Made by a program: the position numbers and the translations under genes. The notes under the pieces are model-generated. The model saw nothing but the letters and a program-made list of their open reading frames with translations. It was not told the origin of the DNA and searched no databases. 64,000 nucleotides of DNA from Eutreptiella sp. 'Long Island Sound 2002' (taxonomy: Eukaryota; Protista; Euglenida). Of this stretch, positions 1 through 64,000 are shown one piece after another. The stretch is from NCBI GenBank assembly GCA_964036045.1, contig OZ038378.1:64418001-64482000 (forward strand), in the 5' to 3' direction. How positions within the stretch are numbered: the stretch's first letter is position 1; each line of letters begins with the position of its first letter.

Positions 1-2223
1 TCGCCCACCCATGGGTCACTGGGCCACTGGACCACGCGCCCACAGGCCATGGCAGGAAAGGATTGGAATGGTGAAAGTCCACAGGATGGTGTGGGTTGAG
101 AGGGGGCCATGACCCCAGGCCCGTGACACCTCCTGTTGTGTTCCCGTCCCTGCGGTGTTGTGTGCAGTGTGCACGTTCCTGTTGGGGTGTGTGTTCGCTC
201 CGTGTGCCCCCCCAAGCTAGGTCAACGTGTCTCACACACAAATCAGCCCCCCCTCCCCCGTCTAGGCCTTTATTGAACACTCCCCGCCTCCCAACAGCCA
301 GCAGCACGCTGTGATGTGTGTCAGCGAGTCTGCACAGCACAAAAACAAACAAGATCTGGTGAGGGGCGAGCAGCAGAGATACTGCGCCGCCAAAGCACAG
401 GCAGTCTACAGCCGGGTGGCACACCTCCATAAAACACAACCAAGTGCGTTACACCAGAAGTACTAACCTACTCCGCTTCTATGGTACACCCCACAGAATA
501 CACCTGTGCCCTTTGGTTTTCGGGGTATGCAGCTGCAGCTGCCATACACCGAACCATACCACAAGCACTGGCCTTCAGGATTCGAGGCACGAAAGAGGTG
601 TAAAGTAAGTGGACGGGGCACTTTTTCATTGCAAGGGCTTGAAATGGCAATGTTGCTGATTTCTAATTTTGAATCAACTCGCCGCAAATCAGTGCACTGC
701 ATTTGCACTGTGTTTTATGCGGCCCCGAAACACCTTTTGCCGGAGGTTCCACTCCCCAACCCACCCCACACCAAAAAATGCAGTGGGGTGGGGGTTAGGG
801 GGCTCACAACCAAATATTTATTGAGGGAGACTTTTATTGGACAAAACAAGGAAACAACAAGGAAACGGCAAACTGAAATGGGCCCACAAAGTGGTAGGTG
901 TTTCGCATGTACATAAGCCCACCTAGATTTGGTCTAACCAACCTCTTCAAGGTGATTTTTTTGGCTCAACATTGCAAAATTTCCAAAGGTTTGTTCGTTT
1001 TTGCCAGCGCCCCCGCCCCCCAAAAAGGGGAGATCAATCTTTTTTTTTTGAACCCCCGCTCAGGGTTGGGGGGGGCCTCGACAAAAACTCATTGGGTAAT
1101 ACTTGGATTGGACACAATGAGGATTCTAGAAGGGGTCAAACCCCTGATTTATCCCCCTGGGCTATGGTACACTAAATGCCCCCACAAAATGGGGGGGCTG
1201 AGTGGCGTTTACCGTGCATGCAGGCCCCTGTGGTTGTGATCTGACATCCCCTATGAGGTAGTTTTGAGTTGGTCAAGAAATGGGGTGTTTGAAAATATTT
1301 CACCCCAGATCCCCCCAGCTGAGGGGGGTTTAGGGGATAACTCGCCTGCTAGTGATGTGTTAGACAAGACGGCTGTGGAGCATCCCAAAAAGCAGGCAGG
1401 ATCTACATGCACTAGTGTGAGCCTTCCACTTGCAGTCATGTATGGTCAGTGCACATGTGCACACCCTCTCATTAGGGTGGGAGGATGCATGTTTGGGTGT
1501 TTTTTTCTTGTCATTTATGCAATTGTTTGAAGATACCATGCACAGTGATAGTTTCTCCTTGTGGCCAGACAACTGTTGATGTGTTTTTAACCCTATGTGC
1601 CTTTTGGGTGCTGGTGGATTCCAAGGGATTGTTGCACAAGCTGTCCAAGCAATTTTGAGCCTCAACAGCCCAAATTTTAAAAACCGGGTTTTTCGTCACA
1701 ATCATCAAATGTCGCATGCTCTTTATGTGTTCCTTCACCCTATTTGGTCACTAGTTGCTAGGGGAGGGAGGTCCCAAGAGACCGCTCCACCAGCTTAAGT
1801 TATCTTCAACCTGAACAGCACCTGGGCAGCCCTTGGTTTTGACAGATAGTGGTTTGGGAGTTGTGGTGCCAATGGCGTTAGAAGGTTTTTTTCCATGCCT
1901 AGAGCAAGTCTTAATTTTTCAGTTTCACCCCCTCTGTGTAAAGATGAAATGTTGAGGACTCAACATGGAATGCAAATATGACAGAAAACATGTCTGGAGT
2001 GCATGTCGCATTTCAACCGGCGTATTGCAGATGTCGGGCGAGTTGAGTTCGTTCATGTGCAAGTTTAGGGTTGGAGGATAACAGATTCAGTTTTTGCCTA
2101 AAGCAAGTCTTGCGTGCGAGTAGGGCATTTCTTTTATATTCTCTTTTGCTTCTCCTACAACGCTGCGCCCGTATCTGAATCTGACACGTATCCCTAGAAG
2201 AATCACAGGAAATGTGTAGTGTG

Positions 2224-3791
2224 CAACCCCCCCCCCCCCCCGAATCGGAGCCTGATTTCCCCAATTCACCCCGATTTGTTAGCCCGATTCAGTGGGTTGC
2301 AGGATTGAACACCAGAAAAAGGCATTGTATGTGCAGGAATTCTTCAGCTGACAGATAGGATACCTCAGTGTCACAGCCGTCTGGCCATCTGTGCATTTGT
2401 TTTGTTTGTTCACAGACCCACAATGATTTCCACAGTGATTTCCAGTATGCGATTTTTTGGTCGCTTTGCAGGTGGATATAGTTCCCAAAGGGTGTGCAGA
2501 ATCTGCCCGTTGGCCCTTTGGTCATCGGTTGTGCACTAGGGTTCAAGCCTTGGAGGCCCAACTGCACGCATCTGTATCTGCAGAAGATGTGTCTGCAGTG
2601 GTCAGTGGTCAGTGGTCGGCATGCAGCCTATACTCAGCCTGTTGCGAAATGATGACATGAAGAATTATTACTGAAAACAATTCGAAGAGGTTGCTCAAAA
2701 GTGTTTGGCAGTCATCTCCAAATATAAAAGAACACAACCGATGCTCTATGATGAATTGCGGGTGTTTGATCCAAGGCAACGTGACAGCATGCCAAGGGAT
2801 ATTGAGGCCTATCCCAATTTTTTCACAAGCAGATGAAATGGAGGTGTTGTGTGCATTTGGTGATTGGAAGTTGTACCACCAGGGGAAAATTTTAGAAAGG
2901 GACAAATTTGATGTGGACAAATTTGGAAACCCTAACTCGTACCAAATATTTCCTTCAATTTTAAGGATGCGATGTGTCAAAATGTGTGCACCACGCATGG
3001 GCTGCAGGAGGGGTGGGTTTTCTGCGCGCTGCATGCAGTGTGAATGCGCAACATGGATGAGACGTGGTGTCAACTGACACTGCGTTCTCTGTAGGTCCTC
3101 AAGACCGCCGATGTTCACAGCAGAAGGAGAGTCGTGGGCAGATGGGCAGAAGGCCACCAGGAAATAACAGCAGCCATCCACTAGGAAGCAACAGCAAGGG
3201 ACCTTATACCAAAATTTTCCTTCATTTCTAAGGGCCAGTTCCAAATTCCCCCCCGTAATTATAGCCCTTCCAAAAAAAACCCTCAAATTATTCCCCGGGT
3301 GGTATTGGAAGCAAAGGGTTGCTGATGACCCCGATTTTGATGTGTTGCAATGGTGGGAGAGGGCATGCAACCACATGGGTTTGGCAAATTTGGGCCGTGT
3401 AGCTCTGAATGCCCTCACCTTCCCAGTGACTACCACCGTTGCCAAGGGTCATTTCGCATCATGAAAGGCCTGATGACCCTCGACCGGCCCTTCATGTCTC
3501 ATGATTCACAGATTGGATATTTGCGTGCAATGATCAATGGTCATGTGAACAAGTGTATTGCCTCTTGGGCATTGTCGCCACAGACAATATTTCTGGAAAA
3601 TTGTTTGGCAGCTTGTGCAATTTGTTTTGCATTTTTCGCGGGTGAGCTCGCTCAAGGGGGCCCTCACAGTGTCCCAAGACCTAATGCTCCACTTCCAGCC
3701 CCCTGAATTGAGTGTGTTTTCCTCAAATCATGCCTCCCGAATCATTGGCCTGATTCAGTGAAAATTTTGCCCCGATTCGGGGGGGTGGTTG
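2224..3791. mobile_element. Non-autonomous TIR DNA transposon (~1.57 kb) with 6-bp target-site duplication
   Basis: Left end CAA-(C)15-GAATCGGAGC is inverted to right end GCCCCGATTCG-(G)6-TGGTTG. AGTGTG is directly repeated at 2218-2223 and 3792-3797. CCGATTC/CTGATTC motifs recur subterminally at both ends. Confidence 0.7.
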
Positions 3792-4329
3792 AGTGTGGAG
3801 CGTCTGAGGTGCTTACTACCCCAGTTAGTTGCCCCCTTCCCTCCTCCAAGCACCACCCCCTCCATTCCCTCTTTCCTCCTCTGCCTGCAACCTCCTGACC
3901 TCTGTCCCCTTATCCGGCATGCCCCCCACCCCCTCCAAGAAGCCCCCCCCCTCCAAGTTTCCCACAGACACTTGGACTGAGGTGCACATTGGAATCATTT
4001 TATGTGACCTAGTCTTGCCACTGGGGGGAGGGTGTTAATCTTTAATTGTCCGTAGACAGCTGACTCTCTCTGCTGTTCGAAGTGCCTTGCCGAAGGCAGT
4101 AGGATTTTACAAGGGATACCCCACCCCCGTGAGTCCGACATGATCACTTGCACATGCAGTGGATATGGTTTGTGTTGGTTATTGTGATGAAGTTGTCTGG
4201 TTTGCACTTGGTTAAGCCCATTCATTCGCTCAGGCCCATTCACCGCATTCAAACAATGACTGTGGCGTTGCTGGTACTCGGGCGCATGCTCAAGGATTCA
4301 TTACCCTTGAATCCAAAGAGGTAGAGGGC

Positions 4330-4846
4330 AGGGATGCATTAGAAGGGTCGGGGGGCAAGAGCTGATGTTGGGAGCGGTTGGGAAGGCGGTTTGAAGGGGT
4401 TGGCTAAACAGTTTGCAGCAGTTACTGTTCCTTACAAATGCCGCAGCACCATCTGCGCTACCTGATGCTTGACATGCAATTGGTGCTCTCTACACCTGGC
4501 ACACCATCCGCAAGATGGGTACCATGGCCATGGAGGTGTTTGGTGCAGCAATCCGAACGATTACTGTATTGGGGCGGTGTCTTCAACTGAGGCCACCAGC
4601 TACTCCTGATCCCCCTGCCCTTGTCGTGGGTGTTCATTTTGGTTGGCACATTTGTAATGCAACTGTGGGAGACCACCACATCTCCATCACGTCCATCATT
4701 AGCGGGTTCAACAGAGGCAGGATCTGCGACACAAACACGGAGGGCACATTCTTGCGAGGGAAGGGAGTTGGGGAACGGGAGAGAGTGGCCATTGCAGGCT
4801 TGTCCCACAGAATGCGGGGGATACCTTCCCCTTCCAATGCATCCCT
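4330..4846. mobile_element. MITE-like element with 18-bp TIRs
   Basis: AGGGATGCATTAGAAGGG (4330-4347) vs CCCTTCCAATGCATCCCT (4829-4846), 17/18 inverted match. No clear TSD. Confidence 0.65.
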
Positions 4847-5929
4847 CGGGGTGGGCAGTTTAGAAACATGAAACTCTGTGAAACAAAAAGATTTCACTTC
4901 TTTTTCGTTACATAAACCGTTGGATCTCAGCCCCTCCTTCCCCTCTCCAATTCCAAAGCTGGCCTGCCCCCACCATCAGATGATCTGATGGGTTGATCCA
5001 CCTGTTATGCTGGCATTCTGCAGGATAGCATTTTCAGCCTGAGCTTTAGTGTGAAGGAGCAGCCGCAGGTGGTGCCAGGGTCGCTGGTCAAGCCTTTCGT
5101 TTTTGATCTTCCAGAAGAGTGTCTACGCCAAGGGCCGGAGGTGAAGGAAATGATCATCAATGCCCTGGAGGCCACATACAGTCCAGTGTTGGGCTCATAT
5201 GTGATGTCGAATCACATTCCTTATCCCATGCTGACAAACAGGTTTCTGAACTTGAGGTCCACTATTTGCTGTGCTACTCGCTGCACTGCTGCACTATCCA
5301 GCAGATCAAGCGGATCACCTATGAGCAACCGGCAACAGACATGGCAGCTTTATGGGGATTGGATAGTAGGGCCATTTGGAGGAGCAAGCATTGCCATTTG
5401 GTTTCTCTCATTGCCCCTTCATCCCTGATTAGTCCACAATTGACTTGTTGTGCTAGCGGGTATGACTCTCCAAAGTTGCCTGGACATGGCGACTGGAGAT
5501 CTATTTGCACTTACCTTATGTGAGGTCTGGCATTGTTTATCTTTGTCATCCTCGTGGTTGCAAGGTAAGAAGGGTTACGGTGGGAGGGGGGGGTTCAAGG
5601 GATTGGAAGGGGAGGGGGGCATTTACTTATGGTGAGAATACATGTAGGTCAATCCCCATTCAAGACTGAATATTGGGACCGAGATGGTGGGGGTTGGAAC
5701 ATCAGGTACACTAGTAAAAAGGGCCGAACAAAAACGCATGTTGAGAGACCCCAGAGCGATTTACACCACCGCCCCTCCTGTACCCCAAGACTCTTACCTG
5801 CTCCTTCGCTTGCCCGAGAGACATCCCCGCACACTCATGTGAGCCCCCCCCCCCCCCGCAAGCCTCTTCCATTTATAACCCGCTCGCTCGAGAGACATGC
5901 CACCCCAAGCATTCCGCCTAGACCCCCCT

Positions 5930-6245
5930 GTACGTGCCGTCGGTCCTAAAGCCACCCATGTCATGGGGTAACTTGCATGGGCTAATATGGCTCAAATATG
6001 GCTCAAAGAAACTTTCAACCATTTGTTGGAGCCCCCCAAGTGGTCTATCAACAACTTTGGAACAAATCATTTTTGACCACTTTTGGACCCACAAGTGACC
6101 CCCCGCAATCACGTGTGTGTGCACACTAGTGGTGCCAATGACACATTGAAGGGTGTTGACTGCGCAAAGATAGGTTGGAAGTCATCATTTAGTTATTATC
6201 ACAAGGATGCCCAAGGTAATCCATGGCTGTCAACTTCCTTGACAC
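5930..6245 (+). repeat. Copy of a dispersed degenerate ~350-bp repeat family
   Basis: Shares blocks TTGCATGGGCTAA, TTTTGACCACTTTTGGACC-CAAGTGACCCC and AAGGGTGTTGA with copies near 16340, 17335, 17710, 26150 and 26370. Confidence 0.7.
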
Positions 6246-6607
6246 CAGCCATTTACAATATACTGCACGATGCTAGCAGGTTGCTACCGATAATGTGCCA
6301 CTGCGTGCATGTGTCGCAGGAACGCAGAACAAAAGAAATTCTACATGCACGGACAATTTTCCTTGGAATTCAGTGCGACACATAGTGCGTGTACTTAATG
6401 AGCAGCACCCCGAAAGACTTGACCCACGTGCACCACCTGCAGAAGGTTCTGTGAGACAAGATGCCACTGGGCATTTTATCCTTGCAAAGTATCACATGCG
6501 GTACATCTTGATTCTGGAACATGTAGTGTGCCACCTACACACTGTTCTAGTTCAAAGACCAAGGGTCAAGGGGCTGGCAATTTCTTCTAATCACTAGAAT
6601 AGGACAA

Positions 6608-6623
6608 CACACACACACACACA
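6608..6623 (+). repeat. (CA)8 microsatellite at the 5' junction of the non-LTR element
   Basis: Read directly from sequence; ends immediately before G6624. Confidence 0.9.
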
Positions 6624-6679
6624 GGTCTCTTTTGTTAACCCCTTCACGTGGTGAGACCGTTGGCACCGAAAGTTAACAA
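6624..6679 (+). ncRNA. HDV-like (delta-like) self-cleaving ribozyme
   Basis: P1 GGTCTC(6624-29)/GAGACC(6653-58); P2 TTGTTAAC(6632-39)/GTTAACAA(6672-79); P3 CC/GG closing L3 TTCACGT (6643-49); GT after P1'; J4/2-like CGAAA (6667-71). The nested double-pseudoknot order is correct. Confidence 0.75.
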
Positions 6680-6782
6680 CGCATCAATCTGAGCTGCCTA
6701 GCAGCGCACGAGGCCAAGGGCCAGTTTCAGCAACTGGATCCCGGGTTTCCATTTTCAGGGCCCCTCCCCCGGGCCACACACA

Positions 6783-8904
6783 ATGCCGCCCACGGTCTCT
6801 GCCACGGATGTTGCAGCCATCACGGCGGCAGTACTCGAGAAATTGAGAAAAGACGTCACTGCAGCGGTTACGCAGGCGCTGGGACAACGACAGGGCAATG
6901 GCGTGCCCTCCAGGCGCAGCAGGAGCGAGAGCTTGGGCGAACGGCAGCGGCAAGAGCAGCCTCCAGCGGTGCGCAAGGACGCGGACGCTCCGCCCTCTGG
7001 CAGGAGCCGCAGCAAGGGCACACAACAGCGCTCGGGGAGCCCGCGCGCGCAGCGGACACGCGGCACCACGCCGGCCAAAGGGAAGGCGAAACCCGGCACG
7101 GCAACGACCGAGAGCGCCCTGCTCGCCACCATCGAGGAGTTACGAGGCACTATACGCGATCTAAGGAAGGAGATTGCAGCCCTGCGCAACGCTGGGGGCT
7201 CGCAGCAGCCGCAGGAGGCAGGAGCGCGGCAGAAGGAGCGGCGCGCCCGCGAGGAGGAGAAGAAGGACGCCACACAGAGGACCCAGCTGGCGCAGCCCCC
7301 GCCCCAGCAGACCTGCGCGTCGGCGGTACAGACGTCCACGCGGAGAGGGCGTGCGCACACGGTGGTGATCGCCAAGAAAGAGCCTCAGGCTGCAGGTATC
7401 CCTCTCCAGCCAGTCGCGGAGGAGCTCCAGAGAACGGCCGAAAAGGGAGGATATGGCGCTGTACTGCCGGCACGGCCGTACAGGGATCGCGATCTGGTGG
7501 ACACGGGTATGACGCAGCTGGCGCCGTTGTCTACGCTAGCGCAATGGCCCACGACGCTCAAGAAATTGCTTGTGGTGGGCAAAGCCACAGAAGATGCATG
7601 GGCTCTGGCCTCGGAGGCGCTGATGGCTCACAAGAGCCTGCAGGAAGTGGCTGCGATCGTGAATGTGGGGCCTGCAGGAAGTGGCTGCGATCGTGAATGT
7701 GGGGCGCCCGGGAGCACCGCCGGCGATCGATACCCTGCTTCGCTCGGTGGGATGGAGCAAGGAGGAGCTGGCTCTCACAGGCGCTCACTTGTCAGTCACG
7801 GCGACCAACAGATCCAGCCAATGGGAGCCTGTCGACCCGGGGCCAGCGGTGTGGCCACCGGGGTATCGTCTGCTGCTACGGTGGAGCACGAAGGAGACCC
7901 CAGAGGGCAAAGCGCCGCAGCCGCTAGCTGCGGTGGTCACTGCAGGCACTGCAGGGATGGCATGCCTGTATTGCTCGCTGGACAAGTTGGAGGTAGCCGA
8001 CGGCTTACCTCCCAACCGAACGAAGGCGGATGCCACCAGGTGGGGGTGCAGAGTGGCCTGGGACCACTTGAGGGAGATAGTCCAGCCGCGGCTGAAACAG
8101 AGGCCGCCCATGGCGGTGAGGGGTGGCCCGGGGGACACGCTGGAGGTCGCCATGGACTTGAAGATGGAACAGGTCGGATCGGCGGTCCGTCACACGGGCG
8201 GATGCCCGGGGGTCGAGTACTGGGCGGGCAAACCAGCCCCAGAGGCGTTGACGACAACCACTATGTGGATGAATCTCCCGACGGAAGTCAGAACGACCAC
8301 GGCCGACATATGGGCGCGCCTACATGAGGCCCCCTGGTTTGCGGGGATACACGCCGGAGATCGGCCAGGCAGGATTGGGGTCTCCGTCTGGGGCCCTGCG
8401 CCAGCATGCGACGACATTCGCGGGCGACTGGCGGCGGAGCTGGGTACAGAGGTGAAGCAGCCCAAAACACTTGCTCGAGTGTACGGCTATGGGCCTGGCT
8501 TTGGCTTGGATGCGTGCGATCCGGACTCCTATGCCCAGCAGGAAGTACGCCGGGTGTGGCCGTCCATGGATGTGAAGCTACTGGACTGCCAGCATCTCAC
8601 GCGGTCCGGCCTTCAGCGCCCCACCTTTGCGCTTACTCCGGAGGGTGTACCGAAGGAATGGGAGCAGTCCATCTTGCGGGAGAGCGACGCGCGGCTGCGA
8701 CAGAAGGTATGGGTCCGGTGTGTGACCCAACAGGCCGCAGGGCAAAGAAAGCATGTGGGCCCTGGTGCACAGCTGGTGTGTGGCCCCCGACCGGAGGCGG
8801 AGGACCCCAGCCAGCAACTGGCACAGCAAGAGCCGTGGAGGTCGCCGCAAAATGACGAGGTGGCGAGCGAGGACGAGGACATGAACAGAGCAGGCGAGCT
8901 GTGA
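6783..8904 (+). pseudogene. Non-LTR ORF1 (gag-like nucleic-acid-binding protein, ~695 aa), frameshifted by a 34-bp duplication
   Basis: ORFs 6783-8327 and 7663-8904 join if one copy of the 34-mer is removed (2122-34=2088 nt). N-terminal coiled-coil (LLATIEELRGTIRDLRKEIAALR) and basic segment. Confidence 0.75.
7637..7704 (+). repeat. Perfect 34-bp tandem duplication
   Basis: CCTGCAGGAAGTGGCTGCGATCGTGAATGTGGGG x2 (7637-7670, 7671-7704). Confidence 0.95.
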
Positions 8905-11900
8905 CGCGCGACTGGGGAAGGGCCCGGATACTGATCCTGTGGCTGTCGCTTGCTAGATGGCTCTGGCTGATTGCAACTACGACATCAACGACAAGCGTGC
9001 ACATGCCTCAACGACGCCCCCTGTCTACCCTGGGATGGCCGAAGCAGTATGATCTGCAGACCCCCCCCCCCCCCCTGGGGGGGCCCGAGGATCCGGACCC
9101 TCAGCCCGGCAGGAGGGTGTCTCTACGCCCACAGCCCAGGAGTGCGCCCCGGGAGGAGGTGATGACCCTGGGTTTCCTCCGGGGGGTGCTAGCAGGATGG
9201 CTCTGGCTGGATGCGACTACGATATCGGCGGCAGGCGGCGTGCGAGTGCCCCAGCAGCGCCCCCCGTCAGCTTTGGGGTGGCCGAAGCAGTACGACGTGC
9301 AAGCCATGCTGCTGGGCCGTTGTGGGGATATTCATCCGAGGCCGGGACCCCTGCAGGTGGAGTCCGCGAATGTGACCTCTCTTCAGCGACAGTGGCGGCA
9401 GGTCATGACCTCCAAGGCCGACATAGTCTGCCTTCAAGAAACACGGCTTACCGCAGCGGGACAGAGAGCCATGGCCGCGCCGGCACGCAAAATGGGATGG
9501 TGCGCGCTTTGGGGCGCGCCGCTCGCTCATAACGGAGCGGGAGTATGGGACATAGGACCCGGCGGCGTGGGCATACTGTATCGCCCAGGCATGGTGATGC
9601 AGCTGGCGGCTCGCCCGGCGGATGATGAGGCCGTCGAGGCGCTGTGGGCGTCAGGGAGGTGGATGCATGCCCACCTGGCGCATGCGGAGGGCCGTAGCAT
9701 TCTCAACGTGCAAGTGGCCTATGGTATTGTGGCACAAAAACGCCCTAATGCCCAGCTATGGAAAACGGTGTTGCGCTACACGGCCAGGCTGGGGAATTCC
9801 CCGCAGATAATATGTGCAGACTTTAGTTTCCGACTCTCTGACGAGAACGACATGCCGAGGGAAATGTTCACAGCATTACGGAAGGGCCTGCTCGTGGATG
9901 TCATGAGGGCCCGTGCGGAGGCCCGGGGGCATCAGCCATGCACGACCTACCAGGGCGGCGCGGGCGCGGGAACCCGCATTGATGGGATCCTAACAGACCC
10001 CAGAGTGGCGTCCCTGGTGCACGAGGAGGGGGTAATTAAGAAGCCGGGGCTGCCGGGTCACTCTCTCTTGCGAGTGAGCATTACCCTGGACATGGCGAAC
10101 CAGAAGGTGACCAAGATCAGGAACCTGGAGGACCCTGAGGAGCATACCATGCACACGGAGGAGCGCCAACGGCTGGCCTCAATTTTCTGGGACAGTATGC
10201 GCAGACCCTGGAAAGCGGCGGTATGCGCCGAGGACGTCAATGGAATGTGGCACACGTGGACATGGGCGGCGGAAGAATTTTTGCTGATGGAGCTCGGGGA
10301 GGACAGCACCGTGGAGTCGGCGCTCCGCATGCATTGGCCGGGCCCCCCGGTGGTGATGGCCGACCCGATGGAGCCAGAAAAGCGGGGGCGGGGCACCTCG
10401 CATACGGTGGCCACTACCAAGCTTTGCCCTAATAAGAAACTGCCCAGCGGGGCGCCAAAGACCAGAGCCTTTTGGATCATGGACGCGGTCAAAGGAACGC
10501 TGAAGCAGGTACTGCGGTATGTTCGGGCGCACGAGCAAGCAGGCTTGAGAAGAGTGGGCGGGTGGCCCGGGGGGGTAGAGCAGTGCTGGCTCTGTGCGCA
10601 CAGGGGCATGGACCAACTGCAACAGGAGCGCCCCCCCCCCCCCCTGGAGGGGATTGTGGTGCCTTCGCGAGACAGACTATGCGATCCCCGGACGTTGGAG
10701 CCGCTCATAGCGGCCCTGGAAGCGGCGGTACGAGCGCGGGCGCTGCCGGAGGAGAGGGCGCGAGTGCAGGCCTGGAGACAGTGGATAGATCAGTCCTGGG
10801 CGACCTCGCCACGAGTGGTATATCGATGGATCAGAGGAGCGGGAGACACAGCCTTGCAAATGGTGCGAACCCCAAGCGGGGAGTTCACGGCAAACATTGC
10901 AGAAATGGATGAGGCCATCAGAGCGGCTTGGGCGCCAGTGAACAGATGCTATGAGACGAACCCGGAGCCCTCTGTGGACAAGTTCATGCAGGAATACAGG
11001 CACCATGTGCGACACAGTGCGATGAAGGCCAGAGTGCTCACGGGTGACGTACTGCTGCAGCGGGCACGCAAAATGGGGGTAAAAACGGCCAATGGCCTGG
11101 ACCTCTGGTCAATTAGCCTGCTTAAGCGCCTCCCGACGCCCGTCTGGGACGCGCTGGCGGAGCTCCTGCGCATGGTGGAGCGCACAGGGCAGTGGCCAGA
11201 CAGGGTGGCAGAAGGCTTCACGTCGCTGGTGCCCAAAGGAGAAGGGGGGGGCGACCCCATGAAGCTGCGGACCCTGACAGTTCTCTCGCAAATCTACCGT
11301 ATATGGGCAGGGGTCAGAATGGAGCACGCACTGCAATGGCACGAGCAGTGGATACACCCAGAGGCGTACGGATTCCGCCCCCACCGGGGGGCCATAGACG
11401 CGGCGACGGTCCTCACTCTTTTGGTGGAGCTGGCACAGGCGCTCAAGACGCCACTGGTGGGGCCAGGCACTAATTACACTAAGTGCTTCGACGTGATTCC
11501 GCAAGCCATCTCGATGGCCCTAATGGAAGCGCAGGGAATCGATGAAGCAGTCCTCCGAGCGTTCAGCGGCATGTAGCGGCAGCTGAGGTGCATGTTCAAG
11601 ATCAAGGGCTGCCTGGGGGTCTGGTGGGCAGCCACGAATGGGGTGCTGCAAGGGTGCCCGCTCAGTGTGATAGTTATCAATGCCCTCACGACCACGTGTA
11701 AGCGCATCATCGATGACGTAGGAAAGCCAGTGGCGGTCACCACAAAGGAGATGCCGCCCGCACCAAAAGAAGAGGAGATCCCCTGATGCTACTGGACCAG
11801 CTATGGAACCCGTCTAGATCATATATGGGTATGGAGGTGTGTGCAGCCCTGCTGCTGCTGGTAGCAAGGCTTGGTGGTGGATGGCGAGCACGCCCCGCCG

Positions 11901-14760
11901 CCGAACCCGGACAACGGGGGGGACGTGCAGCCGCCGAGACGACCGGATGGCTGCCGACCAGGGCTGCCCACGCCGGCCGAGAAAGTCTGGGGGCGTCTGG
12001 GCCTGCTGGCAATGCCCACTCCAGCTAGCATGGAGCACTCTAGGGCGTCGTTGCGGAGCCCCCCCCTGCGGGAGGACGAATTCGAGGTCTCCAGCGAGGA
12101 ACCGGCCTCCCCGATCTTGCCCATGAACCTTTTTGGCACAGACTCGCTGGACGGAGCAAGCGACAGCACGCACATGTCGGAGGAAGGATCAGTGGACGAA
12201 GAGGACGCGGCACCAGGATCACGGGCCACGATCTCAGCAGAAGGCTACGCGGAGGACACGTACATGCTTACAGCGTACCTCCTGTCCCATCTGGCGATGC
12301 TCGCGGCGACCAGCAAATGGCTGACGCTGACAGGGCAGGAGGTGAACGCCTCAAAGTCGCTGGCCTTCACAGCAGCGCACTCAGCGCGAGGGCCTCCCAC
12401 TGCGCTGGAGGCGACACTGGATGGAGTACGCATACCCACCCAGCAGGAGTTCAGGCAGCTGGGAGTGGGGGTGCGCACCGTGCCGCGACGTGGCACAGGC
12501 CCGCTGCTGCACAAACGCACCACGGAAGGGAAGGCAGCCCTCCGGAAAACCAGAACGATCCCAGGAGGCTTTGATAGAAAGGCCACGGTGGCGGCGGTAA
12601 TGATCGTGGCAGCGACGCTGTTTGGGGTCCAACTGGCGGATGTGGCCCCGAGGGACGTGAGCAGCTTGGAGTCGGGCGATCATGACGGCGATCTGGGGGC
12701 CCAGCAGACCGTGCAGGGCGAAGGAGGTGGTGTTTGCCCTACTGCTACCGGGGCATAGGGTGGCACCATCAATGGTGGTCCCGTACAAGCGGATGTGCTG
12801 GCTTGCGAACATCGCACGCATCCCGCGCACTGCCCAAGTTATCACACAAGCAATCTGGGAGCATACGGAGGAGCCCAAAGGCACGGGCCCACTCGGTTGG
12901 GCACTGCGAGAATTCCGGCGCCTCGGCTGGCGCAACCAGCGGGGGTGGTGGAGTTGGACCATGCCGCGAACCGGGTTCTCGGTGCACCTGGTGCACGCAG
13001 CCAAGGAGTATGTGGATCACCTGTTCCGAGAGTCTTTGAGGGAGCATCACGTGGAGGCACTAGAGAAACGGAGACCGAGACTCTTTGGCGGCATAGGAGC
13101 ACGGATCGACAGGGAGCTAACACTGAGCGAACTGGAGCACTGCGCCACGGAGCTAGACAGGTCGATGCTGCGAGGCGTGGCGGGGGCGATGTGGACCGCG
13201 GACAGAGCCCGTCCGAGAGGTCTGCGCCAGGATGGCACTTGCCCCTACTGTAGTAAGGGAACGCGAGAGGACGAAGACCACCTGCTATGGTGGTGTGCAG
13301 CCTGCAAGTCGGCACGGGAACCCTTCTTGCCGGAGGTCATGCTGCTGGCACGGGCCCTCAAGCTAGGGGCGCTGTCTAACTGGCCGCCTTGCCTGCGCCT
13401 GTGTGGACTGCTGTCAGAAGAGGTGGTGAAGCGAAGTGGCCTGGCGAGGGGGCCGGGCTGGAAGAAGCGCTGCAAGGAGCTGAACAGGGTCTTGAGACAC
13501 TGGGTGCCGGGGCCGGACGAAGACCCCGACGAGGCGTCAAGACAGCGGGAGGAGTTGGCCCTGGCAGGCCACCAGTGGGCACACGACGACCAGAACCCGC
13601 TGGAACAGTTTGTGCACCAGCTGCACTGCATGTTCCTGGCGGTAATGCGGGCCCGAAAGCAACGGGATGAGGAAGAATCCCTTCTATTTCCCGTGGAGCA
13701 GCGCAAAGCACCCCAGGAACAATATCCCTGGCACCAGCTTCAGCCCCCTCTCCCGCGGCCGACCAAAACATGCCTGCCAGCAAGGGGGCAGCTGCCCAGA
13801 GACTGGAAGTGGGGGCCGGACTTCCAACCGGCCGTACTGCGGTGGCTCTCAGAGCTACAATGGCTGCCAAGAGACGACAGCCTGCCCGAGGCACACCGGC
13901 AAGTGTCTTTCCTGGAACTGGCGCTGGACTTCGAATCGTACACAGGGAGACCTCTCCCCCCTACCCCCCAGACACGATTTAAGGGAGGGGAGCTGTCGCT
14001 GCAAGAGAAGGGAAGAGTCCTACGGCTTGCGCTATGTTTGCTGGGGAAGGCGGCGGGCAAGGAGTCCATTCTCCCGGCGGGCTTCACCAACAGGTGCCGC
14101 TCTCTGGTCCCGCTGGGGGCGGGCACCACGGCGGGGGTAAAAGGTAGGCCTATATTCACGCGCCCAGCGGCGGTCTGGCACCACCTGCGCCGTATGCAGC
14201 ACTACAGCGCGAAGAGATGGGCCCAACAGCAGCAAGCACAGGTGGCACGACAGCAGAGCAAACGCCGACGAGCACAGGGCCCGAAGGTGAAGTCGACACC
14301 GGCGCAGCAGCCCCAAGAAGTGAAGTGCCCGGGCAAGGGAGGAGCGAAGCGCTTGGCGGGGGCGTACGCCAGCGACTTCTACGCGGGCCCGGTGCTCCCA
14401 CCGGGGACGAGGCGAGGCCCACAGTACTGTGTCACAGAGGAGCCAGACTTCCGGCAGGAGCGGCACGCTGTGGCAGAACGGCGCTTTTCACCCCGCCGCA
14501 AAAGTGCGCGTTGGCGAGACGCCCTGAGCAGGGGCCGCGGCTGCCACGCCTTTGGGTCTGCGTGGCACACCAACACAGACAATGCGCATCCTGTGCAGCT
14601 GTGGGTCGGGGGGTGCGGCACTGCTGCGCCAAAGGACATGCCGGGCATCCACGACCGACAATGCGGGGCCGACAGCGGGGGACACGAAGAGCGGAGGCCC
14701 ACCCCCCTGGGGCGGGGGGCACACCGTTGGCGAAGAGACGCAGACGACAGCGGGGCCTAG
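8901..14760 (+). pseudogene. Non-LTR ORF2: apurinic-like endonuclease + reverse transcriptase + C-terminal zinc knuckle
   Basis: APE motifs SANVTSL, DIVCLQETRL, ICADF, TRIDGIL, GH. RT motifs KLRTLTVLSQIYRIWA, YGFRP, NYTKCFD, QGCPLS, YAED, LGV. Zinc motif CPYC-x6-EDHLLWWC (~13240-13305). In-frame stops at 11574, 11784 and ~11862; frameshift near 12675. Confidence 0.92.
9306..9350 (+). other. 2A-like (StopGo) peptide motif MLLGRCGDIHPRPGP
   Basis: Matches LLxxxGD(V/I)xxNPGP except N->R and lies immediately before the first APE strand (LQVESANV). Confidence 0.6.
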
Positions 14761-15054
14761 ACACGGGACCGGGCCGGCTGCGGGCACACAAGCGAGGAAG
14801 GGTGGATGCGACCCCCCCCCCCCCTGCCAAGAGGAGGCGCTGTACGCCGCCGGGCGCTGCCAAGCACGGGAGAGCAGGGACCGAGGTGACATAACCCCCA
14901 CGCCCCAGAGGTTCTGGCTCAGGTGAGGCCCCCTACCCGACCCGAGTCCACAGCCCGTCAGGGCTGTAGTTTTTGTCTTTTTTCAAGCTGGCGCCTCAGG
15001 CGACCGCTTGGGGCCCTGGACCCATGCGGGCCTCCCTCTTTAAGATTGTTCCAC

Positions 15055-15056
<2 letters not shown>

Positions 15057-15138
<82 letters not shown>
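15057..15138 (+). repeat. (CA)41 tail / target microsatellite
   Basis: Read directly from sequence; follows the 3' UTR of the non-LTR element. Confidence 0.95.
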
Positions 15139-15139
<1 letters not shown>

Positions 15140-16339
15140 GCACACATGAGCCTTAAGTCAGAGAACGACTGGGCATGTTTTGAATTTCCACCAGAAGGTA
15201 GCATCATGGATGCATATGGGCATTGTTGTCTCTATTTTTGCCTGAGTGTGGGTGCCAGTTGCAGGAGGTGGACGGTTGCAATGTGTTTGTCTATTGGTGG
15301 TGTGTGGCAATCAATTCTGGGCCCGACCTACTCTATCCTTTGCGGTAAGCTTGGTGTACTCCCCTCCCGTGCATCCCTCTCTGTCCTTTTTGTCGAGAGA
15401 GGTGCGGTGCCTCTTGTGTGGGCATGCAAAGGTACTATGTGCAATCTCTACATGAAGCAACGGCAGGGTAGAACAAAGGTATCTAGTCAGTAGCGAGCCC
15501 CTTCCGCCGCATGAGAGATACCTTGGAAAACGAGAAATTGCATTGAGCACACGTTAACGATCACACGTACGCACAAACACATACATGCGTACACACAAGT
15601 GCTTTGTTTTGCTCCTACGACACTACTCTCCGCCAAGAACCAAAGGCATTACCAAAGCTGCTCCAACCCCAGGCCACAAGCCCAATGATTGCAAACCCCC
15701 AGCCTCTTGGCCCCTCTCTGAACAGCCGCGCACCTGGCAACACACAACGTCAGCCATTATTTTCGATGATGCACCGCTGTAGTTGCTACATGCCACCATA
15801 TATGAGGAAATGGTGGCAGCCATGAAAAGCTGCTGTGCCAACAAGAAGCCAACAACAAGGGAGGACAAATTACTAGCCATCATCCATCAGTTAAACGAGA
15901 CCATCAGATCTCTATGACCTGACTTTGTTACAGCTGAAGGTAGGTGCAACAAATCCCAATCTGCGGGACAATCATCACCATTCTGCCCCCTACGACCCCC
16001 CCCCCCCCCGGCCGCGGCCTCCCACCTCCATTGACATTTGGGAGGTTCTTGGTTGGTTTGGAGGGTCCCATCACAGGAGCCTTTTTTTTGGGGGGGGGCA
16101 GGCTATCGTGAACCCCCCCCCCCCTCTAAAGCCAAAGTCCAACTTCCCTTGTCAGTGTCCTTGTAGTTGAAGCGTCAATAGACTACAGTGCAGCCATACC
16201 TCGTCACTATCAATCCCACTTCTCGCCCTGTGGGTTGGGCTAGTACCCCATCGTGTGGGAAGGGTTGCACTATGACCTGTTGCTGCGTGGCTAAAACATA
16301 TTGCCCACGAACCCTCCACCCCCTCCCGCACAATACACA

Positions 16340-17895
16340 CTGCAAGTTGTAAAAATGGCCCATTTCAAGGGCTGGTGGGACCTTGCATGGGCTAGCATGG
16401 GTCATACTCGGGTCAAAATAGCTTTGGGCCACTTATTTGAGCCAAGTGGCCGAGGAACGACTTTGGAACAAAGCATTTTTGACCACTTATGAACCTCCAA
16501 GTGACCCCCGTAATGCTACCCTTGGACATGCGTCGTTCACGCTGGTTGTGATAGGGGCATCCAAAAGGTTGGAAGTGATCCCCTTCATCAATATCTATGA
16601 GCAAAGGGTGCCCAACACAATCCGTGGCGGTGAGACACATCACAAGAGGGTGGAACTCGAAAAAGTATGCAAAGCGAATGCCTTTCAAGATTGATATTGG
16701 CCTCAAAAAGATGCGAGCCCACGACTTGGGTGCAAAACCCACGGGGCGGTGATCAAAGGTGATTGTTCATCATCCAGGTTGGTTCCGATTCAAATGCCCG
16801 CAGCTTTTTTTGGGCCATTTTTGAGATTTTTTGAAAATAGGGTCCACCACCCACAACATCCTTTACCGGACGCCATGGTTGAGTTTTTTCCTCCATTTTC
16901 GTGTGATGGTACTTCAAACCAAAACCTACGATCCACCAAAACTGCGGCCGAATTGGAAGCACCATGACATAATTCTCATTTCCCCCATTTTGTGTGTGCT
17001 TGCTCGCTGCCGGCGGTGTTAAATTTGGTACGTCCACCCTAGACACTAAAGAGGGTTGTAAAACGAAGATTGGTTCAGCTCGGTGACCCTGACCCCAATA
17101 AAGACTGAATTTTAGGACCAAGCTCGTCGGGAAAGGACTATCAGCTATAGGGCTCAATAAGGATGCAAGTTGAGGGACACGTGGAACGATTTTTGCATCT
17201 TCTGCGGCCCTTATACTGCCCTCAGAACCCTTCGTCGCTCCGTTTGCTTGCACAAGAGACATGCCCCCTAGCACTCCTCCCGCATCTCTCACTTATCACC
17301 CCTCCATGCACATTCCCTGCGGACCCGTGTGCTGCACCGTCAGTCCCAAATTTGCCCATTTCAACGATTTTTTTTTGTAGCGTGCATGGGCTCATGTGGG
17401 TCCAAGATGGCTCCAAATAAGTTTAAACCACGTATTTGAACCCCAAGTAGTCGAGGAACAACCTTGGAGAACCTCATTCTTGACCACTTTTGGACCAACA
17501 AGTGACCCCGTGAGCCTAGCCTAGTGGGTGCACGTGTAGTGTGCGCATCGCACCACTCCAATGTGGTATTAAAGGGTGTTGATTGCGCGGAAATAGCTTT
17601 CAAGTGATCCCCTTCATCATTTTTTATCACCACAAGGCCGCCCAATGCAATCCATGGCCTGAAACATAGCACATTACGCCGCACCCCCCCCCCCCCCCGC
17701 GTACACATTGTCGGTCCTAAAACTTCCCATTTACAGGGGTGTTGGGGATTTGCATGGGCTAACATTGGTTCAAAAGTGGCTCATTTGGGCTCATAATACC
17801 CTTATGCCTGTTGTTTGAACCCCCGAAGCGGTTTCGGAACAATTTCAGCCAAAACATCGTTTTTGGCCACTTTTAGACCCGCTGGTGACCCCTGT
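16340..17895 (+). repeat. Mosaic of dispersed degenerate repeats (left flank and target of the YR element)
   Basis: Several copies of the ~350-bp family, plus a block starting CGGTGATCAAAGGTG...TTCATCATCCAGGTTGGTTCC that recurs at 25090, 25187 and 25521. Confidence 0.7.
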
Positions 17896-17963
17896 AACAC
17901 TAGTTGTGCCTCGTCTCAACTTTTGTTTGTGTCTCCAATGTTTAGGCAGTTTTCGTGTCTTTG
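17896..17963 (+). repeat. Split direct repeat A1
   Basis: AACACTAGTTGTGCC...TGTCTTTG; 2 mismatches vs A2. Confidence 0.92.
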
Positions 17964-17976
17964 TTTTTGTTAACCC

Positions 17977-18609
17977 ATGGACGGGGTTGAGCAGCCCAAT
18001 CACGCCCAGCACGTGCCAGCCGAGGAGCGACTGGCAGCACAGGCCAAAGAAATCCAAGAATTCAGAGAGCAACTAGCCCGAGTGGCAGTGAAGGAGGGGC
18101 CCCGCTTGCCCCCGTTGAGCGTGCCGGAAATCAACCGAGCCCTCGAGAAGCCCCAGTTGGCGCAGTGGATGAGGCTGATGCTGTCCAACATCAAGGCGTA
18201 CGTACGGCTTAGGGCCGGCGAGGTGGGGGAGATCCCCCGCCCGAGCGAGTTCGGCGGCCAAGCAACGGAGGCCGCGGTCGACCCAGGAGAACAACTGGCG
18301 TAGAGGGTCTGGGACTGCGTGTCCCAGTCCCAGGCGGCCTATGCCCGCAGGTATGCAGGGACACACGGCAAGTCCAGCTCCGAGTCCAGCCAGTACGCCA
18401 CGTTGGAGGAGGCATGGAAGGAGCAGGGGTCGGCATTCACATGGCGAAGCGTAAAGTTCAGGGAAGTGGGCGGAGTGCTGCAGTGGCAGTCGCGGCAAGG
18501 CGAATGGATCCCTGTGGATTCGCCGCCGAGTGGAGGGTGCCAGAGGTGCGCGCAGCGGGGCTCCCCCGACGAGCGCCACTGGCACTTTAGGTGCCCACAC
18601 TGGTCCTGA
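17977..18609 (+). pseudogene. YR-element gag-like ORF (210 codons, one premature TAG at 18301)
   Basis: ORFs 17977-18303 and 18319-18609 are in one frame. C-terminal C-x2-C-x9-H-x4-C finger (CQRCAQRGSPDERHWHFRC). Confidence 0.7.
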
Positions 18610-18744
18610 CAGGATCAGCTGGAGCCCGGACCGGCCGCCCCGGGCTCCGGCGTCACGGGCACAGCGGCGGGCCTGCGGGCGCTCGCCCGCAGGTGGGAGA
18701 CAGCAGCCAGGGCAGACGACCCCTGCTCACCGGAAGAAAGCACC

Positions 18745-19971
18745 ATGCAGTCGTGGAGGCCGAGAACCTGGTCGCAGTATGCGTCCCGGCTCCGGGCCTT
18801 GGCAGCTTACGTGGAGCGCGCGGGCCCGCTTGATCCAGCCGCGACACTGGCAGGCCTCCTGGTAGAGAGGGCGCAAGCCGGAGCTACAGCGTCAGCCCTG
18901 CGGGGTATTATTTCCGCGGTCCGGGCCGTGGAGGACCTCCAGTGGCTGCCCCCAACAGTCACAACCCTGCGCAAGAGGATCGCGGCGGGAGCCGCCTCGT
19001 CGGGCTCTCAGCCCTATCTGTCCCCAGCAAGCTTGGTCCAGCTGGTTGAGAAGGCCAGAGACTCCAGAAATGGAACGGTGTTCAGCGCGTTGGCGATCAT
19101 CAGCTGGGTATGCTACCTGCGGGTGGGCGAAGCAGCTGGCATCAGGGTTTCTGAATTGGCTATGCCAGGCGTTGTCCAGTTTTGGAACTCCAAGACAGGG
19201 GAGGAGGGGTACACCACCCGACCCCTGTACAGGTATGCGGACGGGGTCCGTGCGTGGCTTCATCGCCACATAGTCTCGTTGGGCCGGTCCTCAGACATGC
19301 TGGTCTGGCAGTCAGGGGAGGCGGGATTGGAGGCAGGCATGGCCGAAACCCTGGCGAGCACAGCGCACGCCCGCGCCAGGTGGCATGCGCTACGCAGGGG
19401 AGGCGCCGCAGCGACTTGGGCCCGCAAACCAGACCTCGCCTACTACAAATGGTGGGGCAGATGGCAGAGCACGGCCGTGGCGACGCAATACGGCACCGAG
19501 TGGTCCGACCCGGGTGTCGTGGCCCCTACGGTACTGCCTGCATGGTCCCGTGACCGAGGGCCTTTGCCGACTCCGGAGCGTGTGGGCGTCCTGGCGCTGT
19601 GGGGTTCACCAATGTTTCCCAGCATCGCGGGCGCCCTCAGCACCCCGACCAAGCGCAAGCCGAGGCGCCCACGGGGTGGGGGGCATGGGTCCACCAAGAG
19701 CGGCACAATTGGGAGCGGAGACGAGGGAGACCAGGCCGCGACCGAGCTGGAGGAGTCCGCCGAGGATGGCTCTGCTGAGGCGGGCCCGGGGCCTGAAGCG
19801 GCTCCTACCCCCCCTCCACTTCAACCTTTGGCCTCTGCCTCTAAGCGCGGCGCCGTGTCTCGGGAAGATGCGGGTCAGCTGTGCACGTTGGCGGGTCCTC
19901 TGGTTGCTGTGGGGGGGGGGGGGGGGGTGTGGGCCGGGGACGGCAGCCGGGCCCATCAATGTCGATTCTGA
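18745..19971 (+). CDS. Tyrosine recombinase (phage-integrase fold), uninterrupted ORF
   Basis: Catalytic set present: YLRVGEA (R), NSKT (K), HALRRGG (HxxR), GRW (W), TQYG (Y). N-terminal TWSQYASRLRAL helix. Confidence 0.9.
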   Translation: MQSWRPRTWSQYASRLRALAAYVERAGPLDPAATLAGLLVERAQAGATASALRGIISAVRAVEDLQWLPPTVTTLRKRIAAGAASSGSQPYLSPASLVQLVEKARDSRNGTVFSALAIISWVCYLRVGEAAGIRVSELAMPGVVQFWNSKTGEEGYTTRPLYRYADGVRAWLHRHIVSLGRSSDMLVWQSGEAGLEAGMAETLASTAHARARWHALRRGGAAATWARKPDLAYYKWWGRWQSTAVATQYGTEWSDPGVVAPTVLPAWSRDRGPLPTPERVGVLALWGSPMFPSIAGALSTPTKRKPRRPRGGGHGSTKSGTIGSGDEGDQAATELEESAEDGSAEAGPGPEAAPTPPPLQPLASASKRGAVSREDAGQLCTLAGPLVAVGGGGGVWAGDGSRAHQCRF

Positions 19972-22418
19972 CGTGGACACCGACGACGACAGCGAGGGTT
20001 CCGGAAGCGAACCCGATGGCGCCTTCGCAGTCGGCAGCGCCAGGGGTTCCCCCGGGCGTCGACAGGCCGGAGTTGCCAGGTTCATGGGACGCGAGCGTAA
20101 GCCGTGGTCCTCCAGGGCAGCCGCTGGTCCTGTCAGAGGAGGGACCGGGGCGGGCTCGAAAGCTGGAGTGGTGGGCCGTATCCACCGCTCAAACACGGGG
20201 CCGTGTCGCGCTAAGGTGGTCGTGGGTGGTGCGCAGGCCGGGCGACCCCGAGCCCCCGCACGCCGTCAAACTGGGAGACCTCGTTTGGCCCAGCAGATCC
20301 ATTCGCCGGCGCCCAAGCGCACCAAGCTCGGGGCAGGCGGGCATGTCCAGACGCCGGCGGCGCAAAGCCCGGTGGAGGGTGCCTTCGTGGCTGCAGCTGA
20401 GCGCCTCAAGGCCAAGGCTAGGGGGCGGGCGGGCCCAGTGGCGTCGCCCCCCCCCCCCCCCTCTGTAAGGGTCCAGACAGGGGCAAGAGGGTGCAGGAAC
20501 AGCCCCCCCTTTTCCTGGAGTTCATGCAAGCCCTCACCCCGCATTTCCACTGGATAGCGGAGCGGGAGCGTTGTGGCTTATGGATGGTGGCGAAAAGGGT
20601 GGATTTGTGGTTAAATAGGGTCTTCGATACAGCCGAGGATTTCCGCTTGCGGGGGGCTTTGCCCGCGCTCTTGAGCGCGTTGCGCGCGCTCCACCCGGAC
20701 TCATGGGAGGCATGTCTCCATGTCAATACCTCCCCCATTCCGCGGTTCATGGGGGGGGGTCGAGGATGCAATTTTGGACCGGGGTTTGGGACCGGTCGGC
20801 ACGCACCAGCTCCCTGCGGATCTGTGGGACGCTGTGGTCCCGCCCTTCTACCGCGAGGGGCTCCGGGATTTCGATGTCGAGCGGGAGTGGCAGGACGGGG
20901 AAAGGGTGGTCCGAGGGGCAACACGCTGGGTGTCCCAGCAGGTCCAGAGGATAGTCCAGGCGTTGCGGGGGGCGGGGGTTTACGAAGAGACAGCCGACCC
21001 CCCCCTCCCCCCACGTGTTACCCCTTCGTCATCGCCAAGTCCTCCGAGAAGGTATCCTTGATCTTGAGTTGCGTCAACATCAGCAAGAGTGACGGGGCCA
21101 AACCCCCCACTTTTAGATTGGATTCTTGGGAGGACTTGGCCAGGTCCTTGTCGGCATTCCCGCCTGATGTGGGCCTCTATGGGCTCCACATTGACCTCAA
21201 AAATGCATTTTGGAGCTTTTGCTTGCCGCAAGGGGCGCGCCAGATTTTTCGCTTCCGGCCCGCCCCCGGGGCCCCGCCTGTGGCGGTGTCACGCCTGCCC
21301 TTTGGCTGGAAATACAGCCCGTATTTGTGCCAAATGAGTTTGGCCCGCATTCTCCGGGGGGTGCTGCCCCCCGAGATACTCCTTGTGCACTATCTCGCTG
21401 ACTTCCCGCTCGTCTTCACTGATAGGGAGGTGCTCAGGGAAGCGGGGCGATCGGCTGTGCGCGCCCTGATCGAGGCTGGGTTCCTCATAAGTCCTAAGAG
21501 TGTCCTGGACCCGGTGCCTGTGGCATCTTTCCTGGGGAAGGAGCTTGACTTACAGGCCAGGCAGATCAAGAGCCACGAGCAGGCGCTACTCCAGTTGTGG
21601 GCGGGCTGGCTGAGATTGGCGGTTGGGACAGGCAATGACAGACACCTCCAAAGCTTCCTGGGTTTGCTGAATTGGCACGTACGCCCGCGGGGATTCGGTT
21701 GTCCCTTCGCGGCGGGTGCCTACTGCTGGCTGCGCTGGGGCAGAACGGTGGGAGGGGTCAAACAGCCGGCCCAGGGCTTTCCCCTGAAAATGCTGGAGAG
21801 CCTCGCAACATTGATGGCGGTGGCGGCCGAGCCCTGGCAGGCGCCGGGGGGGAGGCCTGGCGACAGTTGAAGACCCTCCAGTTTGGGAAGGAGGACAGGC
21901 TTACGTCCTCCTCTCTGTGGTACGGGGGTGTCATCGTCTGTGTCAATGGAGCGCGTGATGCAGGGTGCTGGAGGGTGGGAGCGCTTGTACCGGGAGTGGG
22001 TGTGCGTACGCATGTGACACCTCCAGCCCGCTTTGCCAGCTAGCAAACCACGGAGCTGAGGGGCTTGGCATGGGCTGTCAGGTTTGCTGTCAGGACAGGG
22101 CACAAGTCTGTAACGGTGTTTAGCGACAGTGAAGCCGCCATTGCTCAAGTGCTGCGACTGCGCGCGACTAGCCACCTGACCCACCACCAGGCGGTCCTAC
22201 GGTCGTTGGCTAGGGTCCTTTGGGTCTCGGGGATCGTGGTCCGCCTGGTGTGGGTACCCTTGGCACTGCAGCCGGGGGACCCTATGTCGAGGGTGACGCC
22301 GGTGTTCCGAGGTTCCCAGGCGAGGGCGGAGGTTGAGGCCTGGCGCACGTGGGATGCATTGCTGGATAATTTGGGCGAGGCTCGGGTGAGGGGGGTGGTA
22401 TGTCTACGGGGATACTAA
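19930..22418 (+). pseudogene. YR-element RT + RNase H (frameshifts mostly at G/C homopolymers)
   Basis: RT: PFVIAKSSEKVSLIL, HIDLKNAFWS, RLPFGWKYSP, YLAD (21391-21402), GFLISPKS, FLG, LQSFLGLLNW. RNase H: VCVNGA, TELRG, VFSDS, QPGDPMSR. Confidence 0.88.
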
Positions 22419-22461
22419 CCCCCCCCCCCCTCTCCCCCAAGCAGTCCAGCGGCGGCAGTGC

Positions 22462-23007
22462 GTGCGCCCTCCATGTAGCACCTTTTTTTCCGCACACATG
22501 CCCAAGAGTCGGGGCTCGCGTGGGCCCCGCAAGCGACGGGGTTCCCGTGGAGCCCACCGGAAGGGTCGCCATGGCGGACAGCGTCACCGGCGATCCGCGG
22601 AGGCCAAGCAGCGACGGGCGGCGAAGTGGACCACCGAGCTCCGCGGCCGCCTTCGCGGCAAGGTGGCGCACCTACCCATCCGCCGGGTGCTGCTCGGCAA
22701 CGGGGTGCGCCTGTGCCCCCAGTGCCCCCTCCCTGCCGACAGGGATGGGTTTTTGGAGCGAGCGGTCCGGGACGTGGCCGCACGCGTGGGAGGCACGCCG
22801 CACCGCCGCGTGACCCCCGACGGCCGCAGCGTTAAGCCCCCAGGGAAGCATGCATGCTGCGAGGTCTGGGAGGTGAGGCTGCCGGAGGGAGTCGCTGTGG
22901 TCTCCCTGGCGGACTGGAACAAGGGACACAGGGTTGCTGTGCCCTATATATGGATCCAAGGTGGGTACGGCTTGGTGGTGCGATTTGCCCGCCTCTTCAA
23001 TCCGTGA
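22462..23007 (+). CDS. Accessory ORF of the YR element, unknown function (Arg/Lys-rich N-terminus, CPQC and HACC motifs)
   Basis: Open 181-aa frame inside the element, directly after RNase H; likely start MPKSRGSRG at 22498. Confidence 0.45.
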   Translation: MRPPCSTFFSAHMPKSRGSRGPRKRRGSRGAHRKGRHGGQRHRRSAEAKQRRAAKWTTELRGRLRGKVAHLPIRRVLLGNGVRLCPQCPLPADRDGFLERAVRDVAARVGGTPHRRVTPDGRSVKPPGKHACCEVWEVRLPEGVAVVSLADWNKGHRVAVPYIWIQGGYGLVVRFARLFNP

Positions 23008-23348
23008 GACTCGGCGACTGTCGTGGTCGTCTGTTCCTCCCCGCTGTCGATGCTGCTGCTGCTGCTCCGCCTACTGCTGCTGCTCTCCCCTCCCTCCTCC
23101 CCCACCCTCAGCCAACCCCTGCGCTGCGGGTCCCTGCCCCCCCTGCTCCAGAGTGCCTCCCACCTACCCAACCCGTGTAGCACCAAGAGGGCAATGTTGG
23201 GGTCATTCCCCAACATCCGGCCCAACTCGGTGACCCCCAGGAGGTGCGTGCAGCCTCCCCCATCGCGCCACTCCACCTGCACCCCGTGTGGGTCGGCTCC
23301 AAACGTCTGCAGGCTCACAACCTAAGAAGGGAAACAAGAGGCAGGTGT

Positions 23349-23466
23349 GTTCTAGCGGCGTTCTAGCGAACTGTTCTAGCGACGTTCTACTTGCGTTCTA
23401 GCGGCGGCGGTGGCGGTCTGGCTAGATCAAAGCTAGAACGCTTCCGTAGATCAACGCTAGAACGCA
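23349..23466. repeat. Cluster of GTTCTAGCG motifs in direct and inverted orientation
   Basis: Four full direct copies plus one partial in 23349-23403; inverted copies at ~23432 and 23456-23466. Confidence 0.8.
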
Positions 23467-24427
23467 TTCAGCATACCGTGCCTTGCCTATCGAGGGCGGG
23501 GGAGATTGCCCCCGAGGCCTTGGTGAAGGCATTCCGGGGGTTGGGGGGATGCGGCTACGGGGTAGACCCGGTTGCGGGGGTTGTGGGGGGCTTGGCCTTG
23601 GGCTTGGGGCGGGAGGCGATGCCGTGCACCAATCCGACGGTTGGCCGGTTGGCGGCCGACGGGTCGAACTCCCGATACCCATGATCTCTGACCACGTTGG
23701 CGTCCACATCAACGTCCTCCCAACACACTCCATACCCCTAGTCCCATCGCCTGCCAGCAGTGGGCGATGAAACGCCAGTGCCCCGCCCCCCCCTTGTCGG
23801 GCGTGAAGACGTTGATTTGCGCCAACTCAAACATCTTCACCCCCTTTTCGGAGCGGGGGGGGGGGGGGGGGGGCGCTTCCCCCCTCTTCCTCCCGGGCAA
23901 CTCCACCACTAGGCCCCTGCAAACCCCCCACCCGCAGGGGTTTGTCCTCGTGGACCCCCCCCCCCCCTCGTCCGCCCACAACCACCTGCCCTGCCCCAAA
24001 ATTTTGTGATGCAAACGATGCATCAAAAAACAGAGAGTCCAAATCGGAGTCTCCGGGGGGACGAGGAGGGGGTGGACGAGGTTTGGGGGGTGGGGGGCGT
24101 CCAAGACGGCAGGGTCCCACGGCAGGTCCTGGATGGACCCCGCCTCCCTGGCCGCTCAAAAAAACCCTCAGCCCCTGCCCCGTCCGCACCGCCTTCTCCG
24201 CCACCACCTTCTCCTTCACCTTCTCCTCCACCGTCTCCTCCACGTCCACCTCCACCACCTCATCCACCACCTCCTCCTTCACCTTTGCCAGTGGGTGTCC
24301 CTGACGGCATGGGCGCCGGGTACTTTTATTTGTTTTTTGTAACTACCTCAGTTCGCAATCCTCAAGGGCTGAGGCTCGGTGATGGGTTCAGTGGCGCATG
24401 TGCTGTGTTCAGCGGAGAATGAATATT

Positions 24428-24532
24428 CAAGTCCTGTGCAGTTTTCTTGTGCTCTGCTTGTGCAAACACTAGTTGTGCCTCGTCTCAACTTTTGTTTGCG
24501 TCTCCAATGTTTAGGCAGTTTTCCTGTCTTTG
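24428..24532 (+). repeat. Split direct repeats B1/A2 (internal circle-junction copy overlapping at AACACT 24465-24470)
   Basis: B1 is identical to B2; A2 matches A1. Confidence 0.92.
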
Positions 24533-24773
24533 CCCGCCCACCCACCCACTGACCGGCTGACCCCCTGAGAGCACCTGCCCTTTCCTTTGCGTTTTGAAAC
24601 TGATCCCCTGGGGTTGAGTGGGGGATCTAACCGTGCTGCAGCGTGTGGGCCAGGGTATAGGGTCAGGGTCAGTATCAGAGTGGGGTCCCGCATCCAGCGG
24701 AGTGGTCCGCGACGCACCCGTCCATACAACCGCCGGTACACCCGGCCTTGGTGATACATCAGTACTGCCATCC

Positions 24774-24816
24774 CAAGTCCTGTGCAGTTTTCTTGTGCTC
24801 TGCTTGTGCAAACACT
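24774..24816 (+). repeat. Split direct repeat B2 (right terminus, ends in AACACT)
   Basis: CAAGTCCTGTGCAG...GTGCAAACACT is identical to 24428-24470. Confidence 0.92.
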
Positions 24817-27780
24817 GCCCTAGCACGTGCACCTTGCACACTAGTGGTGCCAATAGGGCGTTGAAGGGGGTTGACATCATGGAATTATGTTGCAAGTGCT
24901 CCTCTTCGTCCTTATTTATCACCACAAGGGTGCCCAACACATTCCATGGCTATCAAACGCATCAAGGAAGGTGGACCTTCAAAAGGTATGCAAAAAGGGT
25001 GTTTTTCAAGGATGGGTTCGGGATGGGGTATTTTGCGCCCAAGAAGAGGTTGTTGGGGCCAGTAAATTGGTGCAAAGTCCACTAGACCGCAATCCAAGGT
25101 GTTTGTTCATCATCTAGGTTGGGTGCAATGCAGACGGCACCAGATTTGCCCAACAAGGGGCATTTTTTACTTACTTTTGACGGTCATCCAAGATGTTTGT
25201 TCATCATGTAGGTTGGTTCCAATGTGAAAGGCCTCCTTCAAGGACAAGCTAGACAAGAAATTGCCTAAAACGGGGGCATTTTTTGCTTGCCTGACAGTTC
25301 TTGAAAAATTGGTCCGCCACTTGCGACCCCGGTTCCTAGCCACCAGTGCGGAGTTTCTTGCTAAGCATGTACGTGATGGTCCCTCACATCCAAAAGTCTA
25401 AGCCCAATCTAAGCCCATAGTGCCCCGTATCGTTTCAATGTAATGTCAGGTTCGTACCCCCAAGTTTGGGGCCAGCAAGAAGTTGTCGAGGCCACTATAT
25501 GCGTGGAAAACATAGCACACGGTGATCAAAGGTGTTTATTCATCATCTAGGTTGGTTCCAATGCTAAAGGACCCCTTTATGGAGATATAAGGCATCCAAA
25601 CTACACCAAAAGGGGCATTTTTAGCCATTGACCGATTTTCAAACCTAAGTCTACCCCTTGTTATGCCCGTTCCTCGCCGCCACCGTTGGGTTTCTTGTTT
25701 GTGTTTGGCGTGATTGTTTCTGGCACCCATATGATGGCATGATAGAGTTGTGATTTTCGCCCTTTCCATGCGTGCTTGCTTGCCGCTGCTTGCTATTTCC
25801 TGCTACATGCTGCCTCCTTGCCGATGTTGCATGCCACAATTGGTACGTCAAGCTTCGACACTAAAGAGGGTTATATACTCAAGACCGGTTCCACGAGCTC
25901 AGTGACACTAATCAAGACCGAATATTAGGGCGGAGCTGGTGGGTGAGGGGACATCAAGTAGGGTGTTGACTAATGATGCATGTTGTGAGACACCACTTCT
26001 TCCCCTATCCGCGCGCTCAAAACCGTTTGTCTCTCCTTGCTCATTTTAGAGACATGCCCCCCTCCCCACCTCCACCACTCCTCACACACTTCTCTCCTAT
26101 CATGCTTCCCCCCGTGTTCCCTCCATGCCCTCCCGATGCTTCAATATCAATCCCCAAGTTGCCCATTTCAACGTCTTTTTGGAGCTTACATGGACTCATA
26201 TGGGTCCAAGATGGCTCAAAATAGCTTGAAACATCTTGTTTGAGCACCCCAATTGGTCTCAGAACAATTTTGGAGCACTCATTTTGGACCACTTTTGGAC
26301 CGAATGAAATCCAGGGCATTCAAGCACAACACTATTCTCTTGTGGCCTCCCTCTCCCATATGCACTGCTCGTCCGAAAGTTGCCCATTTCAAGGGGTTTC
26401 GGGGACTTGCATGGGCTAATATGGGTGAAATACTCCTCAAAGTAGTACCTATCTGAGCACCGCAAGTGGTCCAATCACAAATTTGGATGAGGTCTTTTTT
26501 GGCCACTTTTATACCCACTGGTGACCGCCTTAACCCAACCCTAGCACAGCACGTGCATTGTGCATACCGCACGACTACCATGGGGGATTTAATTGTGTTA
26601 ACCGTGCAGAATTAGGTCTGAACCAATCGACTTGATAATTATTTTTCATCACAAGGGTGCACAACTCAATCCATGGCATTCGAACACAACACTAGCAGGT
26701 GGCAGTTGAAAAAGTATGTAAAATAGGTCCTTTTCAACACTGATGTTGTGGCATTTGGGGGCCACAACCAAGCTGTCTAGGGCACGAAATTGTTGGAAAC
26801 CACATTTACCCCTTATGAACTAGCTCGTTGAATGGGGGCTTCACGCTTTTCATGTTTTGCTCACTACTACTACTTGGTGCCATTGTGCCTGTTTGTCGTC
26901 CTATTGTTGGACGAAGGCGAAAAATTGCAATGCATGCACGCCTGTCAAAGTGCCACAATGAACGGACGCAACGGCACCACATTCTAAGCAAAGCATGAAA
27001 ATTCAAGGACACTCTCACACCCCCATGCACGGTATGTTCGCGCTCCATTCTTGGGGTTGGTGTTCCACCCTCTTTAGTGTCTAGGGTGGACGGACCAACT
27101 TTGGCAAGCAGCAACAGCCAGCTAGCAAGCATCACGCGAAATGGGCAAAAATGACACCTCTGTCGTGGCGCTTTGGATTTCGCCATAACCTTGGTGGATG
27201 ATACCTGTGGGTGTCCGGGAGAAGAAGGGCACATAATACAAGCAACGAACCCTATGGTGGCGGCCGGGAAAGGTGTTACAAGTGGCATCACAATTGGCAA
27301 ACTTAGGCCTAAAACTCTATCTTAATTGACCAAAAAATGCCCCTTTTTCTGTAGTTTGGATGCTGTATATCTCCATCAAGGGGTCCATTAGGAGTGGAAC
27401 CAACCTAGATAATGAACAAACACCTTTGATCACTGTTGATGTGTACTCTTCATGAACTACGTCTAACTAGCCGTTTGGATGAGCGCATCAATGTGACCTC
27501 GTTTTTGGTGTTTTGTTCGCTGCTTGGTGGCACGATATGCGTTTCTTGGGCCACTGTTGCAGGTTTGACGAGACTACCAATGCCTAGAAGTGTAAGGTTC
27601 CACGAGCTCAATGACGCTAATCAACACCGAATACTGAAACCCAGCTCGTGGCCTTCGTCGTGCTGCTTCGGATTCGGCCAAAATTTTGGTGGATGCTACC
27701 TATGGGTGTGAGGGACAACCACACAAAGTATGAGCTAGAACCTCAACGGTGGCGGCCGGGAACAGGTGTCGCGAGTGCTG
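24817..27780. repeat. Continuation of the dispersed repeat mosaic, including an inverted copy (~27070-27435) of the 16740-17050 / 25520-25870 block
   Basis: CCCTCTTTAGTGTCTAGGGTGGACG is the reverse complement of ~17028-17053. GGAACCAACCTAGATAATGAACAAACACCTTTGATCAC is the reverse complement of ~25521-25559. Confidence 0.7.
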
Positions 27781-30091
27781 GACCTCCATTTCAAAATCTC
27801 CAATTTAGGGCCGAAATCAGCCTTTTTTTGCCCAAAACCGCCATAGAACGTGCTGAAAACGGCCAAACGAAGGGAAATAGTGGCTACTCTACACATGCAG
27901 CTGGACTTCCCCGTGCCGAAGGGCCCTCTAGGGCCCTCTAACTCCACAATATGTCCGCGAACCGCCCCCAAAAGGCCCCCAAAAGGGACATAAATGATGC
28001 TCCTCAAGGCCCGGGAGGCCCAGGGCACAATGTCATGGGCCCTCCATGAGCTGTGCCTCCACCAATTGGCAGAGAGATAGGGGGTGGCAGGGCTATGCTG
28101 GAGCCCCGACAGCAAACAGGTTTGCATTGGGATGGGCCCTGCACTGCCACCAGTCCAGGGAGTATGGCTTAGCTCAGGGTTTGGTTCAGGGCCCATGGGC
28201 CTGCCTTTTCCTCTAGGCTCAACATCGTGGCCATTGCCTTTTGGTAATAGTGCCTTCGGCGCGCGCGCACACACACACACACACACCAGAACTCATGGTT
28301 TGGTCGCATCATTGTTGAACCTCGCAGTTTGAGCATGATTTGAAAGAATTGGGCGTCACACACACAGTTGCAGGGCACAATGAGGCATTAGAACTCCGAA
28401 TTTATGGTTTCGCCGCTGACGGTAGGAGTGTAGGCTTGTTGAACCTCGCAGTTTGAGCAAGTTTTGGATGTCTTTAGGACGGCACACACGGCGGCAGGCA
28501 CAGCAAGGACATACATACCCACACACATGCTCCAGATGCTCCATATGGTCGCCCTCCCCAGGGTGGAAAAATCATTACCTGGGGCGTTGTTCCACGTAAA
28601 AACGGGGGAGGGCAGTCCTCAAAGGGGCTCTCATGATGGAGCCTAAGTAACAGGGTACTCTTGAAAGCTGGTGGGAGCTTCAAAATGGGCTGCAGAGCGG
28701 CCCTAAAGGAAAGTTTGTTCCGCCAAATATTCTTCGGGATGACACGCACCTTAAAAGGATCAATGCATCATGGGGATCATTGGGACTCATATATGGGCTG
28801 GAGTACCCACCAACCCCCGCTCAAAGCCCTCTTTCCTGGCCCTTCCAGGCTGCTATTGGAACTCTGTCACGAGAACCCCTTTTGAAGGGGGGGAGGGGAG
28901 CTGTGGAAGGCAACTGCGTGCTGCAGTTTTCTGGTCAGACCTCCAGCAGTAACAACGAAAGCAGCAGAGGGAATTTCCTTCTAGTGTGGAAACTTGAACG
29001 GCTGGCAGGTCTTACCCGTTGAGCAACCCGCCCTTGGGGGTTTGCTCTGCTCAAAAGGCATTGAGGATCAGCGGAACACGGAGGCGTGGTCAACAGCGCA
29101 AATTAATTCTGCTCCACACTCTCCCCCCGTTGTTCAGTGCACCCCACATCTCGTCACAGGTAAGCCATTTTGCTGCCATGCGATACTATTTGCATGCAGC
29201 ATGAGAGGGGGCAAATATATCTGGGGCAGTGGGGTTTTCGAGCCCGTTTTCTGCATGCGGCTCTGCTGTGCCCATGCCTTCTCATTTGCACGTGCCTGCA
29301 CGTGTAGCACGCATTGTTAGCTCGTACCATTGTTCGTCAGGTTTGCTGCCATCAAAAGCGTGTTGATGTCTGGTCTTGAGGCTGGAGACTTGCAAGCTGC
29401 CAGCTAGTGCGCGTCTGTACGAGCACCTTTTGCAGTAGAAGCCTAGCAGACGGGCTGCACATAGACGACAAAAACATGTATCCTGCTGATCACATTATTG
29501 CAGCACGTTACGTCTGGTGCAGCACCACATTGTCAGTGGTGTTGCAAATGGTGACCGCTGCCGGACTGCCCAAATAGTACCCTATGCTTGTCGTATTTTG
29601 ACCCACTTTTCTAATCACTGTAGAAAGCAGATGTGATGTGTTGCTCGCTTACAGGGGCTTGAAACATCGCCTACAATCAAAAATAGTCGAAATTTCGACT
29701 AAAAGATGTCTTTATCAATTTTGACCATTGAGTACCACAAGTTGTCATTCATGCATGAATCGAATGGCAAGTCACTGCATTTGTGCCCATTAAGCACCGT
29801 CCCCGCAAAATGGCAAAATCCGGGTTGCAACGTCGCAGTTCACCAAAATTTTAGGGGGCAGTTTGGGCCGCCTAAGATAGGGTTTGTCTGACCCCGCGAG
29901 CCGCATGGGACGCCGTCTGGGATCAAGGGTGACATTACGATGGTACCCGGAGATTGCCCGGGCAACCTTACCTTGCCTTACCCCACCTAACCCCACGGCC
30001 TGTGCAGGTATGATCCCCCTACCCCCGCAACCAGAATACCACACACCAAAATAATTCGACACATGATGTAATAGGTTTGGATTATGGAGGT

Positions 30092-31231
30092 TAGTCACAA
30101 CCTGTACTCTATATATGTTGCTGCTGGTGATGTGCATGCATGTTCGTCATGCCTTTTCAACTTGCCATTAGGCGAAATTTCGACTATTTTTTGTATCAAG
30201 TGTGGTTGCCTAGCAAAATGTTGCCCCAAATTCGAATGCTATAGTAAACGAAAGTTGATTGTTGCCTTTTACTTGCGTTCACATACTGATGAAGTAGCGA
30301 GGGATTCGCGATTTGTCCTACGAAATGTCAGCAAATATCTGTGAGCTTTTGTTAAACAAATCTGCATATACATTTGTTGCCTTTAAACTTGCTCATCGCG
30401 AAGAAATTTGAACAGCAACAGACTATTTGATTGTGGCGACCCTCATTGACAAGTCTCATGGTTACCGGCCCTTGTCTTGAAATGGAGATATAACAATATC
30501 CGGTTGGAGGATTATGGGCAGCTGCTTGGGCAAGGAGAGGATTACCATTTCAAAGGACACATGATGTCATTTTACAGATCTAACACTGACATTTTGATGA
30601 TTTAAAAAATGAATACTCTACCTATTCTCTTCAGATGTCAAGATCGTCAAACGCTTTAAGGGCAATGATGCATGTACGACTAGATGTGCTTATTTGGAGG
30701 AAAAGATTTCACACAGCATAGGTGAATTTTTGACACACACTACTAATTTGTTGGTACAAGCTCCTCAGAGGTTGAAGTGCCAACTACCTGAAGTAACTAA
30801 GTGTTTAACTCCATGGTTAGCCAATTGGCAAAATTTCGGCGAATCAAGTAACTCAATGTTCTACCTCCATGATTAGCCAATAGGCGACATTTCACCTAAT
30901 CAACCTTCTTGTGTCTGATGGTTCCGGAGCGTGACACATAGTGATGGCATTGAAATCGCAAAATAAAACTAGTTTCTAGCAGCATAGTCCCATATTCACA
31001 TGCAACATATGATGTGTTGTTATGCACACCATAAGTGATTGTGACGAAGATTAATGCAGCCAATATTCGTCAATTGAGATTGCTGGTGGCAAGCTGTGGT
31101 AGGCAACAACCACACTTGATACCAAAAAATAGTCGAAATTTTGCAATTTGGCAAGTTGAAGAGGCATGATGAACATGCATGCACATCAAAAGCAGCAACA
31201 TATATATAGTGTGCGGGCTCTGAGTGGACTA
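30092..31231. mobile_element. Foldback/MITE-like element with ~140-bp imperfect inverted arms
   Basis: 30092-30225 (ATATATGTTGCTGCT..GATGTGCATGCATGTTC.TCATGCCT.TTCAACTTGCCA..AATTTCGACTATTTTTT) is inverted at ~31095-31231. TA at both ends. Confidence 0.7.
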
Positions 31232-34200
31232 GTTCTCATTCTCAGTCAGCTACTGTCCTGCAAGCACCATTGGCATCTTTTTTCAAAACTTAGTCCAATT
31301 CAGACCACACGTAGCAATACCGTTTTCCAAAGAGATTAGTCGCATTGTCGTCTAAATTGCCCATTTGGCTAATTTTCACTGCTGAGAACTATTGCCAGTA
31401 ACTATAACTACATCTGTTCATCAGAAGTTGAAGGTTCGCCAAAACGAGTTAGTCCAATTTTTGCCTACTCAGTCCAAATAGTTCCTTGAAGTTATGGATA
31501 GGTTAGCCGGATATCCCCCAGATGGATGCCCCAACATTGCATCCTATACGCATTGTTATCAAGTGATATACATCACAAACAGTGAAAACCCCTGTGACAG
31601 CCCATTGTTTCGGAAAACCTCATTCACCGACCAATGAGCCCTCAAGAGTCATTTGACTCATTTTGACACATTGTCTAGAGCTTTTTTTGGGGATGCAATC
31701 CTTCTTTTTTATTGCACCTTGAATCCCCTCTATACAATGCCCCGTTTTCCCGTATTCATACGTATTGATTGATGTTCTTCCAGAGGCTAAATCGCAATGG
31801 GGCAAGTGCACATCCTCTCCTGTGGGGGATGCAGTTTGGGCCGCCTAAGCCTGTTGCCTTGGTGGTGGATTCCTCCTTTTGCCCCACTAGACTCAGGGTC
31901 GTCTGGTATGACAGCACAGCCATGTGAGCCTCCTGTGGGGCTGTGCCGGAGGGGGGGGGGGGGGGGGGGTGGGGGCCTGTGAGCACGGTGGAGAAAAAAA
32001 ATTGGGAAATCATTGCTGCTGCCCAAGGCTGATTTTGACACCCTCCCACCAGTGATTCTGTGCATTTGACTCCTCTCCCATCGTCGGATTACAGCGACGC
32101 ACAGCCTAATTGTAGCCACCTGACCGCCCAAGTCCCTTCGCAACAGTGTTCAGACAGCCCATGTCATCATATTGGAAGGGTCCCGGGCTGCGTGTTCTTC
32201 GACCCGTCACACTACCCAATTGACAGGTGAATGCAGCGGTCAGCCCAAGTTAGACTGTGCCTGGCAGAGAGAGAGAGACGGTGTGGACGTTGGACGGAGC
32301 CCTCTGCAGCTTAGCCTTGTTTAGCAGAGCCGTCCTCGTTTCGCAGGAGTGTTCAGCAAAAGAAGTGGTCTGTGTCAGACAAAGCAAAAACGAAAGAAAG
32401 AAAACCGAATCCGCCGCTTCTTTTCCAGTGAGACGGTGAGGAGGGGCTGAATCTTATGGAACCAGGGCTGCTGCAACTACACACACTGCTTGTTCATGAA
32501 GCATGACTGCAGGCAGCCCATTCATCTCCGCAAGCGGTTCAAACGACGCAAGGGCCGCATGGCAGACTGCGTGAGGGTGTTTCCTTGATTGGCTGACGCT
32601 GCCATACGGAAATTTAGGGCTTGTCCTGTTTTGGCGCCTCGTGGAGAAGCCTCAGACAAACCAAGGTCATTGATTCACCTTTGAAAAGTGTGTCCTGACC
32701 TGCTTTTCCTTGTGCCCTTGTGGATTTAGACCCCCGCTCTGCGTGTCAACACGCTAAGTCCAAAACTGTACCCCCTTTTGGACTGCTTCCTCTGCGTGCA
32801 TCGGCGGACAAGGGGGACAGAGGATATTCATCACTCATCAATGTCAACAACTGGCGCTGGTTGAGTGCATATAGCGCACGGTCTTGGTGGGGCACTGGAG
32901 TAATGCTAGAAGTCTGGAAAGTCTACGCAGAGGGTGTGGGTCTGAACCCCAGATTTGATGCCAACGGCCAGGACAACTTGCGCTGGCATGCAGGCTAGTA
33001 GTCCTCAAACATAGGACTTATGACCCAAACTACTGTTTCCCCCTGTTTCCTATGAATAAGGACCATAATGTAGCCCACAGTCATACCTTACTTCAGTGCT
33101 GTTTGCTGATGTGGTGCAGGATTTGCATGGGCCTGTTCTGCGTGACCCTCTGATTGGGTTGCGGAGGCGGCAGACAGTGCAAGTGCAATGTCTTTTGTCG
33201 GGAGAGACATCAGCAGAGGGCGCACTCCGCAGAGTAGTGGTCCGCAGGCTGGTGCCCGGTCAAACGGCTGCTTGCTTCCAATTGGTGCTTTCACTTTTGC
33301 ACGTGGACAACGTCAAATGGATGTACATTTCTGAAACGCTTCTTTGGCCAGAGCCCTGGTTCTGGTGGGCATTTGGCCCAAACCAGACTGGCAGAGGTAT
33401 CTCCGCCTTTATCGAGGCCAACACCACGACAGTCCCTTCAGAGAAAAGCGTGTTTGATGGGGACAGATTCAGTTGCTGTTCTTATGGCCAGTCGAAGACT
33501 GCTTGGGTATTGAGGATAGCAGCCAAGCAGTGGTTGATAGTCAGTGGACAGCAGGGAATTATTTGACAGCACTGGGGGAAAGCTGGCACAGTGTGTGCCT
33601 GGCGCTCGGTGTGCTGCATTGTGCGAAACCTGCCTCCATTGCGGTGAGGGGCGGGCTACTACGCCTTGTTTCCACCACAGCCCATCAGTCAGGCTTGGCT
33701 GTGGCACTTCCTGAGGGCATTCGTGGACAATTTTGTGACATGTATGCACACACTGAGAGGACGGAGTTCCTTATGGCACCGAAGCGAAGAAGGGGAATAT
33801 GCGTACCTAGGGAAATGATTGCCCCACTCTGCAAATGGTGTCATGCTCCAGGACAGTTGCACAGGGATGCCCCCGCCCCCCCCCCCCCCCTGCGCAATTA
33901 CTGCCCTCTGGCCAGGCGGCTCTTCTTGCTGCATTATTCTGAGAAATCCATAACAACCAGCTGCTGGTCAGGTGTCATTTTTGGACCGCTTTAGTCTGGA
34001 AGGGGCATTGCTGCTCATTGTGCAGGGGGGAGGGGATGTAGGATTTCTCGCCTCACACCTGTGCCAGCCTGCGGCAGCAAATAAGCAGTCCATCATCACA
34101 GGCGCCCAGTGCAGCCTCTTTGTTGCACATTGCAACATGGTTTCTTGGGCCGCACAGAGGTATCGGTGTTGCGGGTAAATGAGAGTGGATAGGTGGGATG

Positions 34201-35339
34201 TTCTGCTGGTGGCTGATGAAATTGTCCCTTGAGTGCCCCTCCCAAGCCCTCGACTCGTCTGGAATGCTTGCATGCAAAGCCCGCCAGCGCTGGCAGGGGA
34301 GTGGACACTGCGGGGGAGGTGCTCAGCTGCAATCTTAAGCGATAGGACATGCACTCCATGCCCCCCCCCCCCCCCTGCACTGCCCATCACAAATGACCTC
34401 AACCAACAAGCAGGTCACACAAGCAACAGGTCACTGGACAACAGTTGTGCTACACGACAACCAATCAGCGTTTTGGAACCCCCTACTGGCCCATGTTTTC
34501 CGGACTCCGTTTTCCTTGAGAGAGTACTGCACACGGTGCATGCAGTGCACACACAGTGCGTGTGCCGTGCGTGTATTGGGGTTATTCCATAGACCTACCC
34601 ACCTATTTACAGGGCAGTACCCGCCCGGGGGGTACATGTGCTCCCAAGCTGTACAAGGTATGACCATTGCATGTAGTGCGCTGTGTCCTCTCGCAGTGTC
34701 AACCATGTCCTTTTCATGGCTTCGTTGCGGGCATCGCTGTCATGTACACCCGATCGGATGGTCATAGGAGCCTCCAAACATTTTCAACAAGCATCCACAA
34801 ACCTGTAGAAAGGAACAACAAGCAGCTTAGAGGCCTACAGGGTGCGCCAAGTTTTAGGGGTTCCAAGCGTTGCTCGTTTCCCAATAGTTTAAGCCAGCCC
34901 GCTACGTGGTGCACGCACGGTGCGCATGCGGTGCAGGTATTCCCCCCTTGCCGTCAAAAGTCCGACTACACCTGGTTGATGCAAAGTGACCTGCCATGTT
35001 TCTGCACCTTTGATTAGCAATCTTGCACCACAGTCAATTTCCTGTTCCTAAAATGGGGTGATTTTGCCCTGCCAAACTGGTTTCCAATGTATGTGGGGTG
35101 GTGAGTGGGTGAGCCGGCCCCTGGAATTTCTCCCCTCCAACAGCTCACTCCCCGTCATTAATGCCTGTTCTGCAGCCTGGCAGTGACGGGACCTACCTGT
35201 AGTATTAAGACACTTATCGTCCTAGTTGTTGCTTTTTCTGAATTTTTGATGTGCCTCGCCTGACCCATCCGTAAGGATCTGGGGCTGGGGCATGCCCTCA
35301 GTATTGTGGTGCGTACTGATTCGGTCCACGCTTTGAAGT

Positions 35340-37570
35340 ATTGGGGACCCACCCAAACAGTAGGGTTTATGAAGCCACTGGGCCCATTTGTGGGCCAATT
35401 CTGATTTGCTTCCCGCTCTGACGCGCCGGGGACCCCCCCAGCAGCAGGGGTTATGTAGCCACTAAGCATTGGGGACCCCCATGCAGCAGGGGTTATGTAG
35501 CTACCGTGCCCATTCGCGGGCCATTTCTGATTTGGTCTCCCACTTTGAAGGCGGCTTTGTAGGCGGCAGGGTTTGTTTAGCCAACTGGGCCCATTGGTGG
35601 GTGAATTCTTTTTTTGTCCTCCGCGTTAAAGCATCGTAGATCCCTCAAGCGGCAGGGTTTATGTAACCACTGGGCCCATTTGTCAGCCAATTCTGACCTT
35701 CTTGCTCGCTTTGAAGCATCGGGGAACCCCTACGCGGTAGGGATTATGTAGCCACTAGGCTCTTTTGTAGGCCATTTCCGATTTGGTTGTCCTTTTTGAA
35801 GCATTGGACCCTCCCAAATGGCAGGTTTTTATTTAGCCACTGGGCCCAGTTGTGCGCCAGATCTGATTTGGCGCACGCTTGGAAACATCGGAGAGCCCCC
35901 CGAACAGCAGGGTTTATGTAGCTACTGGGCCCATTTGTGGGCCAATTCTGCTTTTTGGTCCCGCGTTGTGAAGTGTCGGTTACCCCCCAAACGGCAAGGG
36001 TTATGTAGCCACCGGGCGTTTTTGTGGGCCATTTCCAATTTTGTGCCGTGCTTGGAAGTGTTGGGGACACCGCGGGCGGATCATGATATTTAGCCATTGG
36101 CCCCACTTGTTGGCCACCTTTGATTTTGTTGTCCATTCTGAAGCATCACGGAACCCGGCGACGGCAGTGGCTATATAGCCGCTGGGCTATTGGTGAGCCA
36201 AATGTGATTTTATCGCCTGCTCTGAAGTCTCTGAGTTTACTACCTGCTCTAAAGCATTGTGGACCCCGCTAGATGGCGGGGTTTTGTAGCCACGTCCCCT
36301 AGTCGTGAGGAATTTGTGATGTTGTCCCCCTTACCAAAGCATTGGAGGCCCTCCAAGCGGTAGAGGTTATGTGGCGGCCACTAGGCAGGGGGGGGGAAAA
36401 ATGCAAATGCATTTTTTTGCATATCCAGGAGCCACTGGTTTTTTTGCATATTTTGCATTTTTTTGCATATGTTTTGCCTTCAGTTTCCTTTTAATGTCGC
36501 AATCCATGGACAAATTTGTGTCACGTGGTGTTGCAAATGATGCTGCTGCTGATGTTGACGATGCCCCTGAGCTGACTGATGGTGAGGGTGACAGTGAACC
36601 TGATTTGGAAGAACCTGAAGAACCTGAAAAGAAAAAGGTGAAACTGAATCATGGGGCCAAAACCAAATATGCTCATGTTTAATGGAGATATTGAGGGCAG
36701 GTTCAATCCAGTGTGATAGTGACTTGGAAGGACCTTCAGCATCCATTGTTGTGGAAAAGCGGTTGTGGAATTGCTCCGTATGTGCATCGGTTGTGGGGTT
36801 GCATTTTTTTTTGCATTTTTTTGCATTTATTTGCATTTTTGTGCATCGCATTTTTTGTCATCTCAATTTGCATTTTTTCCCCCCCCTGCACTAGGGCAAG
36901 CTATCGGCATTTGCTTATTTTCTCACCCGCCCGGAAACACTGCGGAGCTCTTAGATGGCAGGGGTTCTGTAGCCAATGGGGCTTTTTTTGGGCCAATTCT
37001 GTCGTTGCCCCCCGCTCTCAAGCATTTGGGGTTTCCCAAAAGGCACATGTTACATAGCCACGTGGCCCATTTATGGGCCATCTTTAAATTTGTTGCCTGG
37101 TGTAAAGCATAGGTGACGTTTTTGTTGGGAAGGGGTCTGTAGCCAATGGGATCAGGTTTGGGTGATTTCTGATTTTTTGTTTCATTGTAAAGAATATGTG
37201 TCTTTTGTGGATCAGGCGTTATACAGCCGCTGGGCCCATTTGTGGGCCAATTTTCATTTTTTTGTCCGCTTTGAAGCATTGGTGACCCCTATGCCGCAAG
37301 TTTTAGGTAGCCACGGGGCCCACATGTAGGCGCACTAGGATTTTGTCCCCCACTTGGCATCAACCGGGACCGTTTCGCGCGATGGGTTATGTAGCCACAT
37401 GGCCCATTTGTGGGCCCTTTTTGATTTTATACCCTGTCATGAAGAACGGTCACTTTTTCGGCAGCATAGGTTGCGTAGCTACCCGGCCCGGTTGTCCTCC
37501 GCTCCGAAGCGAGAAGGAACCACCCTGCGGCACGATTATGTAGCTATTTGTGTCCCATTGGGTATATAGA
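35340..37570 (+). repeat. Degenerate ~75-bp tandem satellite, interrupted by a MITE
   Basis: Recurrent GGGTT(T)ATGTAGCCACTGGGCCCATTTGTGGGCCAATT...TGAAGCAT, spaced ~75 nt. Confidence 0.85.
36386..36888. mobile_element. 503-bp internally deleted DNA transposon (hAT/P-like CAGGG termini)
   Basis: 23-bp TIRs CAG(G)nA5-6TGCAAAT. CACTAGG is duplicated at 36379-85 and 36889-95. Subterminal TTTTTGCA repeats; internal acidic ORF fragment MSQSMDKFV...EEPEEPEKKKVK. Confidence 0.82.
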
Positions 37571-40500
37571 CAAAATATGTCTAACTGAATAGTAAGACGG
37601 AATCTAGCATATTGGCAACGCATATTTCCGCTATAAACATAATTTTTTGGTTGCGCATTTTTTTGTTCGCTTGCTTTTTTGTACTTTGCGCTCGGCATTT
37701 CCTAAGTAGGTGTGTTGAAATTCTATTTTGGGAATTTTGGACGTTTTTACTCGTTTCCCATGAAGGGGATCCATATTTTTGTATCGGCCTATTTACTCCA
37801 TCTTAATCATTTCATCTGATTGCAAATTTTTGCGACCCGTCTCCAATTAGAGATTCCATCTTTTGTTGTCATTTGTTAAATAAATTTCGAACTCCGCTGA
37901 ACAGGTTTTTAGTGTTTATTTACTCTTTTTCAATGGTGATTGTTTTTAAATAATTTGTATTTCTGCCCCTATGGGTGAAAAAACTTTTTCAAATTTTCAA
38001 ACTCATTTCAATCAATCTATGATTGCTCGCAAATGGTTTTTATGACTATGTATCATCGGTTTTTGACCCACTATGTCCAAATAGCGTTTAAGGTTCCGAC
38101 ATTCGTTGCTTCCGTTCGCAATTGCGTTTTGTGGATCGCTTTGAAAACGACAAAGAGTGCGCGTGTGTATTTGCTTCTGTAGCATACACTTATTGTGGAT
38201 CCTGTTGAGATTGGAGAATCCAGATTTTTATTATGCTCTTTGCGCTTTTGGCCTTGCTTCTTTTGGTGACGAAATTTCGAGTGTTCGTCAACATCTCGCA
38301 TGAGGGCTTGTTTTTCACCTTTTTTTCTTGGCCGGTCACGGTTTTTACCGTTTGTCGATTGCTTGATTGGCCATCACGGACATTGCCCACGTGCATTCTC
38401 CATCTTTCGCCCGTTGTAGGGGCAGTGCCACACTTGAACTTGGGCAGCACACAGGCATGGAATCTGTGTCGCCACGTAGCCCTTCCCTCCCCACTCCTCA
38501 CCATGCAGCAGTGGTAGCACATTGATAAACCGTGTCTACAACATAGTGTAATCAACATTCCAGCCCTTTGCTGCTTCTTTTGCGCAGCCCCGTCTCCGCT
38601 TTTATATAAGGTAAACGGACCAATAACTCAGCCGATAATGTGGAAATGTAGCAGATGGCCTCACAATCAAAGAATTGGAGGATTCGCAGTTGAAATATGA
38701 AAGTTATGAATTGTAAATCCAAATTTTGAAAAATGCAGCTGCTGCAGAAGAATCAGCGCTGAAATTCCGCACCGTGCGCATCGCGGATTACCGCGTTAGA
38801 GCAATTCCTGAGCAACGCTTCATTGAAAAAAAGTTCCTGTGAATAGTGCACAAAATTAGAAATCTTTTTGAAAGAATCGTTATTTGAAAATTTGGCTGCC
38901 AATTTATGTTTAAAATGCATGGCGCAAAAAGAGGGTGCAAATCATGGTTGACGGAGTTTTTGAGCACTGCGCCAAAGGGCAAGCCGAGTATCCCCAAGGC
39001 AACCGCAACCCCAGACCCTTCTCCTGCGCATTAGCTGTCTCTGCTGTGCCAAATAATTGCGTCGTTGTTGAAGCAAGGCGTCGCCGAGAGCGTGTCTCAA
39101 CAGAAGACTTAGCGTGCAGCCACAAGAAACCATGGTGTAAACAGACTAACCCTCGGAGAGGCATGCAAGCGTGCTCCGTATGTTGCCACAAACGCGCGTC
39201 GGTTGAAACTCGTTAGGTGTCACTCGCAATACTACGAAAGCTTCATGACCGCAAAGGGAGAAGCTTCAGCAACGCGACAAGTCCAAGGAACTCCCTTGTG
39301 GTTCGTCTTATTGTTGTTCTAGGGCCGTTGAACCCATCGTCATCAAAAGAGGAGTTAAGCCAAGGATCAATGAAGCGGAACGGATGGGTTGGATCGACGA
39401 ACAATGCGAGCAGGCAATCAGTCGAATTGTACCAACATAACAACAATGGTATGCGAGTGAGCAGCAGCAAAAACAGTAACACAAGCTCTGTTGTGGAGAG
39501 GGAAAACAGTGCTTGGATGCCTTTTTTTAAAAGATGCATGCCCTGTGTTAAGTAAAGATACTAAGGGTGACAGCCAAAAAAAGAGCGAAAAAGAAGCCTC
39601 CGGCAATGACAGCAACGCTCAAGACATCAAGCAAAAACAGAAAGAGACCAAAGGACGCCCGTCTCATGCGCCACCTTCATGGAGTAGGTGAGAGAAGTGT
39701 TTGTAGCAGAGAGGCACCCGAAACAAAAGTAGTATGGCCGTGTGATGCTGCGGTGCGGTGCTTAGGGAGAGATATCCATCAGGCCACCAAGAATGATCCA
39801 TGGAACCTCCGCTTGGGTGGGTTTGTGACTTCCGAGACCTTCATTGAAGCTGCCCATCAAGCAAAGGAACCTAAACCAAAACCAAAGGCCGCATCCAAAA
39901 GGAAAGTTGGACACCGGATCACCTGAAATTCCAGCACAAAGGCAGCCACAAAAGCAGCACCAAAACCAGATGCGAAAATAAGAAGGTGGCAGCCCAATGC
40001 CTGCCCCCCTCCCCCCCCTTCAAGACCCACAAGATCCCTTTGGGCTAGCAACTTGGGACCGCAGGGAGGGCGCGAATGACTTTGATTTGTATGTGACATT
40101 TGACAGTGCTTTTTGATATTGTTTTCTTCAACGCATCAACAGGGGTCCCGAGATGACTCAACAACAAAAGAAGTCAGTGGAATTCTATGTGCCATACTTG
40201 TGGGATGGAGTGTTGTGCATGTGTGACCTTGTCATGGAAATAAACAAAGAAAACAAAGATTTTCCTTTTTCAAAATGACGGTTGTTGAGACCATTTTGGG
40301 TAGTATATAAGGTAGAAAATGTGTTTTGCGCACCAAGAACAAGTTAAATAAGGGTTGTAAAACAGTACAACAATGACAGAAAGCACTGCATAGGCCAGGC
40401 TGCACGCTTTTCAAGATTTTTACAAAATATTTCAAAAAAATTTCCTTTTTCAAAATTCTTCAAAGCGGGTAGTTGCACCCTTATCAAGGCACAGCCAGGC

Positions 40501-41849
40501 CCCTCAAGGGTAAGCTCAACCTTACGCAGTCATAGGAAAGAAATCTAATCAATAGTTCATGGTCCTAAGATAAAAGGGTACTCATTAAACTAATTTTTTT
40601 GTCAAATTGTTCCGTTTACATGTCGTGGCATACAAATTGGTCAGTTGTATAGTTATCGGTTAGTTTACCTGACAATCGCGTTGTTGAGCGCAATCTCAGG
40701 GAACGGTCAACCACAACGGGCCAAAATATCTGCTAAGCAGCCTCAATGATGGGCCGTACCGAAGATGGACTATATGTACCCGCCAAAACAAGACAAGAGA
40801 GCCGATTACGGTCCAAAGGCTTAGGGGCTGGCTCTTATCTCCCGAAAACCGCAACCCATGGTCTTCGTAGAGCACACTAGATCTGCTGAATTAGTTGCCG
40901 AGTCTCAGACCGCTTGAAGTGTTTGACCCGTCACTTGGGAACACCAACAAGTAATATCCACACACCATAAGATTTCTTGAAAAACTTAGCGGACATCATC
41001 ATATTCGTTGAAATAATCGTTGCGCAACTTGTTTGCCCATTTTTGCCGGAGTGCAATATGTTGCAGAGCAATAGTTTGTACGAGCTGCAATAGAACAGGA
41101 GCTTCACATTTTTGCACATGGCCATATCATATATGCAATGTTCTCACTATTGTGTTTTTGAGGGGTGATGTTTCCTTGGACTAACTCGCCTGGAACCAAA
41201 GAGCAATTCTGGAACAATAGAATAATGTGACACGTTCCGAATTTTTGCAATAGGAATGGAGTCGGGGCTGATTGCAACGCAGAGATGTAGATGGAACACT
41301 TTGGACTCCGCGTTCTAGATCTCTTGTATGCATCACAAACATGCCACTATTCAGGGATTGCATCCATTGACCGAGACTATAACAGAAGGCATCGAGCACT
41401 TAGAAAGTTTGAAGAGGCTTTCACTGTTGATGCTCTTGATGATATTGTTTTGTTTTGTGATCGTGCTTGCTCCTGCTGTTTGTTGATGTAGCTCAGGTTT
41501 TCCAAGTGTCAATGTTTTGATAAAATGAAATGATAAGCCAAAGCTCCCAAATACCCAAAGTGCAATAAGAGGAAATTTAGCATCAAATCCACAACATGAA
41601 GGGCTGCAGTCAATGGAGAAAGATAGACAATAAATCTACACAAAACAAGTCACAATAACTACAGATTTAGAAAAGATAGTTAGAAAATATCCTACAATCA
41701 TGGGAAAACTGCCCACATGGACACTCCCTCTTTTATTATGCCATCTTGAGATGTGCACTCTTTTTTTTGGGTCCCATAGGTGCTGACGTGGCATGGCCTG
41801 TGGCGCTGAGGTCACTGCCATGTCACATGGGAGCTTCCTACTTAGCTAG

Positions 41850-41930
41850 GCTGACTAGGTATTGAACCCAGGAACTCTCAAAAAGAGGTGCCCCAGCCCG
41901 CTAGGGTGCAGACCACTAGGATAGCTCAGC
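41850..41930 (-). pseudogene. Degenerate type II tRNA (Leu-like) relic or tRNA-derived SINE head
   Basis: Minus strand reads GCTGAGC-TA-TCCTAGTGGTCT (A-box-like), a variable-arm hairpin TCTTTTTGAGA, T-arm CTGGG-TTCAATA-CCTAG, and 3' TCAGC. The anticodon arm is non-canonical. Confidence 0.45.
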
Positions 41931-44789
41931 ATTCATGAGAAAATATAGAAAAATGTAAAGTCTCTGAACCGATGTCAGCGCCTCAGTTAGTCCAGGAAAT
42001 GGTGTTTATGTCGAATCAGTTTGGGTGTCAGGGGTCCACACAACAACCAAAGTTTAGTGCTTTGTTTTACAGTTCTTAATGTTTTGTCACCCCTCTTTGG
42101 TTAGGTCAATACTGAGATAAAAATGTGCTATGCCTCGAGGCCTCCCGAAAACGACTAAAGCTTACCTTTGGGCATGGGAATACACTATTTTTTACCCCCC
42201 CGTCGTGCTGTGTTGGCCACCACTGTCGCATTTTAAGGAAAAAAGAGTATTTTTCTTGAGGTCCCTATAGTTTCAGCATCTTGTTAAAATTACGTATCAC
42301 TTCTCTAACCCTGTAAAGAGGGCACTGCGCCAGGGCAGTCGCCAGTTTTTGCCTTGTTGTAACAAACTGCTACAGCCCCCACTGTGATAAGTGGCATCGC
42401 GGGGGCGGCTGTGGCTTGGTAGGGGGTTAGAATGGGCATGCAAAGTCACATAATCATGCATCACTCCCTCTAGGTGGCGAAACGCAAAAGCCAATACAGG
42501 ATAGGGTCAGGGCACGCTGTCTGGGTCTCTCTGGTACCTGCAGGCTGTACCTGTCCTGTCCTTACGGCGAGGGGGTGGCGTGAAAAATTGTTTGCCCCCT
42601 AATGGGGTCTTTGGGTTCTGGACAGTTCGCCTTGAGGTAGTGGTCCGGCCAGAACACGGCCTACTTCGCTTGGCCACTGACGAACATCTGAATAGAAGAG
42701 ATGCAAGGGATGAGTGCCTGATTGCTGATCAACGATCAACGATACACCAAAATCCGTCAAATGACGGCCTAGAATTTTTCTGAGGGTACACACTTGTCCA
42801 GATTCCTCATGTGCAATAAATGCACATTTTTACGCCTTTTTTGTTCATCTCAGGAATTTTACAATTCCTGGATTCATGCGCAGAGAAAAGCGGCGCGCAG
42901 GGGCGCGTCTTAAATCACGGTCGGAATAGCCCAAAAAAAAAGGTTATAACAGTATGTCACGTAATAATCAAGAAATGACGAAACACACACAAAATAATGC
43001 AGGTAGAAATTCCAACCATGCTTGTAGGAATGTTCCAGAAGCAAAAAATCACGAATTCAAAAATTTAATAAGAGCTCAAAGAAAAAGGTATAAACATACA
43101 GGTTGTTATTGCTTCGCATGTTGGATACACATAGCTTGCCTCGTGCTTCCGTCCCCAAGCCGTGCAGCAGCGAAAACACAGTGTAGGGGGATTGATTAGC
43201 AGATTGCAAAGTGATTAGAAGTGAGATTAGGGCAAAACAGATGGCCTTCGGCCAGGGAGTGGTTGTCACGGGGGGCTACCGGTCCTGCCCCGCGGTGCAA
43301 TGCGGGGCAAGTGTGACAACTGCTCTTACAAACCAACCTCCCTTATTCTGTTGCACTGGTTACAACATACACACGAGTGCATACTCGCCCTGCTTCGCCT
43401 GTAATTCGTTTTATCCTCTCACTTGCTCTGGTTGTGCAGCGGTAGGTAAGGTGAGTGAGCCCAGGAGGGGCCACCCCCTGGTTGAGTCAGTGATTGTGAC
43501 CACAGCTGGGTATGGATTGAGTGGGATTAGATTGCTAAAAATAGGAAGTTTTCAAACTCATGCATACTTGTTCATGCATATGACGCATCAAAGGGTAGGC
43601 CACGGGAAGTGCGCTTGGTATGACCCTTGTTTAGGTTACCCTGAGGCTCCGCCCTACATTCTATAAGAGAACGGGCGGAGTTCCTTAAGTTTGGTTGCTT
43701 GATAGGGCAGCTTTCAGACAGCGTCTTATTTTCCTGTCGGAGACCCGTACAAGACGGCGAGGCAGGTTAGGTTCCTTCGCTGAAAGCTGTCCTGCATTTG
43801 CTTCTGTTCTCAGGTGGGCAAGGTGCAGGGTGATTGGTGCAGCAGCAATTTTTTTTCGCCCAGCCAAACAGGGCGCAGATCACACCAGACCAACTTGCCT
43901 CCGCCGGGCCCTGTACGGCGAGAAGGGAACGTCCTCTTCAAGAACGACCTGTACACACGCTGTGCACGCAAACAGAGCACTCGTTCCCTCCAAGCCGTAG
44001 CAGGGAAACGTGTTGTGACGCCCCTGTTAGGCCACAGCAGCTTAGTAGTGCTGTGCTTTCTTGCTTTCTCACAGTTGGGCCACTGGGGCCTGTGTGCTCT
44101 TCATGAACACCACCAAATAGCGTGTGAGGGTAGGTGTGGTAGGCCTGGGTGAGGGCTAGAGCACGGCTGTGTTCGCTCACCCTTCGAAGGCTGGTGCCAC
44201 TGTAGTGCGTGTAAGACCTGTATTGAGTGTGTCCCTGTCCTGCCTGGTTCCTGAAATTTTATCATGGTTTTTGGTGGGCAGTGGCAGTGGTAGTCCTGGT
44301 TTTGGCCGCCTAGCAAACAGGCGTTTTCATGCATTGCAGCTTTTTGGCCGGCCCTCCCATGTAGTACGCAGGTAGGTAGACAAAATCAATACCTTGGCGT
44401 TAGCGCTGGGTATTCCTCCAAGAATGTTTGGTGGCATCACAGAAATCGGGCACGTAGGCGCGAAGAGACGTGGGGCGTACCCCATCGCACCGTGTAACAC
44501 ATATGATTTTACGATGTTGCCAGATCCCAAAATTCAGTTGCCGCAGTATCGCAGAAACCGAGGCGGTCGCGATTTTGGCGCCGCCGCAATCATTTTTGAC
44601 TTATTTTGCGAGATTTGTGCCAATTCCGTGTGCAGTAAAGCCGATTTAAGCAGCGCAATCTGTCAATCGCAATCATATCCTGCTCTTGTAACCAAATGAC
44701 GGTCATCCCATCACTCTTTAGGGAGATATTTTCAAAATACCGCCTTTTTGGGCCTTTTTTGCACTTTTTCACGAAGAAAGTGGCAGAAG

Positions 44790-45690
44790 TGGATTTCGAG
44801 GAGGTCTGCTGAGATTTCAAGTTGGTCAAGGTTCTCCCTAAGGTTAGTGTGGCCTTGGGAAACCACCATATGTGACCATAAATGGTGGTGCATCAAGATA
44901 ATTGAGTTGCGGGTGTCAAAATTGCCCCAAAACAGCCATATTCGCCCGATTTAACTGGTAATTCTCGCATAAGTAGATGTAGGGGAGGTATCATGAGATT
45001 TCAAATGGCTCACGCTTGTTGCTAAGGTTAGTTTGGCCTTGGCAAAATACCATATGTGACCCTAGATCCTCTTGCATCAACACATATCAACGGCGGGTGT
45101 CAAAATTGCCTCAAAACAGCCATATTTGCCCTTGTTGACGTCTAATTCTAGTATAAGTAGATTTAGGGGAAGTGTCATGAGATGTCAAAGTGCTCAACCT
45201 TGTTCCGAAGGTTAGTTGGGCCATGGCAAACCACCATTTGTGACCCTCAATGCTCTTGGCTCAAGACAAATGAATGGCAGGAGGAAAAACTGCGTCAAAA
45301 CAGCCATATTTGCAGTATGTAATGTGTAATTCTCGTATAAGTAGATTTAGGGGAGGTATCATGAGATTTCAAAGCCCAACCTCGTTCCTAAGGTCGATTT
45401 GGCCTTGGCAAACCACCATATGTGACCCTAAATGCTCTTGGCTCATGATCAACGAACGGTGGGTGCCAAAATTGCCTCCCAACAGCCATATTTGCCCTTT
45501 TTAACGCGTAATTCTAGTATAGGTAGATTTAGAGGAGATGTCATGAGATTTCAAGTTGTTCAACCTCATCCCTAAGGTTGGTTCGGGCCTGGTAAACCAG
45601 AAATTATGACCCCAAAAGCTCTTTGCTCAAGACAAATGATCGGAGGGTGCTAACATTGCCTCAAACCAGCCACATTTCCAACCCATAATA
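44790..45690 (+). repeat. Tandem array, five ~184-bp units
   Basis: Marker GAGATTTCAA/GAGATGTCAA at 44811, 44995, 45179, 45363 and 45545. Confidence 0.9.
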
Positions 45691-45841
45691 ATTGACATAA
45701 TTGAGGCAGTTTGAAAACATTGCCTGCCTTTGTGTTTGCGCTGCCATTGCTTCATTGCCCACATCGCACTCATGTCATGTTGATATCTCATGCGGTTTCA
45801 AATTGGGTTGTTGCCCATGTCATGTGTCTCGTTATGCGAAG

Positions 45842-47265
45842 ATGAAATATCACACACACAGCACACGACACACACCACACCCACTCAGTGGAATAGGCCG
45901 GCCTCCTCTTCCATGGCACAAGCTATCGGAGAAATCAAAGAAGAACTTGCAAAGCAAAAACCGTGCATTGCAGCGCGCGTTGGATGGCAACCCAAAGAGC
46001 CGGCTTAGGCAATGTCCTAGGAAACCATTGATGGCACGGCTAAGGGCACCTCGGGATCCTGACCCTGAGAGTATTATTGGGAACCTCGTTTCAATGGTGC
46101 GGACAAAGGTCACATTGGCAACGTTCCTAGACATTTGTCGTGAAAAAAAGGTTGGTGCCTACCGTAGTAGAGTGACGGACTTGAAGGCGGCATTGCTTAG
46201 GAATGTTGGGGGTGTTCGTGGGTCAAGACGGATGGCCTCCTTGATGTACGGCGTGCTGTAACCTTGTTTCTGCGATTGGCCAACCGCGACAATTTGCACT
46301 TGCCGGGTGATTACCCCCGTTATCTTGGGGTTTTCATTGATGGTGCAAACGTGGATGCGTATGTCCCCCATGGTTGTGTTAGTATCTGCTTGACACTACC
46401 CACAACCCGACGACCACATCAGCTAGATTCCAATCTTCGTGTCGCTCAATACATTGGCAAGGAGGACCCCAATCAGCTACGGATGCGTATTGATCGTCTT
46501 GGACTAATTGAGGTTCTCAAAGATGCACGAGATGGGCACCTAGATGGCCATCGCTATCGCTTGGTCCACTACCCGGACTGCGGTTGCCTGGGATCCGTGC
46601 TTGCAACTGAAGCACCAGGACACCAAAATGCATGTATTGCGTGTCTGGTATCCCGAGATGATTGGAAGCAATATGGCTTCGATACACAAGCGGAGCGATC
46701 CTTAGGGTACTATGACACCCCGCTACGATCTTTCTTGGATCTCTTCGAAAGCCCACTAGACGTCGGGTATGATGTCTCTCATTGTGTGAAAGACGTGGTA
46801 GTCAACATGGGTCGTCATGGAATGGATCTCTGACTTCAAGACCACAATCCCGCACTAGTGCCGGTGTTGAGGTCAATCTTCAAGGCACATACAAAGGAAA
46901 ATAAGTATGTGCCGCCATTTGATCGAGGTCCGGGGCAAAACCCAGATCGTTGGAGGCCACGATGTTACGTGATACGTCACTTCTTGCGTGACAAGCTGTT
47001 TTGGAGGAAGGTCTGTGATCTACTACCCAAACGTACCGATGGCGTGCGGGTTGTGTTTCCGGACCACATGCCAATGGCTGCTGTTGCAGAGCCTCTGCAG
47101 TACTATTTACGAGAGTTACGCCGTCTCTGCCAGCAACTGATATCCTTCTCACCGAAGGCTGTACACCGCCGTGACCGGGATTGTCGGCGCCTACACATGC
47201 TCTTCTCGGCATTGCACATGCCCATTGAGCGCCTTACAGTGCAATCCCATTACTTCCTATACCAG
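45842..47265 (+). pseudogene. Transib/RAG1-like DDE transposase pseudogene, C-terminally truncated
   Basis: GRPPLPWHKLSEKSKK (GRP..LS.RSK DNA-binding start), FIDGANV (D1), AQYIGKED, HYPDCGCL (D2), CIAC, DVSHC, TVQSHY. Order and spacing resemble RAG1 CDG / DE / GYDEK / CTLC / DALHC / NYFH. Frameshift at ~46210, TGA at 46831; final Glu absent. Confidence 0.62.
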
Positions 47266-47593
47266 CTACGGCACCGGCACCAGCACCAGCACCGGCATGG
47301 GAATGGGTCCAGGAATGGGTCCTGGAATGGGGAACATGGGCAACATGGGCAACATGGGGATGGGTAATGGCATGGCCATGGGCATGGGCGTGGTGATGGG
47401 CATGGCCGGCTCTGCTGGTGGTCACATGGGCAACATGGGTCTGGGTATGGGGCCGGGACAGAGTATGGCGCCGGGGCAGGGCATGCCGCCGGGGCAGGGT
47501 ATGGGCATGGGTATGGGCATGGTGCCGGGCATGGGCCCCGGCATGGGAATGGGTCCAGGAAAGGGTCCTGGAATGGGGAACAGATGGTGCTAA
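47263..47593 (+). other. Gly/Met/Pro-rich low-complexity coding-like segment
   Basis: Reads MGMGPGMGPGMGNMGN... to TAA at 47591-93; 43-bp internal duplication (~47294 and ~47541). Confidence 0.6.
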
Positions 47594-48457
47594 CATGATG
47601 GGAATATTTCATGGGTGTGAGGATATTAGATAGCTGTCTACACAAGCAGTGTGTCCTGTCCTGGTTGCTAAGTGGGGCCCTGTTTTCAAACGCAGAGTGA
47701 TCCGGCCACATTTTTTCTGCTCGTTTCTTTTGCAGTGCATTGTGGTTCCCAGCTGCAGCATCCCAACACATCTGTTCCTGCATTGTATGCTCATTTTCTG
47801 CAGCTTTGGCAGTCTGTCCAGTCAGTCCCAAATTTCAGTTTCCCTGACGAGTGGTTTTGCCTGGCAGAATATATGTAGTGCATCGTGCCACCCACCTGCC
47901 CGTGCATTGCTGCAATGTTTCACAGCCAAAGCGATCATTCCTGTTTTTTCTGCTCATTTCTTTGGCAGTGCACATCCGTTCCTGCATTGTACCTGCATTG
48001 TATTCCAGAAGCATTCCTTGCTCAGACCTTGTTCAGAAGCATTGCTCAGTCCAGACAGTGCAGACGGACAAGTGGATTGCCTGGGAGAGGTTGTTCTCAG
48101 GCACTACTCAGAGGATGCACAATTTGCCCTTTGCGCATTCCAAATTTCTTCAGATGCTTGGTCAACATGGGCGGACCAGGGTGCCCCGTCAGTCTCAAAT
48201 TTAAGATTCATTGCTCAGACTTTGTTCGCAAGCATTTTTCAGTGCACAAAGACGAGTGATTTAACCTGGGGGAGGTCTTCTCAGGCACTGCTAAGTGAGT
48301 GCACAATTTGGCCCAGAATTTCATGCTCAAGTGGTTGCTCTTTCCAAATGTTCTCAAATGATCAGTCAAAATGTGCGGACCAGAGTGCAGGCAGGGATGG
48401 ATGCACTTTCTGTATTTCTCAAGGTGGTCCCCTTCTCCACAAGCAAGACATCTGCTT

Positions 48458-50610
48458 ATGCACCAAAATTTGCCATTTTTCATGAAAGATCGGCCAAAAA
48501 TGGCCGTTTTTGGTCAAAAATTGAGTTTTTTTGGCTTCAGACAAGCAGTTGAAGACCCCCCCCCCCTATTTTGAGGGTGCTGGTTGCGAAGAAGCAGGTT
48601 GTTGAGGCCCACAGATCACGAAAGCTTCATTTGGAGAATCCGTATGCACCAAAATTTGCCATTTTTCATGAAGAAATGGCCAAAAATGGCCGTTTTTTGG
48701 TCAAAAATTGAGTTTTTTAGCTTCAGATAAGCAGTTAACGACCCCCCCCTGTTTGGAGGGTGCTGGATGCGAAAAAGCACGTTGTAGAGGCAAAGTAATT
48801 GCGAAAACTCCATTTAAAGCATGCGTATGCACCAAAATGTGCCATTTTTCATGAAAAAACGGCCAAAAATGGCCGTTTTTTGGCCAAAAATTGAGTTTTT
48901 TAGCCTCAGACCAGCAGTTGAAGACCCCCTTCCTATTTTGAGAGTGCAGGATGCGAACATCAGGTCATAGAGGCATATAGATCACGAAAACTCCATTTAC
49001 AGCATGCTTATGCACCAAAATTTGCTATTTTTCATGGATAAAACTGCCAAAAATGGCCGTTTTTTGGGTCAAAAATTTAGTTTTTTTTAGCTTCAGACAA
49101 GCAGTTGAAGACCCATGCGTATGCACCAAAAGTTGCCATTTTTCATGAAAAAATGGCCAAAATGGCCGTTTTTTTGGTCAAAAAGTGAGTTTTTTGGCCT
49201 CAGAAAAGCAGTTGAACACCCCCCCTGCTATTTTGAGGGTGCTGGATGCGGAGGAATGGGTTTTGGAGGCACACAGATCACTAAAACTCCATTTACAGCA
49301 TGCGTATGCACCAAAATTTGCCATTTTTCATGAAAAAACGGCCAAAAATGGCCTTTTGTTGGTCAAAAATTGAGTTTTTTAGCTTCAGATATGCAGTTGA
49401 AGACCCCTCCCCCCTATTTTGAGGGTGCCGGATGCGAAAAAAGCAGGTTATAGAGGCATATGGATCACGAAAATAACATTTACAGCATCCGTATGCACCA
49501 AAATTTGCCATTTTTCATGAAAAAAACGGCCAAAAATGGCCGTTCTTTGGTCAGAAATTGAGTTTTTTGGCCTCAGAAAAACAGTTGAAGACCCCCCCCT
49601 GTTTTGAGGGTGCTGGATGCGCAAAACCAGGTTTTGGAGGCATACATGTCACGAAAATACGGTTTGCAGCATCGCATGCACCAAAAGTTGCCATTTTGTT
49701 AATGGAAAAAACGGCCAAAAATGGCCGTTTTTTTGGTCAAAAATTGAGTTTTTTTTCGCTTCAGACAAGCAGTTGAAGCCCCCCCCCCTATTTTGAGGGT
49801 GCTGGATCCAAACATTCAGGTTGTAGAGGCATATAGATAACTAAAATACCATTTACAGCATGCTTATGCACGAAAATTGGCCATTTTTCATCAAAAAATG
49901 GCCAAAATGGCCGTTTTTTTGGTCAAAAAGTGAGTTTTTTGGCCTCAGAAAAGCAGTTGAACACCCCCCCCTGCTATTTTGAGGGTGCTGGATGCCAAAA
50001 GACGGGTTTTGGAGGCACACAGATCACGAAACCTCCATTTACAGCATGCGTATGCACCAAAATTTGTCATTTTTCATGAAAAAACGACCAAAAATGGCCT
50101 TTTGTTGGTCAAAAATTGAGTTTTTTAGCTTCAGATATGCAGTTGAAGACCCCTCCCCCCTATTTTGAGGGTGCCGGATGCGAAGTTGTACATTGGTTGT
50201 AGAGGCGTATGGATCACGAAAATAACATTTACAGCATCCGTATGCACCAAAATTTGCCATTTTTCACGAAAAAACGGTCAAAAATGGCCGTTCTTTGGTC
50301 AGAAATTGAGTTCTTTGGCCTCAGAAAAACAGTTGAAGACCCCCCCCCCTATTTTGAGGGCGCTGGATGCGCAAAACCAGGTTTTGGAGGCATACATGTC
50401 ACAAAAATAGGGTTTGCAGCATGCGTATGCACCAAAATTTGCCATTTTTAATGCAAAAAACGGCCAAAAATGCCCGTTTTTTGGTCAAAAAATGCGCTTT
50501 TTGGCCTGAGGTAAGCAGTTGAAGCCCCCCCCCCCCTATTTTGAGGGTGCTGGATGCAGAATTGCATGTTATATGGACACACAGACCGTTCAAACACAAT
50601 TTACAATATG
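48458..50610 (+). repeat. Tandem satellite, ~12 units of ~186 bp, with a duplicated 4-unit higher-order block
   Basis: ATGCAC(C/G)AAAA at 48458, 48644, 48827, 49010, 49121, 49306, 49493, 49676, 49866, 50052, 50242 and 50427. Confidence 0.93.
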
Positions 50611-50808
50611 CTGAACTACTTAAAAGGACGGTTTTTTTGATGCTGCAGGTTTTGGGATTTTTGGACATCATAAAATCCCATTTGAAGACATCCGCCGGGT
50701 TTAGCAAGGGTGCAGACTTGGGTATAATCAGGACACCACTTCTGCAGCTTGACCATAGGTCCTCAGGCCCAGCACTCTCACACAAACATAGGCAGGTATA
50801 GGAAGGGT

Positions 50809-51096
50809 TCAGTCCCTAGGCGTCTTCTGCGAGGCAAGCGTTTCAGCGAGCCGCAGCAACTCTCCTAGGTTGTTCTGGGACAAGTAGTCCACCGGAACAG
50901 AATTCAGGAGTCCCTCAGGAAGCACGAAGGCAGAAAAGGGCTCCCAGGTAGCTTCCTCCACTCCAAACGCTTCCCAGAGGATGAGGAAACGCCACCCTTG
51001 GCGGTAGCGGTGTCGGATGACAGGCTTCACCAGGTAGAAGCCTTCCTTAACCATCTCCTCGGCATTCATGTCAGGGAGTTCTCCTTCGACATCCAT
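50809..51096 (-). pseudogene. C-terminal chromodomain of the integrase
   Basis: FYLVKPVIRHRYRQGWRFLILWEAFGVEEATWEPFSAF fits the chromo pattern Y.V..I..HR.....YLVKW.G....TWEP. Confidence 0.85.
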
Positions 51097-51180
51097 AGGA
51101 CTGGCAGCACCCTGTAGTTCTAGAGCGGCGATCTCCTCATTTTTCAGTTCCCATCCTTGCCCACAGAGGTCCTCTGGGTC

Positions 51181-52223
51181 TTAGTAGCTCTTAAGCTGTT
51201 GAGGTCCGCACACTAGGGTCCCTCCTAGTCGGGGAGAACCCCGCACAGTAATATGGTGAGCATCCACGGTCAGCATCTTGTAGGGCCCAAAGTAGGGGTC
51301 ATTACTGGTGGAGCGTGGCCAGGCGGGTAGCTGACTGTGGTGCACCAGCACCCAGTCTCCCTCTTGATAGGAGGCAGGCACTCAGTGGGTGTTCTTCCTG
51401 TTCCACTGTCGCTCCCTCATTCTCTGGAGCATAGCCTTGGCCTTGTCCATCTTCTTCTGTTGCTCCTTCACCCATTTTCCCACCGCAGAGTAGGAATCCT
51501 CAGGATAGGGAGCGTGTAGGAACCACACCGGGCGTCCCATGAATTGCTCACGGGGTGAGTAGCCAGTCGCCGAACTCTCTTGGGAGTTCGTCATCAGGGA
51601 TATGACGCGGAGTAGTCTCACCCAGTCTCTGGTGCGCTCAGTCTTGCACCATATCCTGACGTTCTCTTTGGAAACTCGAATCTGTCGCTCACATAGGGGG
51701 TTACTCGTATGAGTATAGGAAATCCCCTCAGACGCCTGGACATTGAGGAACCTCAAGACTCTCTTGTACCAGCCATTGTCGGAGCTTACTCGGACGTCCT
51801 CGTTGGAGTTGGGTGCCTCATAGACACAGAAGCACTCTGCCAGGAGTATCTTGATGGTGTCGGCACCGGTGATGTGTTTGGTGCATGGGAACACTGTGGT
51901 AAACCCGCCAACCCACAGGTTACGATTAGGGCGAAGTCATAGCCCCCAGACGTAGGCATCTCGGTGTAGTCCACATAGAAAACACTATTGGCACAGTGTG
52001 CGATAGGAAGGGTCGAATAGAGACCTCCGTTCCTGATATCCCCAGCTTTACAGGACCGACACGGGCACTTGCCCACGATAGGCTGCAGGGTTTTCCGTAG
52101 CTGGTCACCACTGCACGTAGAGTGGAACCACTTCGTGAATGGCTTCAAGTTACAGTCAGCCCCAACATGATAATTAGACTCACCGGGCCACTTGAGGAGT
52201 GCCGGGATACGGTCGCTGGGCAC
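51181..52223 (-). pseudogene. Integrase (zinc finger remnant, DDE core, GPY/F region)
   Basis: WFH..CRSCKA, FYVDYTEMP, VSSDN, NPLCERQIR, NSQESSATGYSP, PYFGPYK. Confidence 0.85.
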
Positions 52224-52265
52224 GACTATCCGGTCCTCATGCCAGAGGTAGGTCTTGTCCCGCTT

Positions 52266-54072
52266 TCATTGCTCCTGGTTGACCAGGACGGGTTCCCGAC
52301 GCTTCTCCAGGCGTTTGTAGACATCCCCAAACTCCTTCAGGTACTCGACTTGTTGGAGTCCATCTAGAGGTCTGATCATGGTCATGTTGAGGCTCAGGTG
52401 TACATCCATGCGGCTGAAGGCCTCCTTTGGTAGCTTTTCAGACCTGGCACCAGTCATGTCGTCAAAGTTGTTCCGGCTGATGTAGTCAGCACACTCGTTC
52501 TTGACGTCCTGGATGTGATGCACTGAGAGCTGTAGCTGGCTCAGGTAGGTGCACCAGCGTCTGAGTTTAGCCTTCTCAGGTGGAGGGCCCTTTTGAAAGG
52601 TACGGACTGGTTCTTGGTCACATAGCCAAACCACAGGGCTACTCCCCAACAGTCGGGACTGAGAGCATAGCATGAGCATACCCCCGCGCAGTTCCTGCTC
52701 GTAGGTAGAGTAGCTACCCCTGGCCTGGTTCCACTTCCAGTTCCTATGGCCCAGGGGAACCAGGACCCATTTATCGTCAGGGTAGCTGTGCTTGAGAGTG
52801 CCGTCTTGATTTAGTCCATCAGTCCCCCATTGGGAAATGGCCGAGTGGAACTCCTCCTTCTCTAGTGCGTGCCACTGGAACAACGTTCCACCTCCGCCCA
52901 CCTTGCTGGCGTCAGTCACCAGGATAATCTCTCCTTGTGCCCTAGGCACGCCCAAGCAGTTAGCGTTAGCCACTTTGTCCTTGAGCTCGTCAAGCGTTTG
53001 TTGCTCTTAAGGGCCCAAGCGCCAGGTAGTATTCTTCTTAATGAGGTCCTTCAGGATGGCGCTGGTGTGGGTGAAATTTTTGATGTAGCGGCGGTAGAAA
53101 TTGCAAGCCCCCATAAAGCTACGTACATCATGGACTCCTTTCTTGGGGTCTTCACGTCGCACCTTGGCATCCATCAGGGGTTTGGCCTTAGAGGCCGCAG
53201 GGGTCCACCACCCATAGCCAATGTCGAACCCCAGGTACTGCATAGTGTCCTGCATGAACTTACACTTCTCCAGCTTGAGTCTGGTATGGTTCTCGTTGCA
53301 GACCGCAAAGAACTCGCCCAAGACGATTAGGTGGTCCTCCTGAGGATTCGTTCCCAGGCATGCATCATGGATGTGTGCTTCCATCTGGGCGCCTCCGGAT
53401 ATGAGTTCTTGCACCACAGGTGTCCGACGTAGGACGGACGGTATCTTGTTCATCAGCTCTTGAAAAAGAGCGGGTGCCGTGGGCACGCCAAACGGCACGC
53501 CCTTCCACTTGAACACCCTCCCCTGAGGGGTGACGAACGCTAGGAGCTCTTGCCACTTCCCAGAAACCACTTCACTTGTCCATCTTAGTCTTGTAGCGGC
53601 AGGAGGCTATCTTCTCTAGGGTTAACTCCATGTTAGGAATAGACCCCGAGTGGTTCAACATTTTCTTGTTCAGCTCTCCATAGTTCACCACCAGCCGTTT
53701 GGCTGTAGACCCAGGTTTGACCGCCAGGAAACAGGGGCTGCAGTGTTGGGGGTAGTCCCCATACCTGTACTCCAGAAACTGGCCAGCGTCGATCCACTGT
53801 TGTATCTGTCGCTCAATCTCATCGGCCTGCACTTTGGGACCTTCGTAGGGCTTCCGACGTATCTTGTGACCTACGAACTGGGGCTTCAGATTGAGGTCCA
53901 TCTGTACCATTTTATCACAGGAGGCTGGAGGGGGTAGTTCCCCAAGCACCTCCAGGGAGGTCCTGATCAGCGTCTGGACTCTAGGGTCCAGGAGCTTGAT
54001 GTTGTCCTCCAGGTCCTTGTCAGAGTTCAGATTGAATAGAAGCAGGGAGGTGGTCCTCAACCGGCTCAGCAT
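52266..54072 (-). pseudogene. RT + RNase H
   Basis: RT: SPCFLAVKPG, KRLVVNYGELNK, FKWKGVPFG, HIHD (53364-53375), KCKF, YLG, RSFMGACNFYRRYI. RNase H: LVTDAS, STYEQEL, WLCDQ, NECADYISR. Confidence 0.9.
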
Positions 54073-54811
54073 CCTTGATTGTGTCCTTCAGCCCTTGATA
54101 CGCGTATAGAAGGTCCCGTTCCACAGTCTCAGGTGGCCGGTGACGACAGCATAGGCAAACTTGAGGGGGGTCACATACGCATTTTTCTGAGAGTTCATCT
54201 TCCTCAGGGGTCCCCACGTGGGCACCCCGTACGCTGTTCATGGGCTTTAGATCCACCTCCCGTTGCCAGGTGGTGATCTTCTGTTCAAGGTCCTCCTTCA
54301 GTTGGGAGACATGTCTTATAGATGCTTGCTTCAACGGCCAGGAGCGGTGGGTAGGCTTAGCGTAGCATAGCTTTTTGGCCGCCAATCTCCTCTTGGAGTC
54401 CACGTACTCTCTGAGCCTGGATTGGGGGTTGAACCCTTCGTCCAGGTGCTCCTCTCCTCTCATGGAGAGTAGGCATTTCTGTGGGGTAGCGTACTCGGCG
54501 TTCTCCACTTCCTCCACGCACGTCTGCACGAAGAAGGCGTCATGTTGGGTTTCGTCATCACAGGGTATAGAGCTGGGTAGCTCGCATAGCCCACACCCTG
54601 AGACTACATCAGGATCAGGTACATGGCAGGGGGAGTTGGGGGCAACAGCGTCAGACAGAACGTACTCGTCTCCCCCTGGAGTAGCTTCCACAGCGTCTCG
54701 AGGCCGGAGTTGGTCTTTCAGGACATCCAGGGTGTAGTTGCTGCTCTCACGTTGAATTTCCTGGACCATAGCAGGGTCCAGATCCTCCCAGGGTACTGTG
54801 GCAAAGCCCCC

Positions 54812-55156
54812 GTCCACCACGCTTAGCATGCTCCCCCTTCCTAGTTTACCAATAGGAGTCTTACGACCCAGAGGCACGTAGATGGCGTCATCAGGCAGCT
54901 GGATGGAGGTGAGCGTCAGCTTCTCCAATAAAGTACGCCAGTACTCATTTCCCCCATGGGCTCCCCAATCGGGGGAACACAGGACCATACGAGAACATTC
55001 AAAGGCCACCTTGGTCAAGACCTTCCCCAGTTCACTGAACCTGTGGTTAACGTACGCCATCGCGAAAGAGAGCCAGTAAAATTGGTACAAGCAATTTTGC
55101 CCTGTGCTACAGTAGAGGTCCAGGATGTGCTGCGTGTCACTGGCAAACAACTCCAC
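54812..55156 (-). pseudogene. Dam-like N6-adenine DNA methyltransferase-fold domain inside pol, between protease and RT
   Basis: VELFASDTQH..YCS..N..YQF.W...AYVNHRFSELGKVLTKV...MVLCSPDW...YWRTLL follows the DLFAS..N..Y.S..DAF..W..Y.NPPF..I.KVL.K..L..P.W..W pattern of DIRS-type/phage Dam MTases. NPPF-like motif reads NHRF (55037-55048). Confidence 0.72.
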
Positions 55157-55329
55157 GTTCTGGTCTTTCGTCAAGTATCCCAACGCCTTTACACCTTGCT
55201 CCAGGACACCCCCAAGGAGCTGATAGTACTCTGCTTTGGAGGCGAACATAATGGCAGAGGGCTTCTTCTCGCATACGCTCAGGTAGCTTGACGTGTGCTC
55301 AGACTGGTCCAGTGGTACAGCTTCCCGTC

Positions 55330-55672
55330 CGTCCCCATGGTCCACATGAAGGACATAGGGTGCTTGCACCTTGAGGGATATAATCTGGGAGTGCTCGACG
55401 AAGAAGTTAGTCCCCAGTACGAAGTCGAAGGACTGGGTATCCATCACGTAGAACCGATGGGCAAGGCTCCTAGATCCCGTAGGCACAGTGACCTCGCAGT
55501 CCCCACAACTGTACACCACATGGTCATCCCCCATGCGAATGGCTGCAGTAGGCACTATGTTCTTCAGGTCCCCACGAGGTAAAACCTTCTTGGCCACAAT
55601 TGATATAGTAGCCCCTGTATCCAATACCCCCAGGTATTCTCGTCTCCCGAGACGGATGCGTACCCAGAGCAC
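55330..55672 (-). pseudogene. Aspartic protease
   Basis: LGVLDTGATISIV and FDFVLGTNF motifs. Confidence 0.88.
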
Positions 55673-55702
55673 CAGGTCTATAGATCCCCAAGAGCGTCCC
55701 AG

Positions 55703-58700
55703 TCAGAAATCCGCGGGACAGGTCACTTCAAACGACCTCTTGCGCAGTATTGGCGCCATCCGCATGAAGCGGGAAGGGTTACGGGGATTTGACTCGTCCC
55801 GATCTTCATTGCCACGCTTGGCTCCTTGTTCTTGTTGAGCTTGCGTTTGGGAACGTGTCGTAGGCCCCCGGGTTTTGCTGCCCTCCAGAGGGCTCAGTAT
55901 TGGTCCCCCCTGGCGTAGTGTCCGGGTTTTCCCCGGACCTGTCCTCGTTCTTGTCGTTGCTCTTGTCCTGGTTCTTCCTGTCAGGGCATCCACATCCTCC
56001 ACCTTTGCCTTGCGCTTTACCTTGGCATTTGCCTCATCCTTGAGACTTACCCTTGCCTTTCTCGCCATTGTTCTTGCCTGCAGCGCTTCCACCGCCATTC
56101 TGGGCCTCGCTCTTCAGCTTGGCGGATAAGCCCTGCTTGTGGTAGCACTCCTCCTCGTAGTGCTTGCGCTTGCCACAGAAAGCAAAGGTGATAGTGCACC
56201 TGTAGTGGTCAGGCATCTTACCCTTCACACCGATGTTGGTCTCCTGCTTCTTGCCCTGGACCACAAAACACTCATGCTGATCGCAGTCTGGGGCATGCAC
56301 GAGGCCGCTCTGCTCATCTGTGGCGTCACACCAGAAGAGGTCTTGCACATTGCTCATGTGGCGAGCATTCTTAGGGGTAGTACCTTGTCCAGGTGGAGGT
56401 TCTTGATACCCACGGTGATGGTTCCCAGAGTTGCCTCCACTCAGGCGGTAGGCGTTGAGATGCTGGTCACTCTCCTGCTCCAGCGCCAACTCCAATAGAA
56501 GTACAGACACGTCCTCGTAGGTGAGGGTTCTTGCCTTGCACTCCGCCGTAGCCTGACACTCATCCCACACATCTCGTGGAATCTTAGCCACGAAGCAGAA
56601 AAGCAGCTCGTCGCTGCCGTAAGATCCGGGCGTCAGTCGCCCTACCCAACTGTCCAAGTCGGCCAGTAGTTCAGAGATACGCACAGCCTTGGGGTTGTTG
56701 GGCAACATGGCCAGGTTCTGGATCTCGGTCCAGACGGATAGTTCGGTCTCGTAGGAGGGGTACTGCCTCTCAAGGGCAAACAAAACATCGGTGCACGTGG
56801 CTGACTTAGTCGCGATCTGCTTGACTTGCTTCTCCAGGTACTTGGTCTTGCAACATTGCAAGAGTAGATCACACTTCACCCGCCCACTAGCGTGAGTCTG
56901 GCCGGTCATCCTCAGGAAAAAACCCAAACTCTCCGCAAAGTTGCTGAGGTCCTTCCCAGTAAACTCAGGCAGGTGGACCACAATCGTAGAGGTTGCGATA
57001 GCCTTTGCTTCCTTGGAGCGGCGCGTCTTATGGCGCCTGCCCTTCTTCTTCTTCTTCTACTCTTTGTCATTCGGGTTCTCGGGGTCCTCAGGGTCTTGGT
57101 GCTCAGAGGGTGAAGCTGACGTTGGACATGGCGGTCCATCGTCTGAAGGGTCACCGCCCAAGTCACTGGAGCCATAGGGCTGCACATCAACCATGGCCCT
57201 TCGGCCTGTCAGTGCCAACTGATCCAGCTCAGCTCGGGTGGAATTCTCCACATGGCTATAGGGTCGCTGGGCCGTTCTTGGTAGGAAGGGATCTCTTCGT
57301 ATGGCTGCAGGGGTCGGCACAGGTCACCTTCTCACAGCACCCGAGGGATCAGTCAGTGCTGCCACCAGGTGGTTGGCCTGCACTTGGTGAGGGGAAGCTT
57401 CCATGGTCAAAGGTGATCCATCAGGTGGTATCAGGGGCTTCAGTTTCTGCCTGATTTCTTGCGTCAAGTTGGCAACTAGCTCACCAGTAGGGCAACAGAG
57501 AGCTTCCTTGATCTCCGAGCACGTCAGGGACCTTTTAAAGGATCTTTCCGATCCCCTGCTCCTTCCTGCACATGGCTCAGGGCCCCGAAGACCGCTCAGA
57601 GAGGTGACGCCAGGCGCTGGCCTGGCATAGCAAGGCTCCAGTGCTGCATAGCCAGCAATAAAGGTTGGGCCCAGGCCAGTAGGGGGCCTGTGATAGTCCT
57701 CGGCGTAGGGGCGTGGCATAGGCTCATGGATACCGGTGTAGGTGGGGCTGGATGCCACTGGTTCGCTGACTGCAAGCGTCATAGGTGGCGCAGTTGCGAC
57801 TGGGTCGACACCATAGGTGGGGTAAGGCATACCAGTAAAGCCTAGACTCTCAGCCATAGGTTCTGTGGTTGTGGGTGAGAATGTTGCTGGGTGTGTGGCT
57901 GGGTGTGTAGTGGCAGTTGGAGAGGATGCTGCAGGGTGTTCGGAGGCGCTTGGTAGTTCTCAGAAGGTTTGTCATGAAAGGGTACCTCATCGGATTAGGG
58001 AAATGTGTGGCTGTGCATCACTTCTCGTCCCCGCTGCGCCGCGGAGGCTTGGGGTCACTCTGTTGGGCGCTGCCACGGGCGGGGGTTGCGTGGTCACTCC
58101 GAGGGGCCCAGATGCGGCAACGGGAATTGCCTGGATCAGATAGGGGACCCCAACTGTCGTCGGAGCCCAAATCCAGAGGAGCGGCCGGTCGCTTTCGTTG
58201 CTCCTCCGGTCCCTTCCACTGCTCTTCAGGTCCTCCAACCTATCCAGCCCCCTCTGGAGCTAGGTGACCACGCCGCTCAGCTTCCCAGCTTCGAAGTTAG
58301 CAATGTGCAGGTCTTTACGGGCCTTGGCGGCGGCGGCAGCCCTCTTGCCTATCTCAATCTTGTTGATCTGCGCCTCGCGCTCCAAGTTCCAGATCGTTTT
58401 CTTGAGATATACGATCCATCGCCGAATGTTCTCCGGGATGTCAACTCCCGGCGGTTTGTCGGGGGGGTCTCTGCCTGGTAGCCCTCCACAGGGTCCTCTG
58501 TCTGAGGCCCTCTGCTTGGGGGTCAACCAGGTGGTCCTCCTCCCGGCGGTCCTCCGGGCAGTCCTCCGCCTGGGGGGGCAGGCGGTCCACCATCTGGGGG
58601 TCCTCCGCTGCCGGATGGGTCGGTATCTTGGCTGAGTGCCGTGTTGTCATCGGTGTCCATTTCTCTGCATCTGGGTCTGGATCCCGGCGGGGGTCGGCCG

Positions 58701-60460
58701 GTGGTGCTTTCCCCACTGCGGTAGGGAGGTGGAGGACCCTCTTTACCCGAACTGGGAGGGGTATCGTTGCCTCCTCCGCCAACAGCTCCGGGCACTCCAA
58801 CCTTGCAGCCCGTTGGCTCTTGGCGATGCCCCCGGTCTCGTCTATCCCCATCGCTGCAGGTGACGAAGGGGTCGGAATTTTGGGGGTGCCTCTTGGCAGG
58901 CCTTTGTGGTCTTTCAGGGGTCTTCCCCTTGCCCTTGCGGCGGGGACGGGTGGCAGGGCCGCTGCCCTCGCTGCTCCGAGAGTCCTCCGCGTCCAGGTTG
59001 ATCTTCGTCCTAGAGGCGGGGTCCCCGTCCAAGAACCTCCGGAGGGTGTCAACACGGGACCTCCCCGGGGGCGTCTCGCGCTGGATCTTCCTCCCCGCGT
59101 CCTCCATAGCTGCGATGGCTGCCTCTGCTGCCCGCCTTTGAACCTCCTCGTGGGCACGAGCGGCCTCCTGCTCACGCTGCTGCTGCAGCCGAGGCTCGAC
59201 TGCCTCCAGGGCCCTGATCTTAGCGTCGGTCTTGGCCTTCTCCTCGGCGCCCTTAGGTTGCGCGGTCTCGATGGCCTCCCGCTTTGCGGCGTCCGCTTCG
59301 GCCCTCATATCCGCCCCCTTCTGCGCCCCCTCTTGGCCCAGGGCTTGCTCCAACACCTTCACCTCTGCCTCCTCCTTGGCGGTGGCCTCCTGGGCGGCGC
59401 AGGCTTCAGAAGCAGCCGCCGCTTCCGGTGCGCTGCCTTTGCTTCACGCCTCTCATCGGCAGCCGCTGCTGCCTGCGCGGCTGCGGTCGCAAGTGCGGCC
59501 AAGATGGCCGCCACGGCCCACGCCTGGATCGCTATGCTGTGGTCCCAGTGGGCGGGCTCCTCCTGGGCGATCTTGATGGCTCCGTCCACGGCAGCTTTCT
59601 GCTGCGTGGCCCGATCTTGGTCAACCCGGAGGTTGCAGGGCACGCCGCAGACGTGCTCGCAAGCGCGGGCCACTTCGCCTCGCTGAGGGGCGGTGAAGTT
59701 TTGAGCAACGCTGCTGCTGCTGCTGCTGGCGGAGGGTCCTGGGCGAGGTGGCGCTCCCCGGTTGGCCAACACCACGTCACTGCTTTAGCCTGAGCCCTTC
59801 AGGTGCAGCGGACGGGCAGGCTTGGCCTTGGATCTTTGGGCAACCCCCATGAAGTTGCCTAGGGTGGCGACTCTCGGGTGGGGGTCGCCTTTGCCCGGCG
59901 TGGGGGAACTCAGCTCTTCAGCCGGCCGGTCCTTTTGGTGGAGCTCGGGGCTGCGATTGGCGACGTATCGGCTGTCACGCCAGACACGCCACCGCTTCCG
60001 CTGCCACGCATGCTCGTAGCCCAGGGCTTGAAGCTCCGTTTGCTTCTCGCGATGATGGTTCACATCTCCGCGGATCTCCACGTACTCGGGGGCAGTGTCC
60101 CCCTGGGCCTGAGAGTGGCGGTACTCCCGGTACCACTCCAGCCCTTGCATGAGGCTGCGGATGATGGCCAGGCTGGGCTCCCGACGCACCTTCTTAGGGA
60201 CGGCCATGGGGCTCGGTTGTGGCTGTGGGTGTGGTTGTTGATGCGGAAGCTGCAAGGACTCGTTGATGTTGGACTCCTCCTACTGTTGATGCGGATGCTG
60301 CAAGAGTCCTGCTCCGCAATCCGCAATGGACTTGAGGGTCTCGGGGTCCAGGTACTCGTTGGTGTCCCCGACGGCCCCGAGTGGCACGCTGGGATGGGGT
60401 ACCCCACCGGCAGTAGAATGCCTTTGACGCGTTCCTGTGGGGGAGCCTGGCCACGGCAGG
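55703..60460 (-). pseudogene. Very long gag-side region: Q/P-rich start, Ala/Glu coiled-coil, capsid-like domain and degenerate CCHC knuckle
   Basis: Chain of ORF fragments 60280-60528, 59785-60255, 59359-59775, 58523-59362, 58260-58526, 57324-57857, 56034-56981. Motifs LPEFTGKDL..F, LERQYP, (F)AFCGKRKHYEEEC. Confidence 0.65.
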
Positions 60461-60523
60461 CTGCGGCGAACACGCAAGCAAGCAAGCAGGCAAAGCACTG
60501 CGCTCCCAGGGGCATCTTCATGA

Positions 60524-61078
60524 ATCAAAGCGTTCTAGGATCCTTGCCACTCGCAAACAAAACAACGGTATGTACAAAAAAACACATCAGGGTATGCCCC
60601 ACTTTTGAGGAAGTGTAGGAGGCATAGGCATCGAGGAGACTCAGTCTGGCACAGGCATTGGGGTTTGAAGGAGTCGGGGCCCATGTATTGGCATGGCTCC
60701 CTGGAAAATACCAGACGTACAGTGGAGAAGATCGTCGCGAATAGGGCGAAAGGGATGCTGGTCATAACCGGCATAGGATCCACCCCATGTCCGCTGGAAG
60801 GTCTCAAGTGGACGCTGGATTCCATCACCCTGAGCGAGATGTCATTCGGGCCAGAGGAGGAGCTGTTCATCGACGCCAAGGGCTTATCAATGCCCTCCCC
60901 GGGTCAAGCGTGGGGTACCAAGGCTTTCCTGGTGGATCGGGCGCAAGCCCAGCCCACGGGTGATGAAGCATTCATCCGTAGGGTTGAGGCGGTGCCCATG
61001 CGGGTCATGTTTGAGCCCAAGGAGGGGACGGATCAGCCAATGGCGGCTTGCCGGCACATAGATACACACCCCAAGTGA
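60524..61078 (+). pseudogene. Second, diverged MTase-fold-like domain on the opposite strand
   Basis: W...PMYWHGSLENTRRTVEKIVANRAKGMLVITGIG...LDSITLSEMSFGPEEELFI...TKAFLVD aligns by eye, nearly gap-free, with AMAYVNHRFSELGKVLTKVAFECSRMVLCSPDWG...LEKLTLTSIQLPDDAIYV...SMLSVVD. Confidence 0.45.
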
Positions 61079-64000
61079 CCCAAAGATGGCCACGGGGGTC
61101 CGAACCGGCTTCAGGTTAAGCCATGGACTAGGGTTACGGCGCCCCAGGGCAATAGACACTCAATCCTCAACCATATCCCATCCCTAGGTCCCACCTCCTG
61201 CGTGCCAAGCAGGTACAGGGGTTCAAACACAACCCACAGACCTGTGCAAACTGGACCCCAGATGCCTGCGGAGGGACAGGCCTCCCGACCAGCCACAGGC
61301 GGGTTCCCAGAAGCGAATGGAGTCCACCATCAACCAACAGGAACTCCCCATGCTCCTCCGACAGCAGTAATCAACTCCCCTCTGAGCCGGAGATATGGCT
61401 CCGCCACCATCCCCTAGGAGTTGGGGGCTGAAAATGGGCTGTTTCAGCCCATCCTGACTTCTGCTCAAAAAAAATCCAAAACTGACCCCTCCGCCGGGCC
61501 ATACGAGGGCAGAGGCGAACCAATCAACCCTGTACCCCTCGAGCAAAAACTCCCCAAAGGCCCTCTACAACTTGGTTTGCCCAGATTCGCAGGCATCTGG
61601 GAGCCACAGGGTCAGCATGTGGGGAGAAGAGGCCAAAACTGGCGAAATTGGCCATCTCAGGTGGCCGGCCAGTGTTGACTTTCGTGGCGATCTCGTCAAG
61701 CCAACCGGTGATTCACAGGCCTTGAAATCCCCTTTGGTCTTGTGCATCGGGGTTTGGCTTGCTGTCACGTTGGCTGCTTACTGTTCCCCGAGGGGATGGT
61801 CACGTGACGGGGCAGAAAACAGCAAAAATGGCAAAATTTGGGAACATGGCACGCACTCTAACTTGCATAACTCCGGCTAGGCCGAAGGAGCAAATACAAA
61901 ATTCTAGGGCCATTGACCATTGGTCATATGCTATAAGATTCGCAACTCATTCCTCGCTAGGTTGCTTGCCCCATGGAGATATGGTATTCCCAACCTGGCC
62001 CAACATGGCAAAAACAGTGAAAATTGGCCGAAACGGCCCGCACTCACGATCCCATATCTCCATGGTCAATGCGAGCAATAATCTAACCAAAATTGCTATA
62101 CACAGATGGGACTTAGGTCCCAATGTTTGCCCCATGTCAGCCCTCGAGGGGGCCTCTATCAATTTTTCCTCCTAGCGGACAAATGGTCCACGAAACGTGG
62201 CAAATCGCAACATACCCCATATTGGGCCACCCATGGCTCTCCCATCCCATTACGAGGATACAAGGGGACACAGCCTATTCAAGGCGGGGTTATGTCCTCT
62301 TTCCAAATCGCCCTTAACCTTGGACAGTGGCTGCACACAACCCGGGGGCGAACATGAAAGGAGAGATGAGGTTTGGTGCCATTATGGCCAAAAAGAAGGG
62401 TAGTAGTCCAAAAAGTATTTACTCCAAAAATTGTATGTCCGGTTCCCAAGGGATATGGAATTTAGGCTTTTGCATGGAAGCAACCCAAACCCTGAAGTCC
62501 CTTTATCAACATCCGCTCGGGTCCGAAGCACAAGAAAGCCATTTGTAACACTTCGGCCTTTGGAGCACACGAAAAGTGGGAAAAATGGCCAAAATGCCAA
62601 TATTGGGACATGTTTATTCATGGGACACTAAGGCCCATATAACATGACATGTATCCAAATTGAAGGATTCATAGTAAGTGTTTACAAACATACGTACTAT
62701 GGGTCAGGTCCTCCCTTGGATGCCAAGTCAATCATACATGCATATGGGCACGTGTGCAAAAGGCAGAATAGGCGCGCGTGTTCAGAAGGCAATATTCTGT
62801 AAAATAGTACATATGGTTCGAAAAATCAAACAAGCTATGCACGGTATTCTTTGTGCCCTCTACTTTCCATATTGCCTTAATTCAAGTCTCAGATCGCCGT
62901 TGGCTTCGAGAACGAGCCTTTGCGCCACGGCCATTTTGGCCACATTTTAGAGGAAAAGTCGTTTTTTCAAACGACCAATTTTAGGTACGCATTGAATTCT
63001 GTGAAGCCATTGTTCAGTTAGCTCCAAAATCGAAAATTGCCGCGGGCCATCGGTCTTACAAGCATTATGTTAAGTCTTTTACGTTCATGCTGAGAAGCAC
63101 ACAAACTTAGCCTTTGCGCACCATTGTGACTTGGATTTTTCGCACCCATGTGTTTCAAAAAACACCCCTATAAGTCGCTTCCCCGAAGGAAGCGATATGC
63201 GCATGTGAAAGGACCATTAGAGGAAGGCAAAGGGGGGAGATGTAGAGTTCCATACGACCTCATGGTCTATGAGAACCATGAGTTCGGTCGCTTGACGGAA
63301 AAGCTTGCGTGTCAACTTTCTCCTAGACGCGACGGCGAAAGGATCTGGTGAGTACACCAGATGCAAGTACACCAAAAGCCCTACAGAGCCAGCCCTTGAC
63401 TTCCTTTCCAACCTCAGAGGTACAGGAGAAAAAGTCAAAACAAAACTCGCCCCGGAAACACGCCACTGACACGCGCGCAGGTGACAACAAGCGGCATTTT
63501 TAGGGCGGCTAGAAATCGGGTCAGTATAATAGATTTTAATCGATTTCCCGCAGGATTCGATCATAAAATTGAAATTATAAAAGTTCCTCATCGATTCAAT
63601 GGCTTGGGCACGTTGGGGACGGGATCGGTCCCATGCCGGTTCCCCTTGGGCTGGACGAAACATCTCCCCACAAGCAGGACGGCGAATAGGCGTAGGTGAC
63701 GGGGAAGAACAACATGTGCCCTATGGGCCATGGGGTCCTGGGTTCCGCTTCAGGATGCGGTTGGAGGGGTCGCAGTCTTGCTGGTTGTCCCGGCCGCTGT
63801 CCTGCAGCTCCGCGCCCCCTCTGCTGCGTGTCCCGGCGTGTCCTGCTGTGAGGGGACAGGAATGAGCAGAGAAAATTTGCCTTCGGTGATGGCGTGTCGA
63901 GGCACACAGAGGAGGAGAGAGCGATCGCCCTGGGTTATGGCGTTGCCCCGGCTTGACATGCATTTGGGCAATACCCCCCTATTTGGCGGCCGTCGTGCCC

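Follow-up and report, generated by a model that had tools for sequence, protein, structure and literature searches.

An old and inactive member of an abundant family of recombinase-first retrotransposons in a euglenid, with probable conservative insertion at a single C

Terminal repeats and genes of the element

Within the window, the 64,000-nucleotide stretch of the Eutreptiella genome that was analysed, lies an element bounded by split direct repeats (Table 1), with a G+C content of ~66% compared to ~50% in its flanks. The initial annotation had read its layout as A1, ORFs, B1/A2, spacer and B2, with the 6-mer AACACT at 17896 (left end), 24465 (the B1/A2 junction) and 24811 (right end), and this was confirmed. 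A1 and A2 match at 66 of 68 positions, with A1 carrying two private changes relative both to A2 and to the A1 repeats of sister copies, and B1 and B2 match at 43/43 positions; the overlap of B1 and A2 is AACACT itself (24465-24470). By the junction rule of the family, described below, the element proper extends from C17898 to C24813, with AA 17896-17897 and ACT 24814-24816 being equally assignable to the target.

Table 1. Features of the element in the window (positions are those of the window; nt unless stated otherwise).
Feature	Position	Strand	Remarks
Whole element, bounds of the initial annotation	17896-24816	+	6921 bp
A1 repeat	17896-17963	+	68 bp
ORF1, gag-like	17974-18606	+	211 aa in sister copies
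TGA between ORF1 and ORF2, same frame	18607-18609	+	kept in 9/9 copies compared
ORF2, tyrosine recombinase (YR)	18610-19971	+	453 aa stop to stop; first ATG 18745
ORF3, RT piece	20422-21867	+	Pfam RVT_1
ORF3, RNase H piece	22044-22415	+	weak Pfam RVT_3
ORF4	22498-23007	+	169 aa, intact in this copy
Nested unrelated dispersed repeat	23043-24289	+	1247 bp; missing from 15 sister copies
B1 repeat	24428-24470	+	43 bp
Imperfect inverted repeat over B/A junction	24462-24499	+	contains AAC-ACTA-GTT
A2 repeat	24465-24532	+	68 bp; shares AACACT with B1
Spacer, A2 to B2	24533-24773	+	241 bp
B2 repeat	24774-24816	+	43 bp, identical to B1

On the plus strand the gag-like gene comes first, followed by YR, RT and RNase H, with a conserved ORF4 last, and the canonical unit of the family (~5.7 kb) comprises A1, ORF1, TGA, ORF2, an overlapping ORF3 (RT and RNase H), ORF4, B1/A2, a 241-bp spacer and B2. 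ORF1 encodes a zinc-knuckle-like CX2C...H...C motif at 18538-18603. The catalytic domain of the recombinase is intact, in agreement with the initial annotation, with R171, K195, H259, R262, W285 and Y294 all present (codons at 19120, 19192, 19384, 19393, 19462 and 19489, respectively). ORF2 stops early, directly past a G17 run at 19911-19927, the long form in sister copies being ~600-616 aa. The R, K, H-x-x-R, W and Y residues are invariant among paralogues that are 25-30% identical, and this conservation across deep paralogues implies selection on the recombinase.

A Pfam scan of all ORFs returned only RVT_1 (at 1e-9 to 1e-12) and a weak RVT_3, leaving the recombinase and ORF4 unrecognised, and a single-sequence search of the PDB with the recombinase gave no match. 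Its identity is indicated by language-model features (0.98 against Phage_integrase clusters), by weak PDB profile matches, 16 of 17 of which were tyrosine recombinases with box I of Cre aligned, and by Foldseek, which returned tyrosine recombinases only (Cre at 1.5e-5, lambda Int, XerA/D and IntI). An HMM search of 1.84 billion representatives with the recombinase gave 1127 matches, none of them named among the best 150 of the 1127, and a cluster look-up of 10 representative matches gave no informative name. Word-based searches with the recombinase, RT/RNase H and ORF4 found only one ENA assembly, from the same organism, and no named relative.

The ORF4 product is basic at its N-terminus and ends in a conserved alpha+beta domain; it is 47-50% identical within a family whose recombinase is only 27-30% identical. 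This fourth gene is thus the more strongly conserved of the two, and it is without known relative. Searches with ORF4 gave no Pfam match, no Atlas match and no confident fold match; the best Foldseek result had an E-value of 0.02 and a TM of 0.3, and VIA-align reached at best Z 7.0, for a KA1 domain, inside the stated noise range.

Decay of the window copy and abundance of its family

The element had been described as complete. This holds for the terminal architecture and fails for the interior, where the copy carries several lesions and is not intact. The gag ORF is broken by a private TGG to TAG change at 18301-18303, and the RT catalytic motif, YLDD in its sisters, reads YLAD (21391-21402). 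Close to its start the RT has an out-of-frame stretch, the frame changing at a C15 run (20447-20461), and the RNase H piece is in a different frame from the RT and is separated by a stop from its own N-terminal part. The nested repeat downstream of ORF4 has >1500 candidate copies genome-wide at 76-86% identity, with one at 97-98%, and the window copy is ~3% diverged from its sisters. Judged by these lesions, the window copy is an old, inactive ("dead") member of an abundant family, and an ordinary one within it. Several of the frame breaks lie at 12-19-nt runs of G or C, where long-read assembly errors are possible instead of mutations.

The family numbers hundreds of copies in the genome, with a 26-mer of the A repeat occurring 745 times genome-wide (control 0), or ~370 copy equivalents; 50 matched places were scored. 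The gag-YR-RT order was also found in diverged relatives from the same organism, from an SRA assembly and from a JGI metagenome. One copy of a diverged family (L038) sits within an 85-bp satellite. The host is identified as a euglenid by the Euglena spliced-leader 24-mer, printed identically in papers on Euglena gracilis and E. longa, which occurs 5,458 times in its genome (control 0); its SSU rRNA is ~2.2 kb.

Relationship to known tyrosine-recombinase retrotransposons

As in the order DIRS, the element combines RT, RNase H and YR, its ORFs give no further Pfam match that would point to a DDE integrase or endonuclease, and two paralogous empty sites show insertion without target-site duplication. 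Repeats, RT/YR evidence and empty sites agree with the earlier reading of a conservatively inserted tyrosine-recombinase retrotransposon with split direct repeats. The proposal that the recombinase precedes the RT as in VIPER/TATE, unlike Ngaro, was also borne out by the positions of the two domains (Table 1). Ngaro and PAT-like elements were reportedly described by Goodwin and Poulter in 2004 and by Poulter and Goodwin in 2005, and DIRS-1 of Dictyostelium by Cappello in 1985.

With VIPER and TATE (Ribeiro et al. 2019, PMC6681497) the element shares the order gag-like, YR, RT/RNase H, the split direct repeats (A1...B1-A2-B2), the lack of a methyltransferase, a host within Euglenozoa, a box II of similar pattern (x-[IL]-[RK]-[RK]-G-[GA]) and the zinc-knuckle-like gag motif found in some members. 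It differs from them in its repeats of 68 and 43 bp (173 and 219 bp in T. cruzi VIPER; PMC6681497), in the spacer between A2 and B2, in the single TGA that separates gag and YR in one frame, and in the fifth catalytic position, which is W here and H in VIPER/TATE. VIPER-like elements moreover are characterised by three ORFs only and are known from Kinetoplastida alone, whereas the present family, in a euglenid, has a conserved fourth ORF downstream of RNase H.

Ngaro and PAT-like elements (Cafeteria Ngaros, PMC8547959) resemble it in having split direct repeats, no target-site duplication, a GC-rich body of 5-7 kb, a GRWxS...Y recombinase box and a described circle-junction model of replication, but they encode the YR after RT/RNase H. 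A methyltransferase domain behind RNase H is a mark of PAT-like and DIRS-like elements, and the Pfam scan of the present ORFs gave no match to one. DIRS-1 (PMC7192593) is likewise a YR retrotransposon with a short circle-junction sequence shared with the target, and is flanked by one copy of that sequence from each partner; its terminal repeats are inverted, and it also contains an internal complementary region and encodes a methyltransferase domain, whereas here the terminal repeats are direct and split, and the shared sequence is one C.

As far as sequence comparison goes, the architecture matches that of VIPER/TATE, a likeness in gene order and repeats that is separate from kinship. It is quite conceivable, though rather less than an even chance, that the element belongs with Ngaro/PAT/DIRS, or to a deep YR lineage of its own, and came to the gag-YR-RT order separately, the likeness to VIPER/TATE being convergent. 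The last catalytic box, WGRWxS...Y, agrees with Ngaro (MGRWxS..YIR) and Crypton rather than with VIPER (KHxD..RYLG) or TATE (GHxx..RYLG), but box II, WHALRRGGAA, resembles HSIKRGAL of VIPER and PSIRKGAL of TATE, so that this comparison of short motifs by eye gives signals pointing both ways. Convergence would also fit the word searches, which gave no named relative, and the conserved fourth ORF, missing in VIPER/TATE (PMC6681497). Against it stand the gene order, split repeats and lack of methyltransferase shared with VIPER-like elements, and a host that shares its phylum with the kinetoplastids.

Among YR retrotransposons, those in which the recombinase precedes the polymerase were previously known from kinetoplastids only (PMC6681497, PMC3783388). 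Our literature search found no description of recombinase-first YR retrotransposons in Euglena, with only DAM-carrying DIRS-like elements being mentioned for Euglena gracilis (10.64898/2026.05.21.726589). Here such elements form an abundant, diversified family in a euglenid.

Junctions, empty sites and the target of insertion

Joining the flanks of the window copy around a single AACACT reproduces intact copies of a dispersed host repeat, as had been claimed, with 380 matches elsewhere in the genome at 3 mismatches or fewer (control 0; best match 25/26), some reading AACACT and most AACCCT. The paralogous empty site reads GTAACACTGCC or GTAACCCTGCC, and the match of the joined flanks to intact host-repeat copies indicates that there was no target-site duplication. 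The intact copy previously cited at ~26519 proved to be a loose match only, reading AACCCA and ~68% identical across the junction, and no exact copy of the 33-mer spanning the joined flanks lies in the 64-kb window. A second paralogous empty site, that of the C12 family, reads GCAG-C-AATACTG, and at neither site were bases gained or lost at insertion.

In 12/12 independent full insertions, a small sample of the hundreds of copies in the family, the left end reads xxCACT and the right end AACxxx, a rule also followed by two extra left ends and one extra single-B right end. The overlap between element end and target was 6, 4, 4, 3, 3, 2, 2, 2, 1, 1, 1 and 1 nt, always including the same C, and in the other independent copies this central C is the only base that both ends share with the junction. 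The 12 inferred targets have C at position 3 as their only constant base, with a weak A bias at positions 1 and 4. The other copies place the probable crossover in A2 at C24467|A24468. Three copies (L052, L054 and L018) have atypical 3' ends, single-B or extra-B, and the right junction of L052 was excluded from the junction table.

These junctions suggest that a single C is essentially all that the target must offer, A being mildly preferred at core positions 1 and 4. As so little is needed of the target, the recombinase is not the candidate site-specific integrase that had been proposed. We consider it very probable that the element in the window is an old and inactive member of an abundant DIRS-order retrotransposon family of a euglenid, and that it inserted conservatively at one C.

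Earlier papers (PMC6681497, PMC7192593) give both the A1...B1A2...B2 geometry and the circle-junction model for Ngaro, PAT and VIPER-like elements, and for replication of the present element through a circle we infer that cycle by analogy. Under that model the full-length RNA would be reverse transcribed, the internal B1/A2 junction would template the joining of B2 to A1, and the element's own recombinase would cross the circle with the chromosome at the B/A junction. A point against it is that the cDNA that can be detected for DIRS-1 in Dictyostelium has a linear, single-stranded form (PMC7192593). The present copy landed in a dispersed host repeat that happened to read AACACT, resulting in the triple 6-mer of this copy, and then decayed through the gag nonsense codon, the YLAD change, the frame breaks and the nested repeat.

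The B/A junction may also fold. The arms of the predicted hairpin (24462-24475 and 24486-24499) are complementary at 12/14 positions around a 10-nt loop, the left arm being present only where B joins A, and the crossover C|A adjoins a CT/TT bubble. It is possible, but on balance unlikely, that this folded hairpin rather than a duplex att core is the recombination site, with one strand of single-stranded cDNA being exchanged with a nearly arbitrary C-bearing target and replication resolving the junction. If true, this would explain how the junction is sharp despite needing almost no homology, and would fit the single-stranded cDNA of DIRS-1 (PMC7192593). The folded single-strand sites of bacterial tyrosine recombinases, integron attC and CTX phage with XerCD, similarly have a hairpin, a crossover beside an unpaired bubble, AAC/GTT triplets and a sharp crossover with almost no partner homology; this is no more than a resemblance of the sites, the proteins not being close relatives. 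With ends, empty sites and crossover readable to the nucleotide, the family provides a natural data set on target choice by eukaryotic YR retrotransposons and on a possible role of the junction hairpin as recombination site.

That AACACT is a fixed 6-bp att core in circle and target, used by a site-specific integrase, is highly improbable. The window copy does carry the 6-mer at either end and at its B1/A2 junction, its paralogous empty site has it once, and at the five non-C positions of the 12 sites identity to the core is somewhat above chance (24/60, binomial p 0.007), but this falls to 19/55 (p 0.07) when the window copy, which was chosen for its 6-mer, is removed. The expectation that all copies would end in AACACT largely failed, with the 11 other independent insertions matching the core at 1-4 nt only and the C12-family empty site reading AGCAAT. 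Target bases were always kept at positions 1-2 on the left and 4-6 on the right, unlike the outcome of a 6-bp overlap with heteroduplex segregation. We thus read the 6/6 match from these sequences as a feature of this copy's target, there being no fixed att core.

Insertion at one C by the recombinase is likewise strongly preferred to host repair of linear cDNA by microhomology-mediated end joining, which is very unlikely: such repair would account for junction microhomology that is short and variable (1-6 nt), but both ends are nucleotide-invariant in all copies read, the two empty sites show no loss or gain of bases, and the catalytic residues of the recombinase are conserved among deep paralogues. 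That the split repeats are an assembly artefact is scarcely credible, being suggested by nothing beyond the general risk of a repeat-rich 2.3-Gb long-read assembly, since >15 copies, spread over different chromosomes, repeat the A1...B1A2...B2 layout, as does an independent assembly (ENA ERZ25074135). The insertion seen in the window was also recovered, between identical flanks, from a second assembly.

Structure of the element and its coding capacity

The split direct repeats described in the initial annotation, in the order A1-ORFs-B1/A2-spacer-B2, are present in the window, with AACACT occurring three times, as the overlap of B1 and A2 and as the six bases at each extremity of the 17896-24816 interval (Table), where G+C is ~66% compared to ~50% in the flanks. 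The + strand of the element carries a gag-like ORF, a tyrosine recombinase (YR) ORF, a reverse transcriptase (RT; Pfam RVT_1) and an RNase H piece, bearing out its assignment as a YR retrotransposon and the reported YR-before-RT gene order (gag-YR-RT/RNase H). The observation was real, but over-read as to intactness, a fixed core and site-specificity.

Table. Features of the window copy (window coordinates) and of the canonical layout across copies
Feature	Coordinates	Size or identity	Description
A1 repeat	17896-17963	66/68 identical to A2
A2 repeat	24465-24532	66/68 identical to A1
B1 repeat	24428-24470	43/43 identical to B2
B2 repeat	24774-24816	43/43 identical to B1
ORF1		211 aa	canonical; gag-like, zinc-knuckle-like motif
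TGA after ORF1	18607-18609		canonical; conserved
ORF2		up to 616 aa	canonical; YR, same frame as ORF1
ORF3		875 aa in copy L019	canonical; overlapping, RT (YLDD) + RNase H
ORF4	22498-23007	169 aa (canonical ~169 aa)	3' of RNase H; intact in window copy
G or C runs of 12-19 nt in coding regions	19911-19927, 20447-20461, 22419-22430, 23855-23873, 23955-23967

The host genome (2.28 Gb, 2317 contigs) has numerous matches to the element, and 745 to a 26-mer of the A repeat (control 0). Sister copies ~97% identical to the window copy are 5.67 kb long, and a second subfamily, ~89% identical, has a longer 3' region. In the latter (L016, L017, L019, L052), the 3' untranslated region holds one to three repeats of a ~184-bp segment of the recombinase ORF (element positions 1851-2034). 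As the identical insertion with identical flanks was found in an independent assembly (ENA ERZ25074135), an assembly artefact was ruled out for the element architecture. Relatives of the same gene order, with 29-34% identity to the window recombinase, were found in an SRA assembly and a JGI metagenome, showing that the clade extends beyond the host genome. The TGA between ORF1 and ORF2, which lies in the context TCC-TGA-CAG-GA, was kept in 9/9 copies from two subfamilies (window copy, L003, L007, L008, L015-L019), and its readthrough to yield a gag-YR fusion is possible.

Pfam searches of the element ORFs did not recognise the recombinase. Four lines agree that ORF2 is a tyrosine recombinase: residues R171, K195, H259-x-x-R262, W285 and Y294 showed little or no variation among paralogues as distant as 25-30% identity; language-model features placed it at 0.97-0.98 beside the Phage_integrase and XerD clusters; 16 of 17 weak matches in a PDB profile search were tyrosine recombinases, with the LRVGEA box aligning to the R173-bearing box of Cre; and a low-confidence model (pLDDT 59.6) gave structure matches to tyrosine recombinases only (Cre, 1.5e-5; lambda Int, XerA, XerD and IntI).

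In a family with a YR only 27-30% identical, the ORF that occupies the corresponding position shares 47-50% identity with ORF4, and this sequence conservation argues for a genuine fourth gene of these elements. A homology search found no ORF4 homologues beyond the host organism, there was no match to Pfam or Atlas features, and a moderately confident model (pLDDT 64.7; 70-86 in the core) matched no structure above noise, the best being a KA1 domain (Z 7.0).

Decay of the window copy

The window copy is dead and an ordinary member of its family. The initial annotation had called it complete, with an intact recombinase ORF; intactness of the copy is contradicted by a private TGG to TAG change in gag (18301-18303; TGG in eight other copies), by an RT motif reading YLAD (21391-21402) in place of the family YLDD, by frame breaks that put a stretch by the RT start out of frame and leave RT and RNase H in separate frames with an intervening stop, and by a nested repeat of 1247 bp (23043-24289) standing in place of 9 bp of the sister copies. 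The nested repeat belongs to a separate dispersed family, for which >1500 candidate places were 76-86% identical and one copy 97-98% identical, and its other copies are located outside YR elements. All six catalytic residues of the recombinase are retained, and ORF2 stops at 453 aa, right after a G17 run; among copies ORF2 occurs in forms of 450 aa and ~600 aa. The frames of different copies switch at the runs at 19911-19927 and 20447-20461 and also at a C-rich stretch (20997-21016). The G/C runs represent slippage-prone sites or, alternatively, homopolymer errors of long-read sequencing, and some of the frame breaks fall at runs of 12-19 nt and might be assembly errors.

Integration junctions and target

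To define the junctions, 12 independent full insertions were read at both ends, together with two further left ends and one further single-B right end. At least 10 copies (L002, L004-L007, L009-L014, L037), on contig C12 at 32.4-33.6 Mb and on several small contigs, have identical flanks on both sides; these are one insertion spread by a large segmental or tandem duplication, and they were counted as such. With the junction written AACACT, all sampled left junctions read xxCACT and all right junctions AACxxx, so that positions 1-2 (left) and 4-6 (right) derive from the flank and the two ends share only the C at position 3. The fixed 6-bp core and the site-specificity proposed earlier therefore fail on the ends of other copies: the overlap between end and junction was 6 nt in the window copy but 4, 4, 3, 3, 2, 2, 2, 1, 1, 1 and 1 nt in the other eleven. 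Heteroduplex segregation over a 6-bp overlap was rejected, as it would not yield the constant arrangement seen here, in which target lies to one side of the C and element to the other.

Inferred targets had A at position 1 in 7/12 and A at position 4 in 7/12. At the five non-C positions, 24/60 bases across the 12 targets matched the core (p 0.007), and 19/55 (p 0.07) when the window copy, selected for its 6-mer, was left out. Empty host-repeat sites for the window insertion read GTAACACTGCC or GTAACCCTGCC (380 matches, control 0), and the empty target of the C12 family, GCAG-C-AATACTG, was found in two places. Both paralogous empty sites confirm the single-C junction rule, which makes insertion conservative, with neither duplication nor loss, as the initial annotation had held. 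Some copies (L018, L054, L052) end after one B (A1-body-B, lacking A2-spacer-B2), still stopping at the same C; these could be one-junction circle integrations or deletions between B1 and B2.

The A and B repeats are nearly invariant within the family, and the B/A junction reads AAC-ACTA-GTT. An imperfect 14-nt inverted repeat straddles it (arms 24462-24475 and 24486-24499, 12/14 complementary), and the inferred crossover C24467|A24468 adjoins its CT/TT bubble. As ssDNA, the 105-nt junction folded better than shuffles (z -2.9, + strand; -2.4, - strand), and the 49-nt junction core alone did not.

Host genome and comparison with known families

The 24-nt Euglena gracilis spliced-leader sequence had 5,458 genome matches at ≤1 mismatch (reversed control 0). 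Publications on E. gracilis and E. longa give the identical 24-mer. SSU rRNA genes of ~2.2 kb matched the eukaryotic model only moderately. Together these sequences identify the host as a Euglena, a euglenozoan and not a kinetoplastid. Copies of the 24-mer (e.g. contig C1:29492-29515) are dispersed on both strands along chromosomes and are not limited to a few tandem arrays.

For Ngaro and PAT, A1...B1A2B2 split direct repeats and a circle-junction model are textbook knowledge. The same was shown for VIPER and TATE in 2019 (PMC6681497), and, as cited in PMC7192593, Poulter and Goodwin proposed for DIRS a short sequence common to circle junction and target. VIPER-like elements, defined by gag-YR-RT/RNase H order without a methyltransferase, have been reported only from kinetoplastids (PMC6681497, PMC3783388); the Euglena family, from a lineage sister to kinetoplastids within one phylum, matches them by architecture. 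It differs from VIPER/TATE in its far shorter repeats, its A2-B2 spacer, its fourth ORF and a W, not H, at the fifth catalytic position. Box II of the recombinase resembles that of VIPER/TATE, whereas the last catalytic box resembles that of Ngaro and Crypton.

A diverged clade member (L038, 5389-5722 and 11027-13000; YR 27-30% identical) lies within a long 85-bp satellite array. At L037:12194-13794, a gene neighbouring the element copy encodes a fusion of ammonium-transporter and guanylate-cyclase domains, according to precomputed Pfam matches. Adjoining another YR element, an ORF at L039:10621-12087 has an aspartic-protease match and contains NPPF, a typical motif of N6-adenine methyltransferases, consistent with reports of DAM-carrying retrotransposons in Euglena gracilis (10.64898/2026.05.21.726589).
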